From Catajapyx aquilonaris (lineage: Eukaryota): a stretch of DNA of 64,000 nt. Position 1 is the first letter of the stretch. Every line of letters starts with the position of its first letter. The notes under the pieces are model-generated. The model was given only the letters and a program-made list of their open reading frames with translations. It had not been told where the DNA came from and searched no databases. Shown here piece after piece: positions 1-64,000 of this stretch. A program made the position numbers and the translations under genes. The stretch is from NCBI GenBank assembly GCA_000934665.2, contig KZ537973.1, forward strand, positions 62,001 through 126,000, given 5' to 3'.

Positions 1-157
1 GGAACATAAAACCCTGTTTGTAGACCCGGGACTGTCTGTAATGTCCTGCATTGATGCTATGAATGTCAGGTTACTGACTCAGCAATGCAATCGTGATTAT
101 TTTGCTAAGTATGTGTTGAAAGCTAACCTTGCACATTCCTACCCTTATCCATGATTA

Positions 158-569
158 CCGTATTTACGCGCATATAAGACGCACACGCGTGTAAGACGCA
201 CCCCGGTTTTGAGGCGAAAAATCGTGGAAAATTGGTTGTTGACTTATATAAGACGCACCCAGATTTATTGCTGTAGTTGGGGAACTGGCCTTGAGCTGCC
301 GGCAGCAACCTCATGTGCAATGCATGTGCATGTGGAATCCATTAGAATCCAGTAAAAAGGGGGGGCAAGTGGAAAATGGGACAATGCTATGCATCTGAAA
401 GGTATAGGTGGCAAGGTCACACCGGAATTGTGCACGTGTGTGGACGATTTCTCACGGGTTTCACCCATTGTGCCCTGCCGTATAAGATGCACACCCGTAT
501 AAGACGCACCCTACTTTTTGAGCTACAAAAATCGGAAAAAAGGTGCGTCTTATATGCGCGTAAATACGG
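158..569. mobile_element. Non-autonomous Tc1/mariner-superfamily DNA transposon (Tc2-type MITE), 412 bp
   Basis: Perfect 27-bp terminal inverted repeats CCGTATTTACGCGCATATAAGACGCAC (158-184 and 543-569), TA on both flanks (156-157, 570-571), and several internal TAAGA(C/T)GCAC subterminal repeats. CCGTA termini with TA duplication are typical of Tc2-group elements. No transposase ORF. Confidence 0.9.
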
Positions 570-925
570 TATATCCAAGCATAGAATCCCACTGATATTC
601 ACTGTACTCCCGATTATCTGGGTGTGGATTGTCCATGTTTCGGACGATCCGTGAATGACTAAAACAAAGAAAAGTCAGAAAAAACGTCAAATTTTCTCAC
701 AAATAAAGAAATCTAATACTTTTTTCAGAAGACAAACTAAAAATTTATGGAAATTTTTCTAATTTCAATTTAATATTATTTAAATCAGAATACAGTATGC
801 ACCATGGTTCATTAAAAACCTGTGAATAGATAATTTATGGCATCTAGAACCATATATCTGTGTTTTCAGATTAAAAATTCATTTCTATGGGCAGCACACT
901 CATGCTAAGAACCCAAAATTGTGTG

Positions 926-1000
926 CAGGTATACCTCGCTATTATGGTGGGTTAGGTTCTACAGGTTCTGTAGGCTGCTGCTGTGTAGTAAATTTGTGTG
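926..1000. mobile_element. Possible Tigger/pogo-like terminus fragment
   Basis: CAGGTATACCTCGC at 926 resembles Tigger-type TIRs (CAGGCATACCTCG). No partner TIR found, so the extent is uncertain. Confidence 0.35.
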
Positions 1001-1379
1001 CTGTGCCCCCAAAAAAAGATCCAAAAGTAAAAATCTGGAATCAATTTTCAAATGTTACCATTCACTGCATTACTAATAAAATGGGGCTGATATTTCCTCT
1101 GCGACGAAGTGGCGGGAGTCGGGGTGGAGGCACTGGTTGCAAGACTTGGGGAAAAGCATGGAAGACATTGTGCTGTTATTTGACATACCACTTTCACCCC
1201 TGAGGAGAATTGCAAAAACTTCTGCTGTCGATCTGAACTAACTTTTTCACACTGTGGTTTTAAATATACCAGCTCTTTTCAATTGCTAAGTTGCCATCAC
1301 GCTGTCTTGGTACAAACTCCCCACTGCTTGCAATGGCTCTAACAAGCAGTACTGCAATTTCTGTTTTCTTTTGGAACAG

Positions 1380-1522
1380 GTTACAACCATTTCCTATTTC
1401 GGAAAACCGAACAGGTCCTCAGACAGTGGACTTCCTGACCAAGCGTATTATGGCACTGGGAGCTGCGCAAAGCGGACAGTTTTTAGTGGACTGTGAGACC
1501 TACGTGTCAGTCCCCAACTTGG
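1380..1522 (+). CDS. MED20: Mediator complex subunit 20, internal coding exon (probable exon 2); partial gene
   Basis: Acceptor ttttcttttggaacag|G and donor TTGG|gtaagt bound a 143-bp exon (phase 2 in, phase 1 out). It encodes LQPFPISENRTGPQTVDFLTKRIMALGAAQSGQFLVDCETYVSVPNLG, which matches the MED20 N-terminus as I recall it (arthropod MGVTxLQPYP...KRLLALGA..GQFLVDCET; vertebrate GTFCVDCETY). The short MGVT exon 1 is not in the window. Confidence 0.88.
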
Positions 1523-1683
1523 GTAAGTACCATAAAACATCTAATGCCATTTATGTAGCTTGAGCACTTTACAGATCTGAGGAAAAATGAGTTGGTGACA
1601 TGAGTTGAATGAGAAGCATATGCTGATTACACTTTTCCTGTGGGTACATTAAGAAGTCAAGAAATAGCAATTTAATATAAATA

Positions 1684-2464
1684 CAGTAGAACCCCGATTA
1701 TCCACCCTATGAATATCCGTCTCCTTGGCATATCCAACTGCCCCACTCCTCCGCTCCAGTATATAGAACGGCATCCTACTTCAACACATATTGGCATTTT
1801 TTTGGTTAAAGTAGTGGAGAGATTTACTTTTTTAAAAATAATAATAGATACCCCGTGATAAGCGTTCTTGGGCTTTTTAGGGGATCATCTTTTTAAGTGA
1901 CTGACTTTAATCATTGCCTTTGCTGTGATGGATTTTGATATTGGGAGGAAATTGGAGAACCCCGAGAAAACCCACGTGAACACAGAGAGAACCCATCGAA
2001 ATCCTATCCACATAAACATCCTCCGTCCGATCCGGGGATCGAACTCGGGACCTTAGAGGTGGAAGGCTGTGGCGCTAACCACTCAGCCACTGTGTCACCC
2101 TGGAGAGATTTACTTGTTAGTAGCCAAAGCTAGGGTGCTGTCATTAATGCAGAAAAATAATGTAACATACTTTTTTCACCAGCAATAAATCTTCTGTTTT
2201 CTCAAGAAATACTCTACTGCTGATATGTATGTATTTTGTATTGTGTTGCCTTAGTTAAATTTCAATTCAGTACAGTTAACTGTGTATGTAACAGCTGAAC
2301 ATTTCACTATTTCTTGGAAAACCATAATACAAGTACAATATTTCATGCTTTTACATGATTTTTGTTGTGTTTCATTGAAGTTTTTTTGCTTGGATTATCC
2401 AGCATTTTTGTGTGTTCCGACCATGTCCCAGTCCCTCGGGTGACGGATAATCGGGGTTCTACTG
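1684..2464. mobile_element. pogo/Tigger-like MITE interrupted by a SINE
   Basis: Perfect 20-bp TIRs CAGTAGAACCCCGATTATCC (1684-1703 and 2445-2464). TA on the left flank and AA on the right (probably a mutated TA duplication). Confidence 0.85.
1830..2100 (-). mobile_element. Full-length tRNA-derived SINE with V-domain-like core
   Basis: The minus strand starts GGGTGACACAGTGGCTGAGTGGTTAGCGC (Pol III A box), followed by GAGTTCGATCC (B box). The core GTGGGTTTTCTCGGGGTTCTCCAATTTCCTCCCA resembles the V-SINE central domain. TAT/A-rich tail; 15-bp target-site duplication TGGAGAGATTTACTT at 1815-1829 and 2101-2115. Confidence 0.9.
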
Positions 2465-3332
2465 AAGTTGTATGTTGGCTTTAAATTTCAACCACTACTG
2501 ACCCTTCAGGAATGTACGTGGAGAATTACAGAAAGGGAAAGGAATCTTGGCTTTTTGCTATTTTGTACCAAACTGTGTCAGTTATATTCCATGAAACCAT
2601 TTTATAAGGCAAGAATGTGATTATTAACTTTGCAGTTCTTCTTAAACCATAGGACTCTGCTGGCACTATTGCATGCATGCTTTATTTTTGTTGCTGAGTC
2701 AGTAAATATTACTTACAGATTATAGGCTATAATGTCACTCATACCAGTGCTACACTACTTAATCCCAACATTAATTTAGCCTTGAAAGTACATTAGTTAA
2801 GGAAGTCCATTATGTCATGACAGATGCATCAGACTGTCTCGTCGGACTGTTTGTCAGACACTAAACGATGCCTGACTTTTACAAATCTTGTACTGTACTC
2901 CCACAGAAGGATTAATTCAAAATTACCTGTATTCCCAGTTGTTCATTTCATTTGTCATTTCCTGAAAATGCAGAACAGGGTCATCTAAAAAAAAAGCCAA
3001 CACTTTTTAGATGTCATGAGTATATTTCACTTCGCTAGTTTCATATCTACAAAAGGCATACCATTTTGTTTTGACGATAACATTATGTACAGGGAGCTGT
3101 ACAAAAAACATCTACAACACAACACTCTCTTTACTCTTGTTTATCCAGGTTGTTGGGTTGGGGAGGACAGGACGAGAAAAAAAAAATTGGTAGGGTTGGT
3201 TTAAAGAGCCATAAGTACTGAAAACTTTTAAATCTGAGGAACTTGTCACAGCCCTGCTAAGTAAATGCAGCCATGCATACTGAGAACTCAGGATGGAGCT
3301 ATTAGAAGCAGCTCTGCTCTATATTCGGTACA

Positions 3333-3360
3333 TTATTATTATTATTATTATCATCGTCAT
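3333..3360. repeat. (TAT)n/(CAT) microsatellite
   Basis: ttattattattattattatcatcgtcat. Confidence 0.7.
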
Positions 3361-5627
3361 AATTTAATTATTTATTATCGTTATCTGGAAGCTAGCCCCT
3401 CTCCTCTTGAGGTCTCGAAAAAACGCGAAGCCTATGCGGATATGATGGTCGATATGGATTCTGGTTGGGATTGGGTTTAGGGGGGATTAAAAGTTGAATT
3501 CGTTTATTAACGTTCACCCTCAGTATAACTCACGCATACTCAGTGACCTATGCGTAAAACACTGGAGAACTCGCTACGTTGATTTGATAAAATTGAGTGA
3601 ATCCCTTTTACACCCCCTCCTTCAGCTACACTTTAGGTCTAAATAATAATAATAATTAAAAAAAGAATGTCTCAAGAGAGGAAGGAAACATTATTGTCTG
3701 CAAGTAGTAGTGATGCACCGAACATTATTGTCAGAAGTTTCCATTTCGACGGCTTTACAATGCAACGCGAAGTCATTTTATTTTTTAAAAACACATTTTC
3801 TGAAAACATACATGTATTACACGCACCCTCCCAACTTTTCACAAAGTTAAAACCCAGTTCAGAAGCGTTACCCTGATTTTTATCGACACCGTCTGCAGCC
3901 ATTTCTCACATGATTTTTGCAAAATAATTACACATGAAAGAAGTTTACAAAAAAGGAAAAAAAAAAAGAAAATTGTGGCCCTGCCTTTAAATTATTGTCG
4001 TTAGTTGTATCTGTGGACAAGTTCAAAATGGCAAGTTTTAAAACTGCGTCATTTTTAAACTTGGAAGACGTAGGATTACGAGTTGTGATGTGAAGAGTTT
4101 GATCTCAAAATTCATGACGTACACTCGGTTCCAAGTTGGCAAAATGATGAAAGAAGCAACCAGAGGCACGTGACGTATCTCGCGATCAATTTCTCCAATT
4201 TTTTAACTCTATGATTGCCGCCAAAAATGTTCTCTTTCTACTTAAAACATGCTCTAGTTTACAACACCTCTTAAAACTACACTACTAGCTCAGTAGGTGG
4301 AACATGTTTAGCATATTTTATTTTACATTTTATTTCTTTCATGTGAGAGATAGCCACAGTTCTCAAGATCGTACTTTTTTTTAAAAACCGTGGCTAAAAC
4401 GATATTGTGCGTTGCGGACCACGTGATCGCATGTCATTTTTGCAATGCGTTTATGCGTAATAATTAAAACTTTTAATCTGCCCTTTTGTCTCTCTGGACG
4501 GGGGTCAGTACTTATACTGCATTTTTTTAAACGCTAGCCACATAGCACAGGGAGTTTTCAAACTAATAATAATAATTACCAGAGCGCATTAAGAAGGCTC
4601 CTGCACCGCTAATGAGTATAACATTATTGCTGATTGAGTTGTCAACCATAGTTGGACTCGGTTAAAGGATTGGTCACTAGCATGTTGTGTCAAGTTTTTT
4701 TTTTAATGCAAAAGGCACTGGTTAACTTTTGCAAATACATTTTGCGACCATTCCATTAACAAATTGCCCGGCCCTGGAGACCAACTCAAAAACATAAATA
4801 AATTAATGTGTCTGAACACATTTCTCTTGATAGCTAAAATAGGTTCATAATCACTCTTGCTCAATTTTTTTTTGTTCATGTCCAAGTGTCTTCTGTACAG
4901 GCGTCCAATCACTTTTAGCTCACCATTCACTTTGAAAGGCTGTAATTTCATGGCCTCCTTTAAAAAAAAAAAGATCCCGGTTAACACTTGAGTCTGCTGC
5001 TTATTATTAAGCCAGAGATATTGAGCAATTGGGGATGTTGGCTAGTAAACGTCCCACAGCTTGCGAATGCGCAGGATGAATATTATTTAAATGCTGTTGC
5101 CCACTTTTTAAACACACTTTTTCTTTAAATGCCGGGGGATGTCCACGGGGGGGTTAAAGCACATATATTCAGCTGGAAAGCTGTGATGCCAAGTGATATT
5201 ACATGGTGATTGTCACATGGTTAGATGGAAAGGGCCTAATATTGGATTAATTTGTCAATTTGTTTCTTTTAAAGTATAGCCCTCATATGGCCGTCCACGT
5301 GATATGCTGAGATATGCTCAATATTAGGCGATTGTCCATCACGGCACAAAACGCTGAAATGTGTACTTCAAGGCCGGTTTCATGCAGGTTCAGCGCCAAC
5401 TGGTTAGGGCATGACGCGTAACCCAACTTGGTAAAACCGGACTTTTCGCCCTTTAATTAAATTTTAGAAGGGGAAACTGGGCAACACTACATGACGCCGT
5501 TGGGCCTAGTCGTGTGCCCTGGTACGACATCTGAAGCCTACTCTTTTTTGCCCGGTGCAAAGGAACACAGCAGTGTAACCTCTAGCTCATAACGGCCCCA
5601 CCTACAGACTACACACATGCGTCAGCA

Positions 5628-5633
5628 TTTATT
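5628..5633 (-). terminator. Candidate polyadenylation signal of the sugar transporter gene
   Basis: AATAAA on the minus strand about 450 bp past the stop codon, near where the GC-rich 3' UTR gives way to more AT-rich sequence. Confidence 0.6.
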
Positions 5634-6076
5634 TTAACAAATCACCATGCATTGACCTCGCACAAGAATTTCGTTGTAAACACCAAGTGGCAGCTTATGC
5701 GCGCGTGTATGGTACGTCGACTCTTCCCTTTGTTCACACGAGGTACTCCTTGAAGGTACCAGTCTCAGTGTCCTTGGAGGGAAACGTAATATGCGACATG
5801 TGTATGGGTTGCTGCTGGAACCGCCTGTGAGCAACGACGAGGGGGTCATGTCGGTGTGCGTATGTACACTTGCCGATACAAGAGCGTAGGGCGCATCGCT
5901 TCCGCCGCGCGGGGCCGCGCGAGGTGGAGCAGCCTTCGTCAGGTATAAGGGCTGCTGCAGGCGGCGTCGTGGCGTCACCCTGGCGCGGCGGGATGCAGAA
6001 AGGTTCATACGACGCTGACCCTGTAGGACCGGTTGTGGTCCTGCAGGAGACAGAGGGAGTTGCAGGTGTGCTGTGG

Positions 6077-9000
6077 TCAGGCTAACGTAGCCTTTTGCTC
6101 CATCTCCTCCAGACCTATTCCCTTGGTCTCGGGAACCCACACCACGACGAAGAACAGGCCGATGACCGATATGGCCGAGTAGAGCCAGAAGGCCCCGTAC
6201 AAGCCCAGGGTCAGCCTGAAGTCCACGAAGGTCTTGACCCCGACGAAGGCACAGGCGTAGCTGAAGGAGGTGGCCAGGGCGCCTCCCAGTCCCCGGTGCT
6301 CCAAGGGAAACAGCTCCCCGATCAGCAGCCACGAGATTGGACCAATCCCCAAGGAAAAGGCCAGCGTGAAGACCAGCACGCAGACCAGAGGGATCCAGTC
6401 CAGCTGGGGATGAATCTCCGGGTCCACCATGCGGGAGGACGCCGCCGCGGCAGAAGACACGATGTCCTCGTAGTAGACGAACAGCCCGAATCCGGCCAGG
6501 GCCACGGAGATGAACAGGTTGCTGCCTATCAGCAATGGGATTCGCCCCACGGTGTCGATCAGGAGGCCTGAAGTCAACGCGGCCAGCAGCTGGACGCCCC
6601 CGACGGCCACGGCGGCCCCATGAGGATTCATGCCGCCGAAGGTCTGCCTGAAGATGGGCACCGCGTAGAAGTTGAAGGCGTTTGCCCCTGGAAATGCAAA
6701 TAGCAAGGAAGACGTAGAGTCGCAATACATGCTGACGATGCCACATGACACTGGAACATTGACTGGGAAATGCAAACAGTCGTTTTCAGCACATTTGTAT
6801 TCTGTACCAGTCGAAGCTGTCTCCTGCAGGGGAATTTTTGTCTGCAGAGGTATTTCTGTATTGACATTGACAGTGTCCTTTCGACTACACTTTTTAAAAG
6901 CGATTACGTGTAACAGATACCGCTAATGGAAACCGCTACGACTAACCGATTGCCGTGTACATGTTCCAGTCAACCTTGCAGTGCTGTGCAATCGGATTCC
7001 GTTGAATGTACAGCACAGTACATGCTGTAGTTGATACTGCTTGCTTAAGAGATAGCCGGTTACATGCGCCAAGTCAACCAATCCCAGTGACCAAATTTAG
7101 ATATCACAAGACCGTCTTCAACTATATATACCAAGAGAAAACCTGCTGCAGTACCTGAGAATCGCTGGAAGAACATGAGGCCGCAGGTGATGAGCACCGG
7201 CCGTCCGATCCTGGGTGCCAGATACCGCATCCTCCTGAACCTGAGTCTGATCAGAAGGGGCAGGCCCCGGGGCGGCCCCTCCCTCCCGGCCGCCTCCGCC
7301 TCTGCCGCCAGCGCCTCTGTCTCCGCCTCGTTCTGCGCCTCCTCCTCTGCCTTCTTCTTCCGTATGTTGGACCTCAGGATGCTGAGCTCTGCGCCTATAT
7401 CGGCCTTGGCTCCCCTGAGCCACTGCAGAGACCTGCAGGCCTCCTCGTCCTTGTCCTGCAGCAGAAGGAAGCTGGGCGTCTCCGGGATGGGCAGGACGGC
7501 CACCAGGAGACTCAGAGGGGCCACGGTCGCCACCATGGCCAGCTGCCTCCAGTCCAGATACGCACCGAGAATGAAGCTCATCAGCACACCGACATGACCC
7601 GCGATTTTGGACAGCGCGCTCAGACAGCCCCGGATGTCCGGGTGCGCTATCTCGCTTATGTACACCTGAGAAGGAACGACAGAGGATATATAGTTCCATC
7701 TAGATTGTGCCGGAAGTCGAGACCTGTATACCAACCTGAGAGACCAGTAGAACTAGGGCTGAGCAGAACCCGCCGACGAACGATGTGGCGTAGATCATCT
7801 CGACGCGGTCGGCGAAGATGGTGAACAGCCAGGAGGCCGAGAAAGGAGTGGACACGAGCAGGAGAGTCTTCTTTCGACCCAGTCGCAGGGCCATGGCGCC
7901 CAGGATCCCTCCGAAAAGAGCACCTGAAAGATGAAGCACACGTTATGCGGTTGCTGGTTAAGTAATCAACATAGCCACTTCTTATGTCCAAGCTTTAAAA
8001 GCAGAATTAATTGAGCCTGCAACGCACACTGGGACAGAAGAAGTGGGGTGTATACATCATTACTCCGAGCATGTGCGAGTGACCTCGTTTTGCGCAGAGT
8101 GGCTTTTATCCTGACAGTCGAGAGCCACCCGTGCGACTCAATTGCTCGGAGGGTGGCCTAACTGTCAGGATGAACTCTGGAAACACCGGCCTTTGAAACG
8201 TATTTTATTTTATTTTGCATGTGTCGGTGTCGTACCGAGTAGTGAGAGGCTGGCGACCCATGACCCCTCCTGGTCCGAGACTTTGAAAGTGCCAGTGGAG
8301 GCGTGCTTGGCCTGCTCCTGCAGCGAGGCCAAGGCTGGCGAGCTGTACCCTTTGCCCAGGCCGGCTGCGAACGGACCCAGGGACACGGCCAGAGCTGCCA
8401 GCAACTGCAGGAATAAAAAAGAGAGCCACCAATCAGATGGTCATCAACCAATGAGTGTGTCTGCCTATCCTCCTCTCTTTTTTTCTGGAGCGTGTAACGT
8501 ATCGGACTACAGTGCCCGGGGATCCGCACACTTGTTTGGAGGCAAACTTTTTTGTGTGTGTGTTGTCCACTCGATAAATGCGAGCGTGTCTTTCTATACT
8601 AGGGGATGGTGATATAGGGAAGGGTGGATTACACAGCATCGTTTTTTTTGGGTGTGTTTTAGAGCATGGGTTGCGCTGCACTTGCTGTAAAAAGCACCTT
8701 GTTGTTTGCCACGAGCGTAAGTGGTCGAACGAATTCGTCACTGAGGCTCCTATTCATCTGGTGGGTTGGTTCCATTGTAAAGTGCAATCGAGTGACGTCA
8801 GCAGGTCTTGTTTACATGAAGAGTACAGTGTTATAGGTCAGTGAAAAGTGACTTATATTTGTTTCTCACTGACTCTTATTACAATAATAATAGAGCCGTT
8901 CACACGGCACATATGCTTCTAGATCTGATTATTTTCGGATCACGAAACATTTGCGCCTTGTGAATAGCTTTAATGAGGCATGTAATTATTGCTTTTCTCT

Positions 9001-9854
9001 TAACTGATTGCTGGAGTGAGCAGTGCATAATAGTGCACTCTTGGACTGCGGATACTACATTCACCATTATAAAAGAGTACAGTAATTGAATTTGAATGAC
9101 GGTTTCATTCTTTTGTATTAGTCATATATCAATGTTGATACGACTTGGTTCAGGTGATCCAGACAACTGATAAGTTTATGAACACATTTGTAAAACTGAA
9201 TAATAAAGTACTAATTGACTATTTCGATGATTATGGCAGATCTCTTCACAATCAGATAAAAAGTCGCGTCCTATCTCTGCAACAAAAAATTGTGCCGATT
9301 ACAGCACGTATCAGAGACAGCCTTGAAGGTCAGTAAAGGCCATTGTCAGCAGCAATGAGCTGTCATATCATTTCCAGGAATCTGATCCTGCTATACACAG
9401 AGCCTCCTTAAAGATTAGATCAATTATGTCTTTCTGAGAATTTCAGCGACTCATTTCGTTCCAAGCATCTGGTGGAGGTTATTCTGAGATAACTGTTTTT
9501 GCGCTGAGGTTACGAGAACGTGCAAATATGGAGAGAAGTGTATTGGTAACGTCATCGCACTTTTGTGGCAGTGATGTCATTTGACTTTAGGCTCAAAGTT
9601 TTTCTCATTCACGAGAAGTTCCTTTGATTTGCATGTTCATACCGTAGCATCCTTGCAAAATTATAATATTAGTGTCAAAATTCTGCAAATTATTCCCTAT
9701 TTTTTAAAAAGCAATTGCCATAAGAATAATTATTGTACCATGCAGTACTTGATGGTTAAAATTAAAATGTTTTACAAAGTGTACTGACCTGTGCAAATTG
9801 TCCCTGACCCGTCGGAGGGACCAGTTGCATGTCGTAGGCAGGTATCGTAGCCAT
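6077..9854 (-). CDS. MFS sugar porter, facilitated trehalose transporter Tret1-like / SLC2A8 (GLUT8)-like, about 514 aa, 5 coding exons
   Basis: Exons (minus): 9854-9789, 8404-8236, 7923-7736, 7665-7155, 6687-6077. All introns are GT-AG with compatible phases; total 1545 nt. ATG lies in a strong context (CCGCCATGG) and the protein starts MATIPAYDMQLVPPTGQGQFAQ|LLAALAVSLGPF. Sugar-porter motifs present: LGRKK, YISEIA..IRG, PETP, DTVGR, GPISWLLIGELFP, VPETKG..LEE. Confidence 0.93.
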
Positions 9855-10086
9855 GGCGGAAAACCACGTTCACACTTAGGCGCACCGTGATCGCAACTCT
9901 CACTCAAAACACACAAACACACTATACAGACACACTCTGATTGGAAGATCAGTTGGGCGAGGACTGGCAGCAAAGCCTCGAGGCCTGTCCTAAGTCATGG
10001 CTGGGGCTTGCAGGAAGAGCAGATTAATGGTCACGTGGCCAACCAGCGCGCTGGGGATTTCCCATGGATGCTTGCTGATGCTAAGT
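9855..10086 (-). other. Spliced 5' UTR portion of the transporter's first coding exon
   Basis: A strong acceptor (long T run, then cctcccttctcag| with AG at 10087-10088) lies upstream of the ATG, implying at least one further non-coding exon upstream. Confidence 0.65.
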
Positions 10087-12297
10087 CTGAGAAGGGAGGA
10101 AAAAAAAGCAAACATGAAGAGGTCAACTGGTCAGTTCCTTTGTTTCCTACTGGCCGCAAACACTTCCACACTAAAATGGTTACAGTACGTACATTCGTCA
10201 TGTCGCGTGCGGTGAAACCAATTTCGCTCCTACAGGAGCAGGAATGCCTGTTCTCGGTTTTACAGTCGCAAGGGTGAGGGGAAGATGTAATTGACGGAAT
10301 TCCCCTGCAGCTCGGGCTACAGGGGAAAATGGCTCGCAGTTATTTCGGCTTTCTCGGAAAGGACATGTGCGTATTAAGCAAGTCCTGGAAATTCAATATG
10401 TGCTGCCATTCCAGCCGGGGACGAATATTTATGGTCCGGATCCCACAAGTATTGTTCCCAGAAACAGGGCTACACAGGGCTTTCCTACTGAAGGGGCTTA
10501 TATGAAGTTATCAGAAATTCGACGCTACATAAAGCCACACTGAAATTATGATCGTGTACATTGTGAATACCTGCTCATAATTGGAGATTTTCTATCAAAC
10601 TGGGCGGATTTTTATTAGGCTGAGTGAAACTGGCTTGCAACGATTGACCGGCCCTAATATTAATGGTTCCAAGTGGGTCATTCCCAATGCGGCCCTAGGA
10701 ACTTGGCTTAGTAATAAACAACTTAGTGCCAAATTTGATATCACTTACATCAGTCCTGTTGGCACACTCTCCGAGTTGGCACAACATTCGAGGAATTATA
10801 TGAAAACACCTTTTTAAACCCCTCAAAACATGGCTGTTGACAATCAGTCAGTGTTTCACGTTTGTTTGCACTTGCACTGTACCCATTCATTATGCAGGGA
10901 TGTAGCGTGTTTATCAAAATTAATTAAATTACCTCCCCCCTTCCCACATCCCCCTCACCCCAACCCATCCCCCACATGCACAGCACGAGTGTTTTATCGC
11001 GTCCGTTGTTGTTCACGCGCACTGCAGTGATTAAGTGCAGATTTTGGCTAATAACTCAAGGGTTTTTATCCGGGATTCGCAGCCAAGAGTGGTCACGGTC
11101 TACTTACGCTACTTATGCCATACAAAATAGATGCATAGAGCGGTTTAGCTATGCAGTCACTCTTTCAGGACATTATAACTCCATCTGCGTCTGGGGCCCC
11201 TATGAATATGTATGAAGATTAATGGACTCCTTTTTTTCCCCCCCTCCGTCTCTCCCTCTCTCCCCCTCCATCTTCAAAGGGTTTGAGCAGATAATACGTA
11301 CCGTACATACGCTGTTTCTGGCGGGATTAAATTGCTCTTGGGGGTTTGGGTCACGCTTGGGAGAGCTATGCAGTACTTTGTCAATTTTAGGCGTCATAAA
11401 TAAACGAAGAGGGAGAGGCTGGTATCGTCTTTAGGGAAAGGGGGGCGGGGGGCAAGAAAAATTGAGATAGCAAATTTGCTATTACAACGGAAATGTTTAC
11501 TTCAACATGTAAATGTGCAGCAGGGTTACCTTCTGATTATCCTTGGCGTCGTGGACATGGTTACTAAGAAAATTCGATGAGACATTCATGCTGTGAAAAC
11601 ATATTCGCAAAAGTGGACAATTTGCAATAGATTTTTATTTGAAATTGGCACATTTTTATGCCTTTTAAAATATAAATGATTAGATATTGTCCGGTTTTTT
11701 GAGTTAAGCTGCATTTTGCTAACTAAACCTGACATTAACTCTAATATTGCGTAATACTAATTGAATGGTGATATCCCTTTGAATTCGCTGTTACAAAGGG
11801 AATTGAGGAATGCGCACATATTAATTTCACCGAAATTTACGTTATTGGACAATATGCTCCGAAAAGGCATCATCATCATCATCATACAACTGGAACAAAA
11901 TTAATATTGCGGAAGGTTTCTAGTGCCTGCTATGGTCATTATAAATGCAAATAAAAACTAGTTCTTGACTTTGACCCCCCAGACTTTTGTAATTCAGAGA
12001 ACTGAGAGGAGCATCCGAAATATCAGACTTTTTTTTTTTTTTTTTTTGCAAACTTTTACCGTACCCAGCAAAATCGATTCTGGAAGGTAGCCTTTGAACA
12101 CGGACGCCTCTCTAACGTGTCAATTAAACCCGCATAAATTAAGTTGAATAATTTCTCGAATTTTTGCGACCCCAATTCGCACGATAGATTTGCAATCCCA
12201 AGCAGGTTCTCGAGTTTGACGGATTTTTCAAAAAAAAAAATATTCCGGTCGACTACATGAATATCAATCAGTACGAACTGTATTTCATATGCCATTT

Positions 12298-12328
12298 TTT
12301 TTTCTCTCTCTCTCTCTCTCTCTCTCTC
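12298..12328. repeat. poly-T plus (CT)n microsatellite
   Basis: T run followed by about 12 CT units. Confidence 0.8.
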
Positions 12329-15300
12329 CCATCCCGACCGCCTGCCTGCCGCCTCTGCCATCCATCAAATCGGCGAAATACCGCATGCGGCTTATCTAAC
12401 AGGAACAGGGATTTAGCATTTGCGCTACGTGTACCTCATGCAATAATAAGACAAGGGGTGGCATTTTCATCCCCCCAGCCCCTCCCAGCCCAACCCCCAA
12501 AAATGTGGCCATATTTCGACCCCCCCAGCGGTTGATGGATAAGCAGTGGTGAGCGATGAAGGGCCATACCACACGTATCCTGTCCTGATATGCAACCCTG
12601 GTGAAGGCTCATGTCTTCTCAGGTTGGCCTAGGCTTCACGAAAACTCAGCACACGACAAGGCAACGCACGCGATCCATTTTTGGAGCCGGATTTTTCCGC
12701 GAATTTCTAAATAAAGGCCTCGGTGGGCGGAATGGCGGACAAAAAAAAAGAAGCTTTTATTACGTGCTTAAAATGTCACCCGTGCGCACCCACCGGCAGA
12801 ATAAACAGCCGCGTAATATTGAAAGCGCGGTTGCAATATCTGTATACCCGGCGCGATAGAATTTTGATTACAATTAAAGAGGACGGGTCTGTAATTGTTG
12901 GTGGTAAGTCCTATTTTTTTGCAGCGTTACGTAATCTTGCACATTCCGGACCCGATTTTTTTTAAACAATTTTTTTGGGCGGCAGCACATGGCGCTTTCC
13001 ATGACTGAGTCCTTTGTGCTTCACGTCACCGTATATAGTCCCCGGAAACAAAACCGTGCGTGTCCAGCGGCGCTGACCAGAGGACCGGCCTCAAATTTAA
13101 TCTGGCCTGGCCTTAATCCAGGGCGCGGCTGCAAATATTAGGCGGTTTAAAAGGAAGAGACACCAGTCTGCGCCACACCGCGTATATAATCCTTGCTCTC
13201 ATTCTGCAATGAAAGGCCATGAAGTACCCCGTAATTTATGCCGGATTATTGATGGCCATGTGTGAAGAGTCAGCCTAGGGGTTTTAATCGGGGATCATGT
13301 TATCGTCGGCGCAGTTACTCATTACGTGTTGTTGGATTGTATAGCTGGGGTTGTGGAGGTGAACACTGTGCTTTTGTCAAACTTGTTCAGAATGGCAGTC
13401 GACTCAGGGGGGAAATCTACCTCTCGAAATGTTTGTACTATTATCGTGACTTTGATTATAAATGACAGCCAATGGGATAAAGATTGTTGGTTGAACTATA
13501 GCACCATCTGGGAAGAAAAGCACTCGAGACTGAGGTTTTTTCGCTGTTGAAACCTCTCGAGTGCTAAATTGAGTTTTTGCAACAGGCGCTTTCTTCGCGC
13601 CAATGTCAATCCCCACACAAGCGTTCGCAATTAACTTAAGTCACTTAACTCGGATAATTCAATTTCTTCGGCCGTCGCACCCGCGACTCAGGTGTTTCAT
13701 TTACTACAAGACTTAACCTAATCAGGTGGTTTGGGATGTGACGGAATCTTGTATCCCAACGGAAAGTTTTGGCAGAACTGAACGATTCCGCTGGATACAT
13801 GTTTCATTGTTACTTGCATGCCAGAGCTAGAGCTTGTATAGCATCAATATTTTATTTCGGATCAATTTAGCAATTCTCCTCACCTGCAATTCAAATTGCG
13901 AAATTATCCGCAAAATTAGCGTAACAAGTTGGGTAAATTCCGCCCCGTGTGCTTGCTAATCTCCGGGCATTCGGCATTTATTAGGTTACCTTTTTTCCAG
14001 CTCATAACGAACTTTTGAGTTCCTGTGTACACGGGCGAAGAAATCGAATTTGCAGAGTTAAGTAATTAAATCGCGACTTTTTTTTTTACAAAATTTTTCA
14101 ACCCGTCTCTCGGTTGGAAGTTGTGGCGTTGGTGTCGATTAATCATGCCAGATCTGCAATTACAAAATGGAATGCATAGTACATGAGGGGCATGTAGGCC
14201 ACAGCTTTTAATTTTACTAGCCTGGCTTTTGGGGTCCCCTGCAACCGCCACCGGATCGGTTTTAGACCCCTCCCAACATCATTGGCTGGGACTATAAGTG
14301 GGCAGATTAATATGGCCACTCCTTTGGCCGCGAGTCTGCCTGGGGAATTCCGGGAACTTTAAGTAGGTGTCACGATTATCGCAGGAGAAGGCCACTCCAA
14401 CAACCATGCTTCTTCCAGCCAGATTTTCCATGGGTCTGGAACAAGAAGCTGTATGCGTCGCACGTTTTTTAAATTTTTTTTATTTCGGACAAAACGTCAA
14501 AATGGTGGGAAGCCCATTAGGAATCTAATTTACGGCCCGTGATAACTCCCCTTGATTTACTGGGAGTACTTCCGTCGGCTTTACCTATTTTGGGGAGCCC
14601 TCTTGGGACGGTGGTCATCGCAAACTTGGGATGTTTACATTACGGGCCAAGCAACAACCCGGGATGTAAATGGCCCCGAGGACCCACTTGGGAGAGGCCA
14701 AGAAGGTTGTAAATGGGGTAAAGGAGAGTCAAGTGTACTGATGGCTTGTGTGCGTAATGCACTGGGTGTTCCACTGCCAGTCTCACAAGCAACAAACGAA
14801 CTGTAAAATCAACCAGATCGAAAACCGCATTTTTGTATCTAGAAAATGTCCTTCACTAATCATATCCGCCTTTTTCAACAACAAAGAAAAACTTGAACCT
14901 CATCAAATGAATGAAGACTTGGACAGTGGGCCAACCTGTATTCTGCGTATGTACCCGGTTCTGATGAGGCAAATACCGGCTTTTGATGAGTAAGACAGCT
15001 GGGAGTTGAGGGTGTTGACATTTACCTGCAACATGAAGGGGCGGTAGGACATGCAAATATTGCGTTCCGTCTTCCCCAGCAGGCAGGGCCGGGCGAGGGT
15101 TTCTCCCGAGTCACAAGGAAGCGACGTTAATAATTCATCGGGAGGTCTGGAAATATACCGTACCCTGTCGATAAATATTTACGCGTCCATTATTGATGCG
15201 GCCACCGGGGTTCGGACCATGCCATGCCATTTTTTTTTAGCTGCCAAGGGACTGTTATTGTTGCAAAATGCTGAGTCAGCTGGGTATTCACGCACGTTAA

Positions 15301-18300
15301 AAATGAAATCCGGTAATCACGGAGAAATAGGACGCGCGCACTTCACGACATTTTGAATGGAAATATCAAAAAAGTGAAGCCACGAGTTTGCTGGACGACA
15401 CTTTAAATTCACAATGGTGTGCGTACACCCGGTACCAGAGTTCAGATCAATTCGACAAGCGGGAGTCGCGTAAGGTTCAGTGTTCTGAAGAGAATATGAG
15501 CGGTGGTTCTATCCATTGAAAGGGGGGGCAAGGGGGCAGGCACCGAAATCAATTAGGATGCTGCATTACAGGCAGGTAATGGGAAAGGTGGCAGTCGGTT
15601 CCTTCTCCTAGCAGATAGGGATCGAATCCAAATGATGATGGCGCCCTACAGAAAAGCCCCCGCTCGCTGCCTGTAATTAATTCGCCTTTTTTATCCCAAC
15701 TCGGGGCGTTGGCTGGAGGGGGGGCATCAAGCCTTGTGTTATTTAATGAGCAGGTAAGGGGCCAAGGGAAAAAGACGGAAGAGAAGATTAATAAAGGTGC
15801 TATTTCAGGATACTGATCTACAATGATTACACGATGAAGGGCTGAAATGCACTAGTGAGAAAGGCTATATTAAATAACGACCTAAGGGCTCGTTTATTAC
15901 CGGATTTATTATTGGGGGAGCTAGAATGGAGAGCTTATTATTGTTATTAGCCGGGGACGCCCTTCTGTTTTATGAAATTCGCATATTTTAAAAAAAATGG
16001 AAAGAGGGGACTGGGTTGTAGTCGATAACCCACTTCATTAGGCTCTTCTTCTTGGGAAGTTTTCCAAAAGTATTTCCATATACCATTTGTCGTTAGGATG
16101 TAAACTTTTTATCTGGTTTTCATTCGAGAGGAGCGCTTTATTTGGTTTCGTTTACTTGGAAAACTTTTTTTTGTGTGTGTGTGTGTGTATTTTGTGGAAG
16201 GATATACAAAGCCGGATTGTGCCACACGCGCTGCTTTATATAAGGGATCGTGGAAAATTAGCGGGAATTTGCACTTTAAAAGTTTTTTATCTTCGTAGCG
16301 TGGAGAGGCATGAGAATTGAGAGAGGGGCTTGAAGGGAATAATTGAATCCGACTGCGCAGCTGAAAATAGCAGTCATTTGGTTTTGAGTGCGACAGCCTT
16401 TGTAATTGAATTGGGAAGATTTCCCGGGACTATACGTGTCAAGGCACGAAACATTTTCTGAAACGAAACGTCTTCTCTTATCAAACGACTTCAGGCCGAA
16501 CTTCTTCAGAGGGCTGTGCGAATAAGTAATCCACAGAGAATGACTGAAAACCCAATAGGGGGAAACCTGTGAGAATCCAGGAAGGAGATGGGGGGGATGC
16601 AGAAATGAGAAATGACCTATAGCAAGGGTTTTATATAGGCTGTTCTATATATGTTGCCGTTTTGCAGGTCCCAGGAAGTCCGCCTTGCATATGAAACGGG
16701 CCTTGATAAATTCGGGGGGCTAGACTTGTCGAAATGAAACAATGGGAGGTGGGGGGTGAAGGAGAGAGGGGTGGGTGGTGACGGCATGCAAAGCATTCTG
16801 GAAGTAGCGTCGAGTTTGCACGGAATGTAGGTTTCGGTGGAGGGCCATTCTTCAACCTGAAAGGCTCCTGCGGTTTGTGACACTTTGCCCTGCATATATA
16901 CACACACACCCTGTAGCTCCGAAAATTGGAAGCGTCGTGTCGCCTTGAGCAAAACCTGCGGAGATGACTTGCGACAAGCGGTGTAAATCACTTGTAACCG
17001 AGACCGGTCGAGATGAGAGAGGATATACTATAGCATACTATAGACTGTAGCACATGCAAGACCCATATTCTGCTTTAGGTCTCTGGCAAGTAATATTTTG
17101 GGCAAATACGGTGCATAATTGTGTTAATTCGGTAAAATAATAATTAGGATTGCAAATGGAGGCATTATTAACTATAAGAAATGTGGATCGAAGTGGTGCG
17201 AATTCTCGTTTTTTCCTAACATGCAAAGTATGCCACTGGAAATGCTTAGAAATGTCTGGAATTGTTAATTTCCTTTTTACAGCAATGATTTTTAAAGAGT
17301 AATATATTGTTCATTAAAACTGACATGTGTAATGAACTTGCTGATTGCGCAATATTGCTTGGTTTCTTCTTTTTATTAAATGGACGCTATTTTCATGGAG
17401 ATTTTGCTTGTATCAGACTAATTGAAGTCAGGTACGGTGAACAATATATAGCGCAATATACCAAACAATAAAAATAAAAATGATCTCTTCTTGAACAGTT
17501 TGAAGTTAGGAAATATAATTGCAAATTTTGTGATATTTCTTTTACGTTTTGCAATACTCGCTTTGACTGTTCGCTAAAAACCGTATAGTTCCTGAAGCTA
17601 AACATGCCCATCTTTCTAGACAATGTGTTATCATCACCGCATGAAACATTTCGCGGGATTATCTCCCGGATTCTCCTGGACCTTCCGGAGGGGTTTTCCT
17701 GCACCAGGAAGAGTTGACGCCTGTTCCAAAGGCAATCATTCAGATGGGCTCCTAATTAGCAAGCCCGCTTCAAAAGAGAACCCCCGGCACCTTGGGATTA
17801 GGACCACTTCCCGGGAGCCGTTTGCACAGCTCAAAATCATCATTTCGACTTAGCCCATTGTGGCATAAGCCGCACTAATTCCCTGCTTTCCGTACGAACA
17901 ATATTTCCATTCCGTTGTGAACTCTTCGTCTCTTTCTTTTTATAAACCCTTTTGTTTTAAAACATCGGGGAGATGATAAATCCTGGTAGAAGAGAGAGTA
18001 AAGGGGGGGGGGGGGGATTAAACTAGTCGATAATCATCAGTTCATAAATTCCCAATCCCTTCCTGCGACTAAGAAATAATGGCGGTATCAAGAGACGGAA
18101 TCATAACTTTTCGGTGGAGGGCTTTTTGGTTGCGGGCTTGCCGTGGAAATTATTGGTGGTTGAGGGTGGTGCGGTCGTGCTGCCCAGGCAGGTATTTATG
18201 AACGCCCCTGTCCCTTTTTTATTGGATGTAAGTTACGTGTTTGTCTACTTGTACGCCCGAAGGGTTTCAGGGGAAGTAGGTGGGGGGCTAGGAAATAGTA

Positions 18301-21300
18301 GCTTATGTGTATGGAGGGGGACTAGAGAAGGCTGTTCTGTCACGCCCTACTTTCATGGGGAGATGGATCACCCGCCGTATGTCATACAGGCTTAACTGTA
18401 CAAGTAATTTGCTGTGAAAGTGATGAAACGAAAGGGGTTGCAACCCGGTTGCCATTATTTTGATTGTGATGAAGCGGACGATTAGTCATAACTGCTGGGC
18501 ATTATTTACAGAGTGAGACATCGTCTCATACGCGTCTGTTTTTGTGGTCTATTTTATACAGGGTGATGCGCTACCAAAGTCTAGCCAGCGGAAAAATTAC
18601 TCGGCATAATGTTAGCATTTAATATTCAATGCAACTCATTCAATTAATAAGAAACTTATTGCCGAAAAATCTCTCTCTACAATTGGAACACACTGTACAG
18701 GCAAGCTGCAATAAAGCCAGCAGCTTCAGAAAATTTCGCCTGAATTTTACTGTAAGGGTACACCGGATTCCAGGTCAATGGCTCAAATGTCGTGTCATAT
18801 TGAATTCTGCACAAAAAAAGTCACAAAATTGAAGCTGACATTTGAGCGAAATATAATATCGCCATGCATTCCCCCCCCCCTTTTTTTTGCGTTGCTTGCA
18901 TATACGAATTGAATGATTACGCATGGCATTTCCTTTGAATGGCATGCCAATCGATGACTTTTGATGCGACTACAGTACCGACAGATGAAAATGTTATCCT
19001 TGGTCGCAACGCAGTTGTCTGGCTGCAAAACGCGCTTTGGAAAACGTCTCGGGAGACGACTCAAATTATTCTTCTGTAATTATATTCAACACCCAAAAGC
19101 AATTTCTTTTCGTCCGAACAACATTTTGTCCAAAATTGTCATCCGAAGACTCACTTGTCTAAAACGATTAATGTGAAATTCTACTGTGGCCTTTGGGTTT
19201 TGGACACGAAAATGGTTTGGGCCCAGTAATGTTCCAGTCGTGAAGTTAAGTAAGAAGAGAGACGTTACTGTCACCGCTGGACGTCCCTGCAGTTCCATTT
19301 GAATTGTAATCGCAGTTTCCCCCCAAGACGTGATTCGGAGCCGGAGCGTAGGTTTGACCCCGATTCTTCGGATTGTTTTCTTCGTGTTCGTTTGCAGCAG
19401 AAATCCAACGACTATAGAGCTATTCCGTTGGTGTTTGTTTTAGTGGCGAGTTTCGAAAAAAAAGAAGAAAAGAAATTTGGTGGAGGCCAGGCTGGATTCC
19501 CATTAGCGCCCCTGGCCCGCTTTGGAACTAATGAGAAAACACTCCTCTTCTCCAGAGGAAGCAGCTTCCTAATAGTCCTTTCGGATTCATAGTCACTCCC
19601 GGGGATTCCTTTTGCTTCCAAAAGTGCTCACCTTTTTTTCCCCCCGGAGCAGAAATTAATTCCGGGCCTGCTTTTCGCTCAGCCCTTAAATGCGACATGG
19701 CATATTTTTTTGGCGGGAACGGCCTTGGGTGCCCGCGGAAAAATATGTTTTCTGTTCACGTCTGGCTGGGATAAAAAAGCTGCGGGGATAGAGTTGAAAA
19801 TGCGGGCAGCAAAGGGGCCAAAAGTGGAATCAAACCTTGAGAGCCTGCTGGAGAGGGGAGGTCCTCAACAATGATGGTTTCAGTACCCTCTTGTGCGTGA
19901 AGACTATTTTTTATAAATAGGATAGAGGTCAATGTGTTGGGTGAATACAGGCTTCTTATTGTGAAGGGTGGTTAGTATTATTTTTTGGGTGTGTTTTTTT
20001 AGAAGCCGGAAAGTGGGGATTTTGGTCTACATCGAAGCGTGGCCAAGTGCTGGAATGTAAACAAGCGATTTTGGGCAAGGTTTGCACCACTGACCACATG
20101 GCCTTATCATTGTTTCCCATTTTTAAGAAAGGTTGATCGTAAAAGCAGATTACTTGAACACATAACATGTAATACTACAGCTCTAATAGCGTGTATGTTT
20201 TCCACGTGTAGACGTTTCTCGAAAATACCTTGCACGAGAAGACACATAATTGCTCAATTTAGCTCCTTCCCCCTTCTCCCTTGATTCCCCCTCTCACCAA
20301 TAAAACCGCTACCTGTTTATTAAATACACTAATGTTTCCCGATAACGTGACTCAGTGGCCGTAATTGGTGAGTTGGATTCCGGAAAAAAAAGCGAGTTGT
20401 GGACACGGAAGGGCCACGTGGGGGCCCGGTAAATGTTTCGTGACTGTCAGAGAGGGGTATCAAAAAGCTCCCCACTGCTCAACCCCCTGCCACACTTTTT
20501 GGAAAAGAAAGAAAAAAAACAACTCCCGAGTGAATCGCCTTGTTCTGTCAGCCTTTGCATGAGTTACACAGAAATTTTTGTCAAATATTTCACCTGAGGT
20601 GTGAACCGAAGAGAGCGGCGCTTAACAACCGTTTTGGAAAAAGTATATAAAAAAGTGAGACCTTTTTTTATTGCCAACCTCTCCTGCTGCGAGATGTCTA
20701 ATTAAAGTTCTCAAGTCTAGCATGAGGAGTTCATTAGAGAAACTCAGGAATGTGGAGGAAGATATTGCTTCACCCTAACCATATTTACTCCCTCTCGAGT
20801 AATCAGCGTCGCATCAGCTCCGGAGCATGTTATGTGGAAAGGTGTGTGCACATGGACTGCGTTAGATCTCACAAGTCAGTCTGAAAAGGGAAGAAGTTAT
20901 GGATGCGGTTTCACCCTATAGCAACTATAGTTTAAACAGAAGCAACCGTCGTTCATTGCAATATCTGAAGCGAGCTCAATAATTTGGGGGTGTTCTATTA
21001 TTTATTGGCAGTGCACCACCCTGTACATCGAGTATGCGTCTCTGTCAGCCAATTTGGGTCACGTTCCTCTTTCCCAGTTTGTTTATGTGGCCGGAATTGA
21101 CCTGAGCGATTAAGAAGGATGCTGCGAACCAATAGGAAGCCACGCCCGCTCCATGATGGAGGCCTCGGAGCAGAGGTGGTGTCAGGTGCAGAGCACATCT
21201 TAGCTTCTCTCTATCTTGGAGGAGGAAGAGGAGGAGGAGGGATGCTGTTTTTGCAGCTGTGGGGAACAAGGAGCCAGTTGGTTCAGACGTTTCGGGACGC

Positions 21301-24300
21301 TTCACTGACTAGGTGCCGCCTTTTCGTCATTCGGATTCCAGGCGCAATACCTCGTCTCAACGAATCAGACCGTTTGCTGTTTCGTGAACACACACACACA
21401 CGGGAGCGTAATTCCGACTCGCACTTGTCCAGCCATTTCATTAGGTGAATTAGGGAGCACTGTGAACATGAACGTCATAACTTGCGGATTAAAGCTTGGA
21501 GGGATGACGACAGCAGCCGGGATTATCCAGCCACGCGCTAAATAATTTGCCAAAATAAAGCTTAACTAGTAGCTTCAGAATTAGCCTGAATTGAAATCCC
21601 CGACAAAATACACCGGCTGGAGCACTGCACAAGTTCACAGTCAACAAGGGGGGTGAAAAGGTTATGAATTGTTTACTGTGCGGAAACCAGTTTAAAGAGG
21701 CGCTGCAGTAACGTACAGCTACATGAATATTTGGCTTACTCCTGAGTGTGGTTGGTTCAGAAGGTGACAACCAAATAATTCAACTTCAAACGTATACTGT
21801 ACAGGATTAATAATGAGAAAGTCTGTGTGCAATTTTTAACCAGCAGAACATCTCGCTGTTGTTACACAATCAAAGTGATCAATTTGAGTATTTTGAGTTG
21901 GCCCTTCTGGATTCCCTAACGGCAAGGTTTTATCATTTGGTGCAATTTCGACTCTATATATGTGCCTGAAAAGACTGCAAGGATATTACACTGTAATGCG
22001 ATGCCATAAACTGTATGTAATATTGCTACAAATCTGCAGGCTGTGAGCCCTGTAATGCTCGCAGAAATAATTGAATAATATGACACCATATTCAATTTTA
22101 TGCATCGGTTGTATCATATTTCGACTGAATTTTTAGTACGTAGATGTGATGAAAGTTGTTAACCGTCACTCTGGAACTACAAACAAAAAAGAAGCAGCAT
22201 GTTACTAATTGCGAAATTCCGTCTTCTCAACTCCTGCGTTCCAAGCAACTACACTCGAACGAGTTGGAAAACTATTCATTTGCAGGTCCCGACAGAACAT
22301 TTTCAGCGTCTGAGGAATCTCAGCCTCTTTTCTTCCTAAGTATCTGACACACACACACATACATGCACACACACTAAAAAAAGGGGGTCAAGGGCGAGTT
22401 GAAGTCACATTCTTTTCTCCAGTCAAGTTGATGGAAATGATGGCTGTACAAGTGTACATGGGGTCGTTTCCTGGCCTCGATTTAGGGTGACACAGGTCGT
22501 CGTAGTTACTAGGATTAACCCCGAATGGGATGAGTCTGCCGGAATTGGGCAACTAATCGGGATTTTTGGAAGCGATTAAGGCGCCGCCAGTGACACGTCC
22601 CGGGACATCAATCTGACCCTGGAGGGCTCGGGTTTCCACGATGGGGGTCCACTGCCTGCCCGTGAATCGTTTTATTGCCCAACTTTTCCCTGGGATTACT
22701 TCAACTCCAGCCCAGCCAGCTCCGGGTTTCGCCACTTCGCGAACCGTGCTGCCTACTAAATTCTACTTGCCAGACTCCGATTCTGATTAGGTTCGGAATC
22801 CATTTTTTGGGGGGTATGTGCTCCGTTTGGGTCGAGATAGCGGATTTTTTTTACATTGCCCGGATTATATGAACCCAATTTTTTTGATATCGGATGCTCG
22901 TATGTCGCAATTGGATTTTGTGAGTAAAGTGTTTCATCCTGACAGGTAGGCAACCCACCTCGCAGGGAAGTATTGTGGCGAATGCGGGTTGGAGGAGGCG
23001 GGCGGCGGGACAAAAATGTATCTTGGAAAACGATATTGATCGAAGCAGCAGCAGCAGCAGGCAGCCAGGCCACCCAACCCACCCACCACCCAACCCGGCA
23101 GCAGCAGCAACCCTCCCCCTGTGCTCTGGAACCAGCCAGGCAGCTTCCCATTTCCCATCCTTCCTGCGAAAGCCTCCCTTCCACCACCACCATCCCCCTC
23201 TTTCGCCCCCTTAAATGAAGCCCATGGAGATTCCTACTGGGCCCGATTCATTTGCGGGACTTTGGAGCCCGCGAGCAGCATCCGCCAGACGTTTTCCAAC
23301 CCACCCTCTTTTGACTATATATTCCAGCCTCCCTGTGCCTTCCTTTTCTAAAGGTTGGCTCCTTCTATTACCCGGGGTCTCCCTCCTGCGACATGTTTTG
23401 TTGCACTTTGGGCCATGCCTTCCCGGTACACAAATGCTGGCAAATCTTCCCTTTCGCGCCATGATTCGCGCCCGATAATGATGCTGCATTGCTAAAAAAA
23501 AAAAAAGGAGAAAATTCTGCTGGCCAAAAATCAGAAAATTGCGCCCAAGTTTGAAGTAAACCCAACTTTGAGCAATTGTGCTGTAAGAAACCTGTCAGAA
23601 TATTGGCAGCTTGTTTTTTAAAAAAAGTAAGCAATTGATACCAAGGTAAAGGCACTCCATAACCTCTTGGCGGCGAACCCAATTGTGAGGTTTATTAGCC
23701 TGGATTGATGCTTGGAAACTTCCAGCTCCTTGAGTATGCTTTTAGCAAAACCGAATTTTCTGGGATTTGCGGTCAATTTCCATATTTTATTGGGCGAGGA
23801 ATCAGGTGGGGAAGCCCCTTTATTCGTCTTTTAGGTGTAGTATATAGGTAGGCAAGTGTGGTTTTCATGAGCCTGAAGTTCAAGGGGGGGATTTCCTGGG
23901 AAAGCACCAGTTTGTCTACCTGAAAGCAGCGGGAGGTTTGGGAAAGTTGGTCCGAAAGTTTTGGCGCACGAATTCCCAGTATGAACGGTGGAACTACACG
24001 TCAGGAGGGGGGGGGGGGGGGNGGGGTTGCCAAATTCTTTTCCAAGAATCCAAACTTTTAAAGAGTCGCTAGAGGTCAAAGTACGGGATATGGTCAGGAC
24101 TATAAAGATAACCGATGGGATCGCCCTGGGGTATTTTGTACAAGTCACGATCAGCTGCTTCAGGTATAGGTTTGATTAATTTATGTTCTTGAAACACGGA
24201 ATTGGCCATCAAATATTCGCGTGAACTGACAGTGAGGTGTGAGGTGCTGGAAAGTTTTTCCCTAACACGGAATGTGATCCTGATTTGTTCGTATTTTCCA

Positions 24301-27300
24301 CTCTTGAACTTGAGCGGTACGCCTCCTTTTAAAATTCTGTGTTCAACCAGGCTCATGCAACTATCTGAACTTGTAAAACGCAGCACTTGCCTACTTTCTC
24401 ACGCCATCACTTGGTATCTGATCCGAGTTACTTAGGAATTTGTCGTCCCATGTGAACAACACCCTTCAAAGCCCCAATCCCTGCTGGAAGTTGCTATTGT
24501 TTAGCAGCATCCTCGCGAGCCGTGATGAGCAGTATGAATCACGGCTAATTTGTCCCGGAGGTGGAATTGGTAGCGAATATCATTAAAGCCGCGGTGTCGG
24601 GGCATAACTGATGAGATTTGACTCGATTATTGCAGAGAACAGGAGGGGCCAGGGGGACTGGGTGGGGTTGAGGGGGGTAAACTAGTAGGCATTTGAGCAC
24701 ACCTGCCCCGTAATAAAATGGTCCGGATCCTCAAGGGTCCCGGGCTCCATAAAGGAAAAGGCACTGGGGGCGTAATACTGGAGTTATGGCTCTGTTAGGT
24801 GCTGGGGGGACCTTGCATGGTGCAAAAAGGAAGGCCAATCGGGTGGAAGACATTGCTGCTGCTCGACAAAGTGAGTGTGTGTGTGCTGGGTGGTTTCTGC
24901 GCCAATGGAATGGTGCCGAATTTATTCCGGTCCCGGCAGGCTTGATTGCTGCTCTTCTCCTGCCCCGCCTGGTGCTTTGCTAATCTGCATTGCGACAAAC
25001 TAGGTGTTATGTGGTGCTGGGAGAAACGGCTGCCAAAAACTGGGTTCAAACCGGCGGAGTCGGTTTTTGGGGTAGAAAAAGTCGAGGTAACGCGAAATTT
25101 CGATATATCGCGTTGACGATCGATACAGCATACGACACTTCCATCGCCCCGGACAGTATCTTTGCTGAACACACTACATCTACTGTAAAAAAAAAATCAA
25201 TGTCGCACTTTCGATTTCAGATATTCAGTTGGCGATATTTCAATTTTTGACATAATGAGAAGCGTTTTTTTTTATAAACATAATGGAAAATGTTGATATT
25301 GCGCAGCTCAAAATCGACGGGGGAAACACAACAAGGAAGTGGTCATGGAAAAATCTGGCTGTGAAACATCTACCGGCCAATAATTGTCATCCAGTGTTGG
25401 TAAACATGCGGTTTGACCTGACAGCCAGGGTTCACAAGTCGTGCCTGTAGGCGAAAGTAGTATTTTCATGACATTTGTTGACTGCGCGCTTATTTTTCGC
25501 GCTGTGTTTTGACAGCTGATGGCGGACAGCGTAGCTGTCCACGTTGCTGAGTTGGGCTGTCCAATTTGGGTTACTTTTTAACTTCGAACCCACCAAAATT
25601 TATGACACGTTACATCACGTTTGTTGCACTGATTTGTGGTTCTAAATTACCGGTAATTAGCGATATGCAAATTGGAACGTTCTGTAATTTAACGCCTCCA
25701 ACAATGGGGGTGAGGATAAACCAAATTGCTTATCTCGGACTAGAAAAAATGACATTAAAGCGACGTCTTTGATATATTGTAAGGTTTTTGTACATTTAGT
25801 GTGAGGAACGATCTTTTTGAGATATGGTAATGAGCTATGGGTGTGTACTTTTTTTCCCTGTCCTGCCCTCCTGGCACAATTGCTCTCGAAGTGGTATACG
25901 GCACAAATAAAAGTCCAACTTCTTTTTTGGGGGGGGAATGCAGACCGAGTTATATAGTCGGCAGCAAAAGGGAAGGGGGGAACTGGGTGGGGGAAATGGA
26001 GACGTCAAAGCGCACGGCCGAATGGTAATAAGTGGGCCAATCCGACTGTAAAAGTTGTTAGGAAGTATGGCTATAAAACGCGGTGGTAGTGAAAATAGGG
26101 GTGCCCCTCCCTATGCCTTCCCTTTCTCTAAAAAGTTGGGGCATCTGTCTGCTGCTAACACCCAGTCGCACAGGATCCAACCTCTAATATGCTGCACAAC
26201 CTAACAACGGGGTTTAAAAAATGACAAGAATCGATGTCTTTTCGGGGGTCGACTAATCGAAAATAAGTTCCCAATTTTTGTAGCCTTATTATTTCCTGTC
26301 CTGTGAACTCATTTCCTAATTAGCTGCGGATGTTCACAGTAAAATTCTATTGCTGTGTTACACTCGTCTTTTCGCAATTGGAAAAAATAATAATCTCGGC
26401 ATGAATTTTTGATGGGACATTCCTGGCGACAACATGCAGTGATGTCTGATGTGGGTCGACGGCATGTCCCATCCTGGGAGGTGTCCTGTCGGGTATAATT
26501 GCAGCACACGTGAGTCCAACCGATGTGTTTCCCTCTGTTCAAGTGCATTGCCCTTTACCTGTAATCATCCAACTCTTGGTGTACTATATACCCTCCCTTC
26601 CCATTTCCCCTTCCCTCCCTCCCCCCCCCCCNCCCCCCCAATGCCCTGCTCCTCCCCCCAGTATTGATCTTTTCACCACATCTGCGGGTACAGTCTGGGT
26701 CCTGTAAACCGCACACGGAGCCAGTTTGCTCCGACAAGGCTTTCCTATCTTGTTTTCCAACCTTGGACAACACTACCCCTACACCCCACCTCCCAGCCTC
26801 TGTTTGCATTTGTGCCTGGAGATGTGCACTCGGCCAACGTTGCTCCTCCTAATTACTTCCCAGAGCTTACTAAGCCCTCGGAAGTGAGCGCGATTTCGCT
26901 TCCACATGCCCCTGTTTTTGGGCGACGGGTTTTTAGGACCGGCAGTTATTCTGGCGACCCACATTACACCAGGGCGGACAAACCGGTTTTATTTGGATAT
27001 TTGCGTGGCCCAGAGTGCGTTTCAGACCGGTTGTCGATACAACGGGGGTTTTTGGGTTGGGTCCAGTATGTATGTTAATTGCTATTTGCAGCAACTATTT
27101 TTATGGGAGGTGTGGGAAGGCATATTTGTCAACAGTATGGCGGGGCCTGGCATATGTTAATTGCTAGCTGCCACTGTTATTTTTCAGGTGGGGTTACATG
27201 CTAATTGCTATTTGCCACTGGTATTTTTCAGATGCACGCATTTGTTCGCAATTAATAGGCGCGTGGGTACAGCGCACAGCATGCTAATGGCTATTTTTAT

Positions 27301-30300
27301 ATCGGTGTGGGAAGGTGTTTTGTACCGCTTTTGTCCAAACGTAAACAACAGTTTAAGTCTTTATTTTACCAATTCAAGTTGCATTACGCAAATTACATGC
27401 TGCCCAAGTACCTCCACATAATGTTTAACCAGAGTATATAAACAAGCGTGCAGCAGCTACATTAGGGCTGATGCGGCTTATTGACAAAAAGTGTGGCCGA
27501 ACACACTGTATACACGCTACTGACCACGATAATGACAATTAATGGGCCACGCGCAAGGAGTCTAATTAGGCGGAATAGCGATCAAAGCCAGTCGGGATGC
27601 AAAAAAAAAAGTCATCCACTTCTTTTGTTCTGTGCAAACTGGTTCTTCAAAATAAAAAAAGGAGGGGGGAGAATTAAAATGGACTGTGAGAATAGCGCGA
27701 CCGATAGAGCAAAAGGACGTAATTTTCCGGGTGCAAGATCGCTCATTAAAAGAAACGAGGGGAATGGGGCATGGGGGCGGAGAGGAGGGGGTGGGATAAA
27801 AATTTCCGGCAGTGCGGGCACAATTCCAGATGGTATTGATCATTGATTCTGCAGCTGCTTTTGGGAATCGATATGGTGCTCGGACGATAACGCTCGACAC
27901 TTATTTCTCTGCCCATTTATCGTTTGGGATATATAATGTTTCAGGATAAAGCCATCGTGACGGGGATGCGCGCGCAGACTCAGCTGATGGGGAGAAAATG
28001 GTCCCGAACCTGCATTTTCGCTAATGTGTGTGAACTCTGTAATTGGCTTTTTGGGCATCAATTCTGCTGGGAATAACCTCATGGAGTCTAGACGACGCTC
28101 TGGTTCTCCGGGAAAACAGGATCGCGGTAATTCAATTCATTTCCAGGCTGGAATTGGAGCGCGATCGGGAGAGGAATTCTTTCGGATAGGCCTCCGATAG
28201 TTCGATTCCACTCACGTCGCTGCCAAATTCGCCCAAAATCCAGTCCTTCCCCTCTTTTTTGGCCCCTTCCAGGACTGGAGAAAAAGACTGCCTGTTGTGT
28301 TTCCGCTGCTCGCTTTCCATTCCGGTGGACACTAAAAGACAAGACCAGATCGAACACGCCCTCTGGCTCAGAGAAGGGTTATAACCAAATTGGGGAAGGT
28401 GGAATCTGGAGGTGACGTCACCAGAGCGTTCAAGGTCGCTCGAGGTTACTTTCGTATCTACATAATGCCCGTTTGGATGCCGAGTGCGGTTGATGCAGGC
28501 GTCAAGAGGGCATCTGACACACTCCAGTAGTTGGAGAACTGAAACTTTCTCGACTGCGGGAAAAGGAGACAGCTGGATCCAATATGGCCGACGTGACTGC
28601 GGTCGACCTTACCCTCTTTCACATGAGTTGGAACTGCTCTCTTATTAACCGGTTCCAACACCAAAAAGTGCTCGAGTTTACTACTTAAAACCGCCTTCAC
28701 AAAAGTGTCAAGTCGTAACCGGCACCGACGTTGGCTCATTAGAAGCTAGTTCCAGTGCAAATGATTGAGGGTGCGGGCGACCTGGGAGGGAGCGGCCATT
28801 TTGAGTCCGACTGGCCCGCTTTTTCATGGTTACAGCCCGTTGTAAATTGTTTGGGTGGGTGGGTGGGCTGGCCTTTCCCCCCGCCCCGGTGACGAAAGAC
28901 GATCCCACCGCGAGTGATGAATTTGTGGCGTGAAATTGGCATTGTCCGAAATCAGCACGCGTGTCGCCGAATTATGTCGCATGCATGCAATGTCAATATT
29001 GCAGTGATCCGATCACAAAAGCGGTTCCACAAAATTTGCCCGTCATTTGATACTCGCCGTCGGGTATCGCGTGCTATCCAGCCGCATACCCACCCCTCCC
29101 TACATAATAATCGAGGAAAGGTTCCCTACGATAACCAAAATTGACCATTCCCATGGCGTATCTTCTCGAGCTAATATTAGGACTCGAAGGAAACAGATTC
29201 ACTTTTGTATAGAGTGTGGGTGGGTGGGCGGGGGCGATGCGGGGATGCCAGGGAAAGTTACAGTAACCTATCCCAACCGATGGACTTTGCTCGTTGAAAG
29301 TGTAGAGTAAATACAGGCTGGCGTCAAGGTTACAGGGTTTTTGAAGGGGATGCTTTCCTCTGATGTGTGTGCGATGCTCGGGGAAGCTCTTTCAGAAAAA
29401 CTCGTTTGTCTTATGAATGCCAAGACACATTCGAAATGTTTCAAAATGAATTTTGAGACAGTTTGCGGTATTGATTTGGTATCGCACCTTCTAATCGGGA
29501 ATGAGAATCTGGTTCTTCCCTCGTCTTAAAGTATTATCAGAGTTTCTAAAGTTGCGGCGCCCTTGAACCACATACGCGCATCAACCTGCACCAGCCAGGA
29601 TTCCGACCTGTAATTAACAGATTACGAGCCGGTAATCCCCCCCTGTTGTATACACCCGGCTTAAATTAAAAGCGAGAGACACTTGACCTCCATAACACGC
29701 GCTGAGTTTAAAATAGGCCTACGTACCTCACGTATTTTTGGAGCGGTGATATCAACTGGAAAACATGACCCACAAAAAAAAATTGGTGTTTTTTTTTTGC
29801 GGATGGTAGTGGGGAGGCTGGGGTGGAACACACTGAGGGTGGGTAGGTGGGGGTGGTTGAAGGAAGCACACAGATATCACTTGTCACTGTGGTTCTTCCA
29901 TCGGGGAGGAAAAAGAGTTAGGTGCACCAGCCCATCCCCGAGTCCCCGGCTGGAATGGGGGATAGGATGGAGCCCGCCGGACCTTCATAGGCTGCAACAA
30001 CCCCCCTCCCCCTCTCCCCCTCTATTCCCATCCCCATCCCCCCCTCCTGCTCCTCCCTCCCCCACCTTGGGATCGAATATAGGGTAGTAGCCAGGCGCAG
30101 GGTGCTGCTGCTGCCACTGCTCCACTTGGATTTTCGGTCCTCACGACGATCCTACCCCTGGGCTGCCAAACTATTTCTCTCTTTTTTTTAGATGGGGGGA
30201 GGGGATAAAGGGGGGCAGTGACGAGTTGGGTAGTTTGTGGCTTGCCTCCATTCATGATTGCACCTGCACATTGCGACTTTGAGGTGCACCCCAGCAGGTT

Positions 30301-33300
30301 GGAGTCGAAATATTTGAAGTTGGGGGGTTTTCAAAGTGGTCCATCTGGATTTGAATTTGGCGCGGAGCCACTTTTCAGTTGATTTTGTAGGGGCCAGACC
30401 AATAATTATAATCATCATCATCATCATCTTAGGAGATCTTTTCTTAAATGTCTCTCTTGATTCACACAGCGCACAAATGAAAGATCCCATTTTACGTAAA
30501 TTATATGTAAAATTGGTATCAAGTACCCCACTTATGAGAAGCACATGAGCAAGCTAACTAAATGCACTTGGTTCAGTGACAGTTACCAAACAGCGAAATG
30601 TTGTTGCCAACGCAGCTTGTACATATAATTTTAAAGCAACTGTTGTTTCCTTGGACTTTAAAACTGTTCTTTAATGGGAAAAAGGATTTACTTGCTGTAA
30701 CTTAATCCAATCCTTTCCTATACGAGACACAAGTGACTTCTGGGTAGTGTTTTAGCCAGAATTTACTTACCTGTCTGACATCTCGGCTTTTATGTTCCAT
30801 TATATTCTAGGGTTTCAGTAATTTTTGCTCCACGAAACTTTTTAAAAAATTAGTGTTTTTTTTTAAAATCCTGGCACGTCAGTTAAGTAATCCCGTGCTT
30901 GAGCTACCTTTGTGACATGGATTGGGAATAACTGAGGCAGCATTTGGCGAAACGGCCCTCTCGGGATAAACACAAACTTTGGGACAATTTATTCAGTTTG
31001 AAAAGTGGGTTCGCCCGAGTTTAGAATTACTTGGTTCAACTCGCTTTCCAAGTTCAGAGTTTTGCCAAGCAGAAAGTTTTGGAACAATTACGCACTCTCG
31101 CCCCCCCCCCCCCCCCCNCCCCCTCGTCTCATTTTGTCTTCTTTTCTTAAGGGGGAACCCGAGAGAGAGTAGATGGCTTATAAACTCCGGGCGTGGTTAT
31201 TTTTTATGGCTGTTTGGATACGAAACACAGTTTGTTTGACATAGAGGCTCGCTTTTCGTCGAGTCTGCACTTATTACGCGGCATTATGCTTTTTTGCAGT
31301 GATTTAGGTTACTTTTAGAGTGGTGGTGCTGTGGCTGGGAGGGTGTGGGGGTAGAAGCCCCAAAATAAATAAATGAAGGGCTGCACCCGGCAGCTTTCGA
31401 GCTGAGCGGTTACTGCTCTCGGGTAATGTTGTGTGCACGTGGTGATTGTAATGCATTGGCTCGTTAAGGTCAACGTGTCGTGCTATTTGCGTAGTAGATG
31501 GCCCTTGGGTAGTGATAACTGCACACCTGAGGAAATATTCTACCCCCAGTAGAAAGCCCTGTTTTAAAAAAAATGTGTGCCAACAATGGTATCAAAAGTG
31601 GCCAAACAATTTTTTTCATGCTTTTACACACAGAATAAAATGGGTAGCATTTTTAGGTTTGGATATCTACCAACACCCTGTATTTCAGAAAGAGTGATCT
31701 ATAGCTGGGAATAGCCGCATAGCGACTGTACCATAGCGGCATGTTCTTCATAAATTGTTTGCTTGATCAAGCTAAGGAGGCGAGGAATCTAGATGAATAT
31801 GCAAAGGCGGCGTACTGTACTTTGCTTGCTTAATACAACCGTGCTGCTCTGAGCTTGATGAAACTTTTGTTCGTCCATTGTGTACTCATTGCACTGTACG
31901 GTGGGGAGTCTAGTGCAATAATTATTCGGCCGGCCTCTCTGGTGTTTCTGCAGGCATGTCCAGCTAATTGTTGTGAAACGTCCCACTCACGCGTAACAAC
32001 AAAAAAAAGTGTGTACACGAGGCAGAACTTTCATATATCAGGTAGGTTCAAACGAAGCCTTTCATGTAAATTTGGATAGTGTTTTATTAGATTAGAAGTG
32101 CAGGTCATGTTTCGAGGTGTCCCATTTTCATGTAAAGTTGGTAGCTATATCAACTTATGTGAACATTGTGCGTTTTTTTTCATTTCCCCGGGGCGGATCA
32201 CCCTCAATCTGTCGCTCTCTCACGAACTAATTAGGCCAAAAATATTGACAAGGCCCACATGGTATTGGAATTGGTTGAGCAGTTTTCCTTTGACTCTTGG
32301 ATGCCCAGATTGTAACCACCAGCACGAACTTTTGATGTGCACCGAATTTTAATGCGCTCGTAAAAGGCCACCAGGATCATAGAGGGGGAAAAAAAAGCGC
32401 TATTCTATCCCAGCTTCCAATCACTTGACGATCGAAAAAAGTTATATATGCTGCGTATTTACGTTGATGTAGGTCGACATTGGGCAGAGGGCCAGCATAT
32501 GCATTCGTTCCTGTGCAGTGATATCGCTTTTTTGGCAGCATTTTGTGGGAAGGAGTTGTCGCGCACCATTACCTATGCGCGTATAGCTCGAAGTGAAGTA
32601 ACTGCTACTTTTGGCTGATATGTTACAAACTGCTTCTGGCACAATGGAAAGAGAACCTTTCCCTATACTTTAAGGAGTGCGCTAAAATCCCGAACTGCTG
32701 CCGCATTTTGAAGGCAGCAGCGTTTATGTCTGTTTCGATCCGGTCTCGGCAACGTGACGGATTTTGTGTGGTCAGGCCAAATGATCTGCAGCGCCGGAAG
32801 AGAGAAATGATAGAAAAACGAGGATCAGAAAAATCCCTCCGATCCAACGCTACCAACATTACCGAAAAAGTCGAAACTCTTTTTTTTCTCTCTCTCTGTA
32901 TAACCTTTGGAACGGATTTCGATGCTGTTAGTGTGGTAAAGACTGAACTGTCACGAGGCTTAGCACTCTTTTTGGGAGGACTGCGCAAGAAAACTGCGCT
33001 GAGGAAAAAAAAAATCCGCCCCCTCTTTTTTGGGCCATTGCAGTGGAAATGGGCTAAGATTTTCTCTCCCCCCCCCCCCTCTCTTTTTTGGCAGAATGCG
33101 GCTGTGGCCGCCCTCAATTTTCCCACTCTAGTGTCCCCCATATTCGTCGCCTCGTGCCTGGAAGCCACCCAAGGCGATCTGTCCCCTGCACCACTTCCGG
33201 ATTTTGAACAAGTGTCGAGCACCCCGCTTATGAGTGTTGCAGCCGAATTGCCGAGGGTTTATTATTACTATTTTTTAACCCCCATGCTGCGGACAGGGTA

Positions 33301-34936
33301 CATGCATAATCGCATCCAGGACCAATCAGGATTTAGCGCGGGGATGACGGGGGTGTTGCGGGATAAAGCCACTATGGACATGGGAGGGTGTCCGGCGATC
33401 AATTTGGACGCCGGCGACGGAGGACAGATGGACAACCGGGCTGTTATCGGGACTGTTATTTTTCCTGCCGGCTACAACAGCTTGAGGAGAGTGTTTTTTC
33501 CAAGTCACTCGAGAAAAATTGGCGACTGGGATTCCGTGCTGGTTTTCCACCGGTTTCCTTTGCTATACGTGTACTGTGCGATATTTCGTTGTACTCTATG
33601 CTGGGGTAAACTATCCCTATAGAACTGTTCACCACATTGATTAACTTCAAGGCGCCGTTCATGCCTGGGTGGACACTAAATTTTTATGGATGTATTAGGA
33701 GGGGTTCTGTCCTTTGCTTTATTTATGGTCCAAGTATTTTTGGAGCTTGTAAGCAAATGGGCAATTTCCTACGACACTTCCTGTATGGAGTCAGTGACGT
33801 TTTTATTTCTGTTGCGGCTGGCATTTTACATGAGAATTTGGATTTACTCGCATCGTGACACGCTAGTAGGTGGAAAATTAATGAAAGACTTGGGAAATGC
33901 TACATCAGTGCCGTTATAATTCATCACAGAATCAGCTTGTCATAACACAGTCGACATCACTGTTGTCGCAGTATGATAAAAAATGGCACAATGACATTAC
34001 ACAACTCTGTTAAATCCCGTGTGTGCAGTTCCCTCCCTAATCACAAAGCAAATGCGGACAATTGCATTATACCATTGCGGGCAGAAAGCAACATGAGGCC
34101 TGCTTTGAGGAACGTTGTTAGTTACAGTGATAACGGCGATGCGATGAGACAGAGGGACAGGAGCATTGATCAGGCTTCTATACGCAACGTAACATCCTGA
34201 AGTGGGTCTGTAATGTCCTAATTGAGCTGGATTGATGCTGCACGCTTCATTTGAGTTCCAGGCTGGAGGGACCTCCTTCCCCCATTAGGACCTGGCGAAA
34301 TTAATTTTAGAGCAAATCTGGCCAAGTCCCTCCCCGTCAACTTGCGGAAATCAAGTGGGCACAAATGCAAGCGGCGGACTAGGAAATGACGAAACTTTGC
34401 GCTCCAGATACAGCAGAGACTAATATCATCCTCTCTCGGCTAGGCGCTTATTGGGATTCGGTTCACTCCCATTTCTTTTCTCAGGGCGGGGAATTAGACA
34501 CGCCATGTATCCAACCGAGGAGACATTAGTCATAACTGGCAGGAGGCGTTTAAGGCGCCAGTTTGTCTGTGCAATCTGCTGCGACGACGTCCTGCGCAGG
34601 AAGCTCTGCTCATGCGCCGTGCGGATTGCGCATGTGTTCTGCGCATAGAGGCAGATATTCATTTCATTTTTGACGATAGCAACATTGCTTTACATCTTCA
34701 ATAGTGAATGCTGTTATTATATTTGTAAAATGTAATTGTTAAAAAGGAGCCTCTAAAACTTGCTTGGAAAATAGAAGTAGTTGTGTGAATGGGCCTTGTA
34801 GCAAATGCTAGCATGGGTTGCGTTTTTTTTCTTCTTACGACATCACACTTCACAGCACAAATTGCCTTGTACACAGAACACATTTACACGTATATTACGG
34901 GTGATAAAACAACAGTGTTACACCTTAACGTTTAAT

Positions 34937-34942
34937 TTTATT
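34937..34942 (-). terminator. Candidate polyadenylation signal of lectin A
   Basis: AATAAA on the minus strand a few bases after the TAA stop (TAAACGCAATAAAA). Confidence 0.55.
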
Positions 34943-34946
34943 GCGT

Positions 34947-36304
34947 TTACTGATTGAACTTACAGATATAGCTGAATGTGTATGAGCAAGGAGTGGCTGC
35001 GGCGTTAGTCTTTGTGTCGTTTTCGTAGTTGCCAAGTGACATACACTGTGCCATCTTGATCTGGCCATCCGGTTGTGGAGCCATGGTGTCCTTCCAGTAT
35101 TTTAAATTCGTGATTGTTTCGCCCGTTGATTCCCATTTCCAGACATATCCCGTGTTGTCGTTAGCGTATCCATCGAGCCAGTGGAGGTTAGTTTCCGGAC
35201 TGCCCAAGTCTGAAATACATTTTTGTAAGTGCTGGAAGTAGCCTATTATCTGTCAAATAATATAAAAAAATCAGCCACATATATTCCAGCACATGCTCAA
35301 GGTGATGTATGGGAAAAAAATTAGTCTAGTGCTAATGGTTGCCAAGACAGGCTTGGGCGAAACTTTCTGAGAGATTGGTCCATATTACGTATAGTGTAAA
35401 TGCACTAAAAATAGCTTACTGGAATAAATTCTCCGTTAAATGACGGTTGTTTGGTGTACTATGTAGGATTATTATTATTAGAACCTTGGGGTAACTCACA
35501 ATTGTAGAGGTATTCGGATAAGGCTGTGTGAGTCATGTCGTCCGGTATGGTAGCACGAGTCGCTTTCATCAGCGTGCAGTGCTTTCCAGCGTCATCAAAT
35601 GAAACTTTGACTTTGTTGCTGAAGAAATAGCAGCCTGTCATCAGTTTGACGAATCGGTTGGGACATACTATGGAAGTGAACGGGCAATTGGCTATATCCA
35701 CAGCATCAGCTCGGATGCCCAAATCCGATATGTTCTCTTCTTGCTGTTCTTCCTCTTCGGCCGAGCACGACCCGACTGCTTCCTTTTGACACACGTAGGC
35801 GTAGTTTTGCAGGCAGAAGTCGTCGGCCCACTTGTAGTCCTTGGACCAATCCATCGCCAGACACTCCTGGCGTTGGGAGAGGTCATCTGGCTGACCCACT
35901 GCCCAGTTGGAGTACAGGATGTCCTCGAAGGTGTCATGCCAAATCCACCTTCCTTCCCGACCCAAGTCGCTTCCTCCTAACCACATGTTCTTCTTCAGAA
36001 CTGAAAGGAAATGCGCCGCGATAAGATGACAGGAGCTTATAATAGAGAGACCCTGGCCTAACTCACCTTCTACGACATGAGTTTTGAGTGCGTTGACTTC
36101 CTCTGGAGTCTCGGGTGTAGCTAGAAACGCGTCCATCTTGACACAATCCTCTAGAGCCACGTACCAATTGGTTCCGGTCACATTGAAGAAGTAACACATG
36201 TCAGTGGATCCGGGGATGCTCTCGAACGGCCACTGACACAGATTCTGACCCCTGGCCTCGAATATCGCGTGTGATAGGAGGCAGAGCAACGCAGTGTAGC
36301 GCAT
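34947..36304 (-). CDS. Secreted dual-CRD C-type lectin (paralog A), about 333 aa, 3 exons
   Basis: Exons 36304-36067, 36000-35500, 35209-34947 (GT-AG, phase 1/1, 1002 nt). Signal peptide MRYTALLCLLSHAIFEARG. CRD1 has CYFF, WLGG, WxW, QPD, WAD and YVCQ; an acidic linker follows; CRD2 has CYFF, WLDG, WKW, QPD and YICK. Confidence 0.92.
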
Positions 36305-36503
36305 TCTGGCCTCCGGATACCCCTTTTCGGGTCTTGCTCCTGATATTGTTAGAAGAAATCTGACATACCTGCGGCGCTAGCCGAAACAAAAGCTATTGTC
36401 TCGCACATTCATTTGATATCGTCAAAACATGATCCGCCGGCCCAATGCGCGTCAGACTCTCTCCAGGAAAGATGGGCATGAACAAACGAGGTGCGTGGGA
36501 GAG

Positions 36504-36511
36504 CTTTTTAT
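36504..36511 (-). promoter_or_regulatory. Candidate TATA box of lectin A
   Basis: TATAAAAA on the minus strand about 200 bp upstream of the ATG; the paralog has a comparable element. Confidence 0.5.
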
Positions 36512-36705
36512 ACCAGTGACTACCCCACCTGATGTAGAGAGGCAGCTGTGAATTGTATCTTTTAATGTGTTATTGACAAAGTCCCATGTAGATTGCTTCA
36601 TGCATTCTATTATTTGATATTGATAATAGCGCTACAAATCAAATTTGAGGTGTATTTTTTTCCTCTATATCCATGCAAGTTTACAAACCCTCACAGTATA
36701 CAAGT

Positions 36706-36828
36706 TTCGATGGGTTCTCGCCGTGTCTGCGTGGGTTTTCTCGGGGTTCTCCCGTTTCCTCCCACTACCAAAAACCCATAACATGAATGGCGCAGACATC
36801 CTTAGTTGCTTCGGCACAACCAACCAAT
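36706..36828 (+). mobile_element. 5'-truncated SINE sharing the V-like core of the 1830-2100 SINE, with a (CAAC)n tail
   Basis: Contains TTCGATGGGTTCTC...GTGGGTTTTCTCGGGGTTCTCCCGTTTCCTCCCA and ends ACAACCAACCAAT. 12-bp target-site duplication CAGTATACAAGT at 36694-36705 and 36829-36840. Confidence 0.85.
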
Positions 36829-36907
36829 CAGTATACAAGTATCCATGGACTCTGAACGTTTTGTCATCAAATCATATAATTATAGTTTAATCTTCACTAG
36901 TATGTAT

Positions 36908-38140
36908 TCAGTATCCTGTACAGATGAAACTATATTGGTCTTGGCAAGGCTTGGCAACCACATTTCGTGAATAACTATCCTCGAAGTTTCCGACGGCCAG
37001 GCAGCGGTTGACTTTGTCAGTGACAGGTGGGGCTTTGCCGCCGTACCAAAAATCCAACGTTCTTATAAGCTGTCCACTTGCATACCATCTCCACTGGTCG
37101 CCGGCATCCCTTAATCCATCGATCCAGTGGAGTACAGGAGTCGATGTGTTACCCAGGTCTGCAACAGGACGTCGAATTTTTATTAGATTATATACCCGAA
37201 CCCATGCGTCAAAACCATGGAAGAAATGCTTCTCAGATTGCTAGAAAAGCGTCACTTGCAACAGGTGCATAATATTTTCTGCTTATTTTAAAATTGCTAA
37301 ATTATCGTGACTTCTGCAGCAGAACTTTTTTCCTGGTTCAACCACCCTCTAAAAATTACTTACAGTTGTACAGATATTCAGAAATTACTGCGAGGTGTTC
37401 CTCGAACTCTATGGGCGCAGGATACCCCCTTATCTTGTTGCATATCGATCTCAGATTAAAAAATTGTTCCTTGACGTTTCCGCTGAAAAAGTAGCAGCCT
37501 GTCCTCAGTTTCACGAAGTTTTTGGGACAAGGAGATGGACTATTGACCATACAGATATCCTCTACATTAGCTCGGACATTCAACTCCGGGGTGACCTCCG
37601 GCTGTTCTTCATCCTCAGAGCAGTATCCGACTGCATCCTTTTGACACACGTAGGCGTAGTTTTGCAGGCAGAAGTCGTCGGCCCACTTGTAGTCCTTGGA
37701 CCAATCCATCGCCAGACACTCCTGGCGTTGGGAGAGGTCATCAGGCTGACCCACTGCCCAGTTGGAGTACAGGATGTCCTCGAAGGTGTCATGCCAAATC
37801 CACCTTCCTTCCCGACCCAAGTCGCTTCCTCCTAACCACGTGTTCTTCTTCAGATCTGGAGGAATGCCCATGATAAGGCTTTGTCGGTTGAAATCTGCTG
37901 ATTCTTACTGTTTGTGACATGTTCTCTGAGTGCGCTGACTTCCTCTGGGGTCTCCGGCGTGGCCAGAAACGAGTCCATCTTGACACAATCCTCCATAGCC
38001 GCGAACCAGTTGGTTCCGGTCTTGTTGAAGAAGTAGCACATCTCCGTGTAACCGGCGATGGTCTGAAAGGGCCACACACAGTCTTGACCCTTGACCCGGA
38101 GCATCACCTGCGTGATGAGATACATTGCGGCGAAACGCAT
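36908..38140 (-). CDS. Secreted dual-CRD C-type lectin (paralog B), about 324 aa, 3 exons
   Basis: Exons 38140-37909, 37855-37364, 37158-36908 (GT-AG, same positions and phases as paralog A, 975 nt). Signal peptide MRFAAMYLITQVMLRVKG; CRD1 with QPD/WAD. Exon 3 is missing from the ORF track and translates YLGNTSTPVLHWIDGLRDAGDQWRWYASGQLIRTLDFWYGGKAPPVTDKVNRCLAVGNFEDSYSRNVVAKPCQDQYSFICTGY*. Confidence 0.92.
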
Positions 38141-38293
38141 TGCCGGTATTTCCCTCCTGGATATTTCTGAGCGTGACATATATAGAAGCCTGCTGTTGGC
38201 TCGTAAAACAAAAGCTATTGTTCCGAACGCATTTGATGCCGTCAAAATACGATACACGGTACCAGCGTCACACAATCGAACAGAAGATGTGCA

Positions 38294-38300
38294 TTTATAT
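38294..38300 (-). promoter_or_regulatory. Candidate TATA box of lectin B
   Basis: TATAAAT on the minus strand (within CTATATAAATG) about 155 bp upstream of the ATG. Confidence 0.5.
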
Positions 38301-41300
38301 AGAGTGAAAAGCGAGGCGGGTGCCAGGAACGAACTTATGGACCCGTGTTTTTGAGTAGCTGAGTTGTAGGTCAGCCTGGGCCGTGCAAACATGCAAGCGA
38401 CGTTTTTTTTTTTTTTTTAATGACTGGCGTGATAAATAGGCTGGGAGTGCGGGAGGAATGTTTGTAGTAATTCCAGTTACATGGCAAATTGCATTAACGG
38501 GGGTTGGGTTGCCTTGGTAATGCGATGGTGCGAACTGCAGCATGCATGAGTGCCTCAGGAAAATTGAAGCCGAGCACTCCCAAATGAAAGAGGAGGAGGA
38601 TTGGTTGGCTCAGACTAACACCCTCCCCATATAACCCCCCATCCCTCTCTTCCAACCATCAGATTCGGGTATGCTAGACAATTTAGACCCCCCTGCACAA
38701 TTTTACGGGCCCCCATTATTATTCCAGCGGGGGTGTAATTAAAAATTAAGGGTCTCGAAGGAAGTAAGGGGGTTTTTCAGACAAGCGGAAAAAAGACTGC
38801 GACGACAAAACGCAGCGTCGCAGAGCAGAGCGGATCCACGAAGGACCATTTTTTTGGGAGGGGGAAATGACACAGATTTGCTGCCTCTTTGCATTTCGAT
38901 AGGCCGACATTATCGGCTGACAAGCGGTAGATCTTACTTACAACGTCTCAATGCACATGTCACATAAACGTCATCACCGAATTATGCAAACCTATACCCC
39001 GCGCGGAAACATCGAATGGATAGTTGCGATGGTCAAGGTCCGAGCTTCCGCAGTCGGACTCTCCGGATGGAGTTATCCGGATGTGTAATTGGGACAAAAA
39101 TGATTTACTGGGAGTTCAGAGGGGGTGCAGCTCCAGATGCGACCCATGGCGTAATTCGGGATCTCGTTCCGGAGGAGTAATGGGCCACAAGCAACCGGGG
39201 CTAAAAATTCTTGCGAAACGAGCTCCCTGGAAAAACTGGGCGCTCTCTCTCCCTCATATTTTTTCCCCTCCTTTTTTTTGGTGGGTGCCAACTGCCCATG
39301 TCCAGTGTTCCGGGGACCATGACAGGGGGGGAAACCTACCCTTCCGGAATCCTGCTGCAGTCCTCAAATTGGTATGAAATTGCCGCGACAATGGACGCCC
39401 TCATTAAGTGAAGGGCTCTCTAATTGGCATGTTGAAGCGATGTAACAATCGTGGAGTTGAAGCATTCCGGCCTATTCATTTTTGTGGCGGATGCTGCGGA
39501 TGGTAGAGGGGTTGGAAGCCACAAACGGCCAGGTTATGACAGTCTCCGGAAAAATTGAAAGGGCGGGACGATTCCGGTGGGTGAAATGACTTGGTGCTGG
39601 AGGTAAATGGTACCGCGGTTTTTCTTCTGAGGTCATTTGGGAACGTCTTTATGTTTTTTTTTTTCTTTTGGGGAGAATTTTGAGGTTTCATCCGATGCGA
39701 CGTCGAGAATCCGTCGGCTGTCGGTTGTGGCATGGCGTGAAATTGCCCTCGCTTCAATGAAGGCTCTTCTTTTCTTCCTAGCCCTGAGGTAAATTACGGG
39801 GAAAAAGTGTGAGATAAAAAGAAAGGAATTCATTCCTGGAAGGGGAGAAATTTTTAAACGGCTGCATCACCTGGCTGTGAATTACTTTTAAAACCTGGTG
39901 TCCAAAGAAGGGTGAGCTGGAATTAGCCCATTTCACCCGAGTCACGTTAAAATTTTAATAATCATGCTTTTCAACAAAATGAGGAGAAAACTCTAGCATG
40001 CTGTAAAAAAAAAAGATAATGCGTCCAGGGAAGTGTGGGAATTCACGATATCTTACCTTAATATGCGGTTGTACTTAGGTCAGCAAGGACCAATTTGCAT
40101 AATGCAGATGTAGGTTTAAACTGCCGTTAGGAATTATCAGGCTCCGTGGGTCTTACACGCTGCTGCAATTGCAACTCTGATGTTTAATTAGGCCCGGTTG
40201 TGCGGACGAGAATCACTGATTACCATACCATGTTTTGGTTACTATGTTCATGAATCTGGACATGTTTGAATGTGATGCAGAAACTGAGTTTAATTCTGAA
40301 ACAAATGGTGGCATTTCGTAAGTTTGAAAATAGGGTTATAAATTCATCATTCCGGAATCCGGTGTGTGGAAGGGTTGGAAATAACTCACATCTAATTTTA
40401 CATCGGCGCCTCTGTTGACTCGGAAAACCGTCATAATTCCTGGTCACGATTCAAAATCCTGAAATATGCTGCCACGTCGACTAATTCCCAACAGGTCCTA
40501 ATCCCACCTGCGTTCACGTGACATGTATAAAAATATCTCATTCGATCATAAGTCGCTGGTTCTTCGAAAGCTCCTCGTGTCAGACATTTTTTTCCCCCTG
40601 CTCCGAAGAGAGGCATTCCTCAGCAATCCGGTCCAGCCAACAGCCTCTCAAGTCCAGTCTGGAGCGATTTATTTAAAAGACAGTTTTTCTTCCGACTTAT
40701 TTTTTTGTAGTTAAATCTCGCTGGCAGCAGCAACATCAGACGTTGAAAAGCGAGCGTGAGCCAGGCACTAGCCAGCGTGACATTTGCTTATTAGGGCGCC
40801 GGAGCCAAAACCGACACTTGATGAATGAGAGACCGCTGACGTGCGTCAGGCCCTGGTTATGAAGCCTGTGTCACTGGAGCCTCCAGAGCCCCACCGTTCC
40901 TGCTCATTAGTTAAACGCTTGACAATCCCAGGAAAACGGGGGCTGTGTTTGCCACCGGTTACCTGGAGATTATTGCAGTTGGAAACGGGGAGAGAAATAA
41001 CTTGAGGCCTTTTCTCCACAGTCATATCTATACAGAAGAGTGGCATTGATGAACATGGTAACATCACTAGTCACGTACGATTCTTTGGCTGGTGAGCCAA
41101 TAAATAAATCCGGAGGAATCCCTGTAATTTGTAGCCTGAGACAGTCGGCATAATTAGCTTCCAACATACAAGCCACAGTTTTTTCCCGTCCCGGTCGCCA
41201 TTAATAATCCCCGGGAGAGGTGCATGATTCCAACTGACGCTATGAATCCTTAATCAAAACCCGATTTGTCAGAACGGCGTGACAAATGGATGGAAAAGTT

Positions 41301-44300
41301 TTTTTCTCCCCACTCGTCACACTAAAAAAAAAGGTGGGTACCCAATCAGTGCGGTGCACCGGAATATCCTGAGTGTGAAGCATACCCGTCCACACAGAGT
41401 GTATTTTTGGTTGTGAGAATGTTGGATATGTGCCCCCTTTTTAAAATGCAGGATTATTGATTAGGGGGAGGGACTGATTTTGTCACCTACTCTTTTTTTT
41501 TTTTTTTTGGACCCCTCTAAAAATGAGTCGGATTTGGATCTGATGCACTCGCATATTGGATACCTTATCGCAGCTGGGGGGGCCCTCACAGTATGGGAGT
41601 GTGCAGGGCCCCGGATTGTTTATGCAACCTGCGAGATAGGCCGGAATGAGCCGGGCCTCTAATTGGATGTATTTGGCCGTGGCTGAATCTCCCTCATCCA
41701 GCAGCTGTATCCGCCACCAGAAGTGGGGCAATCGCTTCTACATAATCCATATTTGTGTAAAGGAGCGAAAAAAATGGGCCATGCACTCAGACTCGATTCA
41801 ATATAAGGTCATTAGAGTTGATATCTGCATTTTTGGAAGTATCATTTTGGTAATACCTTGCAGAGAAAATAAATCGATTCGGGCGAATATATAATATATT
41901 CATCTAGTGGGATATACTGTGCAACTAATATTATTCAATTATGCCATTATTGCATCTAATTGCTCTCGAGAAGATTTTTACAGGAATTATGACGAAAGGA
42001 TACAAGTTAATCCTACATATGTGGTGTGAGTGGGTGGATTCAGCGTAGGTATAACCAATGGACAAAACCTGACATGCCATTCATACGAGTATTATCCAGA
42101 TGGTAACAATAGTGTACGTAAAATTAAGCAGATGTGGAACTAACTCTGTACCGGACACAAAAACGAAACTAGATTTTTTTCGGGGGGGGGGGGGGGGNGG
42201 GGGGAATTTGGTCATTTGAATCGGGGCACGTGTTCAGTGCTTCGTTTCCAATAGGAAACCAGTGCCCGAAATTAAATTCACATCAGCTTTATTGAGCCAC
42301 TGAGCCACATCCGATCCATGCCAGGATTGGAACCGACGAAGTTTATATATAAAAAAAGGGTGGGGGTTCGAAATGAAGACTCTTTTTTTTATATCGCAAA
42401 GTTGTGTGCCGGACCAGAGGGATTCCCCTTAATCCGGTTTTGCCAACGCATGTGTGTGTGAATGAGCCAGCCGCATTGCAGCTAACCAGTGTTAAAAGGT
42501 CACCGACCACATTTTTCTCCCCAGGGTACAGTGTGTGGGGCCGGAGGGGGAGGGGGGGTTGGATTTATTATTTGCAACCAACCCCTGCTTATTAAAAGTT
42601 GACCACCACGAATGAATGAGTGGATGAGTATCAATAAATATTTGTACAGGCAATCCGGCTCTGTGTGAGTGTGGGTTGGAGGGTGAATTGTTAATTATTC
42701 CTCTCTTCCCCCTTCCTGCCGTCCTATTTAAAGGGAGGGGGGTTTAAAAAAGAGGGCAAATATTAGCATGGAACGGCTAGTACAAAATGGGCTGGGAATT
42801 GCTTGTGATTTTATAAACCCGGGCCGTTTCTTTTGAAGTTGGTTCCGGGGATCTCCCGGATTTTTCCCATGTGTGGGTCGTTAATAAACGCGGTCGTGGC
42901 GGGGCTTAAGTTTAATTGGGACCGAATTGCGCATCGCTTTTTTTTCTCTCAAACAAAACTTTTTTGGCTTGAGCTACAAGGTAGGCAGCTTTGAACCGTG
43001 GCGCCATAAAAATGCAAAGTAACCGCCGTATTCTTCGAGTCTTATCAGCTGTAACTCTCTCAGGCCTCCCAGATAGAGCTTGTGGACAGCGAGAAAAAAA
43101 AAATTAAATGGAATGAGACACAGAGGGGGGAAAAAAAGTGAAATATATAACATACAACCGTCATGGAATGCAACTTGCGTAACGATTTATTGCACTTGAG
43201 ATAAGAGGGTTGGCTCATAACAATGCTTCCATTTCGGGTGAGAAACGTCGTGGTCAAAATTGGGCGCCTGGAGGTGATGCAACAGCAGAGGACAGAACTT
43301 GAGATATTCCATTACTTTGAAAGGAGTGCCCAAAATACAAAGGGCCCAAAATTTACCCCCCAAGTTCTGTGATGTGCATATAAAAAAAAGAGAAAGAGGA
43401 AAAGTACCATAGCTTGCACCAAGTTTTGAGAAGCGAACAATTTGGTTGACTGGATCCGTTCCGCTCGATTTTGGGTGCACTTCAGACCACCGCCTGAACT
43501 ACGTCGTGGGTGGGCCACCATCTTTGTTTTCTTTTTTTTTATTTTTATTATTTCTAGGGGGGTGAATGGGAGGCGCGTGGAAACCTTTTTTTCTCCCTTC
43601 TTCTTCTTCTTCCACCCATCCTTCCAACCAGAGGTATTAAGATATCCCTTGTGGATAACCGGTTGCGCCTTGCACGAATCGAAACCGAACGGGCCATTAT
43701 CGAGAAATTTTTTGGAGAGGAGGAGGAGGTTGCGCTTCTGGAGGTAGAAGTACGATGCGTACGGTAATTAAGGAGTTTTCCTTCATGGGAAGATATGTTT
43801 TATGGGTCTTCAGGCCGCACACTCCGAATTGTAATTATTGGAATCACTGCTTGTAGTCGGGTAGCGGATTTGAATTGCTTTACGGCCTCCCAGAATGCGT
43901 GTTTTTTTGCAGCAATTTTGAGCAATAAAAGCTGGGTGCGGGGAAACCCCCCACGAGGGATAGTTAAAACTATAAGCATGATAGATTTTATGCAAATTCG
44001 GAAATTGTAGGGCAATACCAATTTGGGCAAATACGCATATACACTATTTTGGGAGGTGCTGTAGTTCTATGATTAATGTTGACACCTGCACCAAACATCA
44101 ATCGACACAAAAATTCGCCATTAGACAATTTTTCTACTGAATCTATGGTCAGTTATCGACAGGTTTCACTGTAGATGGCACATTTAAAGTGGAAATCATG
44201 CTCACTAAGTTACTAACCGCATGCGAATCTGCATACATGTTACCGCTTGTTACCATAGTAGGTGTAATTAATTTGTGCGTCCGTGAGTGGACAATTTTAA

Positions 44301-45207
44301 TCTTGCGTGACGTGCGAATGCATTAGTGGCGTGTCCATATGTAGGGGAACTTTTTTTTTTGAGGTTGCGGGCTAGAAGGCGCTTAATGAAGCCATAAATC
44401 AACCCGAAAATTTACATAACACTACATCGTAACACGTAGCACCGACCTGTTCACAGGAACAGCAGATGTTGCGCGCTTTTCATTTCAAATTTTTTGTTGT
44501 TTTAGCGCCAACACACTATTCATTTTTTTGTTTCGAGGATGGGTTGAAATTAATACATCAAAACCCTCCTTTTCTGATTGGCACCGGCATCGATTATTCT
44601 TCATTACGAAACGGTTATCAGCTAAGCGAATTTCCGTGTAGTCTTGTTTCTGACCGTTTAGCCATGACGTTATTGGGCTTTTAGCGCCCACCAATTTCGC
44701 CTCATCTTTTTTTGACAAGCCTGGCCCAAAGTGAAGAGGCAAGTTGGGATTCTTGGCGCGGATAGGGAAAAAACGAGAGGGAGGGGGGGGGGGTTTCAAG
44801 GAAAAGCTTGCCCCCCCCCCCCTCCCTCCCGAAAAACCCTAATGCATCCCAACTTTTCTCATTACCCATCCGGAAACTTAACGACCGCATGAGCCAATTA
44901 GAAGGTAGATTAAACCTACTTATCCGTCGGATTACTCAGTGTTGAAATCCGTCTCTGCCCGTTTCCTGCTTTGGAGATATCAAAAAAGTTGGAGAGATTC
45001 GAATGGGAGGGTGATGGCTTCATTGCAGAGTCGTTACAGTGCTCCAATCTGCCTCCATCAGGCCCAAGAGAGACGTCTCTTTGGTATGGTTTATTAGGGG
45101 AGAGTAAAGGCAACTAAGGTAAATTCTCAGAGGTGTCTTAGGATTTCTCCTGATTCAGGAGAAAACCTCGGAGAATTTTTCGGGGAGAGATGCTCACTCA
45201 CTGTCAG

Positions 45208-45399
45208 AGCAGAGCCATCAGAAATCAAAGCAGAGCCATCTGTACCTATAGAGCAGAGCCATCTGAAATCAAAGCAGAGCCATCTGAATCACAGCAGAGC
45301 CATCTGAAATCAAAGCAGAGCCATCTGAAATCAAAGCAGAGCCATCTGAATCACAGCAGAGCCACATGAAATCAAATCAAAGCCATCTGAAAACAAAGC
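45208..45399. repeat. Minisatellite, about 9 copies of a 20-23 bp unit (AGCAGAGCCATCTGAAATCAA)
   Basis: Head-to-tail copies with recurring variants (...GAAATCAA and ...GAATCAC) and degenerate terminal units. Confidence 0.92.
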
Positions 45400-48300
45400 G
45401 TATGATGGCTCTGTCTGCACCCTATATCTCAGTGTTTCATCCGACACGAACTTGGACTGTGCATAAAGCAGGATGCATATATCCAGTGGGCGGATGGGGT
45501 GGCAGTCTGCCGGACAGAATATCCGATACCCCTCCCTAATAAAAGGAGTGGGTGTCGGCCATCTTGTTGCCCCCAGAGGGTCCCACAGACAGCCGACGCG
45601 ACGTCTCCATTGCGGTGCGACAAAACAGCTGCATGATCTAGGCACAGATAATCGTGTGGTTGCCTTCCACCATATACCCCACCCCCTCCAGTCCGATAAT
45701 TTGCTGAAGTGCCCCCCCCTCCCCCCCATCCCATCCATCCCATCCCATCCTCCCGATGCGATGGGTGGGGTGGAGGGTGGGACATAACTCAAACCGTGTT
45801 TCTGGGAACGTATTGTTGGCGGGTGCAGCGCGAAACCGCGCCTGCCAGACCGGAATTTTCAAAGGCTCAAGCTCGCTAATAATAATGGGGGGATCGATTT
45901 TTGCTCTATCTTTGGAGAGCAGGCCGAATCGGGAGATGGGTGGTGGGTGGGTGTCCAGAATAAATACCGTGGCGGGATAACCGATGCACTTGGAGAGGGG
46001 GGGAGGAAGACCTATCCCCCAGGTCCCCCAGATTAATGGATTATTGTGTCCCCTCCCCTTCATGTGCTTTTAATCCACTCACGTTTGCCGTTTTGTAGGG
46101 TGGGGTCGTCGATATATTTGGTGGATCTTGGCATCCGGACGCGCATAATTGCAGTTGCGTGTCGTTGCGCGGTTTGTTCGAAAAGCCTGCAGAGCACATG
46201 TATCTTATCGCATAATGGTTCTGCCCCCGAGATAACACTAACATTGGGTGTCGGATGTTTACAAGATTGCAGTTATTCAGTGGCTGCACGAGATATCAGC
46301 CAGTTGGATAGGCCCATATCACGCTTACGACTATTAGTTGATAATTCTTGAGACAGTCTGTACTTATTTGCCGTGCTATGATTTTCATTCACCAGCGCTA
46401 CATCGCCAAATGCCTGGTGTAAACTGGTATGATTGCTGCATAACGCATGAGGCGCAGACTATCATTTTGCGTATATAGACTCTGGGAGCAATAATTTTCA
46501 CATCCCGGCGAGGTGAACCGCTGGGCAATTATTTATGTATCAATAGGGGCTATTGTGATGCATAATTTACGAATGGGACCAACCAGCAGGGAGCGTTTTT
46601 ATAGCGATAGAGAGAGAGAGTGAGGGCTGGTGAAAGATTCATGGTCGGCGGGCGGGCATATAAAGTTCGAAAATCCCAGGACGCCTTCACGTCAACCTGC
46701 CAAAGTGATATTTTATTGCCAAAAAACCGACCTGCTCTGATCGACAGGGCCCGTATTTTTCGGCACTACTTAGCCAAAAAGGTTCGAGTTTTTTTTTGGG
46801 GGAGGGGTGAGGTTTTGCCATCATTTGCTGGCGAAAAATGTTTGCTGCTAGCATTATGGGGATGAAACTCTGGATGGGGGGGGGGGGGGGGNGGGGAAGT
46901 TTTTCCTCCCCATCTTGTTGTAGTCAAGTGGGATTCCTCTGGCTGCTAAGCATTTCATCCCCCGCCGTTTACAACCAAATCCCATTTGGGACGCGCCAAA
47001 GCGTGGAGTTTTACAACCAAAGCCCATTCACAGGACAATGCAATTGCATGTCCGGCCTCCCTCTGTGGCCTACCGAAGATTGGAAGTGAAGAGTCAGCAG
47101 GGCTCCTATAACTTACAAGGTGTTCATAAAGTTGGGCCAGCCTCCTTTTCGGTCATGAATTTTTATCGGGTCTTGAGATCTCTAAAGGCTTTGTGACCTC
47201 GTGTTAAAGAAGCACCCACCTCTCTTGATGTTGCCCTGCGGATTGCCAAATGTCTGTGCAAAGCCATTTGGTCCGGTAGTTTAGTTACAATTAACCTGGC
47301 TGAAGTTGGCAGGCATAGCGAGTGGACGCATACAACTCGAATTGTCAGGAAAGTTGGCAACGATTTCTATAGCCGTTTAGCATTTCAGCCTGGAAAACGA
47401 AGGACCTTCGGAAGTTGAGTTGGTCAATTCTGTTCCTCCCTCTTCCGTCTCCCCCCCATCCGCAGTCTGTGAGTGATAATGCGGCCTATTTGAAGATATC
47501 AGGTAATTCGACTGAGTGGGTCTGCGGAACTAATCTCTTTGGTTCTGGGGACAAACCAATCGCTTCAGAGGAATTCTCCAGAGCGTGCTTACAAAAGAGA
47601 GCCAGCAAGGGGAGAGTGGTATATAGGGAGGGGGGTAATTACGTGACGATCGTGTTATCCTCGGATACGCGGACAACTTTGTCAACTTGGCAACCGGGAT
47701 TAATATAAGGGGGTACTATCTTCTTGGAGAATGTCGCCTTCCTCAAAGTTTCTCCTTTGATCGCTGTGTGTCAACAACGTTTGAGGCAGGGTAAGACGGG
47801 CCCCATCTTTGCTTCCTGCAACCAAAATAATAATAAACGCGGATGGGAGAAAAAGATGAGGACAAGTCCTTTTGACTGCCATCAGTGGCCGTTGACGTGT
47901 GAACCACTCCTGCTTATCTCCTTACGCCATGTTGTGTCACTTGCAATTCCGAGGGGCTTGTGTTCCTTTTCCGCCGACGCTTGTCGGCTCGTTTATCTCC
48001 GCCTCACCAAGGGGTAATTAATCCTTGTAAGGTTTCCCTACGGCTGCAGTTGCATTTAACACCCCCCCCCCCCACCCACCCACCCTGCACATACACCAAT
48101 TATTACATTTCCACTGCAGCTGGAGGCTGGATAGCAGCAGAGTGTGTGTTTTTTTGTACTCACCGTTATGTGATGAGCAAAATCAACGTGGGATAGGCCT
48201 ACTATTTTTGGGCACAGACATACGGTATGCAAAAATTTGCAGTTTAAACTGGAGATTTTCATAAAGTTATATTGACTGAAAGAGGTGTGAAATCAGTCAA

Positions 48301-51300
48301 TATTGACCATTACTTCATATTAGAAGCCCCAACTCCAATAAAAATTACTGCATGATACGGCTAAAGAAATTCAGCAAGTCCTCTTGCAGATCTGACCAGA
48401 ATGGACCAAAATGTGCGTCATATTGTCAACAAATGTTAATTGACCTGGCGCCAAATTCAAACACATGTCCTCTGTCGCTGCCCGCTCACCCTTCTGTTCT
48501 TTAAAAAAAATGCTGATTAAAATTTCGCGCTCATTTGCTTAGGTAATGGGGGTGCAGGTTTGCTGTGTCGGGAGCAGCTGCCGTTCTTGTCACAAAGTTG
48601 CCGAGGTGTCATTCTGGAACATGACGAAAAAAAAGAGAGAGAGATGGAGGGAGGGAGGACATCCCATGCAAAATTACAACTGCGCACATTTTGGAAGTGT
48701 TCGGGTCTCGTGGAAAAGTCATGGAGTTGGCATTGTTGCATTGCGGGGCCATGTGCTGCGAGCCTCAAAGTTGATCTGGAGCCAACCGGGTTTATATTCG
48801 GATTTTGGAAAGTTGGATGCGAGCAGTGTGAGGATATGTCCATTGTAAGCAGGCGATAGTATCGAGAATGATACTGACCGGCTGGAAAATGCATCGAATA
48901 ATTTATGCTTTGGACACCGTGCCAATTCCCATCTATTTTGGCTGCAAAACAACCCACGCCGGGGTTTGCCCCGGGGCAGTCCCCTCAACCCCCGGGGTTC
49001 GCCCCAACCAACTCGACCGCTAACACTATCCTGTATTTTGCCCGTGGGCCGACCGATGGAATAGTTCTTGTCAGGGCTGCCATAATGTGACATTTTTTTT
49101 GTCTCTTAATTTGTTTTTATACCAGGTTGGGGTGTCTGCATTATTTATTTTCCGCCTGTTGTTTTGTTGATTTTAATTCAGTAGAGCACCGTTGGCACAT
49201 CTGAAGTTGTGAAGTGAAAATGGTCCCCTCCGGATAACGTCACCTGCTCTTACAAGTTGGAGCCAATGGCAGGCGTGACGCGAATCAGGAAATTGGCTGC
49301 ATCAACTTGATTTCGCCGCCTTTCCTCCCCAAATTTTTTCTCTTCTCCACCCGGCCGCCCTTCGGAGGCAACCAACTGTGCTGGGGGGCGATGAAATATT
49401 CATCAGTTCATAACTGTCCAGTCCTTTCATATCGGCTACCATTCCCAAACCCGCCTTCTTTTTTTGTGTGTGTATGTCCCTTCCCAGTGCGGTATATAAA
49501 AAAAGAGGAGGGCAGCGTAAGTGTTTACGAGCGTCGGAAATTCTGCTAACATACGAGCTCCTTTTGAAATCACGCCTGGTGTAAAATAAGCCCCTTTGGG
49601 GTTGGTCCCCCCTTCCAAAAACAAGGCAAAAAAAAAAACGTTGGGAGGAGAGTAACTTGATGCTCTTCCACCTGCTTCCCCATCAGCATGTCACCTCCGG
49701 CAGTACCAATGAGGTCTTCATGTCTGCACTGGGTGTGGTATTCCCCTCTGAATATTCAGTATGTGTACAGTCAACACCCTATACACCTACAGTTAATTTC
49801 TGTTACGTAACATTTCCACTAAGCAAATTCCAATATTTTCCTGTGGCCTTAGTTGCCCGAGCCTCACCCGCAATAAACTCGAGAATCTGCATTGATTCAA
49901 TTGAGCTGGTGCTTGCCTTCTCCCCTGCTTTTGGAGACTGAATCAGCAGCATTTGGCAGTGAATGTGGAAAAGGGGTGGTTGGGGGGTGGAAGTGAATTG
50001 GGGAGAGGCTGCGACATCGCGTCCCTGCAGTAGTTATCGCCTGATAGAGTGCGGAAGCCAGCAGGATTGCAGCCTGCTTTTCAAGAGCACTCATTCAAAC
50101 GGACTTGCTCGATAAAAGCCAGCCAGTCCTTCGGGTCAGGGACTACACGATAGATATACAGATAGTCTATAGCTAGAAAGGGATAAAGGAGGGGTATAGA
50201 AACCATGAAAAAACCCGCATGCCAACTAGGTGTCTGATTCTATGGATTCTATTCAGTCTATGTGATTTCTAGTTTTTTTTCTCTCCACCCTTTGGATGGA
50301 TGGTATAGGGCGGAGGATCACAGGACGTTGAACCCCCTCCAATGATTGATGACTCAGAACAAGACCCTTCCTGGAGGCTGAGGCCGGAAATCGCGAATGT
50401 AGATATGCATCCTTGCATAACATGTGCTGGGTGTTGCACGCCAGATGCGACGCCGCCAGACAACGTGCCAAATAACCACTTCTTAGCATTTATTTTTGTT
50501 GACTTGCCAGCATGTGTGTAGCAGGTGTAAGAGGTCATTCAACATCTTTATCCATTGGCATGCTGTGAGAGGATACTGAGAGATAATTCTGCAACGAATC
50601 ATAAGCATTGGAAAAATAGTAACAAAGCTCACATTTTGAACAGGAATGTACCTTGGTATGTTACCACGTGTGGTTCCTTCCGCGTTGCAGACATACCTTT
50701 GGCTGGAATGGATGGGTCCAGCAGACACCAAAAAACGAGCTTGCCACGTTGTGAAGGTTAATTGATATCTGGCTGCAATAATTTTTTGAGTCTGGGAGAA
50801 GGGGCAGGAGAGGGGGGGCTGTCAGCATGCAGGGTGGTTCGAAATGTGCTTAACCCCCCGGCGCGGGGGCCGAGGGAATGAAACACGATATCCCAGCAGC
50901 AAGCCACATATCACGTAGACTCCAGTGCAGTTCGGATTCATTTGGAGACAACCCTTGTATTTCCCAGGACTCTTTTTTTTTTCCCCTCATGTTCATCCTG
51001 CTTAGTAGAGGTCCTTTTTTTCCGGTTGGAGGAAGTCGCAGTGCGGGAAAATCCGATACGCGTCTTAAATCTGCGGCCCGTCATAACCTGGGCCCCATTA
51101 TGCAGCTTGGAGCTGTTACTCTTTTGTAAATCCCCTCCAGTTGGCTGGAGTCCACTGGGGAAGAGGACAAACTCTTGTTTCCTCCACCTTTTCTTGCCCA
51201 GGAACGGTATAAATTCGGGGCTGATAATGAATACTCTTGGAGGGGACTGCCTTGCCATGGGGCCCCCCCTTGGCTTAAATTAACCTGCATTGCGCTCGAA

Positions 51301-54300
51301 TTAGTGAGGGCCCCGGTATTAATTAGTCATGAGGGTGGAGGGATTTAGTGCTGGTACAAGTGGAGCTAAATTATTATATGCGATGCCTTTTTATTACCAG
51401 GATTTAGTGTAAAAGCCCTGCAATCAACCTGTCATTGGGTTTATTGTTACATATTTTTTGATCGAGCTTGATTGTTAATACGGGCTGTGCTAATTGACTT
51501 CATGTTGATGAGGTGCGATGGGATGGTTCGCATTCATTGCTTTCATTTTGTCTTTTTTTATTTTGCGTGTGACACTGAAAATTTCTGGAAATAGTGTAGT
51601 AACAAAAAATTGTAGAAGTATGAACGGCTGAGAATGTGGGTCAAAATATTGCAAATTTTTGCAATAATTTTCAAAGTGCCGCAGGAATCGATTGGCATTA
51701 ACAGGAATTTTGATTATGATAGCAAATTGTATATGGTACCCCAACTTTGCGAGTTGCACACTGTTCACTAATGAAATTGATGATGACGCAATAAGTACTG
51801 CTTGCGTAGTGTGTGATATCCTTTCAAATGGATATTCAGCGGGCAACCACGAGTGCGCAATTATCAATCTCATTAAATGTCAGGTCTAATGAACAATATA
51901 TGGAACAGTTGAAATTGCAAGGGGAATTAAAATACAAGCACCTGCACATTACAATCGCTTCTCTTGTACGTTTGTTATTCGCAAGTTTCAGTTATCATAA
52001 TGCGGAATATATTTTTCACTGGAAAATATTAGTACATTTTTCCTTTCAACTACAGGCACGCCTTTGTGAAATGAGAAACTACAAGAAAAGTCTGTTCTAC
52101 TGTCTCATGGCAAATTGTTAATGACTACGCCGTATTATAAGCTCATAACGTGGAATTGGTGCTCCGACGCGTAAAGCCGCTTTTCAGATTATGCCCCGAG
52201 AACTATACATCTCTCGACTTGTAACCATCTCAAAAGCATTGGTTTTTCGAGATACGGGCATTGCTAATTATTACCAGCTCTCTCTCTCTCTCTCTCCCTC
52301 GGCTCTGAAAAGGAGCTTTGTAAGCCCTCCCAGGGCTCAGAAAATTTTGTCCTTGGCAAAGTCTGAGACCCAATATATTCTGTCATCCTGCGATGTTACA
52401 CTGGCTCTACTTTTCAGTTCCGTTGTGCTGAAGTATAACCTCGTAGGATGTGTGCGGTTGGCCCTCATGCTCCTCCCGTGCGACAGAATGGTTCGAGTGA
52501 ATGGAAGCCCATAATTATGGCCTAATTATAATTGTCAGATGCGGGCATGTTCCTTAATTGTTTTAATTATTCACCGGTGTCTGTCTGGGGTGTCTAGCCT
52601 GCAGTGTTATCGCACTTTTTGATATTCAGTCGAGTCGGAACACAGGCGTATAAAGGATGGTGAATGGCGATATCAGGGTAATGGGTGGTGGTGTTATTAG
52701 GACTGCGCATCCTGTCCGTTTTAAGTCCCCCCCACCACCAACCAGGCTTCCTTTTGGCAGAAATATCGGCTCATCGATTATGCGGCCAAAGACAAGCGAG
52801 AGGAAGAGGAAATCGGGCCGTATATGAGGGATGATATGAGGCGTCGGATCTGGGGGGGAAGAGGGGGGGAAAATGGGGGTATCGATATCCTTCGGTGCAG
52901 AGGAAATGAAGGCCGATCATTTTTATAGACGTGCTATCTGCTACAACCCGCTGTTCGCACCCAATTCCTGGACCTGCCCTCACACAAATTCTTTTAAAAA
53001 AAAATTGTCGGTATTATGCAGGTAGCTAATTAAACGATGGGATTAGTAGAAGAATCAACAAGTATACTAACGAATCTGTGCACTAATGAGTAGAATCAAC
53101 GAGAATATTGGGAATTTGCCTTGTTTGAAGAGTGATGTAGCCGACTTGGCCAGTGCTGTCCACAATCCTGATTAAGCTGCTTTTTCCAATTATTTATGGA
53201 CCGGGGTCTGGGGCCAAATATGAGTTATGTCCTCCTTTATTGTGGGTTCTCGCCGTTGTCGACTAATGCGGCTAATTGGATCCCATCCCTTGACAACAAC
53301 CGGGGGAGAGGAAAAAGTATACCACCGACAGTAGCTCGCTTTGAATCTGGGGCCCCTACCAAACCGGTTTTGCCGGCGGTTTTTTGGCATTGACATCTTT
53401 ATGTTCTTTCCTCTCGAAGAAAAAAAATATATCTGAGACTAATCCCCATCTATTTCCCCCCCCCCCCCCCCNCTTTCCTTCCAACCAGAACTTGTAGATT
53501 GGCACAATACGCCTTTCTTATCGTCCCGAGGCCACTCTGGGCCACAGATAGCGGAAATTGGTTTCTCCCTGGAGTCGCCCAAATATCTCAAATCTTCGAT
53601 TTCTTTACTCTCCTCCACCCCCCCCCCCCCTCACTTCCTTTTGTACATTTCTTCCTCGGGAGCCCAATGCTTGCAGCCTGAGGTATAGTTGAGCCTAAAT
53701 AATAACGTCCATGATTAATGGCTGGATATGATGGCTGCGGGAGCTGCGGAACTTCCCCCACACACTTTAATTGGTTTTGTTGTGGAGAACGATCGCCGTC
53801 TGCTACGTTCCTAACTTTGCTCTATTTTTTTTAGAGAGAAAGAGGGGTAGGGGGGCTGAATTTTCGATAGAGCATCCACAGGAGGGGGAGCCTTTCCTGC
53901 ATAACGAAGCCTATTTGGGCGAGCGGCTGATGGACTGCGGTTAGTTGGAAGCACGTAGCGTGCAACCTATGGCGTTTCGCCTTGTCCTGATATATCGGCG
54001 TGACACTGGATTAAATGGAGGGGGGTTAGAATCTATACATCTGCACATAACGACTTCCTAAACTGGGCCGATCCATTACGTAAATTGAGTTTGGTGGCAC
54101 GTGAACCTTGGTTCGTCTTCCACGCTCTTGTACGACGGAGACGTCGACATGGAACCACCGAATGTGATAAGATGTCCACACCCTTTCAACAATCCATTGT
54201 GGGGTCACCTAACACAAAATGTGATTTATTCCATCTCTGGGACTCAATTTGCCTGAGGAAGAAGGGGGCCCAGAAAAATTATGGTCACGTTCGGTTTATT

Positions 54301-55023
54301 GGGAGGGCTATATGGTGGGGGTGGGGCAGTGGAATGGGGTTTATCCAGCTGAGTGGCTCTTATTGAAAATAAAAATGGGGGGTCTCTCCCCCGGGAGTTG
54401 GACCCCCACTCGTCCTGAACGGATCCTAAACATAACTGGACGGACGACCTTCGAGCGTGAAATTGGGGACGGCTGATATTTTTCTCCGGGCTCGAAAATC
54501 CGGTCCTTACCCTCCACCCACGCTCAATTCTTCCACCTAAAGTCCACTTAATAGCTTCAAATCTGCATACTCGATTTTTTTGTACATTATTATTGATATA
54601 TGCTGAAAAACAACTGATATGCAAATAGGCAACAATTTGACGTAGATTTTGATATGTGATTTTTTTTTAACAATTAACGATTTGAAGCCCTGAATATCGA
54701 AATATCGATTTTTAACTTTCAATATCGGGCCAATTATTTTCCGAGTTTTATTTAATTTAAAAAGGCGAATCGGCCTATTTGCAGGTATTTGCAGGGAGAA
54801 CTGAAAAGGGTTTTTATTACGAACCGAATCTAGTCACATTTAAATCCGGATTTTTAAATAAATGGCTTGTATACAGGATGCTCGTGGAAGCGGCAAATTG
54901 GAGGATGCTATCAGTTTCGGACACGTTTTTTTCACTGATTGGCGAGCGACATCCAGGTTTGCAAAAAGATGCAAAAAAAAAATTGGCGGAGGGTGGGTGG
55001 GGGGGAAATGGATGGGGGGATGG

Positions 55024-55110
55024 NNNNNNNNNNNNNNNNNNNNNNNNNNNNNNNNNNNNNNNNNNNNNNNNNNNNNNNNNNNNNNNNNNNNNNNNNNNNN
55101 NNNNNNNNNN
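55024..55110. other. Assembly gap (87 N) flanked by G-rich runs
   Basis: Run of N between GGGGGATGG and a poly-G run. Confidence 0.98.
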
Positions 55111-58100
55111 GGGGGGGGGGGACCATGGGGGAACCTCTTCGGACCCAAAATGGCATAATCCCTTAATGGCGGTGTTGAGGCTCTCGTTTGCGGATTTTCC
55201 TAGTCCAAGGGTCGGCAGGGCAGAACCGGAATATGAGTGCCAAATGCAGCCAGGTTCTCTCTTTTTTTGTTCAAAAGGGTGGGGTGATGGGGGGGGAGGG
55301 GGTGACGATATTACCGAAGGGGGTTTGCAAGGAAGTACTATGCGTTCCATAAAGTTTTGGAAGCGTTTCTCAGATCAATTTGCGGATTGTGAATGGCTCT
55401 GCGGCAACGGATGGTCTCTAAGGTCATTTTGCACCCATTTGTGTGCTGCACTGGGAGTTGTTACCTCGGAATAATAATTTTGTTGTAATAAACTCAATGC
55501 GGATGTGAAATATGTAATTAAATTCAATACGAGCATATACTGAGAAAATTAGCCCTTTTATTAGAACAAGGACAGGATAGCAACATGAACAGTACGTGAT
55601 GTTTATATGCAAAAATATGCAAAATGCATTAATTTATATCGCGTTGTAATTATTGGTAACGTTAACTAATTGTACAGCAACTCATGCGGTTTGGGATCAT
55701 GTAGAGCAGCCTTGACAAGGAGGCAATTATTTCTCAATCATCATAAACAAGGATGGGGGACGATTTTAAATCGATTTTAACGATAATCATAATTTCGTTA
55801 TGTCAATTTCCGTAATGAAATATGCGCATGAAAATGATTGCGATGATGGCAAAATCGATGCACACCGAGATGATTTCATTTCCAGCGGATGCGGGAATGC
55901 AATCAGATGTCATTTTGGAAAACCCGCCATCCTGAAAAAGCGCATCGCCATGAATAACACCATTGTAATCCCCCCACTGAAACACAACCCAGTATTATAT
56001 GTGTCCAAATAGACTGCAACCAAAATTTTGGTTGTCATTTTATACAATATGGAATTTTTCCTCCAAAGGCAAACCGGCTGTCGGGGGTACATAAAACGAT
56101 GTTTCAGCGTATTGGCCTCAGAGATGGCCTAGTTGGAGCCTGTGTCTATACCAGATGACCTTAGGACATGCTGGCTGATCACCAGAGCTGATGGGGCGTG
56201 ACCCATCACCCTGGATAGGATCGGACACTTTGGCGAAGGAAGACCACCCCTGGTGAACAATACCAAATCAGTCACGATTGGCCAGGCGAAAAAAGAGGCC
56301 GCAGAAGTGTCGATAAGGCCATCCGGAGCCAATTAATGGCCGTGGTTAAATAAATGAGGCCTTACACGGAATGATTTCGAGGCATTTTAGATGCTAAGAG
56401 CCTGGGCGAATATTTCTTTAACGAGTCAATAAAGTTTGGCGATGGCCCGCCCGGTGGTTTAACTGCTCAATAAATGCGCCGTCCAATGAAAAGAGACTGA
56501 AGGAAGAACATCGAGATTTACAGCCGAGAAGACCTGCTGGGGGGTGATATGGAATCCATTCCCTTGTACTGAAAAAAATGCCATCCGTGTCTTACAAGAT
56601 CTGAGAAATTTCTTGTCATTTTTTCTGAGTTGAAGCGAGAAAGAAGGGGGGGATGGAGACAACTCTTAGCTGTGTGATACCCGCGAGTGGAAGTTTATTG
56701 ACTTTTACGGTTGGAAGTCGACTGTTGGCTGCCAGCCTAATTGTTGGCAAAGGAAATGGAGAGTGGAGAAAAGGCAGTGCATGGAGGAGGGGGGGGGGAC
56801 CCAGAGTGGTAAGAGAGAGGGGGGCAAATAGCATTGTGGTGTTGGTCCGGACTAAAATCTCGAAGGCGGATCTTGACAGCAACAAAGCATGCCAGCTCCA
56901 GATAACGTAGTGGAGTGCAACACACCTATCCATTTTCTCTCACCTCAATAAATAAACAAGCGTGGGTCTAAAAATAAGTGGCGAGGAGCGATTATTCGCG
57001 TCCACTTTGCGCCAGTGAAAACAACCATGGCACGTGACAGTGACGCAGTGCTGGGATTGACTCGACTCTTTTCTTCGGCAAAAGAGAAACAACGATATGT
57101 CACGAGTGGATTGATGGGCTGGTCACATAGGACTCATTTCCTAATTAATTATATCCACATTATTGTGCCATTGTAGTGGAAATTGTTCGGAATTTAGCGT
57201 TGATTTACTGCCCGTTTGTAATACCTGCGGAATTAAGCATTAATTGCGATAATTTTCGGCGCCTGTTTAGTCGCAAATAATGCGTTGTCAGGTGGAGAAA
57301 TGGGGCACGTTTAAATTCAGTAATACGAGCGGGTTATACGACGTAACAAACTTGAATTGTTGACGAGGGCGACAAGAGCATCCCAGCAAGTGTTGAAACG
57401 CTATTCTGCTGCTTACGAACATTTGGGGGATCCGAAAATGCGGGTCCTAATAGCCAGCTATGCCTGGCCATATATCAGAAGCTGCTTAGTCGGGAGTCGA
57501 AATTGGATCCGCCATTAAAATCCTTCGGGGCATAGTATAGTCGTATCCCCAGCCTGCAATTGCCTGTACCGTATCATCGGTCGCGGCTCCCAGACCCATT
57601 TAACCTGAGACCCAAAGATTAAACAGGTTGCAGCAACTGTTATTACAGGACTAATGGCCGCCTTTGTGCATGTTCCTACCCCCCTCCTCCTCCTCCTCTC
57701 CTGTTGATACAACTGGCCCTTAGCTAGGTTTATTATCTGATTTTCCGGTCGGCTGGTCTCGGAAGCGGATTATCCGCCTCCGAGCATCTCTCATTCTGTT
57801 TCGTCTTTTTTTTTTACTTCATCCTCCTGGTCGCATCCCTCACGTGTGCAATGCAGGTTTAGTCAATTTACCTGATTACCTGGCGAAACTGCTGGGAAAT
57901 GTTCTGTCCAAAGGAATTGCCTCTCATATATATATAGACTGGAAGAGAACTCGCAAAATGCATATAGAAGCATCTGTTTTAGGCAAAAAAATGCGCAATG
58001 TTTGATGTTTAATTTATTATTAATTTATGAATTACGTAAGCAGAGTTACCAGGATAGTAGCTGATGTGCTCCACTTGTTCGTGTTGGAGCTCTCCTTAGA

Positions 58101-61100
58101 TTATGCAAATGAATGAGACTTTTATTATTTTTTTGAGACTATAAATGGGGATGAATAGTGTCACGTCTTCCATCTTAATCACCTGCTTATTAGCCGGTCC
58201 TTCAGCGGCACAGTACCGTTTGATTAGCCCCACCTGCACATTGTCCTCGTAGGATGGGACCGCTTCAGAAGGTCATTAATTTTGTCATTCCTTGAATTAA
58301 GGACCGGTGTCGACTCAGACAGCCACCGATTTGGGCCGGAATGAATTGGGCAGTTTCGAATACCACGGGACACCTAACTCATCCGGTCCAATCCACGTGT
58401 CTCTGTTAAGATCACTTTTTTGTGTGTGTACATGATGTGCGATGCATTTTTGTACACCTCATATAAATTAGAGATCTGACGTCAGTGTTTAGTTTGAGAT
58501 AAGGCTGTGTATTTAAGCAACGTTACTTAACCCCTCACTTGTGATTGTCGCAACAGTGAGTGAGTGCTGGTTGTGCGCAACAAAACGAGGCTGTTAGGAC
58601 GCAATGGCCCAGGAGAATGAGGCTCGTTTCTCTGGCGCAAATCCTGTCGAGATGTGCCTGAAGGAGTTTGCCGCCTACTGGGCTTAAATCCGTCCGAATA
58701 GCATTAGGCAGCCAGCCTGGACTTGTCTCTCTCTGCCTCTTCCGTACACTTGGCCTAACTGGCACTGCTCATTTCACTTGAATCAGGCTTCCTCACCGAC
58801 AGGTCTGTCGCTGCAGCAGGCTCCCAAATCAGATTACACTGACGTCTGGATCGGGATTTACACCTGTCTTGTTGTAACTCGCGTCAGGCAATGTGAATCA
58901 TATCAAAGCGGATATGTGGTCGCTTTTGATTTCAATTCGTGTCATCCAATGACAGGCGGCTTGCCAATTGAATATATTTCGAGAGAATCTGAAAATGGGG
59001 ACGCAAAACGTAATGGCAAAAAAAAATTGTGAAGTAGCACACCCTGTACGCCTATAAATGGAGGGTAAATTCGAGTGTTACACCGCGTTTTTGAACGTGT
59101 CCATAAATCACCCTTAGTCGCATTTAGTGTTAAGATAAGTATCAGAAGATTAATTACGCGTGTAAGATTTGTCCCCACGTGGAAAAGGCTTATCGTAAAG
59201 GATTATAACTCATAAATCATAATCTCAGCCTGGCCTCCCTTCCAGTTAGGTTTGATAATGACCTTATATTTGAACCGAAATGGGGAACTCGAGCTTGGGC
59301 AGCGATGGAAACAGGCCAAGTTGTTACCCATGAGTAGGCCTGTTCTTGATCTTGGGATTTTATTTGGTCGAGAGTTCTCAAGTGGGTGACGTGTAACATC
59401 GATCCAAAAACCCCTTTCCTTCCCCCCTCCATATCCCGGAAAAAGCAGGGTAAACATAATAATCTAGAGCAGTTTTCATGGCTCCAAATATTTTTCTCCC
59501 TGTTTCTTCTGCAGTCCGTCAAAATCTTCCCTCGTGGCTTCGGCGTCTGTTTAATCAATCTGCCAACCAAATTGTGGCTAATCATCTCGTAATGGTTCCA
59601 AATTCACTCCAGAAGGTCAGCCCAGACATCACATGCACGTGCCTAACATGTTTAGCTCACATTTGGTACCATCAAGCATAACATGTCATTATCCTGACTG
59701 TCACCGGATCTCATAAATTATTGTGAGAATATGTGTATGTTTTAATTGAAGTTTTTGCTAATATTTTGCGGAAAAATCGTTTGTGAAAATTGGGTTAATT
59801 TGGCAAATCCACTAAGGGAAATGACGGCAATTTGGCGATTTTTATGTGGCGAAAATTGATGACCGCCTCAAAATAGGCGCACTTGTACAAGGACCTGGAA
59901 AATATCCATCGCGTGCGAGTAATCCGTCAAAGTCATTTTTCTCCACATCTCGTGTCAGGCTGGCAGACACACACAAGAAGAAGAACCTATCGGCACTTGT
60001 ATCAAGCCCAAGGCGCCGTAAACAATCCGTGGCCAATCCGCGGCTTTTTTCGCGTCTCCAGTTTTGTCATTGGCTCCCGATGGCATCGGTCCAGGAAATT
60101 TGGGGACAAACCCCAGTCATGTTTATCATCTTGTTGTTTATGCTATTCTGGTCCCCACGGGGTCCCAGACATTATCCTTCTGGGGTGGGCCAATTTTTAA
60201 AAGATCCGTGTACATTATTCTCACTTGAGGGACGGAAATCAAAGTAAGTACATTTCGAGGACCCATAAATTAGGCCCAATTAGAATCGGTTCCTGTTGCG
60301 GTGGCGTTTTTTTGGGCCGTAAAAACCGGGAGGGAGAAGTTCACAACGAGGACCAGACTTCTATTATTAGATGACCCTTGGGAAGAAAAGGTTTTTGTTC
60401 GAGGCTTTTTGGCAACATCAACGGAAGTGGTTCACGTGGTAATATTTGGGTTTGACTCGAAGGGGAAATGAACTGGCTACGGGCAAAAATAAGCAGATTT
60501 TTTTCATAAATATGACGAAACGCGATGCCTATTTTTGATAGGGAGAAAAGGACCGCTTTTTTTTGGCAAAGGCTTTTATGCTATTTCATTCAGCAGTGCC
60601 TCTGGCCAACTCTGGATGAATTGTGACATAATCATTGTTCGCCTGTAATGAATAAGCTTTTTATCCATTCAACGGGTCTAATTTTTAGCAAACTATTGTA
60701 CTCTTCTTGACCCTTGTATTCCGTTACTTTTTCCATAAGTTGAATACTCGTACATATTGAATTACATTTACGTAAGCATGTTCTGACTAATGAGCATCAG
60801 TGTGCCCGATTTGTGTGGGCATATACCTGCCTTTCTCTGCAGGCATGTATGTCACCTGCTCCCGAGTCAGTGCACGTCCACTGCCCTGTGCCCTTTTGTC
60901 TCCGAAGTTAATGGGTCTGGGGCTTGCTTCCCAGCAAGGAGGCAAAAAGAAAATCCGGATGCAGATCCCGTCTGGAGTGGCCTCCTAATCCCTATAGTGA
61001 TGGGCAAACCCTGTGATTTATGGGCTGTCTCCCATTTCATTATCCCCGCGACACCTTGGTCATTTCTTCTTCTTTTTTTTCCTGGGCCTCGACTCTCTCT

Positions 61101-64000
61101 GTCTCTTCCTCGGGACCGAAACCCCCGCCGAGATTTGCAGGGATCCGGCTTAGTCTCCCTTTACGCTCTAATCTCTCAGGCTGGATCCTCCACTCCCTGC
61201 AATTATTTTCCGCTCCCAAGGCATTTAGCTGATAGACGAAAATTTATACTTTCCACCTATTTTTTTTTTTGCCCGATTGTTTGTCTCGTCGAAGGCCAGG
61301 TTTTGTGACACCCTGTGCTTGCGCCATTCTTATGCCCTCCTGGCCTCTTAAAATAGGACGGGAGTCTTTGACACTTGGCCGTCCTCTCGCGCAATTTTCG
61401 GGACGAGTTTCGCTCCACCGCCGCAAAAAGGCCCACCAGAAATGAGATTTCCAGGGGGCACTTCTGGGCTTTAAAGGGATTGGAGCCGACTTTACTCGAG
61501 CAACCCTTAAGGTGGGTTTTCAATGACAGTGGAAGGAGGAGGGAGGGGGTGGAGGGATTGGAACTTTGGACTGAAAGGTGTTCACACCTTGTCCTGTTTC
61601 TTGCCCATTGGATTGGACGGATTTGGCGATATTTTTTTAAAGTTGTAAGGGACAAAATCCCAGTTCTTGACAGTACATCATGTGAGGGACACAACCCCAA
61701 TTCGATGCGATATTTTGTGATATTAAATATAATATACTGGAATTCGCCCAAAATGGCAGCGTTTCATTCGTGCGGTGTGACGAATCGGATGGCGGGATTA
61801 GTGTCGGCAGTACATTTGGGGCAGTCAATTTTGCAATCAGGCGGTGATTGAGCTGAATCATTCGCAATTTGTATTGCAGATTATAATTTTGGAGGCACAT
61901 GGACCTGGGGGCTTGCTGCAGTTGAGTTATTCCATGCTGATGCTGGTGCCATGTCTGGTCCTGCTTTTGTAAATAGTTGGGTAAATGGTTGAATGGACTT
62001 TTGGGCCAAGAGGCCTGAGTAATTAGGAGAGGGCGCGACCTCCTCAGGGCCACACTTTTGCTGAGTGACGTCAACTGACTCTCTGCCAAAACTTTTTTGG
62101 CAGGTCCTTGCCCTTGCTGCCATCAAGCAGACACACTCCATTGTAAACATGTGGACTTCCAGGAATTCTTCCGGATTTATTGTGGTTTTCACGACATTGC
62201 TGTAATTCCTCTGGACAAAGGATTCGACAAAAGTATAGCAGAGGCCTACCCTAAAGTGGCAAGTGCGAAGTTGAATCCGCGAAATGGTAGCCAATATATC
62301 GACGCACAGCAGTAAACCCGCCTCCGATACACCTCTGCTGGATCAAACTATCGGAGAAAAATAAAATGCTGCTCCGGAACAATCCGCCCAACTATTCCCA
62401 AACTGTAAACTAATCGGTTTTTTCGCAAAATAAAAAAGGTTTTTTTTTGCAGCATCAGTGGGATGCCTAGCTGTCAGGATGAAGACTGATGCCAGGGACT
62501 TGCCAATTAGCCTGATGAGTTAGTCCTGTTGGGTAATACCTTGGGTAGCCTTCCTTTTGCCAAATTCATTACCGGAGGGTTTGCTACTCGTTTTCTTTAT
62601 TGCCGGTGGCCTCGTTAGGAGACTTTGGCTCTTTCTCTCTCTCCCTCGAGTTCCTTTTGTGCCTTTTGGGCATTTCTGGGATTCCGACACTTCAGCAGAG
62701 GCTTTGCTTGGAGTAGTGTACGCTTTCAATGCGGACACGGTTTGGGGAAGAAAAAGAGAAGCCTTTTGTGATCCTTGCGGTGGAGAAGTAAGGCTCCTTT
62801 GTTGCTCTGCTGAATTCATCCCGGTGCCCACCCAATTTCCGGAGGTAAAATCCGGATATGTACCGGTTATGTACTGGCATTGTGCACGGTGTTATTGTCG
62901 GGTTCTTCCGCGCTCTTTAGGAAATTCTGGCATGGGATTTTAACACATAATTTTTTTGAACGAAAAATTACCCGTCAATATTGAAAGCCCTGGTATGTAA
63001 CTAAAGTTGCTCCCATTCTACACCGTCCGCACTTTGTATAAAAAAATATCAGTACCTGGTACGTCCGAGATTGTTATTTAATATCTGATGAACTTACTGA
63101 ATGCCATAATACTCGTGGCGAATTTTAATGATTCGATCCGGAATTCTATAGGAGAGCTTTTCCGGATGTGTTTCTATCCCGTGACGTCAGAGCTAAACGT
63201 TGCCATGTTGGAGCATTTTGCCTGAAATCCCGCTATTCACTCTTGCAACACATTTTCACGGATTGTGGTTCCTTTTTTTCTCTCGTTTCGTTGTTAGCTG
63301 TCGGAATGTTTGGTATCTCGTTTTGCTATTCGAGCCATCCGAAAAGGGGTGGGTTTACAGGTGGTAAAATTTTCAATAGAGCTTGTAATTGTGACAGATG
63401 CACAGCGCTGTCAAAGACCCGCCGATGGGAACACTAATAATACTGCGCCATTGCAATAACTAGGGGTTGGTGGGTGTATGGGGTGGGAGAGGCCCTGGTT
63501 TTATATGTGAACACGTATATTATCGTGCTTGCTGACTGTGCAATGTCCGAGCTGTAAATAGCATGCTGTTGATATGCAGATGAGTCATGCTCCGTCGATT
63601 TAAATGCTTGTTTATTACAAGCGCCTCGTGTCCAATCGGTTTTACTAAGCGTTATATATTATGACAGGTTTCACTCGATAGCCGGGTCTACGAGGACCTC
63701 GCATATCATATCAGGACATGGGAGTTTGTCAGTGACCCCAATTCTTTCCTGGTTATACGGTTTTGTGTAAGATTGTCTGTGAGAACATGTTCTTTGAGGA
63801 CTTCTGCGTGGGGAATGTTTTATTTGGGGAACTTATGGATACGTGAGGTGTGCTGTGTGGCGATAAGGTCTATCCTTTGAAGACTATCCTGTCCTCACAG
63901 TATATTCCTGGAAGACATACCCTGCTGTGAGAACTACACTCTGAGATAATCCTGGGAGGACCAATCCTAGTTGGTCTCAATTATACGCCGACATGCGCTT

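Follow-up and report, generated by a model that had tools for sequence, protein, structure and literature searches.

The sugar transporter gene and its stop codon

The window, by which we mean the whole stretch of 64,000 nucleotides of Catajapyx aquilonaris DNA analysed here, carries on its minus strand a gene for a Tret1-like sugar porter whose reading frame ends in a TGA-C stop at 6079-6077. The parts of the gene and the signals at its 3' end are listed below.

9789..9854, minus strand: probable exon 1, tentatively placed; 22 codons, ATG in the context CCGCCATGG, donor CAG/GTCAGT
8236..8404, minus strand: coding exon 2, from tblastn with orthologues; joined frame stop-free
7736..7923, minus strand: coding exon 3, from tblastn with orthologues; joined frame stop-free
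7155..7665, minus strand: coding exon 4, from tblastn with orthologues; joined frame stop-free
6077..6687, minus strand: last coding exon up to the first stop, from tblastn with orthologues and a match to Pfam Sugar_tr
6077..6079, minus strand: first stop TGA, in GCC TGA CCACAG; same bases in a second sample
5628..5633, minus strand: first AATAAA after the gene, a possible polyadenylation signal, with further copies at 4334 and 4322

Joined together, the exons at 8404-8236, 7923-7736, 7665-7155 and 6687-6077 give 492 codons without a stop, to which the tentative exon 1 would add 22; relevant to this exon, the N-termini of the orthologues are weakly conserved and end in Q ahead of a conserved block. 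The last exon matches Sugar_tr (PF00083) with an E value of 2e-23, and its last helix is followed by the PET[KR]G motif. The protein ends 18 residues from its PETKG motif, as it does in stick insects, a cricket, termites and a mayfly, and 113 of the 120 relatives among the matches listed (255 were found) end 14 to 27 residues from PET[KR]. A separate feature of the protein is an acidic, alanine-rich insertion in its central loop (7260-7350, minus strand), which adds about 30 residues relative to most insect orthologues.

The region downstream of the coding sequence is single-copy in the genome, and zero differing bases were found in three runs from what is probably the source sample, nor in one run (X5) of a second sample from a different study; the X5 contig spans 5807-6347 without a break and served for base confirmation only. 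Since orthologues stop at the same place and the second sample carries the same bases, the TGA was taken to be neither a nonsense allele nor an error. In the context of the first stop, the C at +4 and the G at +9 fit the readthrough features reported for Drosophila (PMC13278127), while the A at +5 and the A at -2 are absent.

The candidate 23-codon extension

The features immediately downstream of the first stop are as follows.

6008..6076, minus strand: candidate readthrough extension of 23 codons; GC1/2/3 0.57/0.39/0.87
6008..6025, minus strand: terminal YRVSVV, whose S-V-V fits the class I PDZ-ligand pattern and which is similar to the six-residue ends of three orthologue tails
6005..6007, minus strand: second stop, TGA-A

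As the initial annotation had described, the 23 open codons that follow GCC TGA CCA encode PQHTCNSLCLLQDHNRSYRVSVV and are closed by the TGA at 6007-6005, and 20 of the 23 have G or C at the third position. The composition by codon position matches that of the last exon (0.59/0.43/0.85). When the 69 bases were shuffled, 0.12% of the shuffles without a stop reached a count of 20 or more (p 0.0012), as did 0.3% of 7867 overlapping, stop-free segments of similar GC content elsewhere in the window; both halves of the extension contribute to the signal (10/12 and 10/11), and none of 19 second frames behind the stops of paralogues exceeded a GC3 of 0.64. The GC3 measure, used as a single-genome proxy for a coding signature, is thus positive. 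The synonymous-codon score is much weaker, with a p value of 0.07 from a training set that had exon 2 out of frame. The length of the extension is unremarkable, with 56% of shuffles staying open and second frames of at least 24 codons in 4 of the 19 paralogues; a TGA-C stop was found in only 2 of these 19. Protein searches with the read-through tail returned no protein covering the tail.

Predicted RNA structure

One structural feature lies within the extension.

6021..6046, minus strand: RNA hairpin predicted at +34 to +59, counted from the stop's U; the AG of a cryptic splice acceptor lies in its 5' arm

Both pairings proposed at the outset, the hairpin CUG-C-AGGACC/ACAACC/GGUCCU-A-CAG (6046-6021) and the pairing of GGUCAG with the CUGACC around the stop, were recovered in the minimum-energy fold. 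The second of these could presumably not persist while the stop itself is being decoded, and when it is left out the stem is predicted to reach about 6052. The region folds with marginal stability, its z score being -1.76 and 10 of 200 shuffles reaching the same stability; the fold of the 75 bases after the stop has a z score of -2.15. No structure shared with the window hairpin was found among the 11 distant orthologue loci that were folded. The hairpin falls within the zone from -25 to +75 given for Drosophila in PMC13278127. A contribution of the hairpin to readthrough would be a tentative proposal, one we would sooner doubt than adopt. At one orthologous locus in metagenome data (L040:1219-1260), a hairpin with a z score of -1.7 begins about 7 bases after TGA-CAA, which is a more classic stimulator position than that of the hairpin in the window.

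Orthologues in published candidate tables

The window protein is 60-73% identical to insect and Daphnia proteins, against at most 41% to the paralogues in its own genome. In a quick tree that was midpoint-drawn and in which the paralogues have long branches, one clade (SH-aLRT 99) holds the window protein together with the Anopheles, Bombus and Daphnia proteins and the metagenome loci, with four own-genome paralogues apart; within this tree the window protein groups weakly with springtail-like rows.

The membership of the Bombus terrestris gene in this orthogroup runs through XM_003395441.3, which we take from the accession offset to be the mRNA of XP_003395489.1, and the ant-like locus L047 supports the link by an identical stop context and a similar tail length. 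The stop of the Bombus orthologue lies 19 residues from PETKG, in comparison to 18 in the window protein. XM_003395441.3 is a readthrough candidate in Table S21, row 12, of Sun et al. 2021 (PMC7826183), the ninth data row of an apparently score-ordered table of 851 candidates, where it is given with TAG-TATAAG, 352 codons, a PhyloCSF score of 532 and both stops conserved over the whole tree. It resembles the window gene in its orthogroup and in having an in-frame tail with a hydrophobic end, conserved in the case of Bombus, and differs in its TAG-T stop, its 352 codons and its end YKTCYL, the homology of the two tails being undetectable. The Anopheles gambiae gene AGAP009274-RA is among the 353 Anopheles readthrough candidates of Jungreis et al. 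2016 (PMC5100048, Supplemental Data S1 row 264), with 11 codons, TGA-G, and TGA at every aligned stop, and with PhyloCSF on 21 genomes as its support. Its orthogroup link rests on the source label of P0084 (AGAP009274-like) and on the tree. It shares with the window gene a conserved TGA that has a short in-frame tail behind it, but the stop is TGA-G and the tail 11 codons long; its row lists neither an RNAz structure nor a Drosophila orthologue. For mosquitoes and bumblebees, readthrough of this gene had been predicted earlier. A literature search, with most subscription journals lying outside it, found no paper discussing readthrough of this gene.

Orthologous loci in metagenomes

A metagenome scan, of which 80 of 102 confirmed loci were kept, gave 30 orthologue-like loci (L021-L050), and 19 non-redundant ones were tallied; L046, which lacks the C-terminal motif, and L050, a shortened locus, were left out of the orthologue tallies. 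The loci L051-L100, at 30-44% identity, were set aside as non-orthologues, and no relative was found in the scans of genome contigs and viral contigs.

The first stop is preceded by V in 6 of the 19 orthologue loci, mostly copepod-like by our own reading; in 10 of the 19, there is no V before the first stop and no second frame of at least 20 codons that ends in V or L. The thrips-like locus L032 has TAA-CTAG and 40 codons ending in PREVLV, and L040 has TGA-C and 22 codons ending in FREVYV; neither tail shows a GC3 excess (p 0.56 and 0.79, respectively). The 40-codon tail of L032 (L032:1043-1168) is loosely like a constitutive proline- and alanine-rich tail of thrips proteins (P0043, P0061, P0126), which suggests that a stop was gained upstream of an older tail. 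Termite-like tails are 1 to 10 codons long and frameshifted between sequences, and Daphnia-like tails have 3 and 22 codons.

The ant-like loci L047-L049 have the stop TAG-TATAAG followed by 357 open codons with a GC3 excess (p 0.002). The tail peptide has 25 homologues, of which 23 end in an invariant YKTCYL block, so that the Hymenoptera tails diverge throughout yet keep an invariant C-terminal end. An HMM of this end scored below zero against the window tail, and nothing was found with it in the window. Fusions of transporter and tail occur in six GenBank-type or unreviewed models, with two different junctions among the four in which the junction was seen; all RefSeq orthologue models seen terminate at the first stop, and the 350-residue wasp/ant/bee tail is absent from the RefSeq transporter models seen. 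Because conserved residues lie upstream of the commoner predicted acceptor (P0311, P0312, P0319) and L047 has no AG there, readthrough is favoured over splicing for the Hymenoptera tail. As a case for readthrough, the tail of L047 is stronger than the one in the window.

Terminal residues

The class I PDZ-ligand pattern is a C-terminal [ST]-x-[VIL], and GLUT1 carries a C-terminal PDZ ligand. Of the PDZ-type tail claimed in the initial annotation, the fit of S-V-V stood and a terminal V or L does recur, but S or T at -2 is not conserved across the orthologue tails: the other tails end in EVLV, EVYV and TCYL, with V, V and C at -2, and S or T at this position is found only in some constitutive ends. 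The feature common to the tails is instead a terminal V or L with a basic residue at -4. In a post hoc comparison, YRVSVV resembles the three orthologue tail ends with p values of 0.002-0.006, and the ant-like end alone with p 0.016; the six-residue motif was defined after the data were seen, and unrelated frame ends score equally in several 3' regions. Among 4463 frame ends in the window, 5.8% end in V and 3.5% fit [ST]-x-[VLI]. A C-terminal valine also serves as an ER-export signal through GRASP55/Sec24, and the known signals, PDZ ligands as well as GRASP55/Sec24 export (PMC11470877), likewise place a terminal valine on the cytoplasmic tail of a membrane protein but are constitutive, whereas here the signal would depend on readthrough.

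Splicing and other alternatives

A 16-nt intron had been considered at first to be the sole splice that could remove the stop, and this was not confirmed, the acceptors at 6041 and 5825 having been overlooked. The elements concerned are listed below.

6081..6089, minus strand: weak cryptic 5' splice site TAC/GTTAGC, GT at 6086-6085
6041..6058, minus strand: cryptic 3' splice site, pyrimidine tract (12/14) and CAG
5734..6081, minus strand: 115-codon frame, shifted by one base, ending in FKEYLV, reachable only by splicing; no Pfam match

With the GT at 6086 as donor and the AG at 6041 or 5825 as acceptor, splicing would take out introns of 46 or 262 nt, remove the stop and enter the shifted frame in phase, so that alternative splicing and not readthrough would make a second C-terminus, one ending in FKEYLV. 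The acceptor at 6041 with its 12 pyrimidines in 14, the phase of both acceptors with the donor, the CTGAC around the stop, which resembles the branch-point consensus, and the likeness of FKEYLV to the orthologue tail ends (p 0.0012, for one of 22 frame ends examined) are all in its favour. The donor, however, matches the 5' splice-site consensus at 5 of 9 positions, with C at -1, and is weak; introns at positions shared among the paralogues are at least 63 nt long, the only shorter calls in 20 loci being of 38, 52 and 58 nt at unshared and doubtful positions; and the shifted frame scores for the most part as non-coding in its codons and has no family match, while a splice into it would leave the GC3 signal of the original frame unexplained. 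The sole in-phase donor for the frame of YRVSVV, at 6385, would remove transmembrane segments, and the RefSeq models of orthologues that were seen stop, as noted, at the first stop. We regard splicing as improbable.

It is somewhat less improbable, although still unlikely, that the sequence is an ordinary GC-rich 3' UTR in which the open frame, the GC3 and the V end are chance picks from many stops, with readthrough lost or absent here as in the termite-like and Daphnia-like orthologues. The frequency of 23 open codons among shuffles and paralogues, the background rates of frame ends in V and in [ST]-x-[VLI], the codon score of p 0.07 and the many orthologues without a tail speak for this reading, but it has to set aside the GC3 excess (p about 0.001-0.003), the presence of orthologues in two published candidate lists, the rarity of TGA-C among the paralogues and the resemblance of the window tail end to three orthologue tails. 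About equally unlikely is a real readthrough in which docking does not depend on the last residues and the tail alters stability, amount or activity instead; here the tails of 11 to 357 codons without shared sequence, and the minority share of localisation shifts among the Drosophila cases in PMC13278127, speak for it, and they stand against the invariant C-terminal end of the otherwise diverging Hymenoptera tails and the constitutive V at the C-terminus of copepod-like orthologues. Very improbable indeed is that the TGA reflects a base error or a nonsense allele of recent origin, or that it encodes selenocysteine. UGA does serve as the selenocysteine codon, but the same bases were seen in the three source-sample runs and in the run of another study, and orthologues stop at the same position, several of them with TAA or TAG. 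The exclusion of selenocysteine foreseen in the initial annotation was borne out as well: an Rfam search of 4000-6200 found no relevant family and no SECIS family among its 3 weak matches, and two loose SECIS pattern hits do not fold as SECIS-like stems.

Readthrough as the probable explanation

Readthrough, as proposed from the start, is the explanation that holds up best, given that the stop sits where it does in orthologues, that those of Anopheles and Bombus are published PhyloCSF candidates and that the ant-like loci have a conserved 357-codon second frame. From these sequence comparisons, partial readthrough of the UGA-C in the window gene appears quite probable, and readthrough with a trafficking role for the terminal valine is rather favoured, at a lower level of confidence. 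In such a mechanism most ribosomes would terminate at UGA-C, yielding a transporter of about 514 residues, while a fraction would insert an amino acid at the UGA by a near-cognate tRNA and add 23 residues to give a form of about 538. Near-cognate insertions at UGA are typically Trp, Cys or Arg. The long form would have a cytoplasmic tail ending in YRVSVV, whose free terminal valine may direct trafficking, as a ligand either of a PDZ scaffold or of the GRASP/COPII valine-export route. One mRNA would then supply two transporter pools. We infer each of four things here, namely translation past the stop in this species, the residue inserted, the part played by the hairpin and the function in trafficking.

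AQP4 readthrough uses a UGA-CUAG context, which the window stop lacks. Mammalian aquaporin-4 with its AQP4ex/AQP4x form, a membrane transport protein for which a readthrough tail sets anchoring, is a model for the present proposal; it belongs to an unrelated protein family and was shown in knockout mice, in comparison to the sequence-based case made here (PMC6444679).

On a wider scale, it is possible, though we consider it somewhat doubtful, that the transporter of the pancrustacean ancestor depended on a V/L docking signal at its C-terminus; this signal would be constitutive in copepod-like lineages, would lie behind a leaky stop (TGA-C, TAA-CTAG, TAG-T) in several hexapod and other lineages with spacers of about 10 to 357 codons, and would have been lost in termite-like and Daphnia-like ones. 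If this is true, the switch keeps only a six-residue end, aromatic-basic-x-x-x-V/L, while the rest turns over, and such a switch would date back more than 400 million years. It is established that readthrough is abundant in Pancrustacea; for insects the listed candidates number in the hundreds, with a function assigned to few. The orthogroup described here joins two separately published and undiscussed entries, from a mosquito and a bumblebee, and extends them to a distant arthropod; it also puts a testable function on offer, because the valine end is constitutive in some relatives and behind a stop in others. If readthrough with docking is true, termination efficiency could re-route sugar transport within the cell, as with mammalian AQP4ex.

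Further observations at related loci

In Hymenoptera, some annotations make the tail an uncharacterised gene of its own (P0240), and some fuse it to the transporter by predicted introns; the 357-codon tail at L047:2693-3763 has no Pfam match and ends in a C-terminal block of about 28 residues that is invariant in 23 Hymenoptera-like proteins. At L030:1241-1333 the sequence TGA-CCC-TGA-CCC places two stops in leaky context one codon apart, followed by 28 open codons, a pattern that makes double readthrough possible. The second frames of L044:1357-1413 and L045:2454-2504, of 18 and 16 codons, have a GC3 excess (p 0.04 and 0.005, respectively) and no V end, and may possibly reflect readthrough without a valine end.

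Among the paralogues, L003, L005-L008, L010, L011, L013 and L016 (G000:C905) form a tandem sugar-porter cluster, with at least 11 matches on one 55-kb contig stretch and with shared intron positions. A further sugar-porter paralogue match, L012 (G000:C283:601-966), has three internal stops, which would fit either a short intron or a broken gene.
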